Assembly: GCA_963422265.1 (NCBI GenBank)
Contig: OY729416.1
Coordinates: 1,504,001 to 1,568,000 of the forward strand
From: Thermodesulfobacteriota bacterium
Lineage (GTDB): Bacteria; Desulfobacterota_D; UBA1144; Nemesobacterales; UBA2774
Length of the DNA stretch: 64,000 bases
Reading direction: 5' to 3'
A model generated the notes under the pieces. That model had not been told where the DNA came from. It was given only the letters and a program-made list of their open reading frames with translations, and did not search any database. Each line of letters starts with the position of its first letter. Position 1 is the first letter of the stretch. Made by a program: the position numbers and the translations under genes. Below, piece by piece: positions 1 to 64,000 of this stretch.

Positions 1-2
1 AT

Positions 3-1154
3 ATTGTAAAAGGGGTTCTGGACTTCAAAGTCAAAGGAGCAGTTATCAAATATGTGGGACGGTGTAGGGAGAATAATGAGAAAGGGAAAACTATTTCGTT
101 CATCAAGCTGTTTTATCTTATAGATTTTCTTACAGGCGCGCTTGCTTTTCTCGCGGCGGTCTTGCTAGCGGGCATTGCGGACAGGTTTTTTATCAAGTCG
201 GAAAGCGCCTTTGAATTGGTCTTTATTTACTCTTTTGCTCTTTTTGTTTCAACAGTCAATACAAGTTCCCGTGCGATTCTGGAAGTTTTCGAGAAGTTTG
301 GCAATGTGGCTGTTGCGGACACCTTTGGGATTGGGGTGAGGGTTGGCTTTGTTCTTGTGTTTCTTGCCGCGGGGTTCGGAATAAAAGGCGCTTTTACGGG
401 TTATGTTGCAGCGACTTTTTTGCATTTTTCCGTTTTGCAGTTTCTTGTGAATCGCGCTTTGGTCAGTGAGGAATTGAGCGGGTGGCTTAGCGCAAGCATT
501 GGAACGGTGGCGAATGAATTCAGGAATGTTCTTTCATTTGTTATGAGCTTAACTGTTTCAGCATTTTTAAACAGAGTTCTGAACAGAAATTTCCCCATAC
601 TTGTTCTGGGACATTTTTTCACAAGTGAAATCTCTGGGCTCTACAAGGCATCAACCGCTTTTTCAAAAGTGGTGAAAAACTTGAAATCTCCGGTAAAGAG
701 ATCGATTTATCCCGCTCTTGTTAGACTTGAGCAACACGGTGCTTACGGTGATTTCAAAAAACTTGTTTTCTACTCAATAGGATTTGTGGCGAAATTTTTT
801 GTTCCTGTCGGAGCCATATGTTTTATATTTGCGGACGACATTATAAGTATTTTCTTTGGGACGGAATTTGCTCCCGCGGCAAATGCGATGAGGATTTTTG
901 TGGTTGTGGAGGTTTTGTCCGGGCTTTCTTTCTGGACGTCTCCCGTCTATCTCTCATTGGGAAGGACATGGTTCGTAACAATGCTGTCTCTTCTAGGTGC
1001 TTTGTTTTATACGGTTTCGCTATTTTATCTTTCCGCTGCCTATTCGTTTGAGGGCGCGGCTTTGGCAAGACTTGCCCCTTATCTTGTTACACTGCCTGCG
1101 GCTATTTTTCTTTTCAGAGAGATAAGGAGGAGGAGCAAAAAACAGAGTTTTTAG
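3..1154 (+). CDS. Wzx-like oligosaccharide flippase / polysaccharide export protein, 5' end outside window
   Basis: Multi-TM hydrophobic ORF with Wzx-type segments (LVLGHFFTSEISGLY, IYPALVRL, FFGTEFAPAANAMRI). The frame is open back to position 3. Adjacent to glycosyltransferases. Confidence 0.8.
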   Translation: MVKGVLDFKVKGAVIKYVGRCRENNEKGKTISFIKLFYLIDFLTGALAFLAAVLLAGIADRFFIKSESAFELVFIYSFALFVSTVNTSSRAILEVFEKFGNVAVADTFGIGVRVGFVLVFLAAGFGIKGAFTGYVAATFLHFSVLQFLVNRALVSEELSGWLSASIGTVANEFRNVLSFVMSLTVSAFLNRVLNRNFPILVLGHFFTSEISGLYKASTAFSKVVKNLKSPVKRSIYPALVRLEQHGAYGDFKKLVFYSIGFVAKFFVPVGAICFIFADDIISIFFGTEFAPAANAMRIFVVVEVLSGLSFWTSPVYLSLGRTWFVTMLSLLGALFYTVSLFYLSAAYSFEGAALARLAPYLVTLPAAIFLFREIRRRSKKQSF

Positions 1155-1159
1155 ACTGA

Positions 1160-2314
1160 CTACTTACTGGCAGATTCAACAACCTCCCGAAACAGTTTTT
1201 CATGTTCTGAGACTGTTTTTTCAATGGTGAAGTTCTGCGCTCTTTTACGCGCGTTTTGAGACAGCTTTTCTCTCAGTTTACCGTCTTTCAATATTCTGAC
1301 AATCGCCCCTGCCATTGCCTTAGGATTTGCGACCGGGACGAGAAGTCCATTTTTGCCGTCTTCTATCATCTCATTAGCACCAAATTTGTGGTCGGTGCTG
1401 GCAATTGGAAGTCCAAGGGCTAAAGCTTCAAGCAATGAGTTTGAAAATCCCTCGTAAAGCGATGAAGAAATGTAAAGGTCCGCCGCTTTCATAAACGGAT
1501 ACGGATTCGGTTTTTCACCAACCAGTGATACACGGTTACCGAGATTCAATCTATCAATTTGAGTTAGCATCCTGCGCTTTACCCCTTCTTGTTCCCGACC
1601 GCCGACTATCATAAGTCTTGCTTTTACAGTTTGGTTCACAATTTCGAGGGCTTCAATAAGGTGAGGAAATCCCTTTGCTGGAACGAGCCTTCCAACTGAA
1701 ATAATAAGTGGAGCATCTTTGTCGTCTAGCCAGGGGTGTTTCACAATTTCACGGCTTTTTTTCTCTATTAATTCAATATCCAAACCGTTGTAAATTACAT
1801 GCGGTCTTGATTTAAGCTTCCAGAATCTCTGCGCCTCGTCTGCCAATCCGTATGAGTTTGCCACTATTTTTGTGGAAAGTTTCCTGCTTGATTTTCGCAC
1901 AAGAAAGGTCTGCAATCCGTGCGGAGTCCATAAGCTTGTTCTCATTTTTCGTGAAGGATTGTTAATCTCCGCCATTACCACAGGTATTCCCAGAATTTTC
2001 CCAACAATAGTTGATGGTAAGGGCATAACCCGTGAGTAGATGATATCAGGCTTAAAATCTCTTGCGGCATGCCAGACCGCAACTGCCTTCAGGATAGATT
2101 TGAGTGGCCATCTTTCAGTCAGGTTAAGTTTGGAGTATATGATGTTTCTTTCTATTTCTGGGGGATAAACTCCTGAAAATCCACCTTCCTTTTTCATAAT
2201 AAAGAGGGATGTTCCTTCTATATTCCTCAATCTAGCAAAGCCTTTCGCCAAATTTAAAATTTGTCTTTCTGCTCCTCCGATTTCAAGGTGTTGATTTACA
2301 AACATCACTCTCAA
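1160..2314 (-). CDS. GT4 (GT-B fold) glycosyltransferase
   Basis: GGAERQ N-terminal motif, VGRLVPAKG, and the E-x7-E motif in SSLYEGFSNSLLEALALG. Confidence 0.92.
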   Translation of the reverse strand: MRVMFVNQHLEIGGAERQILNLAKGFARLRNIEGTSLFIMKKEGGFSGVYPPEIERNIIYSKLNLTERWPLKSILKAVAVWHAARDFKPDIIYSRVMPLPSTIVGKILGIPVVMAEINNPSRKMRTSLWTPHGLQTFLVRKSSRKLSTKIVANSYGLADEAQRFWKLKSRPHVIYNGLDIELIEKKSREIVKHPWLDDKDAPLIISVGRLVPAKGFPHLIEALEIVNQTVKARLMIVGGREQEGVKRRMLTQIDRLNLGNRVSLVGEKPNPYPFMKAADLYISSSLYEGFSNSLLEALALGLPIASTDHKFGANEMIEDGKNGLLVPVANPKAMAGAIVRILKDGKLREKLSQNARKRAQNFTIEKTVSEHEKLFREVVESASK

Positions 2315-3432
2315 TGTCTTTGGTCCCTTAATATACTGTCAAATAGATTCATATACTTTGCGGTCATTGTTGCAACGCTGAAATGCCTCGCTCGCTTTTT
2401 TGCCTCTTTGCCCATTTCCGCGGTGAGGGCTTTGTTCTCAATCAGTCTCAAGATAGCGTCTGCCATTTTCGCTGGTTGTCCAACTGGGACGAGAATCCCG
2501 CTTTTTCCATCCTCTATTATTTCATCTGCTCCATATTTGTAATCGGTTGAGATGATGGGCATCCCAAGTGCAAGGGCTTCAGCAATGACAAGTCCAAATC
2601 CTTCAAAGATTGAAGAGCAGACACAAAGATCACATTTCACTGTGTATTTGTGGGGATTTCGCATTGGTCCAACCAGGTCGATTTTATCTTTTACTCCGAG
2701 ACTTTCGGCTTGTTCCATGAGTTGATTTTTCAGTTGCCCGCCGCCGATTATCAAAAGCCTCATAGATCTCGTTTCATTGACAATGCTTACTGTCTCGACG
2801 AGGTATTTGTATCCTTTCTGGGGTTTGAGTCTTCCAACGGCAACGGCAATAGGAATGTTATCGTCAAACCAGTGGTGCACAACTTTTTCTTTAGATTTTT
2901 CAACTATTCGGTCTATATCTAACCCATTGTGAATTGTAGAAGCATCAACGCCGAGCATTGCGGCGATTCCATGTCTGCCTTCATCGGATATGGAGACAAC
3001 ACAATCTGCCATTTTATAGCAAAGGATTTTGGCAAACCTGACAGCACCTCTAAAAATGAGTGGATGGAGCCTTAATTTTTCTCTCAAATTGTTGACTTCG
3101 GCAAGAACGGTTTTGATTCCCAACAGTTTTCCTACAACCACTGTTACGCCTTTGGTTGTCCAAAGTCTGCTGTATAAGATGTCCGGTCTTTTTGCTTTCG
3201 CAGCTTTGTATATTGCCAGCGTTCTTGAAAGAAAGTTAAGGTGACCTGGGATGCTAAAAACAATGTCAACCTCATTGGGCAGCTCTGAGATCAGGTCCCC
3301 TTTTTTGTCAGTAAGTAGCAGGACGACTTCGCAATTTCTTTGAATAAGTCCTTTAGCCAAATTGATTATTTGTCTTTCCGAACCACCTCCGTTTCCAAGA
3401 TTGAGATGGGGGGTTACAATCATCACTCTCAT
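2311..3432 (-). CDS. GT4 (GT-B fold) glycosyltransferase, paralog of its neighbour
   Basis: GGSERQ, VGRLKPQKG, SSIFEGFGLVIAEALALG. Overlaps the downstream GT by 4 nt (ATGA). Confidence 0.92.
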   Translation of the reverse strand: MRVMIVTPHLNLGNGGGSERQIINLAKGLIQRNCEVVLLLTDKKGDLISELPNEVDIVFSIPGHLNFLSRTLAIYKAAKAKRPDILYSRLWTTKGVTVVVGKLLGIKTVLAEVNNLREKLRLHPLIFRGAVRFAKILCYKMADCVVSISDEGRHGIAAMLGVDASTIHNGLDIDRIVEKSKEKVVHHWFDDNIPIAVAVGRLKPQKGYKYLVETVSIVNETRSMRLLIIGGGQLKNQLMEQAESLGVKDKIDLVGPMRNPHKYTVKCDLCVCSSIFEGFGLVIAEALALGMPIISTDYKYGADEIIEDGKSGILVPVGQPAKMADAILRLIENKALTAEMGKEAKKRARHFSVATMTAKYMNLFDSILRDQRH

Positions 3433-3778
3433 TCTTACGCGTGCCTCAGAGCTTAAATCAGGTCTATAATACCTAATGTCATGTTACTTTTGGGGAAAGA
3501 AAATCAAACCATTGGGTTTTTATAAAGATGTTTGACCCTTTCTAGCTGTATAATATACACGGCGTTAGCGGGGATATGCTTGAACCTATGAGTATTATTG
3601 TAGGAAACAAATAAGTAACGTCAACAGAAGATTGTTGTTAATTCAGTATTGAGGAATGATTGGGGAATGTGTATAATGAAGATAATGATGATCCTATAGG
3701 GATGGCTTAGGGATGTTTACTAAGTCCAAGTTTTTGTTGGGATAAACCAATCTGTATTTGAGGAGGAGTGTGCTTGTT

Positions 3779-4280
3779 ATGAAGAGCATAAAAAGATGGG
3801 GAGGGGGGGATACCTCACATGTATTTAGTCTTGCCAGCGTTTTAACACTGGTTTTGATTAGTTTTATGGTGGTAGGGGGGATGTGGGGGGAGCAATAGTA
3901 ATTCTGCGGCAAAGCCAAAGGAGATAAGAACCGATTGTTTTTCCCGTTCCGATTTTCTCAATGGAGCAAATATCAATTCAGACCAAACTTATTGGGAATG
4001 TATCTTTGTTGATAGATCATACATTGATTGGGAGTTTTACTCTGATAATACTATGTATTTTGAAACCATAACTGATGGTTATCGTGGTCGTTATTCATAT
4101 GATGGGTGCAATACGATAGGTTTAATATCACAGACAGGAGATGCCTCAGGCCATCTTACTATCAAAGGACTATCAAGAGACAATGGAACAATGTCTTTGG
4201 CTGTATACATGCAAGGATATGGTCTAACTATATCAGCAGATAGTAACTGCACTTTAGAGTCCTATATAGAAGAAGATTAA
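3779..4280 (+). pseudogene. Lipoprotein gene frameshifted in a G6 tract (3875-3880)
   Basis: RBS AGGAGG at 3761-3766 and ATG at 3779. The hydrophobic signal LASVLTLVLISFMVVG is in one frame. Removing one G gives VGGCGGSNSNS (lipobox plus linker), in frame with the open reading that ends at 4280. Confidence 0.7.
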
Positions 4281-4334
4281 ACAGTAGCTGAGAGAGGTAG
4301 TGGGTATGCTCGCTAGTGTTATCTACAACTCAGA

Positions 4335-4750
4335 CAAAGACCTCAGCAGAATCTCATCGCTTTTGTCTAGGACAAGGTAAGGGCGAGGAGGGATTGTAAC
4401 TTTTCGGTTTCTGCCTGCTTTTCCACCGAGTTGCTGGATGCGGGCGTAGGATTTATTAGTGCCGACGGTGGCAGAGAGGTTGTCGGAGTCGGCAGATATG
4501 GAGCGGGATAGTTCGCCAGTGTCGCGTAGTATAGGATGATGTCCTCTTTTCTTGCTCTTTTTTTCTGTTTGGCAGTGGAGTTGGAGAGAGGAGTCTATTT
4601 GGGGCGACCTTCTTATTCGAAGTTTTCAGCGACGGCGTCGAGTATAACGTCTGCTATGTCCCTCATTTCTGCGGATAGGTCTTTGGACTTTTTGAGTAGC
4701 ACTCGTGCGAGGTCGTCAATTTGTTTTGTGTTGGCGGAGATAGTAATCAT
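4335..4750 (-). pseudogene. Phage virion morphogenesis protein (Mu gpG-like / Phage_tail_S) remnant
   Basis: Minus-strand translation MITISANTKQIDDLARVLL...AVAENFE*EGRPK*TPLS.. / LRDTGELSRSI..ATVGTNKSYARIQQLGGKAGRNRKVTIPPRP follows the family pattern. It has 2 in-frame stops plus frameshifts. The 3' boundary is approximate. Confidence 0.75.
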
Positions 4751-4875
4751 TAGAGTGTAATGTATAGGGGGAGAGGGAAAGGCAAGAATGTCTGAACTGT
4801 GATTTGAATGATTGAATGATGGGCTATGATTTGGGCATTGTTTTTAAGAAACATATTAAGAAGGAGGGGATAGAA

Positions 4876-5574
4876 ATGCAGGATGCTTATAGAAGGTTCA
4901 TAATTCGGGTAGGTAGGGTATCAGTGATTGGAGGAATGTTTTGTTTATTATTGGCAGGCTGTCTTGCCATGTTGGGATGTTCTTACAAAGTAGCCGCTCC
5001 AACAGCGACCACCGTAGAAATACACTCTTCTTATGAGAATCGAATAAAAGGCAATTGGGGAATTGTAGTTGACAAGCGTTCTACTACCTTTGAGAGAGAA
5101 ATATCACCTTCTAGCGATGTATGTTCTATGAGTAACTTCATTTTTACCCCAGGGGACTCTATTAGAATTTCTTCTGTTAATACTTTAAAGAAAGTATTTG
5201 AAAATGCTACCTTACTGGACAGGTCTCCGACTAAAGAAGACATGGAGAAGAGCAATCTAGATGGCTACGCTTTAGTAGAACTTGAAGGCTTTGTTCCTCG
5301 TATAGCATGTCGTAGCGGATTTTGGAGCGATAAATGCACAGTAGATGTAGATATAGAGTTTGGAATAAACGTTAGAAGCACTGGAGGAAAGTTGCTAGGA
5401 ATATCCGTTGGTTCGAGGAAGGCCGTTGATGGGGACAGTGGGGTTTTTTCTTGTGGGGCTATATCAGAGTTGTTTAGTGAGGCTTATAGGCAAGCCTTGA
5501 GTGACAGCATGGAAGAGATGGCGGAAGAAGTGTCTAACTCGAGCAGAATAAGAGAATACGTTTCGCAAAGTTAA
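4876..5574 (+). CDS. Hypothetical lipoprotein
   Basis: RBS AAGGAGG at 4861 before ATG 4876. Hydrophobic stretch with LAGC and LGC lipobox candidates, then a soluble Cys-containing domain. Confidence 0.65.
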   Translation: MQDAYRRFIIRVGRVSVIGGMFCLLLAGCLAMLGCSYKVAAPTATTVEIHSSYENRIKGNWGIVVDKRSTTFEREISPSSDVCSMSNFIFTPGDSIRISSVNTLKKVFENATLLDRSPTKEDMEKSNLDGYALVELEGFVPRIACRSGFWSDKCTVDVDIEFGINVRSTGGKLLGISVGSRKAVDGDSGVFSCGAISELFSEAYRQALSDSMEEMAEEVSNSSRIREYVSQS

Positions 5575-5586
5575 AGAGTAAAAGCT

Positions 5587-5641
5587 CCCTCACCCCGACC
5601 CTCTCTCTGGTTCGATAGTTCACCAACCGAGGGCGAGGGAG
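5587..5641 (+). repeat. REP-like palindromic element (CCCTCACCCC..CCCTCTC..GAGGG family) with an inner TGGTTCGA..CACCA segment
   Basis: ccctcaccccgaccctctctc-tggttcgatagttcaccaacc-gagggcgaggga. A related copy lies at 59538-59572. Confidence 0.55.
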
Positions 5642-5818
5642 AAAAGAAGAGATCTCTCCGTTTTGGTGGTAATGATAGGATAGGGGGGAAACACCATGCT
5701 GCGGATCATCTTGCTGGATTGGGCGGGATATAAATCTCCCTTCAACAAAAGAGAAACTAAGATTGCAGGGCGACAGATTGAGAATGTTTTACTGAAAGTT
5801 AGCGATTTCGTCAATACT

Positions 5819-5894
5819 TGGAGCGGGCGACGGGATTCGAACCCGCGACCCTAAGCTTGGGAAGCTTATGCTCTACCAACTGAGCTACACCCGC
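5819..5894 (-). tRNA. tRNA-Gly(CCC)
   Basis: GCGGGTGTAGCTCAGTTGGTAGAGC..TAAGC-TT-CCC-AA-GCTTA..GGTTCGAATCCC..CCGCTCCA. 76 nt with encoded CCA. Confidence 0.96.
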
Positions 5895-6027
5895 ACCCAA
5901 CATAACTCTGGAATTTATTATAAACTCAAATGAATGTCAATAACTAAAGGGATGACTGTCCGCGGATTATACCGATTTATCCCAGTCTTCAGAACCGTGC
6001 AAACTTCGTAAGCTATCACCCCTGGTT

Positions 6028-6762
6028 TCAATACCTGACTTCCTTTAAGTAAAGTCCACAAGCGGGAGCTGCTAGGGCGAATTTGGGTTTTTCTCCCGCA
6101 TCCAAGATAGTGTGAAACTCCTCAGGAGTAATTCTTCTCCTACCCACTTGGACGAGCGCTCCGGTCAATAATCTAACCATACGTTTTAAGAACCCGTCCG
6201 CTTCAATTGTAAGTTCAACCATATCGCCTTTTTGCTCGATCGTCGCGTCTAAGACGGTTCTTGTAGTGGTTTTTAGGTTGTTTCCCGTTTGAGCGAAAGC
6301 CCTAAAATCATGCTTGCCAAGAAGTATCTTGCAGGTTTCTCTCATGCTCATCAAGTCTAGCTCGTAGGGGACGTGCCACGTCCTTTGGCGAAGTAACGCC
6401 GAGGGGAAGGGACGATTTAATATCCTGTATAAGTAAACCTTGCTTTTGGCGGAGTATTGGGCGTGAAACCCAGAGTCCACGTCTTCGGCGCTTAATATAA
6501 CCACGTCCTTAGGAAGCGCCGAGTTAAGCCCCTTTTGAAATTCTATAGGTTTCACAGAGCTATTTGTCTTAAAATTAGCTACTTGCGCAAACGCGTGCAC
6601 GCCAGAGTCGGTTCTGCCCGATCCCGTAAGAATAACGTTTTCATTCGTAATGCTTTTCAGAGCGTTCTCAATCGTGTCCTGTATCGTAGGTCCTTGGCGT
6701 TGCCTTTGCCATCCCAGATAGTTTGTTCCATCGTATTCTATAGTAAGCCTTACGTTCTTCAT
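6028..6762 (-). CDS. truA: tRNA pseudouridine(38-40) synthase
   Basis: EYDGTNYLGWQRQ, GRTDSGVHA, GFLKRMVR motifs. Confidence 0.96.
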   Translation of the reverse strand: MKNVRLTIEYDGTNYLGWQRQRQGPTIQDTIENALKSITNENVILTGSGRTDSGVHAFAQVANFKTNSSVKPIEFQKGLNSALPKDVVILSAEDVDSGFHAQYSAKSKVYLYRILNRPFPSALLRQRTWHVPYELDLMSMRETCKILLGKHDFRAFAQTGNNLKTTTRTVLDATIEQKGDMVELTIEADGFLKRMVRLLTGALVQVGRRRITPEEFHTILDAGEKPKFALAAPACGLYLKEVRY

Positions 6763-6771
6763 GGACGCTGC

Positions 6772-7698
6772 TCAGTTTTTGGTGTACTTAATCCGTGGGT
6801 CAAGATATACGTATAGTATATCTACTATTAAGTTAGCTAAGACCAGTATCACCGTGTATATAAGAGTTATACCCATAACTAAAGGGTAATCTCTATTGGA
6901 TACGGCAAGTATGAAAAACTTTCCCATTCCGGGTATTGCGAAAATGTGCTCGACGACGAATGATCCGGTAACTAGGTAGGCGGCAATGGGTCCCAGTACC
7001 GTAACAACCGGTATTAGGGCGTTTCTCAAAATATGTCTTATCGTGACTGTGAAATTGCTAAGCCCTTTTGCGCGAGCGGTTCTTATGAAAACGGCTCGCG
7101 ACGTCTCTAACATGCTCGCCCTTGTGAGACGCGCCAGATAAGCACCCGGTCCCGCAGCCAGGGTAATGGCGGGAAGGATTACGTGACTCGGTTCTCCCCA
7201 AAGCGCCGCCGGTAGCCACCTGAGCTTCACGGAAAACAGATAGATCAATGCCGCCCCAATGACGAAACTCGGGATGGATACCAAAGCAGTTGCCATAGAC
7301 ACGGATATAAAATCGAATAATCCACCTGGCTTCGTTGCTGATGCTACCCCAATTGAGCTTCCAATCACTATTGAAAGCAATAGTGCTATGATTCCTAACT
7401 CAAGCGATATTGGCAGGGTTCCCTTAATTATCTCATTTACCGATCTGTCCACGTATTTATACGAGGGCCCGAAATCTCCTTTGGCTAATCTCCCAACGTA
7501 TATCAAATACTGCTTCAATAGGGGTGCGTTTAAGTTGTATTTATCTTCAATGTTTTTCTGGATTTGAGGTGGAAGTTTCTTTTCTTCGTCGAATGGACCG
7601 CCGGGCAAAGTTCTTAGTAGAAAGAACGTGATAGTTGCAACTGCGAAAACTACGAAAATCCCGGTTACGGCGCGGCTGAGTATGAACTTAAAAACCAA
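6772..7698 (-). CDS. oppB: Oligopeptide ABC transporter permease OppB
   Basis: PGGPFD N-terminus, GDFGPSY, RTARAKGL EAA-like loop, NRDYPLV..DPRI. Confidence 0.92.
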   Translation of the reverse strand: MVFKFILSRAVTGIFVVFAVATITFFLLRTLPGGPFDEEKKLPPQIQKNIEDKYNLNAPLLKQYLIYVGRLAKGDFGPSYKYVDRSVNEIIKGTLPISLELGIIALLLSIVIGSSIGVASATKPGGLFDFISVSMATALVSIPSFVIGAALIYLFSVKLRWLPAALWGEPSHVILPAITLAAGPGAYLARLTRASMLETSRAVFIRTARAKGLSNFTVTIRHILRNALIPVVTVLGPIAAYLVTGSFVVEHIFAIPGMGKFFILAVSNRDYPLVMGITLIYTVILVLANLIVDILYVYLDPRIKYTKN

Positions 7699-7821
7699 GC
7701 TGTTTACCCTTGATAAACCAAGTAGCGTTCAGACAAAACAATCTGGACTAGCTTTGTTTCAGTATGCCCTGTTTTGTGACGTCCTATAGACGCCATCCGC
7801 TCGCTTACCTGCAAGACGTTG

Positions 7822-10731
7822 TCAACCCTCTTTTCTAACGATAAAGCTCCGTCTTGACCGAAGGCTCTTTGAGTCTTTGGCTAAAACTGTTATCAGGTTT
7901 ACCCTGTCCTCAAGCTCCAATTCCACAGATAACGGAACTTCCATATCCGACGTGGGAAGCATCGCCACTTTATCATCTCCCACAAACACCCAGATCAGCT
8001 CTACTCCATCAGTGTCTCTAACCACCCCGTTTAGTTGTAATGTTGGAGATTGCGTTGACGTCGGAAGATTTTGAATGCTGATAACAGGGGGAGCTTCAAA
8101 TTGTTCTTTATAGAGAGGTGTTCCGCCGACAAGTTCTGAGTTTATGGTCTTGCGCTCTTCTATCCAACCTGCTGAATTTTCGCCTATCCTTACCTTTACC
8201 CAGTTCTCGCTTCTGCCTAGAGTATTGAATACGGAGCCTTTTTTGGCAATTCCTACTAAGGGAGCTTCAGCATAGCCACCACCCCTGATAGACGCGTTAT
8301 AGCTCGCGACTGCGACGTATGAATCCTCTTTTTCGTATCCAGGGTTGATTTTGTTAGAGGGAATTCGAAGTTTGCTAACAATCCCCTCTCTCAACGCTTC
8401 ATCGGTAATTTGGAGCTTCATATCGATTGAGGTTGCGGACTTTCTAACCTTAAAGGCCAGCTGGGCTTCCCTTATTGCCTGGGAATTGAGACTCTCAACC
8501 TCATCCCTCCCCTTTTCAAGGAAGATAGCATCCCCTGAATCGTTTTTCAGGGTTAAAGTCGCCTTTTCAGACGACCCCTCGCCGATATTTTTTACCTTGA
8601 CCAAAAGGACTATTGTCTCGTCAGGATCAGCAACGCCGTTGCCATTCCCAATTGATCCATGCCTGCCATCGTCAACTATTTCATAATTAAAGGCGTATAG
8701 TGGTCTTGGTAGGCTGAGAATTTGGGCGTTGAATTGAAAATCTTTTATCTTGGAGTCGTTTCCATCTTGAAATTCAAGCGTTATTTCATCCCTTCTTGTA
8801 AGAACCCACTTGGGTATATCAAACTTTACGTTCCATGATCTCTTCTGTCCTGGATCTAACTTGCCAAAAACGAGCTCTTTCCCTGTAAATATAGCGTTTT
8901 CAGAACTGGTTGTAGCAAGCAATCTGTAAATAGGCTCAGAACCTGAATTTTCTACTTCAACCTTAAGCTCAGTTACCTCTCCCGCCGTGCCTTCGGGCGC
9001 TTTGGGTATGACCTTTACGGAGAGAGGGGGAATTTTCGTGGACGTTTGCTCCAATGACCAATCCACTCCCAAGTCTCTCCATTTATCAATTGCTTTCCTT
9101 TCTTCGTCCTTTGATACTTTGCTAATCTCGCTTTGAATTTGACCGAGAGCATCCTTTCTAGAGGTTCCCGATGAGGAAAGGAGTATCCTTTTCGCTAGTA
9201 AGACGTAAAAATCCGTTTCAAGCCCCCCTTTCCTCTTTTCACGGCTTAGAGCTTCCTCGGGTACTGACTCCTTTTCATCATCTGTTTTCTCTTCCTCAAG
9301 GTATCTAATGGAATAGGCGGGTTTCTCAGTCTCGGGTCTTCTCTCGCCCGCTTTGTCCTTTTGCTCGTAAAAATAATCGCCGGAGCTGGAGTTAAATAAT
9401 ATTAATTCTTCCGAAATTATTGAGGGATTCAATACCACATCGGGCGTGACTCCCACGTCTTGTATCGAACCGTCACCAGGGGTTAGATATTGTGCCACTG
9501 TGAGCTTCAGAGCAGAGCCATCGTCTAAGAGGAATATTTGCTGCACTGAGCCCTTGCCAAAGGTTCTTTCTCCGACAATGATTGCCCTTTCGTTGTTCTT
9601 CAACGCGCCGGCGACTATTTCAGAGGCACTTGCACTGCCGGAATCTACAAGAACGACAACGCTGCCCTTGTATTCCGGATTCTTGTTCTTTGCCTTGTAA
9701 TCCGTGGAGGAGTCGCCGCTCTTCGTAGTTACTATTAATCCACTGGACAAGAAAAAATCTGACACCTTCTCTGCCTGATTGAGCAAACCTCCAGGATTGC
9801 CTCTTAAATCGAGTATCATCCCTTTAGAGGCTCTTGAGTCGTCGTTTAGATCCTCGATAACGGTCTTGAGCGTGTTTTTCTGAAAATCCCTGATTCTTAC
9901 GTAGTGGATACCATTATCAAGCTTAAAAACCTCTACGCCCTCAATTCTAATAGTATCTCTCACGATCTTAAATTCTTTCGGCTTACTAAAGCCCTTTCTA
10001 TTCACGCTGATCGTAACTGGCGTCCCTTTACTCCCCCTTAGCTTGCTTACGGCTTCGAGAAAAGGCATATTAACCGTTGACTCGTTTTCGATCTGCACAA
10101 TTTTATCATTAGGCTTTATACCGGCAAGGTCAGCGGGCGTGCCCTCAATGGGCGATATCACTGTTAGTTCCCCGTCCCTGATTGCTATAACGATTCCTAA
10201 GCCCCCGAAGCTGCCCTCCGTTTCGATCATAAACTCCTTATAGACTCGTGGGGTTATAATTCCTGAGTGGTCATCAAGCATTTTAAGCATTCTGTTGAGC
10301 ACTTCGTATTCTACGTCTATTATCTTGGGATCATCCGTAGATAAGTGAGGCGCTACGGAATTGAATGATTTCTGAAGAACCTTCAGGACGTCGCTTAGGC
10401 TTTCTATTCTATTCATATCAAAGCTTAATTTTTCATCGGCTATCTGAACGTAAAATTTGGAGCTGTCTTCTCCCTTGGGGAAATCTACTAGAACCCGATC
10501 AACAACCTGTTCCATCCTGCTCAACCCACTAATCAGCATCTTTTTAGGCTCGATGGACTGTTGATCGACGTAATGTTCCTTCACTTTCTTCATAACGGCG
10601 TCGGTAACGCTTAGCGAATGAGCCTTTAGCTCGCTATTGGTTTTGAAGCTAGAAGAAAATAAGATACAGGCTAAAGATAGGGCGATCGTCGGTAATACGA
10701 GTTTGTTCGTTAAAAGTGAAGAACGAGCCAA
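7822..10731 (-). CDS. S41 (CtpA-like) carboxyl-terminal protease with PDZ and a long C-terminal extension (MXAN_5808 type)
   Basis: FGGLGI PDZ, DLRGNPGG, SASASEIVAGAL, TFGKGSVQ. About 500-aa C-terminal part with Ig-like and SH3-like segments. Confidence 0.88.
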   Translation of the reverse strand: MARSSLLTNKLVLPTIALSLACILFSSSFKTNSELKAHSLSVTDAVMKKVKEHYVDQQSIEPKKMLISGLSRMEQVVDRVLVDFPKGEDSSKFYVQIADEKLSFDMNRIESLSDVLKVLQKSFNSVAPHLSTDDPKIIDVEYEVLNRMLKMLDDHSGIITPRVYKEFMIETEGSFGGLGIVIAIRDGELTVISPIEGTPADLAGIKPNDKIVQIENESTVNMPFLEAVSKLRGSKGTPVTISVNRKGFSKPKEFKIVRDTIRIEGVEVFKLDNGIHYVRIRDFQKNTLKTVIEDLNDDSRASKGMILDLRGNPGGLLNQAEKVSDFFLSSGLIVTTKSGDSSTDYKAKNKNPEYKGSVVVLVDSGSASASEIVAGALKNNERAIIVGERTFGKGSVQQIFLLDDGSALKLTVAQYLTPGDGSIQDVGVTPDVVLNPSIISEELILFNSSSGDYFYEQKDKAGERRPETEKPAYSIRYLEEEKTDDEKESVPEEALSREKRKGGLETDFYVLLAKRILLSSSGTSRKDALGQIQSEISKVSKDEERKAIDKWRDLGVDWSLEQTSTKIPPLSVKVIPKAPEGTAGEVTELKVEVENSGSEPIYRLLATTSSENAIFTGKELVFGKLDPGQKRSWNVKFDIPKWVLTRRDEITLEFQDGNDSKIKDFQFNAQILSLPRPLYAFNYEIVDDGRHGSIGNGNGVADPDETIVLLVKVKNIGEGSSEKATLTLKNDSGDAIFLEKGRDEVESLNSQAIREAQLAFKVRKSATSIDMKLQITDEALREGIVSKLRIPSNKINPGYEKEDSYVAVASYNASIRGGGYAEAPLVGIAKKGSVFNTLGRSENWVKVRIGENSAGWIEERKTINSELVGGTPLYKEQFEAPPVISIQNLPTSTQSPTLQLNGVVRDTDGVELIWVFVGDDKVAMLPTSDMEVPLSVELELEDRVNLITVLAKDSKSLRSRRSFIVRKEG

Positions 10732-11087
10732 AATACTTTCTCCCTACTTAAATAAGATAACTGTCAAACTATAACGACTCATCTCTTAACCTATACGCGT
10801 GTGTATATTATGAGCCTCTGTAGTTAATGAGCTAGTTGTCCGACGATTTATAAATATCGGGTTAGTATTCTAACAGATAATTTCTTGTTTAAGTGTCTAA
10901 TGCTTAACTCTTAGTGAGAAACTATATTAGCTATGACGCCATAATTGGGCTTGAGTATAAACAATTAAGTCTTCACACTTAGTTAAGCTCTTGAATTATT
11001 TGCAATATATTTTACAATACCCTGTTTTGCTTTGTCGTCCGAATATATTGGACTATAAACGCTTAGAAATGTCAATCATAAGCACCT

Positions 11088-12029
11088 ATGGATAATACAA
11101 AGATATTCTCCGGAACTTCAAATATACCTTTGGCTAATGCCATCTGTAGGTATCTCGACGTTCCCCTTGGAAAAGCAGAAATCCGACGATTCAGTGATGG
11201 AGAGGTCTCTACTGAAATTGCAGAGAGCGTTAGGGGTTCGCATATATTTGTAATACAATCCACGTGTCCTCCGACGAATGAACACATAATGGAGCTTCTT
11301 ATTCTTACTGACGCTCTAAAAAGGGCATCAGCTAGGGCAGTCACGGCAGTCATTCCATATTACGGCTATGCAAGGCAAGATAGAAAGGTTCAACCTAGAG
11401 CGCCTATATCCGCAAAATTGATAGCCGATCTTATAACCACCGTCGGCATAAGCCGCGTTGTTACCGTGGATCTCCACGCGGGACAGATTCAGGGATTTTT
11501 CAATATTCCCGTAGATCACGTATATGCCACACCTATTTTTATCAACTACATTAAGGAAAAACCAAGCAGAGACGGAATCATCATCGTATCCCCTGACGCA
11601 GGCGGAATGGAAAGAGCAAGGTCTTACGCAAAAACCCTCGACTCAGGGCTTGCTATGACTGACAAAAGGCGTCCAAACCCTAATCAATCTGAAATCATGA
11701 ACGTTATAGGAGAAGTGGAGGGTAAGGACGTTATCATAGTTGACGATTTGGTCGATACGGCAGGAACGGCGATACAAGCGGGGAGCGCTCTTATGAGAGA
11801 GGGGGCGAAAAGCGTTAGCCTTTGCTGCACGCACGGCGTCCTCTCAGGAAACGCTATTGACAGAATAAAGGACTCATTACTTGAAGAAGTCATAATAACC
11901 GATACAATTCCACCCTCAGAACAATACGCAGATTTTCCCCAAATCAAAGTCCTCAGCATCGCCGACCTCCTAGGTGAGGCAATAAAGAGAATAACAACGG
12001 GAGAATCTATAAGCAGTCTGTTTAGCTGA
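11088..12029 (+). CDS. prs: Ribose-phosphate pyrophosphokinase
   Basis: FSDGE, PYYGYARQDRK, DLHAGQIQGFF, SPDAGG, DDLVDTAGT. Confidence 0.97.
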   Translation: MDNTKIFSGTSNIPLANAICRYLDVPLGKAEIRRFSDGEVSTEIAESVRGSHIFVIQSTCPPTNEHIMELLILTDALKRASARAVTAVIPYYGYARQDRKVQPRAPISAKLIADLITTVGISRVVTVDLHAGQIQGFFNIPVDHVYATPIFINYIKEKPSRDGIIIVSPDAGGMERARSYAKTLDSGLAMTDKRRPNPNQSEIMNVIGEVEGKDVIIVDDLVDTAGTAIQAGSALMREGAKSVSLCCTHGVLSGNAIDRIKDSLLEEVIITDTIPPSEQYADFPQIKVLSIADLLGEAIKRITTGESISSLFS

Positions 12030-12091
12030 GTATATTAATTGCTTGAAAGGAGTTAGAGATTAGGGAATTAGAGATTGGAAGGAGTTAGAGA

Positions 12092-12736
12092 ATGGCACAG
12101 AATACGTTAAAGGCATTAAAAAGGAGGAGAATGGGAAAAGGTGGCGCTAGAGAGATAAGAAGGGAGGGCAATGTGCCCGCAATTCTTTATGGAAAAGATA
12201 CCGATCCCATATCCTTGGTAATTAACCCTTCGGAATTGAAGCAGGCGCTTTCAACGGAAGCAGGTGAAAATACGTTACTAGAAATGAACGTCGAGGGAGA
12301 TGGAGAAAATATTAAGAAGTTGTCGCTCCTACGTGAGATTCAATACGATTTTCTTACGAGTAAGCCCATTCATTTTGATTTTCTAGCCCTTGACGTAAAC
12401 AAGAAGATTACGGTTAGTGTCCCGGTTGATATAAAGGGAAGAGCCAAAGGGGTGAGGGAAGGTGGTATTCTTGAGGAAATTCATCGGGAAATAGCGGTTC
12501 AATGCTTGCCTGCGGACATACCTAACTCGTTTGCAATAGATATAACCAACTTAGATGTGGGTCAATCAATACACGTAGGAACGCTCGAAGTTCCAGAGGG
12601 CGTGAGTGTCCTAAGTAACGAGCAGGATACCATTGTAGTAATACATTCACCTAAGGTAGAGGAAGCAGAGGAAGGCGAAGAAGCAGCGGAGCCTACGGAA
12701 TCCACGGAGCAACAAAGCAGTGACGAGAGTAGTTAA
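12092..12736 (+). CDS. rplY: 50S ribosomal protein bL25/Ctc
   Basis: RREGNVPAILYG, HFDF, GVREGGIL, acidic tail. Lies between prs and pth. Confidence 0.95.
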   Translation: MAQNTLKALKRRRMGKGGAREIRREGNVPAILYGKDTDPISLVINPSELKQALSTEAGENTLLEMNVEGDGENIKKLSLLREIQYDFLTSKPIHFDFLALDVNKKITVSVPVDIKGRAKGVREGGILEEIHREIAVQCLPADIPNSFAIDITNLDVGQSIHVGTLEVPEGVSVLSNEQDTIVVIHSPKVEEAEEGEEAAEPTESTEQQSSDESS

Positions 12737-12751
12737 GAAGAATTATTTGAA

Positions 12752-13339
12752 ATGACATTAGTAGTGGGTCTGGGAAATCCTGGGAGAGAATACGCTCAAA
12801 CAAAGCATAATGTCGGTTTTCTTACAGTGGATGAGTTGGGTAAAAGGGTTGAAATAGAGCTAAGCAAGAAAAAGTTTAGGGGTAGTTACGGAGAAGGTTT
12901 TTGGACAAATGAGAGGTTGTTGCTTCTTAAGCCCGATACTTACATGAACAGGAGCGGCGAGGCTGTTTTAGGCGTTCAGCGATTCTACAACATTCCAGAT
13001 GAAAATATAATAGTGGCACATGATGAAATGGACTTGCAAGTAGGCGCGATTAAGATAAGGCGTGGTGGTGGAAGTGCTGGTCATAACGGCGTCAAGTCTA
13101 TAATCTCGGGACTGGGAACCCAGAATTTCGTAAGGGTTAGGTTGGGCATAGGCAAGCCCGCGTCAAGGTCAGAAGGACCCAACCACGTTTTATCAAAATT
13201 CGGCAAGCGCGAATGGGAAATCATGGAGGGGACTATCAAAATCGCAGCGGACGCAGTTTTAGAAATTATAAAAGAGGGCTTGGAAAATGCTATGAATAAG
13301 TTCAATACCAAGTCTAGAAATCAAGAATTAACTATATAA
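12752..13339 (+). CDS. pth: Peptidyl-tRNA hydrolase
   Basis: LVVGLGNPG, TKHNVGF, KPDTYMNRSG, HDEMD, GHNGVKS. Confidence 0.97.
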   Translation: MTLVVGLGNPGREYAQTKHNVGFLTVDELGKRVEIELSKKKFRGSYGEGFWTNERLLLLKPDTYMNRSGEAVLGVQRFYNIPDENIIVAHDEMDLQVGAIKIRRGGGSAGHNGVKSIISGLGTQNFVRVRLGIGKPASRSEGPNHVLSKFGKREWEIMEGTIKIAADAVLEIIKEGLENAMNKFNTKSRNQELTI

Positions 13340-13368
13340 TTTCTCATTAGCTTAAAGGAGGCAAGGAA

Positions 13369-15411
13369 ATGGGAGAAGTAATGGCCGCATTATGCGGAAT
13401 TGTCTTAAGCGTAATCGTTTTAGGTTACGCCTACACTGTATATAACAAGATAAAATCACTACCAGTAGGTGACGAGAAGATGAGAGAAATCTCCTCGTCG
13501 ATAGAAGAAGGGGCAATGGTATTCCTGAATAGAGAATACAGAATAATCGGTATTTTCGTCGCGGCTGTCTTTCTTCTCTTGGGACTGTTCATAGGGTGGC
13601 TGACCGCAATAGCTTACATAGGAGGTGCCGTTTGCTCAGTGCTGGCAGGGTTCTTTGGAATGAAAGCAGCGACGAAAGCGAACGTGAGAACCGCTCAGGC
13701 TGCGGCGACTGGGGGGCAGGGTGAGGCTCTGGTGGTAGCGTTCCGGGGTGGAAACGTAATGGGTCTTTCAGTTGCGGGGCTGGGGCTGCTCGGGTTATCA
13801 ATAGCGTTTGCATTTGGCATATGGCTCCCAGAAAACCCTGGAGATGCAAGCGGTTTAGCAGCCTTCGCACAAAGATTCTGCGAGTCGATAGGCGGATTCG
13901 CCATGGGCGCGAGCTCGGTTGCTCTTTTTGCCAGGATAGGTGGAGGGATATATACCAAAGGGGCTGACGTAGGGGCTGATTTGGTTGGAAAGGTTGAAGC
14001 TGGCATCCCAGAAGACGACCCTCGGAACCCCGCGACTATTGCTGATAACGTCGGGGATAACGTCGGAGACGTCGCTGGAATGGGAGCTGATCTTTTTGAA
14101 TCTTACGTCGGTGCCGTAATAGCGACTATGGTAATAGCGGCTGGTCAAGGCTCTAATGAAATTGCATTAATGTCTATACCTATAATCTTGATAGCGATAG
14201 GGAGTTTCTCATCAATTATAGGAGCTAAAAGCGTTGATTGGATGAAAAATCTTGATCCTCAGCTCGTATTAAGACGCTCCACTTTCTACGCAGGGGGGAT
14301 ATACTTAGCATTATCCCTAATCGTTCTTCTTATCGTGGGTCTTGCAGATGGAATAGGTGGCCAGACAATATGGATATGGCTATCTGCTGTTCTCGGCTTG
14401 CTTGCTGGAATAGCGATTGGGCTTTTAACCGAGTATTATACTTCTAGTTCACCCGTTAGAAAAATTGCAGAAGCTTCTCAGACCGGTGTTGCGACTAACA
14501 TCATTGAAGGGCTATCAGTCGGTATGATAAGTACCGTCGCACCCGTTGTTACAATTGTTATAGCTATCGGTCTTGCCTACAACTTTGCGGGCTTATATGG
14601 AATAGGAATCGCAGCGGTAAGCATGCTCGCTACAATAGGAATAACGATGTCAGTGGATGCTTACGGACCCGTTGCTGATAACGCCGGTGGTATTACGGAG
14701 ATGTCCGAGCTTGGCGACGACGTAAGGAAAATCACGGATAGACTCGATTCTCTTGGTAACACGACCGCTGCGATAGGAAAAGGATTTGCAATTGGTTCCG
14801 CGGCGCTTGCGGCGCTTGCGCTGTTTGCCGCATACACTAAGGCAGTCGGGCTCGAATCTATTGATATTACGCAAAGTAACGTTGTGACCGGAATGCTCTT
14901 GGGAGGAACGTTGCCATTCTTGCTCGGCGCACTGACCATGGGGGCTGTAGGAAGAACTGCCCAAAAAATGGTAGAAGAGGTGAGGAGACAGTTCCGAGAT
15001 ATAGCCGGTCTTCTCGACGGAGACGCTAAGCCTGATTATGCTAGGTGCGTTGGGATAAGCACTGACGCTGCGCTAAGAGAAATGGTTATTCCTGGAATCA
15101 TAGCAGTAGTTGCGCCTCTAGTAATAGGTTTAATTCTCGGGGCTGAAGGTCTTGGAGGCTTTCTCGCCGGTGCTATAGTCTCTGGCGTCATGCTAGCGCT
15201 TATGATGGCGAACTCTGGTGGAGCATGGGATAATGCCAAGAAATATATTGAGGAGGGAAACCTCGGTGGCAAGGGCTCTGAGGCTCATAAAGCCGCAGTT
15301 GTAGGAGACACGATTGGTGATCCTTTTAAGGATACTTCAGGTCCTTCAATGAATATTCTTATCAAGCTAATGTCAATTGTTTCTCTGGTGGTTGCACCGC
15401 TATTGATATGA
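13369..15411 (+). CDS. hppA: Membrane-integral pyrophosphatase, K+-dependent type (probably Na+-translocating)
   Basis: [40 protein letters not shown] (Ala rather than Lys) is the K+-dependent signature. Confidence 0.95.
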
Positions 15412-15522
15412 TATAAGAGCGCTGTGTGCACGCAATGTTGCTTAACTCAACGTGCTCATCGCGCACCTAATTAACAACTTGTAGGGAGATATCTCGGGTA
15501 GAATTGTAGGCGTTATAAAAAG

Positions 15523-15590
15523 TTTCTGTTACTCTGATTGAGCTTATAGTAAAATCTGCTGAAATCAGGGTCAAGACCAAAACGGGGGTA
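15523..15590 (+). promoter_or_regulatory. Probable S6:S18 ribosomal-protein leader RNA
   Basis: TCTGTT can pair with AACGGG, which overlaps the RBS. ACTCTGATT pairs with AATCAGGGT. An unpaired CC(A) sits in the 3' internal loop. Directly upstream of rpsF. Confidence 0.55.
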
Positions 15591-15595
15591 CTACG

Positions 15596-16024
15596 ATGGC
15601 AGTGAAATCAAATTATTACGAAACTCTTTACTTGGTAAGGCCTGATCTTGGGGAGGAGGATATAAGTAAAATCCAACAAAAGCTCGACGACTCGCTCGCT
15701 GCCCATGAAGCGGAGATTATTAGATCCGATAAATGGTCTGAAAGGAGTCTCGCGTATGAAGTACAAGATCATGCAAAGGGTGTTTACTATATAATAATCT
15801 ATAAGGCGCTTCCGGGGGTTGTAGCCGCATTGGAGAGGCACCTGAAGTTCTATAACACGGACGTTCTTAGATTTATGACGGTTAAGATAAAAGAAGAAGT
15901 TGCAAATAGGGAGAAATTGTTGGAAGAGAACAAAAATCAGGAGCAGGCTTCTGAGTCAAAAGCCCAGGAAGCTAACCAGCAAAATAGCTTCCAAGCTCCG
16001 ATAGAAAAAGGAGAAGAGCAATAG
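15596..16024 (+). CDS. rpsF: 30S ribosomal protein bS6
   Basis: [26 protein letters not shown]. Confidence 0.95.
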
Positions 16025-16266
16025 TGGAACTGTACAGAAATAGAAAAAGGAGATACTTCACAAAAAGGAAAGTTTGCAGATTTTGCACAGAATCACTTGA
16101 GATCGACTATAAAAACGTGGATTTAATGTCCAAATTTATAACTGACAGAAAAAAGATTGTCCCAAGAAGAAATTCTGGGGTTTGCGCTTCATGTCAGAGG
16201 AAATTAGCAAGGGCTATAAAAAGAGCGCGATTCATGGCTCTTTTACCTTACACGGTATTGCATTAA
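16024..16266 (+). CDS. rpsR: 30S ribosomal protein bS18 (Zn-binding form)
   Basis: [40 protein letters not shown]. Confidence 0.96.
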
Positions 16267-16328
16267 GCATTAAGTTGCCAAAAAGGGATAGAAAAACGTA
16301 GTCTGACATTAGGGAGGCACTCAAAGTA

Positions 16329-16790
16329 ATGAAAGTAATATTTACTTCTGACTTAGGTTCAATAGGCAGGCAGGGAGAGGTTAAAGACGTGAAAAATGGG
16401 CTTGCGAGAAACCACCTGCTGCCTAAAAAGCTCGCTGTAAAGGCTACGCCTGGAAACCTAAAGATGTGGGAGCAAAAGAGCAAGTCTCTACAGAAGATAG
16501 AAGATAAAATTCATGCTGAGGCAGAAGCCCTCGCTTCAAAACTCGATGGCATATCAGTTCGCATACCCGTTAAGGTTGGAGGAGGAGGGAGGCTATTTGG
16601 ATCCGTAACGTCTCAAAGCATATCCGATTCACTAAAGATGCGTGGATTTGAAATATCAAGAAAAGATATAGACCTTAAAGACCCTATTAAAAACTTGGGG
16701 GACTACGACATAGTCATAAAGCTGCACCCTAAAGTCAGTCCCTTGATTAAAGTAGAAGTCGTGTCGGAAGAAGAGGAGCCTAAAGACTGA
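16329..16790 (+). CDS. rplI: 50S ribosomal protein bL9
   Basis: G..GEVKDVKNGLARNHLLP, GRLFGSVT, PIKNLG, KLHP. Confidence 0.96.
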   Translation: MKVIFTSDLGSIGRQGEVKDVKNGLARNHLLPKKLAVKATPGNLKMWEQKSKSLQKIEDKIHAEAEALASKLDGISVRIPVKVGGGGRLFGSVTSQSISDSLKMRGFEISRKDIDLKDPIKNLGDYDIVIKLHPKVSPLIKVEVVSEEEEPKD

Positions 16791-16882
16791 TAGCCTAGCT
16801 CTATTAGATCTATTTAATATAAGTTATAGAACATAGAAAAGTAAACAGATGTACGCGACTCATTTATGGAGGTAAGCGTTTA

Positions 16883-17686
16883 ATGGTTGAAATAAAAAGT
16901 AAGTTTGCGCCTATAGGGGAAAAAGAAGTCACAAAGGCAATTGTTCAGGGGTTTGCAAATGAGTTTGAAGAATACATATCAAGCGACGTGATAGTGGTAG
17001 GTGCTGGTCCGAGTGGTCTTGTGGCGGCGAAAGACATAGCAAAAAAGAAATACAAGGTGCTCTTGGTAGAAAGGATGAACTACCTCGGCGGCGGCTTCTG
17101 GATAGGCGGCTACCTTATGAATAAGGTTACAGTAAGGGATCCTGGGAATGAGGTGCTTGATGAAATAGAGGTTCCATACGAAGAAGTTGAAGAGGGACTC
17201 TACGTAGCGGATGGTCCTTTCGCGTGCTCAAAACTAATAGCTATGACATGTGAGGCAGGTGCTAAAATACGAAACATGACCATGTTTGATGACCTAGTTT
17301 ACAGGGAAAACGGCAGGGTAGCTGGGATCGTTATGAATTGGACGCCGGTTGCTAATATGCCAAAAGAAATTACGTGCCTCGACCCTATAGCGATTGAATC
17401 AAAGCTGGTAATAGACGCAACGGGTCATGACGCCTACTGCGTATCAAGGTTGTCGCAGCAGGGGCTGTACAAAAAGCTTCCCGGGCATGGGTCAATGTGG
17501 GTTGAAAAATCAGAGGAAGCACTCGTTGAATACACGGGGCTTGTTCACCCGGGCTTGATAGCCTGCGGAATGTCCGTTAATACCACTTATGGGCTTCCTA
17601 GGATGGGACCAACCTTTGGAGGAATGCTCCTTTCTGGGAAGAAAGCGGCTCAGGTAGCCGTTGATATTTTGGAAGAGACAAAATAA
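16883..17686 (+). CDS. thi4: Thi4-family thiazole biosynthetic enzyme (Cys type)
   Basis: [43 protein letters not shown]. Confidence 0.93.
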
Positions 17687-17745
17687 GATAGAATGTAAAG
17701 ATCCTTTTAGGAAAGATTGATTCTATGGGTTCTGTCCTCCGCTAA

Positions 17746-18540
17746 CTAAAAGGAGTTACAATTCCTTATAGAGTCGAAACACTTATCGCAAGGGCGAGCT
17801 CTGTATTGAACCCTTAGGACTTCTTCCTGCCAATGCGAGTTAAACAGACAGCAAGATGGGTCATCACAAAACGCCTTGCCTGTAATTTTGTGCATTATAG
17901 CCTGAAGCGCGTATGAGCGTGTTATCTGAGAGATTTTAGGATCATCATACTCTAAAAAACTGCCCCTATACAACTCGTCTAGTTCTCTTGTGTCCACACC
18001 GCTATGAATCAACCCCCCTTTAATATAGTAGTATTCCCTTGGTTTCGCCGGTGCCTCAACTAATCCCGAGGTTGAAATCAGACATGGTAAGCCCATAAGC
18101 AGAACCCTTGCATGGTACCTTTTGGTCTCGAACGTTCCGAATAGGCGGCTTGTGAATATTATATGTATGAACTCGTCGCCGAGTTGTTCAGGTGCTCTTG
18201 TAGCTAATAATTCGTATAATATCCGTTGAATCCACAAACCCTCATATAGTAAGCCCGAGGCACCTTTATGATCTTTGATCCTATTCAATTCAGAATCTAT
18301 CTGAGCGTCACACGCCTGATTAAGCTTATCCAATGGTTGGGTGATTTTGCGGACAGTTGTCCCAGCTAGTCTCTCTGCCAGTCCATACAACTGCCCGCCT
18401 TTTAGCGCTAGAAAATCAAAGATGTTACCTCTGATTGCAATACTGAACCCTAACTGACTAAGGAAATCGCCTATTAGATCAATTGAAAGGGTCTTTGAAG
18501 GGTAATCGGTATAGATAAGGACTTTGAAATTCAGGCTCAT
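17746..18540 (-). CDS. Conserved hypothetical protein, putative metallopeptidase (DUF6775/DUF7001-like)
   Basis: RYHARV, ISTSGLVEAPAKPREYY, FC..PSCCLFNSHWQEE and a terminal CxxC. Family recalled from pattern. Confidence 0.65.
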   Translation of the reverse strand: MSLNFKVLIYTDYPSKTLSIDLIGDFLSQLGFSIAIRGNIFDFLALKGGQLYGLAERLAGTTVRKITQPLDKLNQACDAQIDSELNRIKDHKGASGLLYEGLWIQRILYELLATRAPEQLGDEFIHIIFTSRLFGTFETKRYHARVLLMGLPCLISTSGLVEAPAKPREYYYIKGGLIHSGVDTRELDELYRGSFLEYDDPKISQITRSYALQAIMHKITGKAFCDDPSCCLFNSHWQEEVLRVQYRARPCDKCFDSIRNCNSF

Positions 18541-18570
18541 GTATAAGGGAGCTTAAATAATTTGAATACG

Positions 18571-19761
18571 TTAAATAGGTCCCTTTAGCAGACTATCCCA
18601 ATACCTAATGTGAATTTTGCTCGAATATGAACGCAGCACGAAGTTGCGCAGCGAGGAAATAATTCGACTGTTTGCATAAGCGACCTTACCCATCATGCGC
18701 GACTGATCCTGTATCTTATCTACACGTAGGCGCCTTCTTGACATAAAATTGTCAAAGGCGTAAGTAACGTGCTTAGAGTCAGCCCTACAGAGTTCATCAG
18801 CCAAAACAGACGCAGATTCCATAGACATTGAAACCCCACCACCTGCAGTAGGCAGTATAGCATGAGCGGAGTCTCCGCAAAGAACGACCCTGCCCTTATG
18901 CCATCTATCCATTCTTAAGTCGTAATAATCATCGTGATACACTTCTTTGGGATCATCCAAAGCCCCTAGTATGTCAGGAACTATTCCCTGGAAGTCCTCA
19001 AAATGTTTTCTTAATCTCTCTATCCTGCTTTCAATAGGATCAGATATTCCCTCGGGGGATCTCACGCTTGTAAAAACAGAGAGACGTCCTCTTGTGGGCC
19101 AAATACCCAAAAACTTGCCGGTTCCCCAATACTCGGCTATCTGTGTGGACGAAACAACTTCAGACTTAACCCAAAAACTCCATCCAGTCATACCACTATA
19201 AGTTAGTGGAACGTCTCCAAAAACCATCTGGCGCGTTTTAGAACAAACACCATCACAACCTACTACCAGGTCAAAAGTCCCTTCCCTTCCATCCTTGAAC
19301 TTAACGAAAACCTCGTCGTTATCCTGATTTATCTCCTCTACTGTAGTGTTCATACGCACGTTATCGGGATCAACGGCCTCCCTGAGTACTTTGATCAATT
19401 CCGGTCTGTAAACGCTGATCATCGGGCCATATTTGTCTGTAACTGGAAGAACAGAATATGAGTGAAGCTTTTTACCCTTTTCATTCCATACATTGTAAGT
19501 AGAGAAAGTAAGTCCGACCTCAAGGAGCCTTTTATAAAGACCAAGACCCTTTAGAACACGGCTTCCGGATGGCCAAAGGACAATTATGTATCCAACGTCG
19601 CCATATTCTGGTATTCGTTCGATTAAAGTGGGCTTAAAACCTCTTTGCTGAAGCAAGCCCGCAAGCGTGAGACCGGAAATACCACCCCCGACTATAAGGA
19701 CACGCATTTCTGGACCGTATCTTACGGGTAGCCTGTATTTGTTAGGATTTACAGAACTCAT
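18571..19761 (-). CDS. FAD-dependent monooxygenase (group A, FAD_binding_3)
   Basis: VGGGISG, DLVVGCDG, GDSAHAILPTAGGG fingerprints. Confidence 0.9.
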   Translation of the reverse strand: MSSVNPNKYRLPVRYGPEMRVLIVGGGISGLTLAGLLQQRGFKPTLIERIPEYGDVGYIIVLWPSGSRVLKGLGLYKRLLEVGLTFSTYNVWNEKGKKLHSYSVLPVTDKYGPMISVYRPELIKVLREAVDPDNVRMNTTVEEINQDNDEVFVKFKDGREGTFDLVVGCDGVCSKTRQMVFGDVPLTYSGMTGWSFWVKSEVVSSTQIAEYWGTGKFLGIWPTRGRLSVFTSVRSPEGISDPIESRIERLRKHFEDFQGIVPDILGALDDPKEVYHDDYYDLRMDRWHKGRVVLCGDSAHAILPTAGGGVSMSMESASVLADELCRADSKHVTYAFDNFMSRRRLRVDKIQDQSRMMGKVAYANSRIISSLRNFVLRSYSSKIHIRYWDSLLKGPI

Positions 19762-19992
19762 CTTTTAACCAAAAAACACTCGGGACGGCTTATTATACCA
19801 GACGGCGAAGATAAGTGACAATAGGCATATTAAGACTCTCAGCAAGATCAGTCCATATGCACCATTGTTAAAACGTAATAGAAAAGGGTAAGTAATTACA
19901 GCATTATACGTTTTACGCAAATCGTAGCCACCATGTCCAGTTTGATGCTATACTGAAACTTACAAAGAATCATAAACACTGTTTATTAAAGA

Positions 19993-21147
19993 ATGGCGCA
20001 AGAGCTTAATTTATCAATCCACTACTCCATATCGGAGATAGACAAAGAACTCTATAACGAGATAATAGATTCAGAGAACCCTTTTCTTGAGTATGAATTT
20101 CTTGAGGCATTAGAGAAATCAGGCTCAGTAGGTCCCCTTACAAAGTGGAGCCCAAGGTATATAATACTTAGGGAAGGCAAGAAAATTGTAGGAGCCATTA
20201 CCTGTTACAACAAACTTGATTCCTACGGCGAGTATATATTCGACTGGGACTGGGCAAGGGCGTATGAGAGTGCGTCTATGTCATACTATCCCAAGCTCGT
20301 GGTAGCAATACCTTTCACCCCCGCTACCGGAACGCGAATTTCGGTACATCCGGACTATCCATTCAACAAATGTGCTGAGGCTCTGGTGAAACAACTCATT
20401 TCCCTATCGATTCAAGAGCGGTGCTCATCCGTGCATTTTCTTTTCCCGACAGAAAAAGAGTGCGCGTTTCTTAGTCAATTTGGCTTTCTCTCCAGAAAAA
20501 CGCACCAATATCACTGGAAAAACCGCGACTACAAGACCTTTAATGATTTCCTAGATGACGTTCGTTCAAACAGGAAGAAACAAATCCGTAGAGAAAGAAA
20601 ATCCATTCGGGAGTTAGGGCTCGACATACAAATTATGGAGAAGGATGAAATAAAAACAGAACATATTGATGCCATTTGGACGTTCTATATGGATACGCAC
20701 TTGAGAAAATGGGGAAGCGCTTATTTAAGTAGAAACTTTTTTGATCTTATGCACTCAAACTTCAGGCGAAGGATAGTGCTAGTGATGGCGAAAAATAAAA
20801 ACGGGTGGGTAGGGGGCACTTTCAATATAGTAAAGAACAATAGGTTATTTGGACGTTATTGGGGAACACTATTTAACTACAAGAATCTCCACTTTGAGTG
20901 TTGTTTCTATGGATTAATAGATTACTCTATAAAAAAGGGTATTGATGTTTTTGAGGCTGGTGCGCAGGGAGAACATAAGTTTTTAAGGGGTTTTGCTGCC
21001 GTGCCTACGTATAGTTCCCACTTGATTTTTCACGAGGGGGCAAAAGAGGCCATTAAAAACTACCTAGCACGGGAAACCACTTATACGGAGAATCTGATAG
21101 ATCAATATAACAAGCAGTCCACGCTAAAATATTTATATGGAAAGTAG
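19993..21147 (+). CDS. FemAB-like GNAT protein (DUF482 family)
   Basis: NPFLEYEFLEALE.SG, SYGEYIFDW.WA, YYPKL..AIPFTP.TG, GRYWG, LHFECCFY, FEAGAQGEHK..RGF. Confidence 0.9.
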   Translation: MAQELNLSIHYSISEIDKELYNEIIDSENPFLEYEFLEALEKSGSVGPLTKWSPRYIILREGKKIVGAITCYNKLDSYGEYIFDWDWARAYESASMSYYPKLVVAIPFTPATGTRISVHPDYPFNKCAEALVKQLISLSIQERCSSVHFLFPTEKECAFLSQFGFLSRKTHQYHWKNRDYKTFNDFLDDVRSNRKKQIRRERKSIRELGLDIQIMEKDEIKTEHIDAIWTFYMDTHLRKWGSAYLSRNFFDLMHSNFRRRIVLVMAKNKNGWVGGTFNIVKNNRLFGRYWGTLFNYKNLHFECCFYGLIDYSIKKGIDVFEAGAQGEHKFLRGFAAVPTYSSHLIFHEGAKEAIKNYLARETTYTENLIDQYNKQSTLKYLYGK

Positions 21148-21153
21148 AACACT

Positions 21154-21495
21154 ATGGAAGACAAGATAATTATTCCCGGTGACCTTGAGGGTAATCTTCT
21201 TACAGAGGAGAGTTCCAAGCTAAAGAAGCCTGATATGTATAAGGTTGTCCTTCTTAATGATGATTATACCCCTAGGGATTTCGTCGTATGGGTTTTAGCT
21301 AGGGTGTTTTATAAAGGTCAGGAAGAATCTACAAGAATAATGCTGGAAGCCCACACGACTGGTAGAAGTGCCGTAGGAGTCTATACCCACGATGTTGCAA
21401 CGACTAAGATCGCCCAAGTGCATAAACTTGCTAGGCAATTCGAGCACCCTCTTAGATGCGTACTTGAAGTGGAAAGTGGTGGTGAAGACAAGTGA
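21154..21495 (+). CDS. clpS: ATP-dependent Clp protease adaptor ClpS
   Basis: YKVVLLNDDYTP.DFVV, MLEAH..G, HPL. Confidence 0.95.
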   Translation: MEDKIIIPGDLEGNLLTEESSKLKKPDMYKVVLLNDDYTPRDFVVWVLARVFYKGQEESTRIMLEAHTTGRSAVGVYTHDVATTKIAQVHKLARQFEHPLRCVLEVESGGEDK

Positions 21496-23738
21496 AATTA
21501 TCCAAAAAGCTCGAGGAAACGCTAAAAAGAGCATACAGCCAAGCCACAGCAAGGAAACATGAATTCATTACCTTAGAGCACATACTGCTTGAGCTTACCT
21601 TTGATCCCGACGCGTCTGAGATTTTAGCCGGATGCGGCGTGGATATTAGGGCGCTCCAAGATAAGCTTGATGAGTTTATGAATGAAAACATGCCACCTAT
21701 TGAGTCAGAATACTTACCCGATCCACAATACTCGGCAGGCAGTCAGCTTGTCCTGCGTCTAGCAGCTATGCAGGCAGAATCGGCTGATAAGTCTCAACTC
21801 AATGGCGGCAACATATTGGCTTCAATGTTTAGAGTAGATGAATCTCACGCAGTATATTTACTGCGCCAGCAGGGCATTAACCGATATGACGTAGTGCGTT
21901 ATATTTCACACGGGGCAACGCAACTCTCAAAACAGGATAAATCAGCGAGCGATACTAGAACGGATTTGGATACAGGGCAGAAGCTCAAAGATCCACTAAC
22001 TGAGCACTGCAGTAACCTAGTCCGAAAAGCAAGAGACGGAAAACTTGACCCACTGATTGGGAGAGAGGCGGAGGTTGATCGCACTGTGCATATATTAGCG
22101 AGGAGAAGAAAAAACAATCCGATATTCGTGGGCGACGCAGGCGTGGGTAAAACTGCGATAGTCGAAGGGCTCGCTCTTAGGATTGCGGAGAATAAAGTGC
22201 CACAAGCGTTGTCTAACGCCAACGTTTACGCGCTTGATATAGGTTCGCTTACCGCGGGTACGCGATACAGAGGAGATTTTGAAGAAAGACTAAAAGCAAT
22301 TATAGATAGCGCGAAAAGCAATGGAGAAAACATACTATTTATAGATGAGATTCACACCGTTATAGGTGCGGGTGCCGTATCGGGCGGAAGTTTGGACGCG
22401 TCAAATATGCTGAAACCCGCCTTGGCAAACGGTGAGATCAGATGTATTGGCACCACCACTCTAAAAGAATATAGAAGCGTATTTGAAAAAGACCATGCGC
22501 TTGCTAGAAGGTTTCAAAGGGTCGACGTGCACGAACCAAGCCAAGACGAATCCCTCAAAATCCTTCAGGGACTAAAAAAGCATTATGAAAACTTTCATAA
22601 GGTTAGATACTCAACCCCTGCACTAAGAACCGCCGTGGAACTATCATCAAAGTATATTAATGACCGAAGGCTTCCGGATAAAGCAATTGACCTTATAGAC
22701 GAGGCAGGCGCGGACGTAAAGTTAAGAACCTATAGTACACAGGTTAAGCAAGTAACCGTCAAGGATATAGAAGCCCTTGTCTCCCAGATAGCAAAGATAC
22801 CAACCCGAACCGTTAAAGTTGATGACAAAAACAGGCTTGTGAACCTGTCAGTTGATTTGAAGAAAGTAATTTTTGGACAGGACGGGGCTGTTGAGAAGCT
22901 TGTTACCACAATACAAATGTCACGATCTGGGCTCAGCGATCCTAACAAGCCGGTCGGTAGCTTCATGTTTGCAGGACCAACGGGAGTAGGAAAAACGGAA
23001 CTTGCTAAGCAACTGGCTGAGACGCTCGGAATTGAATTTATCCGTTTTGACATGAGTGAATATATGGAAAAGCACACGGTCTCGCGTCTCATCGGTTCAC
23101 CCCCCGGATACGTGGGATACGAGGAGGGCGGCCAGCTTACCGAAGCCGTCCATCAAAACCCCCATGCCATACTGCTCCTTGACGAGATTGAGAAAGCGCA
23201 CGAGGACGTATATAATGTGCTGCTGCAAGTCATGGATCATGCGTCCTTAACCGACTCAAACGGTAGAAAGGTTGACTTCAGACAGATGGTTTTAATTCTG
23301 ACCACAAACACCGGCTCGCGCGAGAGTAATCAGAGAGCAATGGGATTTGGAAAAGAGGAATATGAGGATAAAAGTGCTCAAGCAATAGAACGATATTTTA
23401 GCCCCGAGTTTAGAAATCGCTTGAACGCAACCCTTCATTTTAACTCCCTAAGTAAAGATGTTGTGGAAAGAATTGTGGATAAGATGATAAGTCAACTTGC
23501 CGAAAGACTCAGAGCTAAAAAGGTAACCATTGAGATAACCCCCAAAGCCAGAACCCACATTGCGGAGAGAGGATACGACAAGCAACTCGGGGCGAGACCG
23601 GTTCAGAGACTCATTGATAGTGAGATTACGCAGAGATTATCACAGGACATTTTATTTGGAGACTTGTCCACCGGCGGTGGAGACGTAAAGATAACCGTTA
23701 AAAACGGCAGGCTTAGATTTGTCTATAATGCAAATTAG
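21492..23738 (+). CDS. clpA: ATP-dependent Clp protease ATP-binding subunit ClpA
   Basis: Clp N-domain and two AAA modules (GDAGVGKT, GPTGVGKT) with no coiled-coil M domain. MGF ClpP-binding loop. Overlaps clpS. Confidence 0.96.
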   Translation: MKLSKKLEETLKRAYSQATARKHEFITLEHILLELTFDPDASEILAGCGVDIRALQDKLDEFMNENMPPIESEYLPDPQYSAGSQLVLRLAAMQAESADKSQLNGGNILASMFRVDESHAVYLLRQQGINRYDVVRYISHGATQLSKQDKSASDTRTDLDTGQKLKDPLTEHCSNLVRKARDGKLDPLIGREAEVDRTVHILARRRKNNPIFVGDAGVGKTAIVEGLALRIAENKVPQALSNANVYALDIGSLTAGTRYRGDFEERLKAIIDSAKSNGENILFIDEIHTVIGAGAVSGGSLDASNMLKPALANGEIRCIGTTTLKEYRSVFEKDHALARRFQRVDVHEPSQDESLKILQGLKKHYENFHKVRYSTPALRTAVELSSKYINDRRLPDKAIDLIDEAGADVKLRTYSTQVKQVTVKDIEALVSQIAKIPTRTVKVDDKNRLVNLSVDLKKVIFGQDGAVEKLVTTIQMSRSGLSDPNKPVGSFMFAGPTGVGKTELAKQLAETLGIEFIRFDMSEYMEKHTVSRLIGSPPGYVGYEEGGQLTEAVHQNPHAILLLDEIEKAHEDVYNVLLQVMDHASLTDSNGRKVDFRQMVLILTTNTGSRESNQRAMGFGKEEYEDKSAQAIERYFSPEFRNRLNATLHFNSLSKDVVERIVDKMISQLAERLRAKKVTIEITPKARTHIAERGYDKQLGARPVQRLIDSEITQRLSQDILFGDLSTGGGDVKITVKNGRLRFVYNAN

Positions 23739-23891
23739 TTGACAGGTAATATGTTATAGAGCCTACCCACTACCCTCAAATATACCCTCACCCCAAAAAA
23801 TGGAGAAAGGAGGGGATATTAAATATGCTCCCCCAACCCTTAAGTGAGACCATGAAATGATTCAAAAAACTGCGAGAGATTTCTCTCTTGT

Positions 23892-24020
23892 GTGGCGAAA
23901 CTTTACGCTTCGGAAACTACTATCTGGGTAACGACAAGAGCAATTCAGATTCACGGAGGTTACGGTTATACTACTGACTTATCCCATCAAAAGATATTTC
24001 AGAGATACAGAGAAACGTAA
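23892..24020 (+). pseudogene. Acyl-CoA dehydrogenase C-terminal fragment
   Basis: VAKLYASETTIWVTTRAIQIHGGYGYTTD / YPIKRYFRD with one frameshift, the canonical ACAD C-terminal motif. No upstream gene body. Confidence 0.75.
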
Positions 24021-24136
24021 TAGTGCAAGAGACCCTGAGGGGGATGTAGCGCGAGGGACATTGAATAGTTTTTTGTTAATCTAGCTTCAATTTATTATGT
24101 TAAAAGCATAACATAGTTTGTATAAACGAGTTTCTG

Positions 24137-25273
24137 ATGCTAGAACGGATGAGAATAACACCATCAGTACTAAGATGGGCTAGAGAATACTCTGGTTATT
24201 CAATTGATGAGCTTACAAATATCGTCAGCAATTCTATGCAGATTGGGAAGCTGGTAAATCCTTCCCAACATATAAACAGCTAATAACTTTATCAGAAAAG
24301 TTTAAATGCCCTGTGGCAATCTTTTTCTTTCCTGGACCACCTGAAATTGCATCAATAAAGCATTCGTTTCGAACACTACCTGACGTTGAATTTCAAGCTA
24401 TGCCACGATCGGTTCGTATGCTATTGAGACGTGCCAAAGTGATGCAAATGAATTTGATTGAATTAAATGAGGGAGTTAATCCATCTCAAAACTTCATTAT
24501 CAAAGATATAAGCTTTGACCCAAACCACCCGGTAACTGACGTAGCTAAAGAAATTAGATCGTATTTATCCGTGCCCCTAAGAGAGCAGGTATCTTGGAAC
24601 GACAGGAGTGAGGAATTTAAGAAGTGGCGTAACGTGCGGTATATACGTGCTTAAAGATTCCTTCAAATCTGAAACGTTCTCAGGCTTCTGTCTTTACGAT
24701 GAACAATTTTCTATAATCTATGTGAATAATAGCAATGCGGAAAGCAGGCAAATCTTCACCCTTTTTCATGAGCTAATGTACCTATTATTCCGAACTAGTG
24801 GAGTTGATAAAGTCAGCGATGATTACATAAGCACTCTAACAAGCGAAGAAAGAAGAATTGAAGTTTACTGTAATGAATTTGCCGGAACATTTCTTGTCCC
24901 CGACGAGGATTTTCTGGCGTCAGTCAAAAATAAGGAAATTGATGATGGAACCATAGGTAGTCTGGCTAAGACGTACAGTGTTAGTCGAGAAGTTATTCTT
25001 CGCAAGCACCTCGACCAAAAAAGAATTACCAAGGGATTTTACGAGAAGAAGGTAGAGGAGTGGTCAAGACAAGCGAGAGCTAGTAGTAGTGGTGGTGGCG
25101 ACTACTATCAAACGCAAATAGCATACTTAGGGCGAGCCTACATTGATCTGGCACTAAAAAACTATTATCAGAACAAGATTGATATTGTTCAATTAGGAGA
25201 ATACTTAAATGTGAAAACAAAAAACATCAGCAAATTTGAGGACAAGTTTTTTTCATTAGGAAATGATTATTAA
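24137..25273 (+). pseudogene. XRE-HTH + ImmA/IrrE (M78) metallopeptidase, frameshifted
   Basis: Three frames: MLERMRITPSVLRWAREYSGYS.. / WEAGKSFPTYKQL..FF.. / FSGFCL..IIYVN..RQIFTLFHELMY..EVYCNEFAG.FLVP. The HExxH motif reads HELMY. Confidence 0.8.
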
Positions 25274-25356
25274 TGTATGTGTTTGATACTTCAGTCTTTA
25301 TCATTCTCTTTACTTATTACTATCCTGATCGGTTCCTAATTTTACAACTAGATTAG
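25273..25356 (+). pseudogene. PIN-domain (DUF4411-like) N-terminal fragment
   Basis: TAATG coupling to the upstream gene. MYVFDTSVFI..YYYPDRF matches the DUF4411 start. Truncated after 27 aa. Confidence 0.6.
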
Positions 25357-25419
25357 CTCATACACTCGGCTTGCTTTTTCATTTTTAGTTTGTCGCTCTT
25401 TATCTTTACCAAATAGCCC

Positions 25420-25713
25420 CTACCCATTAACAATATCTAAGAAGCGTCTGTTAATGGGTCCGTCCAGTAGTTCACGGATTTGTTGTAAAACCCCCGTTTC
25501 TAAACGCCAGTGATGATATTTCTCATAGTGCTCTTTGGAAGCCCACTTTTCAATTAGTACCAAATTAGCCGAATCCTCTGAATTGATGCACAGGGTTACG
25601 CCTTCGCAACCTTCAAAACTACGAGTATCAGGGAGCAATTCCGCAAAAAACTCCTCAAACGTGGGCACATTTTCCGCTTTTAATTTAGCATCTACAATAA
25701 TCATTATGCTCAT
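25420..25713 (-). CDS. Antibiotic biosynthesis monooxygenase (ABM) family protein
   Basis: 97 aa with TRSFEGC and LIEKWASKEHYEKY. RBS AAGGAGG upstream. Confidence 0.85.
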   Translation of the reverse strand: MSIMIIVDAKLKAENVPTFEEFFAELLPDTRSFEGCEGVTLCINSEDSANLVLIEKWASKEHYEKYHHWRLETGVLQQIRELLDGPINRRFLDIVNG

Positions 25714-25749
25714 TTTAATTCCTCCTTAGTCTTAAACAACAATTTTATC

Positions 25750-25823
25750 TGGCTGGGGCACAAGGATTTGAACCTTGACTTTCGGATCCAGAGTCCGACG
25801 TACTGCCGTTATACTATGCCCCA
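25750..25823 (-). tRNA. tRNA-Gln(CTG)
   Basis: TGGGGCATAGTATAACGGCAGTAC.TCGGA-CT-CTG-GA-TCCGA..GGTTCAAATCC..GCCCCAGCCA. 74 nt. Confidence 0.95.
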
Positions 25824-25940
25824 TTGAGAGATTTTAGTATTGATAATAATCAGTGTTCAGTCAAGCCCTTTGCCTAACCTAAAGTATTGGATAACTATTT
25901 AGTAATAATGTATATTTTTATATTAGACACGGAAAATACC

Positions 25941-26318
25941 ATGCCGGATAAACGCTCGCGAATACTTGAGACTTTTCAAAGTCAGTACCGGGAAAGAGAA
26001 TATGAGATAAACATATTATGTCCTGAATTTACATGCGTATGTCCAAAAACGGGACAGCCTGATTTTGCCACCATTAATGTAAAATACGTCCCGGACGCGC
26101 TTTGTATAGAACTTAAATCGTTCAAGCTCTATATCTTCTCATACCGTAACGAAGGGGCGTTCCATGAACATGTTACCAATATGATACTTGATGACGTTGT
26201 GGAAGCTTGTAAGCCTATAAGGGCTGAAGTAGTAGGGGATTTTAACGTCCGGGGCGGCATAAAAACGGTAGTCAGAGCAAACTACCACCGAGACGAAGAG
26301 GGAAAAGCAGGCTTCTGA
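25941..26318 (+). CDS. queF: NADPH-dependent preQ0 reductase, type I
   Basis: [34 protein letters not shown]. Start moved to ATG 25941. Confidence 0.95.
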
Positions 26319-26375
26319 CCAATGTTTTCCAATGTCTTATTCAGGCTTTCCAACTAGAAATCATAGGGTAAAAAC

Positions 26376-27185
26376 TTGCTCCCAAAAACTCAAGTTATAA
26401 TAACTGCTTCAATTATAATAGGGATCATCGGAATGGCCGTCGGTGCCCCGCATATATCGCCCCATGAATATGATCAGACTAATTTTCAAAATGCCCTTAG
26501 CAAACCTGATAAGAACCATTTAATGGGAACGGATCAAGAAGGTAGGGATCTGCTGAGCAGAGTTATATATGGATCCAGGGTCTCTATTTCTGTAGCTCTA
26601 GGAACTGCATTCATAGCATTGATAATTGGAACGACATACGGGGCGGTTTCAGGATACATCGGCGGTAAGATTGATGAAGCAATGATGCGCATAGTGGATA
26701 TTTTCTATTCGCTTCCCGACCTGCTTCTAATCGTCCTAATAACGTTGATCATAGGTAGAGGGACGCTGGGCATAGTGCTCGCTTTGGGCCTTACGGCTTG
26801 GATGAGGGTAGCAAGGGTAGTAAGGGGAAGCGTGCTACAGCTTAAAGGGGTAGAATTCATTCAATCCGCAAGAGGTTTAGGAGCCTCTCCTTCGAGGATA
26901 CTAGGCGTTCATATAATTCCTAATATACTAAGTCCCCTTATCATTACGCTAACGTTTTCTGTCCCTTATGCGATACTAGCCGAATCCACTTTGAGTTTCT
27001 TGGGGCTTGGCATCGCCCCACCTGGATCTAGCTGGGGGACGCTCGCAAGCACAGGATGGCAAGGTATGAGGACGTTTCCACACCTGATAGTTTTTCCAAG
27101 CTTGGCTATATTCATTACCGCGTTTTCGTTCAATTTATTAGGAGAGGGTCTTAGAGATATGATTGATCCACAAAGAACCGTATGA
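26376..27185 (+). CDS. oppC: Oligopeptide ABC transporter permease OppC
   Basis: HLMGTDQEGRDLLSRVIYGSRVS, EFIQSARGLGAS, ESTLSFLGLG, GEGLRDMIDP. Confidence 0.9.
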   Translation: MLPKTQVIITASIIIGIIGMAVGAPHISPHEYDQTNFQNALSKPDKNHLMGTDQEGRDLLSRVIYGSRVSISVALGTAFIALIIGTTYGAVSGYIGGKIDEAMMRIVDIFYSLPDLLLIVLITLIIGRGTLGIVLALGLTAWMRVARVVRGSVLQLKGVEFIQSARGLGASPSRILGVHIIPNILSPLIITLTFSVPYAILAESTLSFLGLGIAPPGSSWGTLASTGWQGMRTFPHLIVFPSLAIFITAFSFNLLGEGLRDMIDPQRTV

Positions 27186-27260
27186 TAAATGATCGTCGGA
27201 CTTGTCTCTACGTGCTCACTTATATACACGCCAAACTCGCTGTTGACTTAGCCATTTGTT

Positions 27261-29396
27261 ATGCGACGCATCAACACTAAGCTTTCTTTAGCTTTGCTCT
27301 CCATTTTTATAATAGCGTCTGAGACAGGCGTGGCGCGAGTGATCACTCCTCAAACTGAATCTCAAACTTGCTCTGGATTTGTTTCAGAACTAAATCATAA
27401 ATTCAAGCCGCGGACGCACAGCGAACAAGATGGCGAGGATAAACTTAAGAGGGGTTACTGCCTTATTAAATTGGGACAATTCCAGGAGGGTATATCAAGT
27501 TTGTCCGGCGTTGAAAAAGAACTTCCTTCGGTTGGAGAATACGTAATTTACTATCAAGCCGTGGGTTACGAGAAACTGGGTAACCACTCAAAATCCGAGG
27601 CATTACTTAACAAGATTCTAACTCGGTATCCAAGAAGCGCTCTTAGGAAGAAAGTCCTAGATAGTCTTGCAAGTATTTACATTCAGTTGGGTAATTACGC
27701 CGAAGCGGAAAAGCTACTCAGAGCACTTTACTATGAAATAGGCTCGGCGCGGATCGCAGGGCAATATGGGCTAGGATCAAAGGCGTCCTATCTATACAAG
27801 CTTGGCGAGGTAATGGAAAAACAGCAAAGATACGGCGACGCCCTTGATTTTTATAAAAAAACGTGGATAGAGCATCCAGAAACCAGATTTTCAAATCAAG
27901 CCTATCAATCCGCACAAAACGTAAGCAATCTGCACAGAATCCACTTTCAGCCTACGCAGGCCGATTATCTGAAAAGGGCAAATACCCTTTTTGAGCGCTC
28001 AAGGTGGGGTTTAGCAATTAAGGACTATCAAAAACTCTCGTTACGCCCTAATACCCTAAGTGAGTCTGAGAGAAGCAATGTCCAAACCAAATGGGGAATC
28101 TCAATGGTGCAGATTAAAAGATTAAACGATGCAGATAGGCTTCTAGCGGGTGTAAAATCGCCCGAGGCGCTATTTTGGAGAGGTAAGATAAAAGCTAAAC
28201 AGGGTTTTAACAATAGGGCATCGGAGATTTACTCGCATATACAACTTCTTTACCCTTCAAGCCCACTTGCTGCTGAAGGTCTTTATAAAGCGGCGCGGTT
28301 ATACCAGATAAACGGCAATAGACAGAAAGCCGTAGTGGCCTATAATAGACTTGTTAAAACATATCCTAGAAGCAAATATGCCAAATATGGGACGTGGAAT
28401 CTTGGCTGGATATACTACAGACAGGGCATGTATGGTAGGGCGGACGCTCAGTTTTCAGCGATCTTGGACTCAAGCCTCACGTTTAATTCATCCAGAGCCA
28501 AGTATTGGAAAGCTAGAACCTTAGAAAAACAAGGTAGAAAGGACGAGGCGGGCGTCATATACAGAGAACTAACGGCTTCAGCTAAGCCGAGTTACTATAG
28601 CTTTCTATCTCAAAGAAAAACTGGAAGCTTACCTAGATATGCGGAGGTGGCGACTAGGCTGACCACGATTAGCCCCTCAACAAAACTGCGAAAAGAAAAA
28701 GTGAAGACCTTGATGCGACTTGGAATGCGCGACGACGCTAGGCTTGAGATTAAACAAATGGAGTATGAGGCAAATTTGAAAGAGGAATTTATGGTGGTAA
28801 GTTTGCTCTATTCAGAAGTAGGGGATTATTACAATTCTATAAAAATTGCCCAGAGAGCAGGATTACCTCAAGCCAATGTTCTATCTTTTCCCCTTGCCTA
28901 CAGAGACATAGTCAGCACTTACACTAAAAAATACGGCGTGGACGAGTTGCTTATTTATTCGATCATTCGCGAAGAGAGCAGATTTCAGGAAGATGCAGTC
29001 TCTAGCGCTAAGGCTGTTGGGCTTATGCAGTTGATACCACCTACCGCAAGAATCGTTGCAAAGGATATTGGGATCAAAGGATTTATCCCTAAAATGCTTA
29101 CAATACCAAGGGTCAATATAGAAATGGGCACCTGGTATTTCAGAAAGCTATTGGACGAATTACAAGGGGATGTAGAGCTTGCGCTTGCCGGCTATAATGC
29201 GGGCCCGCGCAAGACTGCTGAGTGGAAAGCAAGATTACACGGTTTGGAGAAGGACGAGTTTATTGAGGAGATCACATTTAGTGAAACAAGAAACTATATC
29301 AAAAGAATTTTGAGAAGTTACGGTGTTTATAAAGCAATATACCGTGACGTCGTCTCCCCAGCGGCAACCGTTGAAACTACGAAAGCTGGAAAGTAG
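27261..29396 (+). CDS. TPR-containing soluble lytic transglycosylase (Slt-like)
   Basis: Signal peptide and TPR-like helices. IIREESRF, AVGLMQL, AGYNAG, ETRNYIKR. Confidence 0.92.
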   Translation: MRRINTKLSLALLSIFIIASETGVARVITPQTESQTCSGFVSELNHKFKPRTHSEQDGEDKLKRGYCLIKLGQFQEGISSLSGVEKELPSVGEYVIYYQAVGYEKLGNHSKSEALLNKILTRYPRSALRKKVLDSLASIYIQLGNYAEAEKLLRALYYEIGSARIAGQYGLGSKASYLYKLGEVMEKQQRYGDALDFYKKTWIEHPETRFSNQAYQSAQNVSNLHRIHFQPTQADYLKRANTLFERSRWGLAIKDYQKLSLRPNTLSESERSNVQTKWGISMVQIKRLNDADRLLAGVKSPEALFWRGKIKAKQGFNNRASEIYSHIQLLYPSSPLAAEGLYKAARLYQINGNRQKAVVAYNRLVKTYPRSKYAKYGTWNLGWIYYRQGMYGRADAQFSAILDSSLTFNSSRAKYWKARTLEKQGRKDEAGVIYRELTASAKPSYYSFLSQRKTGSLPRYAEVATRLTTISPSTKLRKEKVKTLMRLGMRDDARLEIKQMEYEANLKEEFMVVSLLYSEVGDYYNSIKIAQRAGLPQANVLSFPLAYRDIVSTYTKKYGVDELLIYSIIREESRFQEDAVSSAKAVGLMQLIPPTARIVAKDIGIKGFIPKMLTIPRVNIEMGTWYFRKLLDELQGDVELALAGYNAGPRKTAEWKARLHGLEKDEFIEEITFSETRNYIKRILRSYGVYKAIYRDVVSPAATVETTKAGK

Positions 29397-29405
29397 TATC
29401 AGGTG

Positions 29406-30074
29406 TTAGGCTAAAGCCACTTTCCTTTGCTCCCCGCAAAGAAAGGCGAAATTGCTCAATATCTTCAGACCAAGTTCACCACTTTTTTCAGGGTGGAACT
29501 GGCAGGCGAATATATTACCCTTCTGAACCGCTGCAGTGAACTCCACACCATAGCTTACCTTTATTGCACTTAGGCTTTTATCTTCGGGTTCAGGATAGTA
29601 AGAATGAACAAAGTAAAACCAGCTCCTATTAGGGATTCCCTTGAGAACAGGTGTATTCTTTTGAATTTCAATTTCATTCCACCCCATGTGTGGGACTTTT
29701 AATCTTTTCTCTCCACTAAAATCCCTGCCCTCACCCCTAATTGGGACGGGAAACCTAACTACTCTGCCTCTGAGGAGTCCAAAACCTGGCACTCCAGAAT
29801 GCTCTTCACTTTCTTCAAAAAGAACTTGCAGCCCCATACAGATTCCTAGAAAAGGCTTGCCCGAGCTAATAAATTCCTTAACGGGTTTTATTAGCTCATA
29901 CTCCCCTAAATTTTTCATACAATCCCTAAAAGCACCTTGACCGGGCAATACTATGCCGTTGGCGTTTCTAATATCCCTTGCCTCTCTAGTTACTATCGTA
30001 TGGAAGCCCTGGCTTTGAAAGGCTTTGCTTACACTTCGGAGATTCCCCATTCCATAATCTATTACTGCAATCAT
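29406..30074 (-). CDS. hisH: Imidazole glycerol phosphate synthase glutaminase subunit
   Basis: DYGMGNLRSV, LGICMGLQ, PHMGWN, YFVHSY, QFHPEKS. Confidence 0.96.
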   Translation of the reverse strand: MIAVIDYGMGNLRSVSKAFQSQGFHTIVTREARDIRNANGIVLPGQGAFRDCMKNLGEYELIKPVKEFISSGKPFLGICMGLQVLFEESEEHSGVPGFGLLRGRVVRFPVPIRGEGRDFSGEKRLKVPHMGWNEIEIQKNTPVLKGIPNRSWFYFVHSYYPEPEDKSLSAIKVSYGVEFTAAVQKGNIFACQFHPEKSGELGLKILSNFAFLCGEQRKVALA

Positions 30075-30076
30075 GG

Positions 30077-30667
30077 CTAGAGTTTTCCCTTGGTAGAAGG
30101 CACTTCATTTGACCTTGGATCAATTCTTGAAGCTACATCGAGGGCGCGGCCAACGGATTTGAAGATCGCCTCAATTACGTGGTGGAGATTATCTCCATAC
30201 CTGAGCTCTATGTGCAGATTACAAGTAAGTGCATTAGCAAGTGATTTGAAAAATTCCTCCCCAAGCTCAAGATCAAACTCTCCAACCTTGCTCTTTGGGA
30301 TTTCCACTCGATAAACCATAAAGGGCCTTCCGCTCAAATCTACCGATGCGAACGCCAGCGTGTCATCAAACGGGACAAACGCCTCTCCAAACCTTGTTAT
30401 TCCTTTCTTTTCACCAAGGGCTTTTAAGAATGCCTTCCCTATGGCAAGTCCAACGTCTTCCACCGTGTGATGAAAATCAACGTCAGTATCGCCGATGGCG
30501 TTTACCTTGAGGTCAAAGTACCCATGCTTTGCAAACTGAGACAGCATGTGGTTAAAGAAGGGAATCCCAGTGTTGACGTCAAACTTTCCCTTGCCATCAA
30601 GATTGATATCAACCTGAACCTTTACTTCCGACGTCTTTCGTTCTACCTTAGCTCTTCTCATTTTCAT
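30077..30667 (-). CDS. hisB: Imidazoleglycerol-phosphate dehydratase
   Basis: FFNHML, DFHHTVEDVG, NLHHVIEAIFK, PSTKG. Confidence 0.96.
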   Translation of the reverse strand: MKMRRAKVERKTSEVKVQVDINLDGKGKFDVNTGIPFFNHMLSQFAKHGYFDLKVNAIGDTDVDFHHTVEDVGLAIGKAFLKALGEKKGITRFGEAFVPFDDTLAFASVDLSGRPFMVYRVEIPKSKVGEFDLELGEEFFKSLANALTCNLHIELRYGDNLHHVIEAIFKSVGRALDVASRIDPRSNEVPSTKGKL

Positions 30668-30829
30668 AATCGCCAAGAATCATAGCAGAAATTGGGTTGC
30701 TGTTCAATAAGGTTGCCTTTTAGGGGGTTGCGAAGTATGTTTTAATCATTGTCTGGTAAATGTATGTCTAGAGTCACTATTTATCATACAAAGTCTAAGA
30801 TTGAACTAGGAAATCAGCTTTCATAAAGT

Positions 30830-31846
30830 ATGAACAATAATGGGACAAAGCAACGAGCTACTCATAATCGCACTGTTAACTTGAGTGATAGCGAGAGAGA
30901 AACATACAATAAGCTGCTTGTCAAAATTGACAGGGCGGTCTCCGTTGATAGTGTTTTGAACAAAACAATCAATCAAGATATTTTCAAAGTAATGGATTAT
31001 CTACCAGAGGAATTTGTAGATTTGGCTTTTGTTGATCCTCCCTATAATCTCACCAAAACGTTTAATCTTATCACTTTCAAAGAGATGGGAACTGTAAGAT
31101 ATGAAAAGTGGTTAGATTCGTGGATAAGCAAGCTGATTCGTTTGTTGAAACCAACAGCATCTATCTATATCTGCGGAGATTGGAGATCATCAGGCGCAAT
31201 TTTTAATATCGCAGAGAAGTATTTTCAGGTGCGTAATCGCATAACATTTGAAAGGGAAAAGGGACGAGGTGCAAAGACGAATTGGAAGAATAGCTCAGAG
31301 GATATTTGGTTCTGCACAATGTCAAACAAATACTATTTTGATGTTGAAGCAGTGAAAATGAAGAGAAGGGTTATGGCTCCTTATCGTGATGGTAAGAGAG
31401 CAGCTAAAGATTGGAGTGAAGCAAAAGGCGGGAAATATCGTCTAACCCACCCCTCTAACGTCTGGACGGATATAACTATTCCCTTCTGGTCTATGAGTGA
31501 GAATACCGACCACCCAACGCAGAAGCCGGAAAAGTTGGTTGCCAAGATTCTTCTTGCAAGCTCTAAGCCTGGGAGCCTCATCTTTGACCCTTTTCTTGGA
31601 TCAGGAACTACGTCCGTGGTCGCTAAAAAGCTAGGAAGGAATTATGTAGGGGTTGAGTTAGACAAATTATATTGTTGCCTTACCGAAAAACGGTTAGAAC
31701 GGGCGGAGATTGATAAAACAATTCAGGGTTATTCTCATGGTATATTTTGGGAGCGCAATACTCTTACTGACCAGTTGAATAGCAGTATGGAAAGCAGAAG
31801 CAATTCAGAAAGTCAAACCCATTTATTTGATGATAAATTAGCATAA
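30830..31846 (+). CDS. Site-specific DNA methyltransferase (N4C/N6A, beta class)
   Basis: DPPY precedes HPTQKP and DPFLGSGTT. Confidence 0.92.
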   Translation: MNNNGTKQRATHNRTVNLSDSERETYNKLLVKIDRAVSVDSVLNKTINQDIFKVMDYLPEEFVDLAFVDPPYNLTKTFNLITFKEMGTVRYEKWLDSWISKLIRLLKPTASIYICGDWRSSGAIFNIAEKYFQVRNRITFEREKGRGAKTNWKNSSEDIWFCTMSNKYYFDVEAVKMKRRVMAPYRDGKRAAKDWSEAKGGKYRLTHPSNVWTDITIPFWSMSENTDHPTQKPEKLVAKILLASSKPGSLIFDPFLGSGTTSVVAKKLGRNYVGVELDKLYCCLTEKRLERAEIDKTIQGYSHGIFWERNTLTDQLNSSMESRSNSESQTHLFDDKLA

Positions 31847-31990
31847 TGCAAAAGAGCAAATTATTTTATACAGATGCCTAAAGGGAGGTAGAAAAAGAAA
31901 TCAATGATTTGCTCAACAACCAAACTGATTTTCTTTCACCTCTAAGACTTAACTTGGCAATTACTCTGCCTAAAAAGTAGACTAACTCCC

Positions 31991-32422
31991 ATGAATGTCG
32001 CAATCGTTGACGAGACTGATAAAATGCCGGGGGAGGAGAAGCTCAGGTTGAGGAAAATCGCTGTAGAGATTCTCAAACTTTTGAGCGTCCCACGCAAGTG
32101 TGAGCTTTGCGTCTCCTTTATAGATGACGGCGAAATGAGGGAGTTAAATAAGCGCTATCGTAATATCAACAGGACAACCGACGTACTATCATTCCCGCAG
32201 GGGGAAGGTCCCGATTACACCTTGCTGGGCGACGTCGCTATATCCCTTGAGACTGCCGGGCGGCGTAGCAAAGCATATGGAATAACAATCCACGAGGAGA
32301 TAAATAAGCTCATAGTTCATGGCATCCTACACTTGTTAGGATACAACCATAAGAAAAAGAAAGAAACGGACGTTATGAGACAAAAGGAGGAAGAGTTACT
32401 AATGGCGGTGAAGGACCTTTGA
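31991..32422 (+). CDS. ybeY: rRNA maturation endoribonuclease YbeY
   Basis: LNKRYR..TDVLSF, LGDVAIS, HGILHLLGYNH. Confidence 0.95.
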   Translation: MNVAIVDETDKMPGEEKLRLRKIAVEILKLLSVPRKCELCVSFIDDGEMRELNKRYRNINRTTDVLSFPQGEGPDYTLLGDVAISLETAGRRSKAYGITIHEEINKLIVHGILHLLGYNHKKKKETDVMRQKEEELLMAVKDL

Positions 32423-32436
32423 TACTTTGCAATAAT

Positions 32437-33666
32437 CTATGCCTTCTTGCTTGCAAGTTTCACTTCCTCGATAGAACGCGTAGTCGCTTTAGTTATCGTA
32501 AAGGTGTAGCCTGTATGCTTTATTTTATCTCCTTCTTTAGGAATTGAACCTAACTTACAAAGGAGAAAGCCACTTAGAGTCTCGTAGTCATCGCTTTCCG
32601 GTATCTCAAGCCCCAAATCATCGTTAATCATCTCAATCTCTATTTTGGGGTTTATAAGATACTCCGCCACCCCTAACTTTCTCCAGAGTTTTATGCCCTT
32701 GTCATACTCGTCCTCTATCTCGCCCACGACTTCCTCAAGTATATCTTCAAGCGTAATAACCCCCACTGCCCCTCCATATTCATCTACGACAACTGCCATC
32801 CCCGCGCGTCCCTCTTTCATTTCATCCAAAAGCTCATCTACGAGCTTGGCTTCGGGCACGTAAAAAGGTTGATCGGCATAGTCCCTCACCGCTTGACTAG
32901 GATCAGAGTCTAAAAGATAAAAGGCGTGCAGAATACCGGTTATATTATCAACCCTTTCAGAGTATATGGGGATTCTGGAATGACCTGTTTCCCTAATTAG
33001 CTTTATAGCTTCAACTACTTTCTTATCCTCACTGAGGGCGCTTACTTGAATAAGAGGAATCATTATCTCATCTACCGTAGTCTCAGAAAATCTGAAGATT
33101 CTCTTTATTATTCTGTCCTTGTAATCTATCGTAGGTTTAGAAGTATCTCCCTCTATCACGTCTATTAGTTCTTCCCTAGTTATGTAAGTGCTTCCCGTGC
33201 TACCTATGAGATTTAACAGCTTTCTAGTGAATATGCTTACGAAAATAAGGATCGGATAAAAGATTTTTGATGCTACCCACAGTGGATAAATCGCCCACAA
33301 GACTATTGTATTTCTCTTTCTCTGAAAAACCGCTTTGGGCACGACCTGCCCAAATATAATTATAAGGGGAGAAAGAATTAAGACCGTATATAGTTCTCCT
33401 CCCCTGCCCACCTGGTCCTGGATATAGAAAGTTAGAACTATGGTGCTTGTAATAAGAGCAAGATTGATTCCAACAAGCGTAGCGCTTATAAAGCGTTCTA
33501 TCTCACCGAAGGCGCTCATTACCAACTTTGCCCTCTTAGATCCAGCGTCGGCGAGGGACTTCATTTTCACTTTATCGCACGAGACAAGTGCAATCTCAGA
33601 ACCTGCGAAAAATCCCTGCACCAGTAGCGATACGGCAATGATCAAAACCACGATTTCAAGCGACAT
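32437..33666 (-). CDS. CNNM/CorB (DUF21-CBS-CorC) hemolysin-family protein
   Basis: FFAGSEIAL, GQVVPK, GHSRIPIY, VVDEYGG, TLEDILEEVVGEIEDEYD. Confidence 0.9.
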   Translation of the reverse strand: MSLEIVVLIIAVSLLVQGFFAGSEIALVSCDKVKMKSLADAGSKRAKLVMSAFGEIERFISATLVGINLALITSTIVLTFYIQDQVGRGGELYTVLILSPLIIIFGQVVPKAVFQRKRNTIVLWAIYPLWVASKIFYPILIFVSIFTRKLLNLIGSTGSTYITREELIDVIEGDTSKPTIDYKDRIIKRIFRFSETTVDEIMIPLIQVSALSEDKKVVEAIKLIRETGHSRIPIYSERVDNITGILHAFYLLDSDPSQAVRDYADQPFYVPEAKLVDELLDEMKEGRAGMAVVVDEYGGAVGVITLEDILEEVVGEIEDEYDKGIKLWRKLGVAEYLINPKIEIEMINDDLGLEIPESDDYETLSGFLLCKLGSIPKEGDKIKHTGYTFTITKATTRSIEEVKLASKKA

Positions 33667-35002
33667 CCGCCACCTCTTTCTCAATCCTTTTGATTTTAAT
33701 TTCAGTTATACGTTTTCCCGATACCTTGCTAATCCAAAAATACAAGCTCCCGAAGGAGATGCTTTCTCCCTCTCTTGGAAATCTTCCGAACAAATCAAAT
33801 ACGAAACCCGCAACAGTTTCGTGGTCCTCCTCCGCTGGGAGAATAGACCTTTCAAGCTCCTCCCCTAAATTATAAAGGCCACCCGTCCTTAGAAGCATAA
33901 ATAGGAAAGTATCGTTAAACTCATCTATTTTCATGCTGCCGGGAATCACCAGAGAATTACCCTCCTGCCTAACTTCGGACTTTTTGACGATTCTTCTCTC
34001 GTCTTCAATCTCACCGAAAAGTTCCTCAAGAATATCTTCCATCGTCAGTATTCCATCCAGTCGTCCATATTCATCTACGACTATGGCTATTTGCACCCTG
34101 TTCTGCTGAAACTCCTTTAAGAGGTCAAATGCCATTTTTGTTCTTGGAATAAAATAAGGTGGCCTTAAGTAATTCTCAATCGCCAGTTTCTCAGATAGAT
34201 CAGACGATAGGAGATCCTTAGCGTAAAGAACGCCGATCACGTTATCTTTGTCGCCCTTATAAACCGGCGTTCTTGAGAATCCCCTCTTCTTAACTTCATA
34301 TAAAGCGTCTTTACAAGAAAGGTTTGCAGGAAGTAAAAAGCACTCAACGCCCGGAGTCATAATTTTGTGAGCAGGCACCTCTTCAAGCTTAAACAGGCTC
34401 CCAACAAGCTCCTTTTCAATATCTGTTATAACCCCCTCTTCGCTTCCCATGCCCACGAGTGTCTTAACCTCGTCAGGTGTGAACTCCTTTTTCTGCTCGT
34501 ATTCTATTTTTCCACCTAATGGTCTTGTAAAACCAATTGAAAGAACCACTAAAATCCACCTGATAGGGGTGATCAACACGTGGAACGCGTGCAAGGGGTA
34601 AGAGACGACCGTAGCAATTGCCCTTGGATATTTAACCCCAAGAATCTTAGGTGCGATTTCCCCCAGGATAAGAAGGCTAGGAGACGCAATACTAACTGAC
34701 AAAAGCATTAAGGCTTGTTCAGATAAGCCATCATCTAATACCTTTTTGACAGTCAACCCTATTACGCTCGAATAGGCTACGTTGACGACTTCATCCGCAA
34801 ATAAGATTGTAACTATGAGCTTATATGGCTCTTTTAAGAGCTTTTCTATGATTGCTGAGCTCTTTTTCCCTTCCTTCTTAAGCCTGTCTCTCTGGTGTCT
34901 GCCTAATGAAAATAGAGAGCCTTCCGATAGGCAGAAGAAACTTGATAGAAAGAGAAGTAAGATTATTAATACGAGATTATTAGTTAAAGATATATCGTTC
35001 AT
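33656..35002 (-). CDS. CNNM/CorB (DUF21-CBS-CorC) hemolysin-family protein, second paralog
   Basis: SEGSLFSL, GEIAPK, FSRTPVY, VVDEYG, TMEDILEELFGEIEDE. Confidence 0.9.
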   Translation of the reverse strand: MNDISLTNNLVLIILLLFLSSFFCLSEGSLFSLGRHQRDRLKKEGKKSSAIIEKLLKEPYKLIVTILFADEVVNVAYSSVIGLTVKKVLDDGLSEQALMLLSVSIASPSLLILGEIAPKILGVKYPRAIATVVSYPLHAFHVLITPIRWILVVLSIGFTRPLGGKIEYEQKKEFTPDEVKTLVGMGSEEGVITDIEKELVGSLFKLEEVPAHKIMTPGVECFLLPANLSCKDALYEVKKRGFSRTPVYKGDKDNVIGVLYAKDLLSSDLSEKLAIENYLRPPYFIPRTKMAFDLLKEFQQNRVQIAIVVDEYGRLDGILTMEDILEELFGEIEDERRIVKKSEVRQEGNSLVIPGSMKIDEFNDTFLFMLLRTGGLYNLGEELERSILPAEEDHETVAGFVFDLFGRFPREGESISFGSLYFWISKVSGKRITEIKIKRIEKEVADVA

Positions 35003-36022
35003 TTACGTCCCGAAGTGAACAAACCCCCTTTTATCAGGTCTAATTTCCTCGTCGTTTGAATCTATTAGTATCAAAGCGTTCTCGGGCACAACGCGTCCTA
35101 TTTCCGTAACCCTGACGTCTAGGCGCCGACATATTTCATAGACCAAGTCAGTGTTCTCCCTAGGAGAGGCAAAGAGCAGCTCATAATCCTCGCCTCCGCT
35201 CAAAGCTAAACTGTAATAATCCTCGCTATAGTCAGATACGCGCTCTCTATATTCAGGGGACGTAGGTATTTCGTCAACGAATAAACGCGCCCCTAAGCCC
35301 TGTCTTGTCGTTATTCTTTCCATATCTATAATAAGCCCGTCGCTTACATCTATCATTGCAGTAACAAGTCCTGATACGGCAAGCTCTCTTCCTAGCGTGA
35401 GTCTAGGCTGAGGCATTATATGCCTTCTTATTAGATCAGGATTCCCTGTTATCATATTGGGCTGCGGTTCTTCTGAGAAGTTAGGTAGTTTAACTGAATG
35501 CTGAATTAGCGTGCGCCCAAGCGCCGAATCCCCTAGAGTGCCGCTTACGTATATATAATCCCCCGTCTTAGCACCGCTCCTCATAACCATAGATTCAGGC
35601 TCGACCTCTCCAAGGACTGTAATATCCAAGAAGAGGTTTTTGGAAGAGCTTAAATTCCCACCTACAAGCTCAACGCAAAATTCCTCCTGCGCAGATTGAA
35701 ATCCCTTTATAAGATCGTCAAGGTAATCCTCATCCTCTTCAGCAGAAAACCCCGCTGAAGCCAATATGAATTTAGGAATGCCCCCCATGGCTCCAATGTC
35801 GCTTAAAGAGGCGGCAACGGCTTTTCTAGCCAGGTCTCTAGGTTTAATAGAGGACTTTAGAAAATGGACGCCCTCTACCTGCGAGTCGGTTGTGGATAGG
35901 ACAAGATTGCCCGGCTGAAACCTTACCGCCGCGCAATCATCGCCAATTCCGAGATCCACACAGGCAGACGCCCTACGAAATTGTTCCTCAATACGCTTAA
36001 GGGCGCTAAGCTCATCTATCAC
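35003..36022 (-). CDS. thiL: Thiamine-monophosphate kinase
   Basis: GIGDDCA, EGVHF, SDIGAMGG, IDVSDGL, GGEDYEL. Confidence 0.95.
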   Translation of the reverse strand: MIDELSALKRIEEQFRRASACVDLGIGDDCAAVRFQPGNLVLSTTDSQVEGVHFLKSSIKPRDLARKAVAASLSDIGAMGGIPKFILASAGFSAEEDEDYLDDLIKGFQSAQEEFCVELVGGNLSSSKNLFLDITVLGEVEPESMVMRSGAKTGDYIYVSGTLGDSALGRTLIQHSVKLPNFSEEPQPNMITGNPDLIRRHIMPQPRLTLGRELAVSGLVTAMIDVSDGLIIDMERITTRQGLGARLFVDEIPTSPEYRERVSDYSEDYYSLALSGGEDYELLFASPRENTDLVYEICRRLDVRVTEIGRVVPENALILIDSNDEEIRPDKRGFVHFGT

Positions 36023-36032
36023 AATTCAATAC

Positions 36033-36422
36033 CTACGGTCTTTTTATGAACTTAGATTTTCTCGCTAATTGCATTGCAAGTAGCTTATTGTGCTCTTTAT
36101 CCTCGTCGTCGCTTTTCCATCCAATTATGTTTGAATGTCTAGGAGGAGGTTCAGCGGGTTCAACCCTTAAATTGTTTTCCTCAACATCTGAGGAACGTAT
36201 ATCAGCTCTGCCCTTGCTACGCTTCTCCCTTTTAGGAAAAAGATATTCATCCTCAATTTTCCAAACTTCCTTATTAGTCAGTCCCTCAATGCTGAAAACG
36301 GAAGTTTCACCGTTACAGGGTATGAATGCTGCGTATTTAATTGTATTGTCAGAAGACCTTATATGATTGGAACTGTAAATATATCTTGTTAGCACTTTAG
36401 AAGAGTTTTTCAGTTGTGACAT
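36033..36422 (-). CDS. Hypothetical protein, possible ADP-ribosyltransferase/RES-like fold
   Basis: About 129 aa with the pattern LTRY..AF.P..ETSVF..GRADI..PPPRHSNI.GW. Last gene of a coupled trio. Start moved to ATG 36422. Confidence 0.6.
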   Translation of the reverse strand: MSQLKNSSKVLTRYIYSSNHIRSSDNTIKYAAFIPCNGETSVFSIEGLTNKEVWKIEDEYLFPKREKRSKGRADIRSSDVEENNLRVEPAEPPPRHSNIIGWKSDDEDKEHNKLLAMQLARKSKFIKRP

Positions 36423-36427
36423 AAATA

Positions 36428-37141
36428 TCAATCTGAGTACAATCTTTCGATGTAACAAACTATACTCTGGGGAATGAAATCATTGAAACTCTCTTTTCCA
36501 TAAGCGGTATTGCTAGAGTCGAATATACCGGCGTAAGTTAGTTTTTCATTATCATCCATACTAAAAGCAAACGTTCCCTTACTCTCACGATGCCATTCAA
36601 GTGCTATATCGCCATTGGGTTCCGGCGTTATATCGGGCATAGGAAGATTTACAAATGATTCAGCAAACATAATAATCAACTTTCTAGCTCTCTCATAACT
36701 CCCCTCAGTTATAGCATGGGCACCGTATCCATCCCAGCCACCCTCAGAACATTCCTTATATACCTCACCCAAAGCCGATAATACCTCACCTAACCTATTG
36801 GGTTGACTCCCTTTTTGTATTCCAGAGACAATGTCTCGTAATCGGAAAGAGTTTTTTAATATAAGGTCTCGTCTTGTGGGAAAATACGCAGATTCGCGCT
36901 TATATATACATGCATTCCGTGTTTGAGATAGACTCTCTGAATCGGCTTCAGCAAATGTGTGGGCATTTGATAGCATGCTATCTGGTAGAACCTCTGCTTC
37001 TGAATTAGGTAGGGCTTTGCTAACATCAGAGCCAGAAAGGGCGTTCCTTATGATTTCAGGAGGATAATTATGCCTTTTTGTTAATAGAGACTTAGGTAGG
37101 GAAGGTATAGAATTCTCTGTATAGTCCTGACCCAAACTCAC
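36428..37141 (-). CDS. Hypothetical protein (Ser/Pro-rich N-terminus, WDGYGA...P.I.PEP.G.I.LEW domain)
   Basis: 237-aa ORF overlapping the upstream gene by 4 nt. Confidence 0.7.
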   Translation of the reverse strand: MSLGQDYTENSIPSLPKSLLTKRHNYPPEIIRNALSGSDVSKALPNSEAEVLPDSMLSNAHTFAEADSESLSQTRNACIYKRESAYFPTRRDLILKNSFRLRDIVSGIQKGSQPNRLGEVLSALGEVYKECSEGGWDGYGAHAITEGSYERARKLIIMFAESFVNLPMPDITPEPNGDIALEWHRESKGTFAFSMDDNEKLTYAGIFDSSNTAYGKESFNDFIPQSIVCYIERLYSD

Positions 37142-37800
37142 GACAGCTTTTCCTCAAAGTATTTTTTCAGAGTCTGTTTTAAGTCCTCTTGAAAGCTACT
37201 AAATTTGTTAAGTGCTAACCGTATTCTTTCTAATTCTCTATATTCATGACCTATTTCGGTATGATGATTACAATCTAACCCAATACTTCGTTCGTTTCCC
37301 CTTCCTCTCACGTTCAGAGTTAGTGTCCAAGATGGTGGTATCTTGAATCCAATGCTTAACGGCTCTATGGAGCTCTGCCATTCGCCTTCCCTGAGAAAGC
37401 GGTTCTTCACCCAATTTAATGGTTCTTCTGCACCAATAGAAAGATGCCAGTTCATACCGAGAGCTGTGTAGGGCACATATCTAAGCACTTCAACGTATTT
37501 TTCCGCACACTTGTGAACAAGATATGATTCTTTGAAATCACCATTCACTTCTTCCTGAATTGTAAGATTATTCGGATCGACGTGCCATTGAATACCGTTC
37601 CTGAAAGATACTATTGCAAGTCCCGGTGATGAAAGCAAAGGAGGGTTATCCGCTGTTTCCCAATCACTACCGACTATTCCGTTTCCCTTAAGGAAGTCGG
37701 GATTAACTATAGTGGGGTTGTGCTCCCGTGCTAGTATTATGACTGAGACGCTGTCTAAAGTAAAGTTAGTTAGACCGTCCTGCATAGAACCTTTCATCAT
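37138..37800 (-). CDS. Hypothetical protein, TIGR04255-like by pattern
   Basis: 220 aa with HNPTIVNPDFL, YTALGMN and LDCNHH. First gene of the trio. Confidence 0.65.
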   Translation of the reverse strand: MMKGSMQDGLTNFTLDSVSVIILAREHNPTIVNPDFLKGNGIVGSDWETADNPPLLSSPGLAIVSFRNGIQWHVDPNNLTIQEEVNGDFKESYLVHKCAEKYVEVLRYVPYTALGMNWHLSIGAEEPLNWVKNRFLREGEWQSSIEPLSIGFKIPPSWTLTLNVRGRGNERSIGLDCNHHTEIGHEYRELERIRLALNKFSSFQEDLKQTLKKYFEEKLS

Positions 37801-38001
37801 GGTTGAAACCTGTCACGTTAAAATAACACTTACAGCATAATAACTATTTATACGCAATCCAATATAATAAAGAAATAAATGTATTGCAAGAATTTACCCT
37901 ACTGATATGTAAGGGTTTTACCTTTTATGGAGAAAGTTTACTCCTTTGTCTCATATCCCGCCCGAGCTTTTACGTAAAGTTAAGGTATAATCCCATATAG
38001 T

Positions 38002-38358
38002 ATGAAAGATGAGAAAATAAGAATATACGTAAAACCTACGTGCACGACTTGTAGAAAGGCTCTCAAAATTCTAAAAGAGAGCGAGGTGGAATTTGAAAAC
38101 ATCAACTACTTCGAAAAGCCTTTCAATGAAAAAACACTCACCCAACTGATAAAAAACTTAGGTATTCCCCCTAAGGAGTTACTAAGGAAACGTGCGAAAA
38201 TCTATAAAGACATGGAGCTATCGGAAAAAGAGCTAACGTATTCTGAGATTATAGGTTTAATGGTCAAGTATCCCGAGCTACTGCAACGCCCCATCATTGT
38301 AAGAGGAGATAAAGCTATATTGGCTAGACCGGTGGAGGAGATTAATGGGTTACTATGA
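38002..38358 (+). CDS. ArsC/Spx-family protein
   Basis: PTCTTCRKA, ELLRK, PELLQRPI, LARP. Confidence 0.88.
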   Translation: MKDEKIRIYVKPTCTTCRKALKILKESEVEFENINYFEKPFNEKTLTQLIKNLGIPPKELLRKRAKIYKDMELSEKELTYSEIIGLMVKYPELLQRPIIVRGDKAILARPVEEINGLL

Positions 38359-39884
38359 TTTCTAAAGTGCTAAGCAGCGCAGTTTTGGGAGTGGATGCCT
38401 ACTTAGTAGAGGTGGAGGTGGATATCTCGTTTGGACTACCACAATTTTCAACAGTTGGGCTGCCCGAAGGAGCTGTAAAAGAGAGCAAGGAGCGCGTAAG
38501 AGCAGCTATAAAGAATTGCGGTTATGAATTTCCTCCAAGAAGAATTACCGTTAACCTTGCCCCTGCAGACATAAGGAAAGAGGGTTCAGCACTAGACCTG
38601 CCGATGTCGGTAGGCATTTTAGCGGCTACGGGTCTTATAGATCACGAAAAGCTCAATGATTATATAATCATGGGGGAGCTGTCCTTAAACGGTGATATTA
38701 AAGGCATAAAAGGAGTGCTCCCTTCCTCAATTTGCGCTAGAGACTCAAGACTAAAGGGTATTATTATCCCCAAACAAAATGCCCAAGAGGCAGCGGTAGT
38801 AAATGGTATTGAAGTCTTGGCGGTGGAGTCGCTCCAGGACGTTGTAGAATTCTTCGCAGGAAAAAGAGATATAGCCCCTACCCAAACGGACGTAAAGTCT
38901 ATATTCAATCAGGCAAAAAAATATCAAATAGATTTCCACGAGGTAAAGGGACAGGAACACGTCAAGCGTGCTTTAGAGGTTGCTGCAAGCGGGGGGCACA
39001 ACGTTTTAATGATAGGATCGCCCGGCACTGGCAAGACTATGCTTGCGAGGAGGCTTCCTTCGATCCTTCCGGATATGAGTTTTGAGGAATCCTTGGAAAC
39101 CACGAAGATTTACTCTGTTTCTGGGCTTCTACCCAGTAATTCTGCTCTATTCGCCACACGCCCCTTTAGATCTCCCCATCATACTATCAGCGACGCTGGT
39201 CTCATAGGTGGAGGAGCCATACCTAAACCGGGAGAGGTGAGTCTTGCTCATAATGGTGTACTATTCTTGGACGAGCTTCCTGAATTTAGAAAGAACGTGC
39301 TGGAAGTAATGAGGCAACCACTCGAGGATGGCATGGTAACGATATCGAGAGCCGTCACCTCGATCACTTATCCCTCAAATCTTATGCTAATAACGGCTAT
39401 GAACCCATGTCCTTGCGGATATCACGGCGATCCCAAAAAGGAGTGCTCGTGCACAATAAATCAGATACACAAATATAGAGCTAAGGTCTCTGGCCCTCTA
39501 CTAGACAGAATTGACATTCACGTTGAGGTGCCCCCCGTAAAATATAAAGAGCTTTCAGAAGACTCAGGGGGAGAGACCTCTTCCCAGATAAAAGAGCGTG
39601 TTAATAGGGCACGAGAAATTCAGATAGACAGGTTCAAAGGAACAAGCATCCATTCTAACTCTCAGATGCCCCCTTCTTATGTCAGAAAGCTCGCCAAGCC
39701 TGACGATGCTGGAGTAAAACTTCTGGAAACAGCGATAGACAAGCTTGGACTCAGCGCAAGGGCATACGACCGCATACTCAAAGTGGCGCGAACTATAGCT
39801 GACCTTGAAGGATCCAGCAACGTCCTTTCACATCATATATCGGAATCTATACAGTATCGCTCGCTTGACAGAAGCCTAGCTTAG
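38355..39884 (+). CDS. comM: YifB/ComM-family Mg chelatase-like AAA+ ATPase
   Basis: VNLAPADIRKEG, GSPGTGKT, FRSPHHT, LAHNGVLFLDELPEF, MNPCPCG. Confidence 0.93.
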   Translation: MISKVLSSAVLGVDAYLVEVEVDISFGLPQFSTVGLPEGAVKESKERVRAAIKNCGYEFPPRRITVNLAPADIRKEGSALDLPMSVGILAATGLIDHEKLNDYIIMGELSLNGDIKGIKGVLPSSICARDSRLKGIIIPKQNAQEAAVVNGIEVLAVESLQDVVEFFAGKRDIAPTQTDVKSIFNQAKKYQIDFHEVKGQEHVKRALEVAASGGHNVLMIGSPGTGKTMLARRLPSILPDMSFEESLETTKIYSVSGLLPSNSALFATRPFRSPHHTISDAGLIGGGAIPKPGEVSLAHNGVLFLDELPEFRKNVLEVMRQPLEDGMVTISRAVTSITYPSNLMLITAMNPCPCGYHGDPKKECSCTINQIHKYRAKVSGPLLDRIDIHVEVPPVKYKELSEDSGGETSSQIKERVNRAREIQIDRFKGTSIHSNSQMPPSYVRKLAKPDDAGVKLLETAIDKLGLSARAYDRILKVARTIADLEGSSNVLSHHISESIQYRSLDRSLA

Positions 39885-39914
39885 CTAGTCCTTCAGGACG
39901 GTATTTTTACTTGC

Positions 39915-40241
39915 TTATTGGTTTAGAAAAGGCATACTCTCAACAATCCAGTCCCTTAACCGCGACCCGGCTACGTGCATTATAATAATGTTACCCTCTT
40001 CATCCTTTTCTCTCATAAGTATTTGTCCCATCAATCTATTAACTATTTGTTCTATATCCTGATTGCTAAAACCTTCTGTATCTATGAGTTCAGAAAGCCT
40101 AATAGTAATAATACCTCTTTTAGGCGAACCGAATTCCGCGTCTTCTGAGTGCTCAATGTTAAAGGTAACGTCCAGAGAGTCCGGGTCATCGGTTGATATT
40201 TCTGAAATTCCTACGATTTTAATATAATCCAGCGTGGGCAT
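39915..40241 (-). CDS. Hypothetical acidic protein
   Basis: About 108-aa ORF co-directional with mlaD. No recognisable motif. Confidence 0.55.
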   Translation of the reverse strand: MPTLDYIKIVGISEISTDDPDSLDVTFNIEHSEDAEFGSPKRGIITIRLSELIDTEGFSNQDIEQIVNRLMGQILMREKDEEGNIIIMHVAGSRLRDWIVESMPFLNQ

Positions 40242-40340
40242 ATTGTTTTCAGCTTTCCAGTCCAAATATCTTTGTACATACTATATGCTTCTGTCTCCGG
40301 ACAGGAAGTAGAGGTCACTCTTTGTGAGCTATTTACCCAA

Positions 40341-41378
40341 TTATTTCAGGTCGTCCTGTCTAGCCTTTTCCTTCTCAACAAGGAGCTTCACGGTAGCCCT
40401 GACAAACCTGCTTCTTTCCGCTTCTCCCAATACGCCTTTTAAGCTATCGTAAACGCTGGGGTCTATTAAAAGCGCCCCGAGCGTGCCCTCTCCACCCCTT
40501 AACATCTCAGAGATTTCCCTGAAATTGGTAAGAGTTTCGCGAAGTTCTCCCGACGCCTCATTTATATTGGAGATAGTATTGTTTACTTCGTCCTTAAGCT
40601 CCTTATCGTATATTAGGGTATGTAAGGCGCCGTCTCCATTGTTGACGTTATTAAGCAGGTTGTCCAGCTTGGTTGTGGCTTTATTGAGCTTTACTAGAAC
40701 GTTCTCGTCAGTCTTTTCGCCAGATTCGTCCTTAGGAGTGTAAATCATGGTGTGAAGCAAGCCGTCGCCGTCCTCTATTGCCTCTAAGGTTCTCTGCAAC
40801 GTTTCTGAGCTACTTCTAACTGATGCAATCGTTTTATTAATGTTTTCTAAATTCTCACCTGCTCCTATAGCCTTAACTATTTTGTCAAGACTCTCGGATA
40901 TACTGATAACATTTGTTAGTAAGTCTCCTGACCTACCTATAATGCTTGTGAACTCCATCGGGTTTTGGGCTTCTATTCTTAGCGTATCGGGAAGCGCGGT
41001 TAGCGGCTGTTTCTTCCCCTGTAGCACGTCAATATACTTGTCCCCCAATAAGCCTTCTGTTCTTATGGTTGCCTTCGCATCTGGACTAAGCCTCTGCATC
41101 CCTTCCCTATTTACCTTCATCGTAACGTTAATAGCGTTACCTTCAACTGGTTTCTCAGCAAAATTGATGTCCGTGACGGTGCCTATGCGCACTCCCGACA
41201 GTCTAACGGAGGCTCCTTTTAGAAGCCCAGCGGTGTTTGCGAACGACGTTTCAAGCCTATAGCTCTTCTCAAAATAGCTTTGCTCTCCGCTTAGAAAAAA
41301 AATGAACGTCGCAAGAGTTATCACTGTGATCAGAACGAATAGACCAACCCTGAAATTCATAGTATTTTTGCTTTTCAT
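40341..41378 (-). CDS. MlaD/MCE-family protein
   Basis: VGLFVL TM segment, GL..GASVRLSGVRIGTV, EGLLGDKYI, coiled-coil with GEGTLGALL repeats. Confidence 0.9.
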   Translation of the reverse strand: MKSKNTMNFRVGLFVLITVITLATFIFFLSGEQSYFEKSYRLETSFANTAGLLKGASVRLSGVRIGTVTDINFAEKPVEGNAINVTMKVNREGMQRLSPDAKATIRTEGLLGDKYIDVLQGKKQPLTALPDTLRIEAQNPMEFTSIIGRSGDLLTNVISISESLDKIVKAIGAGENLENINKTIASVRSSSETLQRTLEAIEDGDGLLHTMIYTPKDESGEKTDENVLVKLNKATTKLDNLLNNVNNGDGALHTLIYDKELKDEVNNTISNINEASGELRETLTNFREISEMLRGGEGTLGALLIDPSVYDSLKGVLGEAERSRFVRATVKLLVEKEKARQDDLK

Positions 41379-41609
41379 GCTTCTCTCCTCTAAAGGAATT
41401 ATACTTGATAATTAATAATTCCCTAAAAGGCATAAAACAAAGTAACGCGCCCGTCATTTCTAGCGAATAGGTAGGTATGATCTGTCTGCTCACCTCTTCC
41501 TTTATCCTGTCTCGCATGTATTCTATAAATCTTAAAAGCAGCTAGGAAGCCAAAAAATTACCTATTAATTCCAAACTATCTTTCTTTAGCGGTGAAGGAG
41601 CACAGAATT

Positions 41610-43235
41610 ATGAATAAAATAAAAAGGGTTTTAATAAGCGTCTCCGATAAGGAGGGTATATGCGATTTCTCAAAGGCGCTTAAGGGGTTAGATATTGAGA
41701 TACTGTCCACCGGTGGCACTGCGAAACAGCTTAGAAACGCTGGAATAATGGTAACCGACGTTTCCGAATACACGGGCTCGCCTGAGATTCTTGGGGGGAG
41801 GGTTAAAACCCTGCACCCTAAAATACACGGTGGCATATTAGCGATTCGTAATGACGAGGTTCATGTTTCACAGATGAAAAATAACGGCATTGAGCCTATT
41901 GATATGGTAGTAGTCAACCTATATCCCTTTGAGGAGGTTATCAAAAAAGAAAACGTAGATTTATCCGAAGCGATTGAAAACATTGATATTGGTGGTCCTA
42001 CTATGCTAAGGGCGGCGGCAAAAAATTATCGCTACGTAACAATAATAACGCACCCTGAAGATTACAAAAACCTACTCAAGGAGCTGAAAAGAAACAAAGG
42101 CTCCGTGTCGTCCCAAACAAACCTCAGACTAGCTATAAAAGCTTTCTCACACGTGGCGCGTTACGATGCGGCAATATCAAACTACTTAGGGGCAATTGAA
42201 GAAAGCGGGAAGAGAATCAAATTCCCACAGAGCCTAACTATTCACCTGAGTAAAAAGACTTCTCTGAGATACGGAGAGAACCCTCATCAGGATGCGTCCT
42301 TTTACGTTCAAGCCGATCCCTCGGCTCGGCTCGGCTCAGGTGCCGGTGAGCCTTGTATATCAAACTCCATTCAACTTCAGGGAAAAGAGCTATCGTTAAA
42401 TAACGTTTATGATACGGATGCCGCCTTAGAGTGCGTAAAGGATTACTCGGAACCCACCTGCGTTATAGTAAAGCACAACAACCCTTGCGGAGTCGCAACG
42501 GAAGAGAACGTAGCCGCGGCGTTTCTTAAAGCAAAGGCTTGCGATCCAGTAAGTTCATTCGGTGGTATAGTGGCATTCAACAGAGAGGTTGACGAGGCTG
42601 CTGCCCTAGAGATGGCAGGTATGTTCTTAGAAGTAGTAATCGCTCCGAGTTTTACGGACAAGGCGCTCGAAGCGTTATCTACCAAAGGAAATCTACGCGT
42701 AATGAAAACGCCTGCCTTCGACAAGCCGTTTGCTGAGGGAATCATCAGTTCTGCCCTGCTCCCTGTCGGAGTAGGCGGCATGGATTTCAAGAACGTCGTA
42801 GGAGGCGCTCTCATTCAGGACAGGGATTTGGTAATAGGCAATGATTTCAACAACATCAAAATTCAAACGAAGCGAAAGCCTAACGAGGAGGAGCTTGAAG
42901 ATCTTAAATTCGCATGGAAAGTATGTAAGCACGTAAAATCAAATGCAATTGTATTTGCCAGAGGAAATCAGACAATAGGAATAGGTGCTGGTCAGATGAG
43001 TCGCGTTGACTCGGTTAAAATTGCCTATATGAAAGCTGTGCTTCCGAGCGCTGGGTCAGTACTTGCGTCCGATGCTTTCTTTCCATTCAGGGATGGAATA
43101 GATGAAGCCGCAAAAGCGGGTGTAACCGCTGTTGTCCAGCCGGGGGGTTCAATAAGGGATCAGGATATAATTACGGCCTGCGATGAGCACGGGATCGCTA
43201 TGGTATTCACCGGATTTAGACATTTTAAACATTAA
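41610..43235 (+). CDS. purH: Bifunctional AICAR transformylase / IMP cyclohydrolase
   Basis: SVSDK, STGGT, GRVKTLHP, IDIGGP, RYGENPHQ, KHNNPCG, RHFKH. RBS GAAGGAG before ATG 41610. Confidence 0.97.
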   Translation: MNKIKRVLISVSDKEGICDFSKALKGLDIEILSTGGTAKQLRNAGIMVTDVSEYTGSPEILGGRVKTLHPKIHGGILAIRNDEVHVSQMKNNGIEPIDMVVVNLYPFEEVIKKENVDLSEAIENIDIGGPTMLRAAAKNYRYVTIITHPEDYKNLLKELKRNKGSVSSQTNLRLAIKAFSHVARYDAAISNYLGAIEESGKRIKFPQSLTIHLSKKTSLRYGENPHQDASFYVQADPSARLGSGAGEPCISNSIQLQGKELSLNNVYDTDAALECVKDYSEPTCVIVKHNNPCGVATEENVAAAFLKAKACDPVSSFGGIVAFNREVDEAAALEMAGMFLEVVIAPSFTDKALEALSTKGNLRVMKTPAFDKPFAEGIISSALLPVGVGGMDFKNVVGGALIQDRDLVIGNDFNNIKIQTKRKPNEEELEDLKFAWKVCKHVKSNAIVFARGNQTIGIGAGQMSRVDSVKIAYMKAVLPSAGSVLASDAFFPFRDGIDEAAKAGVTAVVQPGGSIRDQDIITACDEHGIAMVFTGFRHFKH

Positions 43236-43236
43236 G

Positions 43237-43863
43237 ATGAAAGTCACCGTATTCTACGATTATATATGCCCTTACTGCTACCTGGGAGCAAAGCGCCTTG
43301 AAAAACTAGAGAAGGAATTTGAATTGGATATTGAGTGGAAAGGGATTGAAATACATCCTGAATTTCCCTCGCAGGGCGTTAGACGCTCAAAGTCCGCCAG
43401 CTCAAAGATATTCAAAGAGAATATCAGTCAAATGGCTAAAGATGAAGGGGTTGAGATCAGACTACCAGGATTTGTCACCAACACTAGATTAAGCCTTGAG
43501 GCGTCGGAGTTCTCAAAAACGAAGGGACGCTTTAAGGATTTTCATACAAAAGCCTACGAGGCTTATTTTCAAAATGGAGAAAACATTGGAGATAGCGAGG
43601 TGATTCTTAACGTAGCGAAAAACTCCGGTCTCGATAAAAGAGAATTAAAAGAGTGTTTAGACCAGAGGAAGATGTCTAGTAAGATTGAAGAAAACAAAAA
43701 CGATGCTGAAAATAATCTCATACTAGGAACGCCCACGTTCATATTTGGCGGTTTTCCAGTCTATGGAGTCCAGGACCTGGAGACTATGAGGCAAATAATA
43801 AAGGGGCGTATTGAGAGAGAAGGGAGATCTGACCCTGAAGGAACAAGTTCTAAACATAGTTAG
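43237..43863 (+). CDS. DsbA/FrnE-family oxidoreductase
   Basis: DYICPYCY and GTPTF (cis-Pro). Start moved to ATG 43237, just after the purH stop. Confidence 0.9.
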   Translation: MKVTVFYDYICPYCYLGAKRLEKLEKEFELDIEWKGIEIHPEFPSQGVRRSKSASSKIFKENISQMAKDEGVEIRLPGFVTNTRLSLEASEFSKTKGRFKDFHTKAYEAYFQNGENIGDSEVILNVAKNSGLDKRELKECLDQRKMSSKIEENKNDAENNLILGTPTFIFGGFPVYGVQDLETMRQIIKGRIEREGRSDPEGTSSKHS

Positions 43864-43875
43864 ACGACTTTTCTA

Positions 43876-45426
43876 TCAAAGTCTGACCGGCAACACGCCT
43901 TGCGCTCTAGCGTTGCCAAGAAGCACGTTAACCACCTCATGCTGACACTCATCTATGGAATCAAAAGCGCATATTACCGTGTCAAAAGAATGAAGCCCCC
44001 TAACTACATAAGGAGATCCAAAAGAAATCAAAGCCGTCTCAGTTGGCAATTCACCCAGTCTCGTTAGGGTATTCCTAAAAAACTCAGGCAGAAACCATTG
44101 CTTCTTCCATGCCCCAACTGAGGTGTAAACTAGGCATATTAAGGCTTTACCATGATATGAATTATCAAGTATGGAAGGGACATCAGCTACGGGCGTTACA
44201 GAAACCGTTTCACAGCTAACCCCGCAGTCCGTTAGGCGTTCAGCAAACCTTACATGCCTATCCTCACCTGATTGGGTTACGTCGAAAACGTATATTCTCA
44301 CTTCTTTAGAGCTGATTTCCCCGCCCCTTAAAGTGCAGACTGAACGTCTTGCAATCTCGGCAATCAGTTTCTGACCATCCCTTTCGCGTGAGCTTTCCAT
44401 GCTGTTATTAGAAAGCCATTCGTTCTTATGTAGTATAATTCTTTTCACCACTTTGTTCACAAGGCTCTCGCCAAGACCCCCTGTCTCCACTAACTTGACC
44501 AGCCTTTCTATTAACTTAAACGGCAATACGGGGTCAAGGACAACGTCACAACCCGCCTCAATAGCCAGACGGGATATATCTGTCTCGTCTCCAATCTTGT
44601 TAATTCCCGCCATGCGAAGCGAATCAGTAATAATCAAACCCTGAAACCTCATTCTCTTGCGCAGCGTCTCCGATACGATTTTCTTGGAAACCGTTGCAGG
44701 AATTTTTCCACTCCCAATAGTTGGGAGCGCTAAGTGGGCGGTCATTATAGAAGCCACGCCTACTTCAATAGCATTTCTGAACGGTATTAAGTCACACTGC
44801 TCAAGTTCGTCCAGGGTCCGGCCCAGCGTGGGTAAATCTTCATGTGAATCGACGTCAGTCCCTCCGTGCCCAGGAAAGTGCTTGGCGCAAGCCGCTACTC
44901 CATTTGCTTGGCACCCCTTTATGAACGCCAAGCTTAGACGCGACACCAGCCCCGCGTCGTCACCATAGGAGCGTATGTTGATTATAGGATTGTCAGGGTT
45001 CGTATTAATGTCCACAACGGGAGCAAAGAGCAAATTAAGCCCAATGCTTTTCATATCCTGTGCTATATGCCAAGCCTGTTTATAGACAAGTCTCTCGTCT
45101 CCTATCGCCCCAAGGGACATTGTAAATGGGAAAAGCGTCATACGCGTCCCCGCCTCCGGTTGGGATTCGCACACTATCTGTCCTACCCCTCGCTCGGCGT
45201 CGCAGGCAAAGAGCAGTGGAATCTGTGAAATGGATTGAAGCTCTTCAGTCGCTTTTTTTACAGATGATATATTGCCTCCAAAAATGATAAATCCCCCGAC
45301 CCCGTATTCCTTAACTAGTTTTCTTGCGGAAGTGAGGGAATTCGGATCATTAAAATCAATCCTTGGCATAAGGAGCTGCGCAACTTTCTGACCCAAGTTT
45401 AACTTTCTAACGTTTAATCTACGCAT
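43876..45426 (-). CDS. nagZ: GH3 beta-N-acetylglucosaminidase
   Basis: DAERG, APVVD, IRSYG, KHFPGHGGTDVDSH (NagZ motif), ITDSLRM. Confidence 0.9.
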   Translation of the reverse strand: MRRLNVRKLNLGQKVAQLLMPRIDFNDPNSLTSARKLVKEYGVGGFIIFGGNISSVKKATEELQSISQIPLLFACDAERGVGQIVCESQPEAGTRMTLFPFTMSLGAIGDERLVYKQAWHIAQDMKSIGLNLLFAPVVDINTNPDNPIINIRSYGDDAGLVSRLSLAFIKGCQANGVAACAKHFPGHGGTDVDSHEDLPTLGRTLDELEQCDLIPFRNAIEVGVASIMTAHLALPTIGSGKIPATVSKKIVSETLRKRMRFQGLIITDSLRMAGINKIGDETDISRLAIEAGCDVVLDPVLPFKLIERLVKLVETGGLGESLVNKVVKRIILHKNEWLSNNSMESSRERDGQKLIAEIARRSVCTLRGGEISSKEVRIYVFDVTQSGEDRHVRFAERLTDCGVSCETVSVTPVADVPSILDNSYHGKALICLVYTSVGAWKKQWFLPEFFRNTLTRLGELPTETALISFGSPYVVRGLHSFDTVICAFDSIDECQHEVVNVLLGNARAQGVLPVRL

Positions 45427-45440
45427 TATAGTTATCCTAG

Positions 45441-46628
45441 TTATCTACCAAAAGCTATCTTACCCAAAGGCACTCTGTGAGACGCTCCCGTTACCCTTGG
45501 AAGGCTGCTCTTATTTCCCGAGACAAGCTCATTTGCCAAAATCGCAAACGCTATAGCCTCTTTAGCATCCGTTGGAAGCCCGTACTTATCCGATTTGACG
45601 CATTTCAAAGTATGGAGTCTGTCTTCAAGTCTTTTCATCAAGAAGGGGTTGTCACAACCGCCCCCACTAAAAATAACCTCGCTTATCTCCGGAAACATGG
45701 GGAAAATAAACTTCTCATAAGAAAGTGCTATAGATTCTACCGTAAACTCAACAAGGGTCGCCAGCAAGTCGTTTAACGTTATACCTGTCCCGCCCCTATC
45801 AACCAAAAAAAATAGCTTTTGCGCACGCTCTTTGCCAAACAATTCCTCCCCTGCGGATTTTGGAGGCTGCTTTTGAAGGTATGGATCCGACAACAGTTTT
45901 TTAAGTAGTTGTTTATCATACATTCCTGAAGAAGCCCTAGCCCCATCCTTATCAAACCGCTCCGTTCCGTCCGTCGCTAGATTAACGACCCAGTCCATCA
46001 GAGCGTTCCCAGGACCGGTATCAAACGCTATAACCCCGTCAATATTTTCAGTAATTACGGTAGCATTACCAATACCACCGACGTTCTGCGCAATAACGGT
46101 CTCTCCCTTTTCCCTCAAGAGAATGTAATCAACATAAGGCACTAACGGCGCCCCTTCACCCCCTGCGGCTATATCTCTGGTCCTGAAGTCCCCTACGGTT
46201 GTGAGTCCAGTTTTCTCGGCAATTACATCAATCTCTCCAATCTGCAAGGTAGATGGAACGCTATTGTTATAAGAAGGTGGATTATGAAAAATGGTCTGTC
46301 CGTGAGAGGCAATTAAATCAACGTCGGTAGTTTTTAAGCCAGCTTCTTCAATAACCAGCAACGCAGCTTTGGCGAACAGGTTTCCTATAATAAAATTCAA
46401 CCCTGAAACCTCTTCTAGAGAGAGCTCTGCGCTCAGGTTTTCTAATCTGTTGCGGATATCTGATTTGTAGGGGCTACAAATGAAATGTAGCAACTCTATA
46501 TCGGTTTCAATTCCACTCCCATTGATTCTAACTAAGGCGGCATCTACGCCGTCCTTAGATGTTCCTGACATTAACCCCACCACCAACCTTTCCTCTTTAT
46601 TTAGTAGAGACCTTAGTTTCGTAAGCAT
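45441..46628 (-). CDS. anmK: Anhydro-N-acetylmuramic acid kinase
   Basis: GLMSGTSKDGVD, SHGQT, GGEGAPL, DTGPGN, KEAIAFA. Confidence 0.96.
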   Translation of the reverse strand: MLTKLRSLLNKEERLVVGLMSGTSKDGVDAALVRINGSGIETDIELLHFICSPYKSDIRNRLENLSAELSLEEVSGLNFIIGNLFAKAALLVIEEAGLKTTDVDLIASHGQTIFHNPPSYNNSVPSTLQIGEIDVIAEKTGLTTVGDFRTRDIAAGGEGAPLVPYVDYILLREKGETVIAQNVGGIGNATVITENIDGVIAFDTGPGNALMDWVVNLATDGTERFDKDGARASSGMYDKQLLKKLLSDPYLQKQPPKSAGEELFGKERAQKLFFLVDRGGTGITLNDLLATLVEFTVESIALSYEKFIFPMFPEISEVIFSGGGCDNPFLMKRLEDRLHTLKCVKSDKYGLPTDAKEAIAFAILANELVSGNKSSLPRVTGASHRVPLGKIAFGR

Positions 46629-46689
46629 CTTAGGAAAGTTCCCCTTTGGTTAGTTCCTCGCGGTAGTTTGTGAAAGAGTTTGTTCTATA

Positions 46690-47610
46690 CTACTCAAGCG
46701 CCTTGCGTAATACCCCATCATGTTTAACAAGAAGCCACTTAGCCTCTTTGCAACTCATACCCTTTATCGCCATCAGAACGGCCGCCTTGACGTTCCAGTC
46801 CGACTGTAAGAGTAGCTCCTCTGCCTTCTCCATATCTACTTTGGATATGAATGTTACGATCCGCTTAGCTCTATCCCTAAGCTTTGCCGATTTAGGCTGG
46901 ACGTCCACCATCAGGTTGCCATAAGTTTTACCGAGTTTAACCATAGAAGCGGTTGTGAGCATATTCAAGACCGTCTTAGTCGCGGTACCCGCCTTCATCC
47001 TGGTCGAGCCTACGATTACCTCGGGACCAACTAAGAGCGATATTGTTACATCAGCTATATTCACTTTGACAGGATTGCAGGTTATGAAAATTCTTGCACT
47101 TCCTATCTCGCCAGCGTAGTATAGCGCGCTTTGTACGAACGGTGTTGTAGAGCTTGCGGCTATCCCAACCAAAATGTCTTTTTCATTCAGAGCAATTTCT
47201 ATGAGCCTTTCCTTAGCCTCGTCCCTTGAGTCCTCTGCACCCTCAACAGATTGATGGAGCGCCTCGCTGCCCCCGGCTATAAGCCCGAGAACTAAGCTGG
47301 GGTCCGTGCCAAAGGTAGGTGGACACTCAGCCGCCTCAATCACGCCCAGCCGCCCACTTGTTCCCGCTCCTATGAAGATCAGGCGTCCCCCTTTGCTAAA
47401 ACGTTGAACTATCAACTCAACGGCGTGGGAAATGCGCTTCTTCTCTTTTTCAATCGCCTCCGTTATGTAGCGATCTTCATCTAACATCAACCCTATTATT
47501 TCAAGTGGGGAACGTTGATCTATATGAATCGTGCGTGGATTGACGCTTTCCGTAAGCGTGTCGCTGAGCACCATCGGGTGAAGATGCCCGGTTTCTCTGC
47601 CTTCTTTCAC
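46690..47610 (-). CDS. murQ: N-acetylmuramic acid 6-phosphate etherase
   Basis: TE..NP, GAGTSGRLG, ECPPTFG, EGAED, GSTRMKAGTA.K, NLMVDV. Confidence 0.95.
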   Translation of the reverse strand: MKEGRETGHLHPMVLSDTLTESVNPRTIHIDQRSPLEIIGLMLDEDRYITEAIEKEKKRISHAVELIVQRFSKGGRLIFIGAGTSGRLGVIEAAECPPTFGTDPSLVLGLIAGGSEALHQSVEGAEDSRDEAKERLIEIALNEKDILVGIAASSTTPFVQSALYYAGEIGSARIFITCNPVKVNIADVTISLLVGPEVIVGSTRMKAGTATKTVLNMLTTASMVKLGKTYGNLMVDVQPKSAKLRDRAKRIVTFISKVDMEKAEELLLQSDWNVKAAVLMAIKGMSCKEAKWLLVKHDGVLRKALE

Positions 47611-47994
47611 AAGGGTTATTATATACTATTAGGTTAGGCAAATTAACAGACGTCAATAAACTGCCGCTATTTTATGTATAGGGGTAGGAGTAGGCTCTTC
47701 GCAAATCAGGTTGAGGAAATGCGTGGACACACACCCTTATTATTTGTCCTATGAAAAGATGCAACTACGCATATACGCATAGTATTGAACTGGGAACGAG
47801 ACTCTGAAGAACCGCATCTTTGTATATTGAGACAATCAGGTAAAATCCCGTTGGCTAGTAAGCCTGACCAAACTGAAGAGCTATGCAAGGAGCGGGGATG
47901 GACTATAACGGTTCCAGCACCTACGATCTCCCAAGTCATTCCTGACAGGTAGGTTAATTGAGTCAAGTTAATTTAAGAATCAAGGAGAGCCGCG

Positions 47995-49071
47995 TTGCCT
48001 AAAATACTGGTGCTCGCTGGGGATGGAATTGGGGTTGAAGTAACTAGGGTGAGTCTAAATGTGCTGGACGTCGTTGCTAAAAAGCACGATGTAGAGTTTG
48101 AGTTTGAACACGAGTTGTTCGGTGGATGCTCTGTTGAAGAAAGGGGCGTGCCTGTGACTGATGAGGTGCTTAGGAAGGCGAAAGGCTCGGATGCAGTCCT
48201 GATGGGAGCCGTGGGTGGACCCGATTGGGAAAGCCTAGACCATCATATAAAGCCTGAGAGTGGGCTCTTGGCGCTTAGAAAAGAGCTAGATGCTTTCGCT
48301 AATTTAAGACCTGCCGCTGTCTATCCTGCTTTGGCTGGGGCTTCCACGTTAAAGAGAGAAATAGTAGAGGGTGTGGACATCATGGTAGTAAGGGAGCTGA
48401 CCAGTGGCATATATTTTGGCGAGCCTAGGGGGGTGCGAGAAATAGACGGGGGTCAGCAAAAGGGGTTCAACACCTTGTCTTACACAACGATGGAGATTGA
48501 GAGAATAGCAAGGGTGGCTTTTGATATAGCGAGGAAAAGGAGTAAGAAGCTTACTTCAATTGACAAGGCGAACGTCCTAGAGGTTATGCAGTTATGGAGA
48601 ACAACCGTGAGCAGGATTCACGAGTCTGAGTATCCTGACGTTGAGCTTGACCACCTTTACGTGGATAACGCCGCGATGCAGCTCATAAGAAGGCCCAAGA
48701 GCTTTGACGTCTTGCTAGCTGGCAATATGTTCGGTGATATAATAAGCGACGAGGCGGCGCAGCTTACCGGTTCCTTAGGGATGCTTCCATCCGCTAGCAT
48801 CGGAGAGGGAGCAATTTACGAACCCGTGCATGGCAGCGCCCCAGATATAGCGGGACGGGATATAGCTAACCCCATCGCCTCAGTTCTCACAACCGCAATG
48901 ATGCTCAGGTATTCATTCGATTTGGACTCCTCCGCCAATGAAATTGAAGAATCCGTAAGCAGCGTGCTTGAAGAAGGGTATAGAACGTCCGACATATATC
49001 ATGAAGGAACCACTAAAGTGGGATGCGAAAAAATGGGGGAGCTGATTTGCAGCCATCTTATTAAGCGATAA
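47995..49071 (+). CDS. leuB: 3-isopropylmalate dehydrogenase
   Basis: GDGIG, NLRP, RELTSGIYFG, DKANVL, NMFGDIISD, EPVHGSAPDIAG. Confidence 0.97.
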   Translation: MPKILVLAGDGIGVEVTRVSLNVLDVVAKKHDVEFEFEHELFGGCSVEERGVPVTDEVLRKAKGSDAVLMGAVGGPDWESLDHHIKPESGLLALRKELDAFANLRPAAVYPALAGASTLKREIVEGVDIMVVRELTSGIYFGEPRGVREIDGGQQKGFNTLSYTTMEIERIARVAFDIARKRSKKLTSIDKANVLEVMQLWRTTVSRIHESEYPDVELDHLYVDNAAMQLIRRPKSFDVLLAGNMFGDIISDEAAQLTGSLGMLPSASIGEGAIYEPVHGSAPDIAGRDIANPIASVLTTAMMLRYSFDLDSSANEIEESVSSVLEEGYRTSDIYHEGTTKVGCEKMGELICSHLIKR

Positions 49072-49126
49072 ACGGCGCCAAAGAAGTTAATAACAAACTA
49101 GATTTGTCTATATACTGTAATTAAGC

Positions 49127-52100
49127 GTGCTTAGAAAAATATCTAACGAGCTTCCCTCAAACCCAAGCCTAAGAGAGCTTATTAGAAAAGCGAACTCAGC
49201 CCACAGCGTTATATCGCTTTCAGGTTTAAGAGGAACTTCTAAATCCTATATCGCTTCCGAGGTGTCATCTTTAAGCAGGCGACCAATTTTATTTTTATCC
49301 TCAACGAGAAAAAAGGCTCTGGAGGCGTCAGAGGATTTATCTTTCTTTTTAGGCAAGATCCCTCCGGTGCTTACAAGAAAAGAACTTACAAATGGCAAAG
49401 CTCTCTTTTCCTCTGTCTCTCGATTTTCTACCGATAGGATCAACTGGCTCTACTCGGCACAAAGCGAGGATTTGATTGTAGCCGAAGTGGGGGTGCTGTT
49501 TGAGAAGTTTATACCGAGAGGCATCTTTGACTCTTCAATAATAGAAATTAAAAGAGGGGAACTTCTTTTAAGGGATGATTTCATTGCAAGTCTAATTGAG
49601 AACGGGTACCACCAGACGGATTTTGTAGAGAAGCAAGGCGAGGTCAGCGTTAGGGGATCAATAGTAGATGTATTGAGTCCGGGACAAAGAGACGCCGTGA
49701 GGTTTGAATTTCTCGGGGATGAAATCGGTTCTATAAGGCTTTTCAATACCGAAGATCAAAAATCAAGCCGCAAGATAAGCAGTGTGGCGATTTTACCCGC
49801 AAGTGAGGTAAAACTAAACGCCGCGACTATAGCCAGAGCTATAAACTTTCTCAAAGCAAAAGCTGGTGAGAGGCAGGTTTCTGCTAGAGATAGGCGTTCT
49901 CTCATAGAAGAAATAGAAAAGGGAAACAGGATACCAAACGTAGAATGGCTGCTACCCGCGTTTTATGATAGCTTGAGTTCAGCGTTCGATTATCTACGCG
50001 AAAGCACGATAATCATTTATGATGAACCCGAAGAGTTATCAGTCTCACTTGATGCAACTGCCCTATATTTGTCTGATAGGTGGGCTCTCCTAGAAAAATA
50101 CTTGAAAGTTACCCCTGACCAATCGGAACTATTTTTTACCCCTGGGGAAGTCCACAAGGAATTATTAGGATTTAAGATAATACGCCTTCAGGAACTTGAG
50201 CTTTCAGAAGATAAGGACAGCACCGTTCATTTTCGTGCTGAGCCAGCGTCGGTGCGGCGAGGTGTGGGAGAGTCTCCTATAGACGCTCTTTTGACTAAGA
50301 TAGCCGAGTGCAAAGAAAACGGATACGACCTCCACCTTGTGTTTAGATCTCAAACTGAGAGGGACAAGCTTGTAAGCCTATTGTTGGAACGCGGAATACA
50401 TGAGATCAGTACTCACTTGGGAAATCTTTCCGAGGGGTTTAGGCTTGAAGAGCAGAAGCTAGAGGTACTCACGGAAAAGGAAATCATTGGGGAAAAGAGA
50501 AAAAGGGTTATCAATAAAAAGCCAAGCGGCGGACTCTCGGCTTTTATTACCTCTTTCAGCGAGCTTAAACCGGGTGACTATATAGTCCACGTAAACTTCG
50601 GAATAGGGATTTTCAGAAGTCTCAAAAGGCTTAAAATCGGGAGTGGCGAAGGGGATTTTCTTCAGTGCGAGTATGCAGGTGGGGATATAATTTACGTCCC
50701 TTTTGACAAGTTAAAGCTGGTTCAAAGATACATAGGCGACGGCAAGAAGCCTAGAATTGATAGGCTGGGCAGTAAGGCGTGGGGCGCAAGGGTTGATAGG
50801 ATCAGAAAGGCTGTTGAAGTTGTAGCTAGGGAGCTGCTTGAGCTTTATGCTAAGAGAAGGGCTATGAAGGGTTTTAGCTTTTCTCCTGCTGACGAACTGT
50901 TCAGCGAATTTGAGCTAGCTTTCCCATACGAGGAAACGCCTGACCAAGAAGCTGCAATTACGGACGTGCTTGCCGATATGGAATCGCCAAGGCCAATGGA
51001 TAGGCTAATCTGCGGCGACGTGGGCTTTGGTAAGACGGAGGTTGCGCTGAGGGCGGCTTTTAAGGCGGTTGTGGACGGGAAGCAGGTGGCATTTTTAGTT
51101 CCTACAACGCTACTTGCGCATCAGCACTACGAGACTTTTCTTCAAAGGCTAAAGGGCTATCCGGTGGTAATCGGCGCCTTATCAAGATTCACGGCTAGAA
51201 AGGAAGAGAAAGAGACGCTCTCAAAACTCCAGCAAGGGAAAATTGATATAGTTATAGGCACGCATAAGATCTTAAGCGAGAAGGTTAAATTCCGCGATCT
51301 GGGTCTTGTAATAAATGACGAGGAGCACAGGTTCGGGGTATCACAGAAGGAAAAGCTCAAGAAGATCAAACAAGGGGTTGATGCAGTTTCATTAAGCGCG
51401 ACCCCGATTCCTAGAACCCTTCAGCTCTCGCTTGCTAAAATTAGGGATATAAGCCTTATAAACACCCCGCCTCAGGGGAGGCAGACGATAGAGACTTACT
51501 TATATAGATATGATTCAACTATTATAAAGCAGGCAATAAAGAGGGAAATTGACAGGAGAGGGGCAGTGTTTTTTATTCATAATCGCATAGCGGATATTTA
51601 TCGGGTGGCGGAGAAGATAAGTGCGCTTGTGCCAGAAGCGAATATTGCCGTTACACATGGAAGATTGAGGGAGAAAGAGCTTGAAGATGCGATAGCTGAG
51701 TTTATAGAAGGTGATGTAGATGTCCTGGTCACGACGGCTATCGTAGAGTCGGGGCTGGATATACCTAGAGCGAATACAATTATAATTAACGACGCCCATA
51801 CGTTCGGTCTTGCCGATCTATATCAGCTAAGGGGAAGAGTAGGTAGGTCGCGGGAGAAGGCTTATGCGTATTTCTTAATACCAAGTTCAGGCTTGATCAC
51901 GTCTGACTCAAGGAGACGGCTTAGGGCAATATCCGAATTCAAAGATTTGGGGTCTGGTTTTAAGCTCGCCCTTTCCGATCTTGAAATCAGGGGCGCAGGT
52001 CATCTTTTCGGCAACGAGCAGTCCGGTCACGTTGCGGACGTGGGACTTGAATTTTATCTTGACATGCTAGATGGCTCCATCAAAAGGCTTGAAGGGAACG

Positions 52101-52597
52101 TCCGCCCAAAAGCAATGGAGCCTGAAATCTCAATCAATATGCCTGCGTTCATTCCTGATGATTATATCTCAAGCGACACTGAGAGACTGCTTTTTTATAA
52201 AAGGCTGTCAACGATTACTGGAAACGCCGCTCTTCAAAAGATAAGAGGAGAGTTAGACGATAGGTTCGGCAAAATCCCAGTTGCAGTCAATAATCTCTTG
52301 GAGCTTATTAAGCTAAAGCTGGTGATGAAAAAGCTAGGTGTTGAAAAGGTGGAGGTGAGAACCAAAAAAGCCATTATAATAATCTCACCAAATTCAAAGT
52401 TATATGAAAAATGTCTTCCCTCAGGTAAAATGGAAATCTTGTTTGAGCAGGGGGAGGATAGTCCTCTCAGGGAAATAAGAAGCGCACTGAGAAATTTGAA
52501 CAAAGCTTGCGCTGGTCTTGATTCAGCATGCACTTCCCCAATGGACTCGACGAGATTGGGGATTGATTGGGAAACAAAACTGGAAAAGGGGCAATAG
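49127..52597 (+). CDS. mfd: Transcription-repair coupling factor
   Basis: UvrB-like N-terminus, RID (VHVNFGIG), CGDVGFGKTE, DEEHRFG, QLRGRVGR, DLEIRGAG. Confidence 0.96.
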   Translation: MLRKISNELPSNPSLRELIRKANSAHSVISLSGLRGTSKSYIASEVSSLSRRPILFLSSTRKKALEASEDLSFFLGKIPPVLTRKELTNGKALFSSVSRFSTDRINWLYSAQSEDLIVAEVGVLFEKFIPRGIFDSSIIEIKRGELLLRDDFIASLIENGYHQTDFVEKQGEVSVRGSIVDVLSPGQRDAVRFEFLGDEIGSIRLFNTEDQKSSRKISSVAILPASEVKLNAATIARAINFLKAKAGERQVSARDRRSLIEEIEKGNRIPNVEWLLPAFYDSLSSAFDYLRESTIIIYDEPEELSVSLDATALYLSDRWALLEKYLKVTPDQSELFFTPGEVHKELLGFKIIRLQELELSEDKDSTVHFRAEPASVRRGVGESPIDALLTKIAECKENGYDLHLVFRSQTERDKLVSLLLERGIHEISTHLGNLSEGFRLEEQKLEVLTEKEIIGEKRKRVINKKPSGGLSAFITSFSELKPGDYIVHVNFGIGIFRSLKRLKIGSGEGDFLQCEYAGGDIIYVPFDKLKLVQRYIGDGKKPRIDRLGSKAWGARVDRIRKAVEVVARELLELYAKRRAMKGFSFSPADELFSEFELAFPYEETPDQEAAITDVLADMESPRPMDRLICGDVGFGKTEVALRAAFKAVVDGKQVAFLVPTTLLAHQHYETFLQRLKGYPVVIGALSRFTARKEEKETLSKLQQGKIDIVIGTHKILSEKVKFRDLGLVINDEEHRFGVSQKEKLKKIKQGVDAVSLSATPIPRTLQLSLAKIRDISLINTPPQGRQTIETYLYRYDSTIIKQAIKREIDRRGAVFFIHNRIADIYRVAEKISALVPEANIAVTHGRLREKELEDAIAEFIEGDVDVLVTTAIVESGLDIPRANTIIINDAHTFGLADLYQLRGRVGRSREKAYAYFLIPSSGLITSDSRRRLRAISEFKDLGSGFKLALSDLEIRGAGHLFGNEQSGHVADVGLEFYLDMLDGSIKRLEGNVRPKAMEPEISINMPAFIPDDYISSDTERLLFYKRLSTITGNAALQKIRGELDDRFGKIPVAVNNLLELIKLKLVMKKLGVEKVEVRTKKAIIIISPNSKLYEKCLPSGKMEILFEQGEDSPLREIRSALRNLNKACAGLDSACTSPMDSTRLGIDWETKLEKGQ

Positions 52598-52611
52598 GGA
52601 GAATTATAACG

Positions 52612-53586
52612 ATGATGAAACAAATGTTTAATCTTGTGGCTTCAGTTTTCATTTTTGTCGTATGCCTGGTTTCACCTTATCAGGTCAGGGCCGCGGAGGT
52701 GATTGACAGAGTGGTCGCCGTGGTAAACGATGACTTAATAACCCAATCTGAGCTAAGGGAAATGGCTTTAAGCCTCGATCCAACTTCCACGGAGCAAATT
52801 GATGAAGCAACGATTCTACAAAAGATGGCTGAACAAAGATTGTTTGAGCAGGAAGCCGAAAAACTGGGAATTAAAATTACGCAAGAGGAGCTAGACGCGA
52901 GTATCAAGGGGGTTCAGCAAAGGTTTAGCTTAAACGATGAACAGATGGTTGACGCGCTAAAGAAGCAGGGCTTGACGCCAGAGGATTTTAGGGAGCAGTG
53001 GAGATCGCAGACTCTTGTCAATAAGCTCATTGAATCTCAGCTAAAGGTAGTAATTACTGACGAAGAAATAAAAGAGTATTACGAGGACAACTACGGTGGT
53101 TTCACTACGGAAACTCCACCCTCAGGGTCCCATGAGACGTTTCAAATAGCCCACGTGCTTATATCTACTGAGACACCGAACGCTCTGGACAAAGCAGAGG
53201 AAGTTGCAAACCTTGCAAGATCGGGGAATAACTTTGCGGATTTGGCAAGAGAGCGCTCCGAGGACATTGTTACCGCTAATAAAGGAGGGATTTTAGGGTT
53301 TTTTAGGAAGGGGGATCTAATGGGGGAACTTGAAGCGGCGGTTGCAACCACGCCTGAGGGGGGTATTGCCGGACCTGTTAAATCTTCCTCTGGGTATCAT
53401 GTGATAAAAGTTCTTCAAAGGTCGAAGGGTGGAAAAGATAAAGATTCGGATATTGGTGGAGTTCTCATTGATGAGGCAATAAAACAAGAAATAAAGCAAA
53501 CGCTCTATAGACAGAAAGCCGAGAAACAGTTGAAAGAATGGCTTGATAGAATTAAAGAGAACGCCTATGTAGAAATAAAGCTGTAG
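52612..53586 (+). CDS. SurA-type chaperone / PpiC peptidyl-prolyl isomerase
   Basis: Signal peptide, DRVVAVVNDD.IT.SEL, parvulin motifs AHVLI, FADLA..SED, GGILG, GYHVIKV. Follows mfd. Confidence 0.9.
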   Translation: MMKQMFNLVASVFIFVVCLVSPYQVRAAEVIDRVVAVVNDDLITQSELREMALSLDPTSTEQIDEATILQKMAEQRLFEQEAEKLGIKITQEELDASIKGVQQRFSLNDEQMVDALKKQGLTPEDFREQWRSQTLVNKLIESQLKVVITDEEIKEYYEDNYGGFTTETPPSGSHETFQIAHVLISTETPNALDKAEEVANLARSGNNFADLARERSEDIVTANKGGILGFFRKGDLMGELEAAVATTPEGGIAGPVKSSSGYHVIKVLQRSKGGKDKDSDIGGVLIDEAIKQEIKQTLYRQKAEKQLKEWLDRIKENAYVEIKL

Positions 53587-53588
53587 TA

Positions 53589-54092
53589 TCAGGACGTTAG
53601 CTTTACAATTAGGTCTTTATGCTGAGGATACTGTTCTATTAGTTTATCCTGTTCTCCTGCTTTGTAGTCGGTAAAGTCAAAACCTGGAGCAGCTGTCACG
53701 CCCATAAATGCAAAGCTGCTTCCCTCAAGTAAGTAAGCGCCTTGCCATACTCCGGCTGGTGCCGTTACTTGAACGAATTGACCAGCTTTAAGATCGTTTC
53801 CTAAAAAGAGCATTTTGGTTGTTGAATCTGGGCGCAGTTGCACCATCATTACAGGCCCTCCCATGTAAAAATGATACACCTCGTCAGTTTTGAGGCGGTG
53901 TAGATTAGACTTAGTATCTGGAGTAAGGAGGTAATAGATCGCCGTAGCAAAGGGTTTGTCTCCATCATAGCGCGAGGGAAGGGCGTCTTTTTCAATTATT
54001 TCATTAGAGCGATACGTTTCACAATAGTAACCCCCCTCTCCCGGTAGTAGCTTCATGTTGTAAAGCTTTATTATTCTATCCGCCGTAATCAT
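53589..54092 (-). CDS. Cupin_5 (DUF985) family protein
   Basis: EGGYYCETYRS, TAIYYLL, HRLKTDEVYHFY.G, PAGVWQG, APGFDFTD. Confidence 0.9.
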   Translation of the reverse strand: MITADRIIKLYNMKLLPGEGGYYCETYRSNEIIEKDALPSRYDGDKPFATAIYYLLTPDTKSNLHRLKTDEVYHFYMGGPVMMVQLRPDSTTKMLFLGNDLKAGQFVQVTAPAGVWQGAYLLEGSSFAFMGVTAAPGFDFTDYKAGEQDKLIEQYPQHKDLIVKLTS

Positions 54093-54253
54093 GGTTTTCT
54101 CCTTGAGGATGTAGTGTCTATTATTTTAGCTTTATTTTAGCGCTTTCAAAGCTCCTTCCCGTGGAAATGGGTGAAATGTCCCCCTTGAAATAGGTAAAGC
54201 GATGATTAGATTTTAAGTGTAGAGATAAAATAAAACATAAGGAGGTAACTAAA

Positions 54254-54682
54254 ATGAGGCTAAAAGTTTTAGAACCATTTAGAGGTTTTAAGCCGTTCTA
54301 CGCGGACTTTAATTGTTGCTTTAACGGCGTTGAAGAGTCATCGCGTAATAGTCCATGGCAACCGAGCGTGGACGTTTGTGAGACCGATACGGGCTTTGTG
54401 CTAAAAGCCGATCTCCCAGGCCTTAATAAAGAAGATATAACGATAGATATCAACAATGATGTTCTTACGTTGAAAGGGGAAAAGAGGTTTGAAGATCAGG
54501 CTAAAGAGGACGGCTACGTGAGGGTGGAGCGTAGATATGGCAGTTTCTCAAGGACATTCTCGCTTTCCGACAACGTGGATACCGACAACGTCACCGCTAA
54601 CTATAAAGACGGCGTGCTGGAGATTACCCTTCCGAAGCAGGAAGAGGTAAAGCCCAAAGAGATTCAAATTCAGGTGAATTAA
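54254..54682 (+). CDS. Hsp20/alpha-crystallin small heat-shock protein
   Basis: P.VDV.ET, ADLPG, ERRYGSFSRTF, YKDGVLEITLPK, IxI tail. Strong RBS AAGGAGGT. Confidence 0.95.
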   Translation: MRLKVLEPFRGFKPFYADFNCCFNGVEESSRNSPWQPSVDVCETDTGFVLKADLPGLNKEDITIDINNDVLTLKGEKRFEDQAKEDGYVRVERRYGSFSRTFSLSDNVDTDNVTANYKDGVLEITLPKQEEVKPKEIQIQVN

Positions 54683-54690
54683 GCTGAAGT

Positions 54691-54733
54691 GAAGGCAGAG
54701 CCTTAAAACAAAGGCTCTGCCTTTCTTATTTTT
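54691..54733 (+). terminator. Rho-independent terminator after hsp20
   Basis: AAGGCAGAGCCTT-aaaaca-AAGGCTCTGCCTT perfect stem, then TCTTATTTTT. Confidence 0.85.
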
Positions 54734-54799
54734 CTAAAGGCGCGTAAAAATGTAAAGTCATGTCCCTGTCTGTGAACAGGGAATAAGTTCTACACTTTA

Positions 54800-55714
54800 C
54801 TACAGACCCAGTTCTTCTCTCAACGCTTTATGCAAGCGCTTATTCTTATTCCAATAGTCTGTTATTACTGACTTATTCTTAGTGGCTTTAGTGGTGAGTT
54901 TTCTAGCATTTTTACCAAAACTGCTTAGATAGGCTTCCTCCCAAGATACTATTTCATAGGGGAAGTGTTTGTTAAAGGTTATTTTAATTGACCGTCCCAA
55001 ATTGTCGTAGGCAATCTTATAATCCATCAGGTGGACATCATCCTGGTTTTGCTCAAGCAATGCCACGGCGCGTTCAACCTTAAGCTCCTTATGCGTAAGC
55101 CTAGACGCCATAGCCCCCGGTATTATGTTTATCTTTCCAACGGGCAGGCTCTTTGGGTCAAGCCTTATCCTAGTCCACGCCTCATCCTCAAGAAATTCTC
55201 TTTTCAGGTTAAACCTCTTATCCCCTTCGGATTCAAAATACGAAAGGCTCGTAAGCTCATACCTATCATCACCCAAATTCAATTGCTTAAAAGTGTTGCC
55301 GCACCACTCCTGAGAAGAAGAGGAAACCTTGAGCGTGTTTGGGAATTCTGCAAGGTTCACTGGGGTAAACACGGAGTCCATAATGGAATAACGGTAGATG
55401 CCCGTATTAAATTTCTTGATCCTATTAAGTTTTAGTATCTTAACAGCATCTCCTTTCGCTTGGGTGGGATTATCTAGCTTTACCTGCTTCTTTTTTGAAA
55501 AATCCTCCGTAACAAATACAAGAACGGCGTGTCCTTCATGGATCTCACCGTATCTAGCTTGCTCGATCTTATAGCTTGTTATCTCAGCAGTGCCTGAATA
55601 CCAGTAATCCTTAAATTTTTTGGAATCCGTGATACTTGACGAGCCGCTATACGCCAGAGGTACGGCTAGAAACAACAGTAAAATTAGTTTCAATAGGAGT
55701 GTCATTGATTTCAT
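54800..55714 (-). CDS. Conserved exported hypothetical protein
   Basis: Signal peptide, then F.DYWY.G.AE..SY...QARYGE, VTEDF, VK.LKLN, QEWCG, DYW. Function not assignable. Confidence 0.7.
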   Translation of the reverse strand: MKSMTLLLKLILLLFLAVPLAYSGSSSITDSKKFKDYWYSGTAEITSYKIEQARYGEIHEGHAVLVFVTEDFSKKKQVKLDNPTQAKGDAVKILKLNRIKKFNTGIYRYSIMDSVFTPVNLAEFPNTLKVSSSSQEWCGNTFKQLNLGDDRYELTSLSYFESEGDKRFNLKREFLEDEAWTRIRLDPKSLPVGKINIIPGAMASRLTHKELKVERAVALLEQNQDDVHLMDYKIAYDNLGRSIKITFNKHFPYEIVSWEEAYLSSFGKNARKLTTKATKNKSVITDYWNKNKRLHKALREELGL

Positions 55715-55833
55715 ATATGTGTCCTTCTCTAAAGAAAGCGATAATCTAACATTAAAATTGGCTATTGTCTTATATGAATTAAACGCCACTGTATAGGGGA
55801 ATAAAAATAAAGAATAGTATAGAGTCTGAAACT

Positions 55834-56040
55834 ATTCCCGATAAAGGCGTTCGGGAAAGTGGTTTGTAATAACGACAAAGAAAAGGTCTGGATTCCTGCT
55901 CAGAGGCAGGAATGACGATCTCCACGTGTCTCTCATGCCTCATCTTCTTCATTCCAAGCCACGTCCCGAGCGGACGCGAGGGAGAAGCTGAGCAGTCTAT
56001 CCTATCCCCCTTTAGAAAAGGGGGATAGAGGGGGATTTGA
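55834..56040. repeat. Cluster of several short palindromic REP-like elements
   Basis: ttcccga..tcgggaa; attcctgc-tcagag-gcaggaatgac; gtcccgagcggacgcgaggga; cccccttt-ag-aaagggggatagagggggattt. Confidence 0.6.
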
Positions 56041-56094
56041 CAAGGGATTAGAAACGGATTAGAGCGGTGTCCTGGGTAGGGACGAAGAATCTTT

Positions 56095-56379
56095 TCATGG
56101 TCTAATCTTTTCCCATTCGGGTATATATGTGCTCATCATACTTTTGAACAGCTTGCCGTGGTTAGGGATTTTCAGGTGTAAAAGCTCATGGGCTATGACG
56201 AACTGCCTAAAGGATTTGGGTTTCTCAAGAAGCTCCAAGTTGAAGCTGACCCATCCTTTTGTTGAGCAAGAACCCCACTTACGGGTCATTTTTCTGATGG
56301 TTATACGGGTTGGAGTAACGTTGAGTTTCGCGCTCCAGTATGTGATTTCATCTCTAAACTTTTTTTTTGAAACGCTCAT
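56095..56379 (-). CDS. Minimal M48/YgjP (DUF45) metallopeptidase
   Basis: KWGSCS, HELLHL..PNHG..F. Typical companion downstream of hsdR. Confidence 0.88.
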   Translation of the reverse strand: MSVSKKKFRDEITYWSAKLNVTPTRITIRKMTRKWGSCSTKGWVSFNLELLEKPKSFRQFVIAHELLHLKIPNHGKLFKSMMSTYIPEWEKIRP

Positions 56380-59281
56380 CCAACTCTATAATCTCCTTTA
56401 TTACAGAAACGTCCGATCCCTCTCCGATGGCAGGCGTCAGAATTCTATAAAGAGTCGACTTTAGGGCTCTTCTTTGGTTAATATTTTCAAGGTAGTTAGA
56501 GAAAGAGTCGAAGGCTTCCTCCAATTCCGAGGTAAGAGACTCGGCGTTTGAAGCGTCAGCTTTTTCCAAAACGTCGGCAAAGGCTAGCCGTCGAGCGGTT
56601 ATTCTCCCCTTTTGATACTTTCTTTTTAATTCAACAGTTTCCTTCGCCAGTTTCATCAACTCTTCTAACGTTTGTTGGGCAGTCTCCTGACGATCATCGT
56701 ATATTTCTTTTACTTTCTGCGCTCGCTCTCCTATTGAAGTTAATATAATCTCTTGCTCAGGATTCTCCTTAACGGCTGTCATTATCAGCTTTGTCAGGTT
56801 GAATATTTTTCCCGATTCGCTCTTTCTGTCTTCTGTTATTTGGGCAAGGGTTTTCTCATCAATCACCGCCTCTTTAACTTTCTTGTTTGCTTCATACGAA
56901 TTTATCTCTTCCCTCACAAGGCTTTCCGTTTTTGTCGCAAGCTCCTTGTATTCAAGGGGAAGTTTCTCTTTCTCGAACTCTTCCATCACGATATTGTAGA
57001 GAACGCAAAGTTTCTTGTAGTCTTCCAGAAATGTCCTTAACTTAGGGTCAGGCGATAGGATTTCATAAAGGGTCTGAATCTCCCTAAGCAATTTAAGGAA
57101 TTTTCCCCTCTTTTCCCTGTGCGCAAAATAATCAATCACGTTTTCAACCGCTTTATCATTTTCCTCGCTGCACGTCAGAGTCGGATACTTTTGTGACTCC
57201 TTCATCTTATTTTCAAAGCTGTCAAACAAAACTTCTATGTCTTCTATAACCCCGCTGACGTCCTGAGAGTCAAAGGCGAGAGCTTTTTCCAGATTATTTA
57301 GAAGCCCTATAAAGTCAACTATTAGACCACACGGCTTTTCTTTTCCGTTTAGTGATAAGGGACGGTTGACGCGCGCAATTGACTGAAGCAAAACGTGATC
57401 ACGCATAGGTTTATCAAGATACATGCAATACAGAATTGGGGCGTCAAACCCCGTAAGTAGCTTGTCCGTTACTATAAAAATTCTAGGCTTTCTATCTGGC
57501 TTTACGAACTCTTTGCGAAGGGATTTCTCCTCATCTTCACTCAACTGATACTTTGCGACAAGCGGAAACCTTTGGGTGTCGTGTTGGGATTTTGTATAAA
57601 CAGCTTTGACGGATTCAGGTGGAAGCCTTTCGTCCAGTGCCCTTTTATAAAGCGCGCAGGCTTCTCGGTCAACTCCTACGAGAAACGCCTTGTAACCAAG
57701 GGGTTCAATGTTTTTCTTAAAATGCGCTGCGACGAAATCCGAAACCTTCCCGACTCTCTCGTCTGACTTCAGGAAGTTCTTTAGATTAACGGCTTTCTCG
57801 AGAACCTTGTTCAGTTGCTCTATGTCACTCAGCCCTTCCGCATCTGCCATTTCAAGAAACTCCTTGTTCAAAGTTTCTTTTGGAACTTTCATCTCCATAG
57901 GTGCAAGTTTATATTTAAGGCTGACGGTCGTCCCATCCTTTATTGATTCCCTGATTGAATACTTGTCCAGATACCCTTGTTCATCCTCAATGCCGAAGGT
58001 TTTGAACGTGCCTTTTCCATAAGCGGTTTTGTCTATCGGGGTGCCGGTAAATCCTATAAGCGTTGCATTCGGAAGCGCCCCGGTCAGGTAATTCCCAAGC
58101 TCTCCCCCAACGCTTCGGTGCGCCTCGTCTATGAAGACAAACACGTCGTCTCGGTCAGACACGTTTGCAGGCATGTTGTCAAACTTGTGGATCATTGACA
58201 CGACAAGCCCCCTAAAGTCTGCTCGTAGTATTTTTCTCAGCTCTTTTTTGCTATTAGCTCGCCTGATATCGATTCCAAAGCTCTGATTACTTTCAATAAG
58301 GGCGCTAATCCATGACGAGAGCTGACCTTCAAGCTCAGTCCTATCTATCATCGTTATCACCGTGGGATTCAGGAATCTCTCCCTGTCTTTAAGCAGAAGC
58401 TCAGCCGCTTTTATCATGGTAAAGGTCTTGCCAGAACCTTGTGTATGCCATATCAGTCCGCGTTTCTTTCTAACGTCTATACACCTTTCAATTATCCGCT
58501 CCGCCGCCTGCCTTTGGTGTTGTCTCAGGACGGTTTTTTTCAGTTCATCGTCCTTTTGATAAAAGAGAACCCATTCCTTGATTAGTTTCAGAAACCGCTC
58601 GCGGTCAAAGAATTTTTTCACCTTTCTTTCAAAATCCCCTCGCTCCTCGTCCTTCCAATTAAAAATATTCTTAGCTTCCGTGTTCCAAGTTGCACCGTAG
58701 TGGAGTTCCAACAGGTTAGTTACGTCAAATACCTGAGGCAAGGCAAGCATTCCGGGCGTGTCCCTGTGATACTGTCTTATCTGCGTAACGCCTTCTTCAA
58801 TGGCGTCTTTTTTCGTAGCGCTTTTTGTCTCGACAATGGCGACTGGAATGCCGTTAATCAGAAATACCACGTCCGCACGGCGGTTGTGTCGCGCTCCAAC
58901 GGTAGTCCATTCATCCGTAACCTGAAAGACGTTGTTATCAGGATTTGCGTAGTCAATTACCGAGATGTTAAGCTCTCGTTTTTCCCCTTCACTGTAAATG
59001 CTCTTCTCTCTCCTCATCCATCCGAGAGCGTCTCTATTTCCCCTGATGTCGTAACGGACGGACTCTATTTTGTGAATGACTTCCCCTACTTTTTTAGAGG
59101 TAATAAGTTCTGGATTAAGCGCAATCAGCCCTTCTTTTAGAATGGATGAGAACAAAAGCCCTTGCGTTCCACCTCTAAGCCGTTCCGCTTTCTTGCAAGG
59201 AACAAACTCCCATCCAATTTCGGATGCGTATTTGATTAGTGGGTCTTGAACGGTTTCTCTTTCGCTTGCGAGGGAAGGCAT
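56354..59281 (-). CDS. hsdR: Type I restriction enzyme R subunit
   Basis: RADVVFLING..IVETK nuclease motif, WHTQGSGKT, DEAH, GFTGTP, LLTGFDAP, QSIARVNR. Confidence 0.95.
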   Translation of the reverse strand: MPSLASERETVQDPLIKYASEIGWEFVPCKKAERLRGGTQGLLFSSILKEGLIALNPELITSKKVGEVIHKIESVRYDIRGNRDALGWMRREKSIYSEGEKRELNISVIDYANPDNNVFQVTDEWTTVGARHNRRADVVFLINGIPVAIVETKSATKKDAIEEGVTQIRQYHRDTPGMLALPQVFDVTNLLELHYGATWNTEAKNIFNWKDEERGDFERKVKKFFDRERFLKLIKEWVLFYQKDDELKKTVLRQHQRQAAERIIERCIDVRKKRGLIWHTQGSGKTFTMIKAAELLLKDRERFLNPTVITMIDRTELEGQLSSWISALIESNQSFGIDIRRANSKKELRKILRADFRGLVVSMIHKFDNMPANVSDRDDVFVFIDEAHRSVGGELGNYLTGALPNATLIGFTGTPIDKTAYGKGTFKTFGIEDEQGYLDKYSIRESIKDGTTVSLKYKLAPMEMKVPKETLNKEFLEMADAEGLSDIEQLNKVLEKAVNLKNFLKSDERVGKVSDFVAAHFKKNIEPLGYKAFLVGVDREACALYKRALDERLPPESVKAVYTKSQHDTQRFPLVAKYQLSEDEEKSLRKEFVKPDRKPRIFIVTDKLLTGFDAPILYCMYLDKPMRDHVLLQSIARVNRPLSLNGKEKPCGLIVDFIGLLNNLEKALAFDSQDVSGVIEDIEVLFDSFENKMKESQKYPTLTCSEENDKAVENVIDYFAHREKRGKFLKLLREIQTLYEILSPDPKLRTFLEDYKKLCVLYNIVMEEFEKEKLPLEYKELATKTESLVREEINSYEANKKVKEAVIDEKTLAQITEDRKSESGKIFNLTKLIMTAVKENPEQEIILTSIGERAQKVKEIYDDRQETAQQTLEELMKLAKETVELKRKYQKGRITARRLAFADVLEKADASNAESLTSELEEAFDSFSNYLENINQRRALKSTLYRILTPAIGEGSDVSVIKEIIELDERFKKKV

Positions 59282-59289
59282 GGTTTAGA

Positions 59290-60180
59290 TTAGACGTGTC
59301 CCGTGTGCTCCGACACGGGACACGTCTGCTTATCTTGTGGGTATTCATCCCAAGTGCGACTTTCAAGGGTGCGCCCCGCCTTCTTTTTGTTGGTCCCTCC
59401 CCACTGTTTGAAAAAGAAAGGAACCTTTGCGCGCCTACACTGATTGCGGATTTTAATCACCCATTCTTTCTTCATAGGACGGGAACGAGGTCCGCTTTCT
59501 CCACCAACTATTACCCAGTTAATTCCATGCTTATCTCTCCCTCTCCCTGTGGGAGAGGGCAGGGGTGAGGGCGCTTTTCCCTGCTCGCCTGCCCCTGCCT
59601 CCGAGCAGGGGGAGACAGGGACAGGTTTTTCTTCCAGCATCTTGGAAATATCAAGGGGTCCTAAAAGCGGCTCGCAAGACAGAAATCTAACAGAAGAAGG
59701 TAGTCTTGAAACAATTTGCGCCCGCTCTATGTATCTCTCGTTCTCAATACTGCTTCCGAGCCATATATGTGGGTATTTCTCCGCAAACTCTTCCCCCCAC
59801 GCTTCCAGATATTCAGACATTCTTTCAGGGCGTTTTGTCAAAACTTGAAATTGATGATGGGATGCTTTGCGCATTGTTTCAAAGACCTTATCTATAAATT
59901 CATTCGGCACTTCGGGATGGAAGAGGTCGCTCATGGAGTTAACAAATATGCGACGTGACTTCTTCCATCTAAGTGGCAACTCAAGGCGTTCAGGCCACAA
60001 GCGCAGGTCAAAGCCTTGTTCGTAAGGGTGATCCTTTACTCCTCTCCACCTCTCCGCAAGCGTTTCTGCATAGCAATACTTGCATCCCGGGCTTATCTTT
60101 GTGCAACCTGTTACGGGATTCCAAGTTGAGTCAGTCCATTCAATTTTTGAAATTTCCGCCATTTTAGCCTTTCTCGGCAA
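59290..60180 (-). CDS. DUF5131 (phage Gp37/Gp68) family protein, three-Cys radical-SAM-like
   Basis: IEWTD.TWNPVTGC.K.SPGC..CYA (C-x6-C-x2-C), FVNSMSDLFH, WVIVGGESG, FFFKQWGG. Confidence 0.92.
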   Translation of the reverse strand: MPRKAKMAEISKIEWTDSTWNPVTGCTKISPGCKYCYAETLAERWRGVKDHPYEQGFDLRLWPERLELPLRWKKSRRIFVNSMSDLFHPEVPNEFIDKVFETMRKASHHQFQVLTKRPERMSEYLEAWGEEFAEKYPHIWLGSSIENERYIERAQIVSRLPSSVRFLSCEPLLGPLDISKMLEEKPVPVSPCSEAGAGEQGKAPSPLPSPTGRGRDKHGINWVIVGGESGPRSRPMKKEWVIKIRNQCRRAKVPFFFKQWGGTNKKKAGRTLESRTWDEYPQDKQTCPVSEHTGHV

Positions 60181-61264
60181 ATTTTATGATTGTCCCTTTA
60201 GTAAACTTACCTCTCCTTCTCTTTTTTCCATCTATCTTTTTGGGTTCTACTTTAATTTTATGACTATTATAACCGTTTTCAGATTCCAAAAGTTTCAGCA
60301 CTTTGCGAGCATGTTGTTCAAGGAATGCAGTTTCATCGTTTGTATATTCAAGCACTTCTGAACAGTCTATGTTTTCTCTTCCCTGAAATTTTCCCCAAAT
60401 GATTGGTTCCAAGTCTCTTTCCGGAGTTGGAGAAAAAAGAACTCTTTGGCCGGGGTTTACTCCATCTGAAAAACTAAACAGTCCTAATCTATCCACCGTC
60501 CACATCGCTTCTTTCATTCTCTTATGCCCAAGGGGGTGTTTTGTGGCGAAGAAAAGGTCGTATATAGGTCTGTTGTGTCTATTTCTCATTTCAAAAGAGC
60601 GGACAAACTTTGCCGCTTTCCTCAAAGACTGCTCGTATAGCTCTCTTGCTTTAGCAATCCTATTGTTGGATGATGTGATGATCTCGGATGCCGATGTGTT
60701 ACCAATCAGTTTATTGGTTTGATCAGGGAGTTCCGTTACAAAGCGTTCCATCGTTGAGTGCATAAAGGTAATCATTGCTTCACACTTATCATTTTGAAGA
60801 AATCGTTTTATAAGACCAAAAGGTAACCCATTAATTCCAAAAGGGTCTATGAAAGCGAAGGTCGGAGCGATTTGCGAACCTTCTTCATCAAGAGAATCAA
60901 GAGTGCTTACAAGGGCGGATTCAAAATTGTTATTTATAACTTCAACCTTAAAAGTGCTCGGTTGTTGTTCAACTGTGCCTTTCAAGTGGTCTGCTCTGTC
61001 TTTGTCTTCTTCCACGAAAATGAAAACCAGTTCGTTGTTCCGCAGGTGTTTAAGTTGTCCTTTTGCAACGTTCAACGCTATTAAAGGAGATCCTTGTTCT
61101 CCTCCAGAATACTCACCCGGTCCAGCAAAGCCGTCGTAGTAAATTATCCGCCCGTTCCATTTTGCAAGAATTGGAAACCAAGCCTTTAGGTATTGCTTCA
61201 GTATTAAATGCTTCGCTTTAGTATGAGGCTCTATCGTCCAGACTTTTTCTTTAGGTGGAGTCAC
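60164..61264 (-). CDS. tcmP: Three-Cys-motif partner protein TcmP (methyltransferase-like)
   Basis: HTKAKH.IL..YL.AW, YYDGFAGPG, FIDPFG, TKHPLG..MKEAMW. Overlaps the DUF5131 gene. Confidence 0.88.
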   Translation of the reverse strand: MTPPKEKVWTIEPHTKAKHLILKQYLKAWFPILAKWNGRIIYYDGFAGPGEYSGGEQGSPLIALNVAKGQLKHLRNNELVFIFVEEDKDRADHLKGTVEQQPSTFKVEVINNNFESALVSTLDSLDEEGSQIAPTFAFIDPFGINGLPFGLIKRFLQNDKCEAMITFMHSTMERFVTELPDQTNKLIGNTSASEIITSSNNRIAKARELYEQSLRKAAKFVRSFEMRNRHNRPIYDLFFATKHPLGHKRMKEAMWTVDRLGLFSFSDGVNPGQRVLFSPTPERDLEPIIWGKFQGRENIDCSEVLEYTNDETAFLEQHARKVLKLLESENGYNSHKIKVEPKKIDGKKRRRGKFTKGTIIKFAEKG

Positions 61265-61898
61265 TTGCGTTTCTCCCTCTCATCAACTCACCCATCGCAG
61301 TCTTAAAAAAATCCTGCAATGCAGATTTTTTAGCTTAGTGATGTTCAATCTTTCTGTCAATTGTTGATAATTTAGTATCTATATTGTTTTGTTCGGACTT
61401 TTTTGGTTTTGGTAGTTGAAAGAGTGAAAGAGTTTTGCCAGATAAGTTGGGAATAGTTGTGCGGTTACCGAAAGTTCCGTAAGTATTTCTTAATCCGATT
61501 GCCAATTGTAGCCAATACATATAAAAAATTGAGATAATATCATCAGTTTTGGCACGGAGGCGGTGTATATGATTCTGAAAGTAGCATTCGGCTATTTCAC
61601 TTTGCCATATTGCCGTTCGGCCTATATCGCCCCCCTCACATACAAGCAGGTCGTCTTGTCTTAGTAAAAGCTTCTCTCTTTCGTCAGGAAGAACGTCCAT
61701 CTCATCAACTTTTGACAAATCTATCTTTCCCCAAAGAACGTTTGAAGTGCGCAAAAAAGGCTTTAGGTGTTTGCCCGTCTGTTTCCTCGAAGATAGAGAC
61801 TTGCCCTGCTTCATTTCAAACAATTCTTCTACGGTTACAACCTCCCACCCCTCTGGTATCTCTCCAATCTCCGTTTGCTTTATTCCTTCGCTAATCAT
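61251..61898 (-). pseudogene. hsdS: Half-size HsdS (one TRD) with an in-frame stop at 61335-61337
   Basis: KQTEIGEIPEGWEV conserved region, one TRD, then P...EQ..I...LS.IDRKIE. After the TAA the frame continues AKKSALQDFFKTAMGELMRG, the HsdS C-terminal helix, to a stop at 61251. Confidence 0.85.
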
Positions 61899-61919
61899 TT
61901 CTAATAATTGATTTCACAA

Positions 61920-63449
61920 TCAAGTTTCTTTCTGCCATCTTGATTCTTTAAGAACTTTAACAAAATTTTCCTTTCCTTCTACCAAGAAATCATTCATCTC
62001 TCTTTCTGACCAGATGTGGTTGTAGGTTTTTATTTTTTTATCTGTGGTTTTGTTTATATCTCCATTAACTCCGCCTACACTTGAAACTTTTATTGAAGTT
62101 TTATAATGAAATTCTCCTGCATCTATTGAGAGAGTAGAAGTCATGTCAAACGACTTTTTGCATTCTCCTCTGAATCGTCTGCAATTCAAAACTAAACGGA
62201 TTATTTTACTGTCGCCCGCATACTGGCTCCCTTCAATTATCAATGCCTTGAGATTTTCTTTCCAGTTTATTGATTCTTCACTGTGAGTATAGATACGAAA
62301 ACCGTAAGACGTAGGAAAAAACAATAAAGGGATATTCTTTTTTTCTAATTTCTCTCTTTCATCCATAGAATAAAGACTCCCTTTTACAAGAATCTCTTTT
62401 TCCAAAAAAGGTACATTAAATTGTCTAAAACCTTCTTCAAACTTTTCAAACAATAGCATGAAGAGTTCATCACATATTTTTTCTGCTGTTTCCTGCGATA
62501 AAGGAACCATAAAACCTTTGTTTTTTTCTTCATTCAAAAAACTAGTCCATTCCTTATCAATATCCTCAGGCTCGCTAATATTTTTTCCCTTCGCTGCCTT
62601 AATCCCAATCTCCAACCACGCAATCAGGCTTTTGCCAAGATAAACTGCTAGAGTGTCTATATCTCCTTTATCTCCTTTGTCCGCTCTTTGCAGAGCGGCG
62701 AAGTAATTTCTTTTATCTTCGCTTTTTATAACCATTGGGGGGTAACCGAGTCGTAGTAAAACATAGTTCATCCACAGTCGGGCGATTCGCCCGTTTCCAT
62801 CGTCGAACGGGTGAATGAGGATGAAGAGGTGGTGTAGCTCCGCAAGGAAGAAAGCAATTGAATTTCTGAATTCCCGATCAGGTCGGGCATGATGGGAGAG
62901 TAGGTCAGAATTGGAAAAGAGAGGGTGTGCATTAAACCACTTCATTAACTCTTCCATCTTTGCGGGGACTTCCGCAGGTTCGGCAAACTTGAAAATCTCT
63001 CCTGTTTCCGTTCTCACGTGGTTAGGCAGTTTTTTATATTGTCCAGGAATGATTTCCTTTTGGGTTTTTTGACCGTCAGTGGTTAAGGCTTCCTTCCAGA
63101 AAGGCTCTTTCAGGATGATTTTGTTCAAGTCTCTTACGTCAGCTTCGGTGAGATTTCTCTCTTTATCCTCTGCAAACTCCTTTACCGTATTTATTGCCAC
63201 ATCGTGGGCTTTCATTTCCATATAGTCTCGCTGTGGATGAATTCCTGTCTCTTTTCCTTCTATAAGCAGAAGTTCCGTCTCGCCGTAGGTCAGGGTGTTT
63301 CCCTCAATGTGGTTTGAGTTCCAGTTCCAATCAAGCCGCATTTTCTTCCACAGCCGTTCATAGTCCTCCTGCTTGAGTGGTTGTAGTGAACGCCATTCTT
63401 CATATAGTTCTTCAATGCTCTTGTTCACGTCTTCAAGGGACATTTGCAT
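61920..63449 (-). CDS. Fic-family protein (class II, internal inhibitory motif)
   Basis: HPFDDGNGRIAR canonical Fic motif. SNHIEGN inhibitory (S/T)xxxE(G/N) helix N-terminal to it. Confidence 0.92.
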   Translation of the reverse strand: MQMSLEDVNKSIEELYEEWRSLQPLKQEDYERLWKKMRLDWNWNSNHIEGNTLTYGETELLLIEGKETGIHPQRDYMEMKAHDVAINTVKEFAEDKERNLTEADVRDLNKIILKEPFWKEALTTDGQKTQKEIIPGQYKKLPNHVRTETGEIFKFAEPAEVPAKMEELMKWFNAHPLFSNSDLLSHHARPDREFRNSIAFFLAELHHLFILIHPFDDGNGRIARLWMNYVLLRLGYPPMVIKSEDKRNYFAALQRADKGDKGDIDTLAVYLGKSLIAWLEIGIKAAKGKNISEPEDIDKEWTSFLNEEKNKGFMVPLSQETAEKICDELFMLLFEKFEEGFRQFNVPFLEKEILVKGSLYSMDEREKLEKKNIPLLFFPTSYGFRIYTHSEESINWKENLKALIIEGSQYAGDSKIIRLVLNCRRFRGECKKSFDMTSTLSIDAGEFHYKTSIKVSSVGGVNGDINKTTDKKIKTYNHIWSEREMNDFLVEGKENFVKVLKESRWQKET

Positions 63450-63574
63450 TTCTCCAGTTTACTTCAAGATGTAAGTGAGAAGATTGGTTGACAGCTTTAA
63501 TTGGGAGTTGGTTTGGGGTAAAAGTTTTCGTAATCTGTTCCTCCCTGAATACAGCTTTATAATTAACCTTATTC

Positions 63575-64000
63575 TTAATTCTTCAGTCTTCGGATCTCCT
63601 CAATCTCCGTTTTCTTTGTCTTGTGTCTGTAATCTCTGGGGTCTATGCACTCGTCATACATTTTTCTTTCAATCTTTATCCAGTCAGTGTTGTTGATTCC
63701 CCGATTGTTGTCGTATGTCTTACTTACGGGGAAGGCACTTGCAATTTTGATCCAGCGGTTTTCCCGTCTTGCGATGTATCTCACCTCTTTTGCTACTTCT
63801 GACAAGTCCTGATCCTGACTTAGGATGACGGCGACGTTGCACTTATCTTCAAACACCGCCCTTGTAACGTCAAGCGCAAGCCGAACGTCAATACCCTTTT
63901 CCCGTCCGACGAGGACAGGTTTTGATGTTTTTCCAGAGTTGACCTTAGTCTTTGAGTAAAAGAGAGAGCGGGAAAACGTGTATATGCCTTTCTCTTTCAT
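63575..64000 (-). CDS. NYN (PIN-like) domain protein, 5' end outside window
   Basis: EKGIDVRLALD and SQDQDL acidic motifs. Confidence 0.85.
   Translation of the reverse strand: MKEKGIYTFSRSLFYSKTKVNSGKTSKPVLVGREKGIDVRLALDVTRAVFEDKCNVAVILSQDQDLSEVAKEVRYIARRENRWIKIASAFPVSKTYDNNRGINNTDWIKIERKMYDECIDPRDYRHKTKKTEIEEIRRLKN

Follow-up and report, generated by a model that had tools for sequence, protein, structure and literature searches.

Several described systems come close to the locus analysed here. One kind comprises the toxin–antitoxin–chaperone (TAC) modules, whose hallmark, according to one report (10.1101/2024.02.24.581848), is a SecB-like chaperone that recognises the chaperone-addiction element of the antitoxin. 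Another is PDC-M32, an untested 'phage defence candidate' of PADLOC; these PDCs were predicted from their embedding in known defence systems, according to Payne et al. (10.1101/2024.01.29.577857), and the literature on 'PDC-M32' yielded a mention only as a PADLOC match in prophages. A further point of reference is the protein family TIGR04255, described in NCBIfam as a 'sporadically distributed' protein of unknown function, for whose name a full-text literature search found no paper.

Our locus lies within a window of 64,000 nucleotides (the whole stretch of DNA that was analysed) from the genome of a Thermodesulfobacteriota bacterium. An earlier note, made from the sequence of the window, had described three hypothetical genes of 220, 237 and about 129 amino acids, joined by a 4-nt overlap and a 5-nt gap and ending 10 nt before thiL, and all these sizes and coordinates were confirmed:

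37801..38001, no strand assigned: divergent intergenic region between gene 1 and an arsC-like gene, 201 bp
37138..37800, minus strand: gene 1, ORF of 220 aa with ATG start, acidic (pI 5.67), the first gene of the cassette
37141..36428, minus strand: gene 2, ORF of 237 aa with GTG start
36806..37141, minus strand: residues 1-112 of gene 2, an N-terminal region rich in Ser and Pro and disordered by prediction
36428..36805, minus strand: C-terminal domain of gene 2, residues 113-237 plus stop, acidic (pI 4.47)
36033..36422, minus strand: gene 3, ORF of 129 aa from its ATG, basic (pI 9.35)
36023..36032, minus strand: 10-nt junction from the stop of gene 3 to the GTG start of thiL

We consider it on balance probable, by no means secure, that this segment was acquired horizontally and constitutes an accessory conflict module of three genes, of the toxin–antitoxin or abortive-infection type, within a large combinatorial cassette family. 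The module may serve defence against phages or only its own stabilisation. The best reading is that of a tripartite toxin–antitoxin-like or defence candidate which is not a TAC of the SecB type. TAC modules, CmdTAC among them, and the cassette have in common three coupled genes, which code for a small enzyme-like protein, a predicted binder and a third protein, as two reports describe the TAC modules (PMC11618068; 10.1101/2024.02.24.581848). The stop of gene 1 and the start of gene 2 share the four letters GTGA, the ATG of gene 3 follows the gene 2 stop after 5 nt, and thiL starts at 36022. An alternative upstream TTG start would extend gene 3 to 141 aa, but homologues favour the ATG. The three ORFs are real genes and not chance ORFs, since each has conserved homologues, gene 3 and the C-terminal domain of gene 2 fold with pLDDT >90, and a contig from a different study, which differs at 38 positions over 5001 nt, has the same cassette with none of the three frames interrupted.

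The trio belongs to a large family of cassettes. Using the gene 2 domain as a marker, we found 344 loci in species-representative genomes, of which 80 were kept for analysis. The co-occurrence of the three genes, on which the proposal of the earlier note depended, was borne out by these loci, where a gene 3 homologue lies directly downstream of the gene 2 domain in 73/80 and a coupled upstream gene is present in 66/80. Clustering of the upstream genes gave three classes, which comprise TIGR04255 proteins (class A, 50 of the 80 loci), the family of gene 1 (class B, nine) and a class C (seven). The first genes of four TIGR04255 members that were checked (L018, L025, L057 and L100) match the TIGR04255 model with E values of 4e-37 to 4e-40. 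In 45/50 loci led by TIGR04255 this gene overlaps the gene 2 homologue by 4 nt, and the gene 3 family follows downstream in such cassettes as it does in the window. The length of the N-terminal region of gene 2 tracks the class of the upstream gene across loci, with complete gene 2 homologues of 150-174 aa behind TIGR04255 genes, 184-197 aa behind genes of the gene 1 type and 233-243 aa behind class C.

The components of the family are also recombined and lost. There are two families of third genes, each of them found in cassettes led by the gene 1 family and in cassettes led by TIGR04255. In a tree of genes 2 and 3, the copy of the window nests among TIGR04255-led loci (SH-aLRT 99), apart from the other loci of the gene 1 type, and an AU test of a single origin of the gene 1-type cassettes gave p=0.053, with no formal rejection. 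Gene 3 is truncated or frameshifted in three loci (L055, L081 and L086) in which the frame of gene 2 is open, and gene 2 is kept without gene 3 in four or five loci, one locus (L046) having the TIGR04255 gene and gene 2 but no gene 3; in two more loci (L026 and L067) the first gene is shortened and genes 2 and 3 are intact. Several genomes have two or three copies of the cassette. The source genome itself carries elsewhere a second, TIGR04255-led cassette, which was the only locus detected (46.2 bits) when the whole genome was searched with the TIGR04255 model. Compared by hhalign with single proteins of this second cassette, the profiles of genes 3 and 2 gave nothing significant; against a five-sequence alignment of its third-gene family, the gene 3 profile gave E 0.0022 and a probability of 13% with the motifs in register, a result that is no more than suggestive.

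As for the genomic context of the family, the immediate neighbours across loci (n=128) include five type I restriction-modification (R-M) specificity subunits, seven RadC proteins, two integrases and two ResIII proteins. Most of the neighbours are ordinary genes, many of them housekeeping ones. The cassette also occurs on IMG/VR viral contigs, and the loci that adjoin type I R-M genes echo the setting from which PDCs were predicted. A search of the viral contigs with the gene 3 alignment returned 52 pattern matches, none of which was confirmed.

Gene 1 had been called TIGR04255-like in the earlier note, a claim that holds for its place in the cassette but found no support in sequence comparisons. 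The gene occupies the slot of the genuine TIGR04255 members with the same 4-nt coupling, and in a feature search of a protein atlas its second-ranked cluster is annotated as 'putative TIGR04255 family protein' (score 0.94), which we take as a lead only. In contrast with the TIGR04255 first genes, it stays below the curated cut-off (30 bits) of the NCBIfam TIGR04255 model, with no match at E<=1, and likewise finds no match at this threshold in Pfam, in NCBIfam as a whole or in PADLOC. The gene 1 family and the TIGR04255-type neighbours show an hhalign probability of 0.1% and hmmsearch E values above 0.1, and neither method detected similarity among the three upstream-gene classes. Moreover, PDB sequences searched with profiles of the gene 1 family and of one TIGR04255 protein gave only chance-level matches. 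Gene 1 belongs to a small separate family (class B) in a slot mostly held by TIGR04255 proteins, with six homologues of 45-65% identity, a presence in 10/120 genomes of the phylum and BLAST links to the upstream genes of 9/80 loci.

Gene 2 has the two unlike halves that had been described for it. The Ser/Pro-rich N-terminal part was predicted to be disordered, and residues 1-110 indeed have a mean pLDDT of 39-50 per 10-residue block; residues 121-237 reach a pLDDT of at least 90 in a model in which two helices precede a meander of five strands and a further helix closes the domain. This C-terminal domain carries the motifs WDGYGA and EPxGxIxxEW, in agreement with the WDGYGA...LEW noticed before, and its residues W136, P169, P175, G177, E182, W183, G205, G215, E217 and P224 are invariant in 88 gene 2 sequences. 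Searches of Pfam and NCBIfam gave no match at E<=1, and the family profile found only chance-level matches among PDB sequences. Foldseek with the gene 2 model returned from the PDB no match at E<=0.001 and only high-rmsd ones, a search that the disordered half may have hampered. The one lead came from PADLOC, where residues 144-210 align with positions 280-343 of the 375 of the PDC-M32A model at E=0.001, a partial match over some 65-70 positions which is below any safe threshold. Gene 2 homologues at other loci give similarly weak matches, the match is clearer for a 165-aa homologue from the phylum (E 4.7e-10), and PDC-M32B was matched by no protein tested. The likeness to PDC-M32 lies between the core domain of gene 2 and the C-terminal portion of PDC-M32A. 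The latter is a fusion of 375 residues, and its N-terminal portion corresponds neither to TIGR04255 nor to gene 1; genes 1 and 3 have no PADLOC match of any kind.

A prediction of the complex between the C-terminal domain of gene 2 and gene 3 supports binding of gene 3 by this acidic domain. Three runs scored 0.91, 0.91 and 0.90 versus 0.13 for the best control, on a scale whose mark was reached by 58/80 solved complexes and by 2/110 mismatched pairs, counts that are only roughly valid here because the model was made from our own alignments. At least 96% of contacts are common to the runs, the partners have a pLDDT of at least 89, and the predicted interface comprises the most conserved residues of both proteins, S41 of gene 3 included. 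The pairing of a basic gene 3 (family medians of pI 8.85 and 9.15) with an acidic gene 2 domain (family median 4.85) is a charge pattern typical of type II toxin–antitoxin pairs, and conserved adjacency, a further mark of such pairs, is found for genes 2 and 3 in the 73/80 loci mentioned above.

The modularity of the family also invites the opposite assignment of roles, in which the exchangeable first gene would be the effector, and genes 2 and 3 a sensing or regulatory core in which gene 3 would be an enzyme of signalling or modification and not a toxin. The exchangeable modules of many defence systems are their effectors, and here the first gene swaps among at least three families without detectable similarity on a conserved backbone of genes 2 and 3. 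In this line, the locus in which a TIGR04255 gene and gene 2 are retained but gene 3 is absent fits such an assignment, as does the fusion in PDC-M32A of an unrelated N-terminal domain to a C-domain like that of gene 2. However, it is gene 3 that shows enzyme-like invariant polar residues and a basic charge, while gene 1 is acidic, the pair of genes 2 and 3 persists in both loci in which the first gene is no longer complete, and in the predicted complex, which comprised these two proteins, it is gene 3 that the conserved surface of gene 2 covers. We regard reversed roles as unlikely, with gene 3 as the candidate effector of a conflict module.

Gene 3 is a compact alpha/beta protein in its AF2 model (pLDDT 94.8), and its profile recovered 2799 cluster representatives at E<=0.001. 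The motifs LTRY (R13), TSVF (S41) and RHSNI (H96), noticed before in the sequence, are all present: P35, S41 (100%) and H96 (100%) are invariant in the family, and R13 (95%) and R72 nearly so. The window's copy may be attenuated, because it departs from the consensus at four strongly conserved positions, where S44, E57, S97 and K103 replace R (89%), G (91%), A (95%) and P (87%), respectively. On the order of Arg, Ser and His, the earlier note had likened the protein to the NAD-using ADP-ribosyltransferase (ART) and RES toxins, and this likeness is weak and at most tentative. The catalytic residues of ARTs, R-S-E or H-Y-E/D/Q, sit on strands 1, 2 and 5, and the gene 3 model has R13, S41 and H96 on the strands of the same numbers, with R and S on the first two long strands and H96 where strand 5 begins. 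In third place there is thus His instead of the catalytic Glu, Asp or Gln of known ART clades. The search of Pfam, with its ART and RES models, and those of NCBIfam and PADLOC gave no match for gene 3 at E<=1; the protein atlas offered unnamed clusters only, and a profile of 150 sequences found among PDB sequences a single chance-level match, to eIF4E (E=0.067).

In the structural comparisons, too, the likeness is weak. Foldseek with the gene 3 model gave no match at E<=0.001 in the PDB or in BFVD, the latter with nothing significant, but the PDB matches with rmsd <6 Å over at least 95 columns are all ART-fold proteins. They are Tpt1/KptA (9ldi, 9ld4, 9ldc and 8tfz; TM 0.42-0.44, best values 0.43-0.44, probability 0.35-0.57) and TreTu, an EF-Tu ADP-ribosylating toxin (7zhm; TM 0.37), at rmsd 4.2-5.9 Å over 95-104 columns with E 0.39-0.79, a TM below 0.5 being no fold assignment; the toxin ARTs 4z9d and 1lta come lower in the list. 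Tpt1 lacks a catalytic Glu and has many conserved Arg and His residues. Gene 3 resembles it in both respects; in contrast with Tpt1/KptA, it is one domain of 129 aa without the RNA lobe of Tpt1 and without sequence similarity to it.

These results also bear on the proposal that the cassette works like CmdTAC, with gene 3 as a NAD+-using toxin of the ART/RES type, gene 2 as antitoxin and gene 1 as chaperone or phage sensor. The coupled three-gene layout is real and conserved, the strand order is that of the ART triad, the low-rmsd structural matches are ART-fold proteins, and gene 3 itself possibly has an ART-like fold, as judged from the model. The analogy nevertheless finds no support in the parts that define a TAC. 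The cassette has no SecB-like chaperone, gene 1 having no match to SecB or to any other Pfam family, and its third component is encoded first. The disordered extension of gene 2 lies at the N-terminus, not at the C-terminus like a chaperone-addiction element, and is much reduced in most homologues (those of 150-174 aa). No sequence match to the CmdT, CmdA or CmdC models of PADLOC was found. With His in the place of Glu, Asp or Gln, a best TM below 0.5 and neither a Pfam ART/RES match nor a PDB sequence relative for gene 3, a mechanism of this kind is improbable, and the cassette is better described as a conflict module other than a TAC of the SecB type.

The cassette is an accessory insertion in front of thiL, because relatives keep thiL and arsC adjacent without it: both are divergent neighbours 263-286 bp apart in six relatives of the same family, none of the thiL loci of 16 relatives carries the cassette, and a gene 3 homologue was found in 0/40 relatives. 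The alternative considered by the earlier note, a core trio syntenic with thiL in all relatives, is thereby set aside. Gene 3 occurs in 21/120 genomes of the phylum, source genome included, with a single, marginal match in the other genomes of the same family (n=32). The GC content is 0.38-0.42 in the cassette and 0.45-0.49 in thiL. A repeat search found no convincing flanking repeats around the cassette, and four sequencing runs yielded no contig that skips it, coverage being fragmentary in three of them. The 201-bp intergenic region contains one promoter-like site, a consensus match only (37889-37861, minus strand), and is likely, on its sequence, the promoter region of the cassette and, via read-through, of thiL. 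A scan of the gene 3–thiL junction for terminator-like sites found none, which leaves thiL at the 3′ end of the transcription unit of the cassette, an odd fate for a housekeeping gene. A role outside conflict, either as an accessory enzyme complex (e.g., a Tpt1-like RNA end-modifying or repair enzyme with a regulatory subunit) or tied to thiL, would suit this junction, the RNA-processing Tpt1/KptA enzymes as top structural neighbours, the intact copy in a second strain (99.2% identity) and the housekeeping neighbours of many loci, but it is very improbable given the lack of a thiL link elsewhere (0/16 relatives' thiL loci, 128 heterogeneous neighbours), the patchy, multi-copy distribution, the viral contigs and R-M neighbours, and the decay of gene 3 and acid–base pairing, which better fit a toxin–antitoxin pair.

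Altogether, the conflict-module reading is favoured by the accessory distribution, the conserved trio, the predicted binding, the charge pattern, the decay of gene 3, the modularity and the R-M and RadC context. It is weakened because none of its proteins can be assigned by model to a known family of toxins, antitoxins or defence genes, and because the cassette of the window sits among housekeeping genes and not in a defence island. Many type II antitoxins have a DNA-binding domain, and the failure to detect one in gene 2 also counts against the reading, as do the four departures of the window's gene 3 from the consensus and the AU result. The statement of the earlier note that the trio matches no named system holds in that no Pfam or NCBIfam model was reached, PADLOC giving only the weak PDC-M32A match of gene 2. 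In the mechanism that we propose, gene 3 would be the effector, a small basic candidate enzyme whose conserved R13, S41, R72 and H96 hint at a substrate with phosphate groups, either RNA/DNA or NAD+. Gene 2 would be its neutraliser, with the C-terminal domain clamping gene 3, in the predicted complex, at S41, at its conserved AFxP loop and along its long C-terminal helix, and with the variable disordered N-terminal part probably linking to the product of gene 1. The latter would be an exchangeable third component, in a slot whose usual occupant is TIGR04255, and most likely a sensor or regulator that times the release of gene 3. A bolder version, to which we give little credence, sees a whole combinatorial cassette superfamily of immune modules in which a minimal R-S-H enzyme of a hitherto overlooked kind, distantly like ARTs and Tpt1, would use NAD+ on nucleic acid ends or otherwise attack RNA, the WDGYGA clamp, a new acidic domain, would inactivate the enzyme, swappable first genes would sense infection, and orphan clamps of phages would act as decoys that silence the toxin.

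If the conflict-module reading is true, a function would be provided for three protein families that number thousands of members and lack both a Pfam model and a solved structure, and a role for TIGR04255, a named family of unknown function. The cassettes would represent a new toxin–neutraliser–sensor architecture spread over many phyla, e.g., Nitrospirota, Desulfobacterota, Planctomycetota, Gammaproteobacteria and Bacteroidota. Moreover, the swappable first gene and the two families of third genes would offer a natural system of sensor and effector recombination in bacterial immunity, and the orphan clamp-domain genes on viral contigs would become candidates for phage counter-defence.

The three genes that the earlier note had placed between an arsC-like gene and thiL were confirmed from the sequence in their positions, their couplings and their distance to thiL, and run on the minus strand as follows.

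37800..37138, minus strand: gene 1, ORF of 220 aa
37141..36428, minus strand: gene 2, ORF of 237 aa with a GTG start, overlapping the gene 1 stop by 4 nt
36422..36033, minus strand: gene 3, 129 aa from its ATG, 5 nt past the gene 2 stop
36022: GTG start of thiL, 10 nt past the gene 3 stop

The motifs read in these genes were also found (LTRY, TSVF and RHSNI in gene 3; WDGYGA...LEW in gene 2), and the disorder proposed for the gene 2 N-terminus agrees with prediction for residues 1-112. The three ORFs are true genes rather than chance frames, because homologues of each are conserved, confident folds are predicted for gene 3 and for the C-terminal half of gene 2, and a second strain keeps the frames open. 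This strain is represented by a 35-kb contig of X6, a sequencing run of another study, in which the cassette occupies the same position. The contig covers window positions 34500-39500 at 99.2% identity, differing at 38 of 5001 nt without indels; 10 of the differences lie inside the cassette, five synonymous and five nonsynonymous, and all three frames are open. No contig skipping the cassette was found in the four sequencing runs compared. Further along the window, comM and an MlaD-like gene flank a 116-aa ORF (39915-40265, minus strand) to which we assign no function.

A word-based homologue search gave an impression of rarity, with 4, 15 and 6 relatives for the three proteins. A profile search with gene 3 among 1.84 billion proteins retrieved 2799 cluster representatives at E<=0.001, of which 1657 also passed E<=1e-10, and the gene 2 domain was found at 344 loci from many phyla in a species-representative genome collection. 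Neighbourhoods were counted in the best 80 of these 344 loci, collected by the gene 2 domain, and there the homologues co-occur as a conserved cassette, in line with the three-gene unit claimed before: a gene 3 homologue lies directly downstream of the gene 2 domain in 73/80 loci (two of the seven without it, L040 and L059, stop at a contig edge), and a coupled same-strand gene lies upstream in 66/80 (five of the remaining 14 begin too near a contig end to judge). Three classes of upstream gene emerge from BLAST clustering: A with 50 loci and about 245-250 aa, B with 9 loci and 218-219 aa, which is linked to the gene 1 family of the window, and C with 7 loci and about 240 aa. Judged by sequence, class A is made up of genuine TIGR04255 proteins: those of loci L018, L025, L057 and L100, the four that were tested, match that model at E 4e-37 to 4e-40. 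In 45 of the 50 class A loci the upstream gene overlaps the gene 2 homologue by 4 nt, as in the window. Altogether, the results support a three-gene module that is conserved, accessory and uncharacterised and that includes a predicted pair of toxin and neutraliser.

The possibility, named in the earlier note as a refutation, that the trio is core and syntenic with thiL in all relatives was checked at the thiL loci of 16 relatives. All 16 keep two CBS-domain genes downstream of thiL, and six (L004, L006, L007, L008, L010 and L011) have an arsC-like gene divergent from thiL and 263-286 bp off its start; the cassette is missing, as none of genes 1, 2 and 3 finds a match in any of the 16. The arsC-thiL spacer of the relatives is filled here by the 1768-bp cassette, whose GC content is 0.38-0.42 vs 0.45-0.49 for thiL, and a repeat search found no flanking repeats around it. 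Gene 3 was found in 0/40 relatives of the same family and order; its family is patchy in the phylum (21/120 genomes, at most three matches per genome), with one further, marginal match among 32 genomes of the window's own family, and the gene 1 family is present in 10/120 genomes of the phylum. By these comparisons the cassette is an insertion and not core, which removes that refutation. The region 37801-38001, on the upstream side of the cassette, was considered together with 36022-36035 for thiL transcription. Since thiL has lost here the roughly 270-bp upstream spacer of its relatives, starting so close to gene 3, and a scan of the junction (36022-36035) found no terminator-like site between the gene 3 stop and thiL, it probably relies for transcription on the cassette promoter or on one located inside the cassette.

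The first gene seems to be the exchangeable part. The likeness of gene 1 to TIGR04255 proteins put forward in the earlier note named the right family for that cassette position, but gene 1 itself fails the TIGR04255 model; in a protein atlas, a 'putative TIGR04255 family protein' cluster ranks second for gene 1 (score 0.94), which is a lead only. No sequence similarity was detected among upstream classes A, B and C. The length of the gene 2 homologue tracks the upstream class (150-174 aa behind class A, 184-197 aa behind B, 233-243 aa behind C), consistent with the N-terminal part of gene 2 being matched to the first gene. When the gene 2 C-domain and gene 3 are combined in one tree, the window pair nests (SH-aLRT 99) with the TIGR04255-led loci L018 and L019, both labelled Candidatus Dadabacteria, and L029, together with L020, where a contig end truncates the upstream gene; eight further class B loci group apart, in a clade next to class C. 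Exchange of the first gene is thereby suggested, not proven, since forcing all class B rows together gives an AU test p=0.053 despite a cost of 49.6 log-likelihood units.

The gene 1 family also heads cassettes with another third gene, of the 'YLSVNW...DPSHSG' family (L139, L141, L144 and L145), which aligns with the gene 3 profile over 119 columns with motifs in register, at only E=0.0022 and a probability of 13%. Two of these loci, L139 (genome G032) and L141 (genome G035), have close gene 1 homologues at the head (E 4e-117 and 9e-85), followed by second genes (319 and 220 aa) and third genes (136 aa) from families unlike genes 2 and 3 of the window; the middle protein of L139 contains a repeated MEVVKNRGSESTQSTYVGANVECF segment. 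A second cassette of the same three-gene architecture lies outside the window in its own genome (G000:C1:164788-168498, locus L098).

2223..1453, minus strand: first gene of L098, genuine TIGR04255 protein, 256 aa, 46 bits
1477..821, minus strand: middle gene, 218 aa, weak match (E=0.0077) to the PADLOC phage defence candidate model PDC-M32A
885..355, minus strand: third gene, 176 aa, 'YMSVNW...DPSHSG' type, same family as the third gene of the L139-type cassettes

The best argument that TIGR04255 and the gene 1 family may share the same job is that each pairs with both third-gene families.

Gene 3 is modelled as a compact alpha/beta protein (pLDDT 94.8, pTM 0.87) with the following elements.

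Residues 10-15: strand, with R13
Residues 39-44: strand, with S41
Residues 50-65: helix
Residues 71-76: strand, with R72
Residues 86-89: strand
Residues 96-100: strand, with H96 at its start
Residues 105-122: helix
Residues 124-127: strand

Across 150 sequences of the family, P35, S41 and H96 are invariant, and R13, A32, F33, V42, W54, R72, L85, A97, W102 and A116 are 93-97% conserved. A Foldseek search of the model against PDB and BFVD returned nothing at E<=0.001; in the PDB, an rmsd <6 A over at least 95 columns was reached only by ART-fold proteins (Tpt1/KptA at TM 0.42-0.44 and probability 0.35-0.57; the Rhs toxin TreTu at TM 0.37), a weak but coherent ART-fold signal from the model. Of the ART/RES proposal for gene 3, the placing of R and S as in an R-S-E ART stood, but the third residue is His and that search gave no significant match, so 'ART-like' is only a minority reading and an ART or RES identity unproven. 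All we commit to is a putative enzyme whose substrate bears phosphate. Where most of the 150 members have R (89%), G (91%), A (95%) and P (87%), the copy in the window has S44, E57, S97 and K103, respectively; because these positions are changed while the invariant residues are kept, it may be a weakened, attenuated or specialised copy.

Residues 113-237 of gene 2 are predicted to fold into two helices, a meander of five strands and a closing helix (pLDDT at least 90 from residue 121 onwards), and no solved fold matches gene 2. This C-terminal domain is acidic (pI 4.47, family median 4.85) and would pair with a basic gene 3 (pI 9.35, family medians 8.85-9.15). Complex predictions of gene 2 residues 110-237 with gene 3 scored 0.91, 0.91 and 0.90 vs 0.13 for the best control, a mark attained by 58/80 solved complexes and 2/110 mismatched pairs, which is a rough guide here as own alignments were used. 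Contacts agree by at least 96% between runs, with partner pLDDT at least 89, and the predicted interface comprises W136-A141, 170-176, E182, 202-206 and 212-216 of gene 2 and residues 16-36, S41 and helix 105-121 of gene 3. These models support, rather than show, binding of gene 3 by the gene 2 C-domain. The acid/base pairing is one sign of a toxin-antitoxin logic, and the pattern of losses is another: gene 3 is broken with the gene 2 frame open in three loci (L055, 92 aa; L081, 56 aa; L086, two frames), gene 2 is kept without gene 3 in four or five, and the first gene is shortened with genes 2 and 3 intact in L026 and L067; gene 2 is the one component kept throughout, as a neutraliser would be.

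The gene 2 domain also occurs at 24 loci on IMG/VR viral contigs, only four of which have a gene 3-family gene by HMM (L100, L104, L119 and L120), a fifth, L116, having a third gene that by eye resembles it. The remaining 19 (L101-L103, L105-L115, L117, L118 and L121-L123) carry a small stand-alone gene 2-type gene of about 92-164 aa with no gene 3-type neighbour, some adjoining ORFs that by eye resemble integrase, terminase or lysis genes. Orphan neutraliser genes carried by phages would suit a counter-defence, possibly as decoys; this is speculation. The nearest neighbours flanking the cassette at the 80 loci, 128 ORFs together, include seven RadC, five type I R-M specificity subunits, three DprA, two integrases and two ResIII helicases, most others being ordinary genes; the context is mobile, variable and partly embedded in R-M loci, and does not amount to a clear signal of a defence island. 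The cassette of the window is itself flanked by housekeeping genes.

The suggested analogy with toxin-antitoxin-chaperone (TAC) systems such as CmdTAC is not supported: such systems are defined by a SecB-like chaperone together with an antitoxin that carries a chaperone-addiction element (10.1101/2024.02.24.581848), and neither was recognised in the trio. The statement that the trio corresponds to no named system holds, as none of the three proteins matches the PADLOC models of known systems. The nearest candidate model, PDC-M32A, is touched by gene 2 alone, in its C-terminal third (E=0.001), and its N-terminal half is neither TIGR04255 nor gene 1; PDC-M32 is one of 145 untested candidates predicted by 'guilt by embedding' (bioRxiv 10.1101/2024.01.29.577857). 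The two halves of PDC-M32A match separate genes in this phylum, and the model (375 positions) behaves as a fusion (loci L124-L127; genomes G031, G032, G086 and G092): a 304-aa ORF of one genome corresponds to positions 7-257, and 165-aa ORFs of three other genomes correspond to positions 254-371, the latter ORFs belonging to a further three-gene arrangement (about 100, 165 and 108-139 aa). TIGR04255 was named in no paper found by a full-text literature search. The module is built from uncharacterised families without a family model or structure, and we lean somewhat towards regarding the cassette as a tripartite toxin-antitoxin-like or defence candidate, in which gene 3 would act as the effector, gene 2 would be a clamp on it, and gene 1 would be an exchangeable sensor or regulator.
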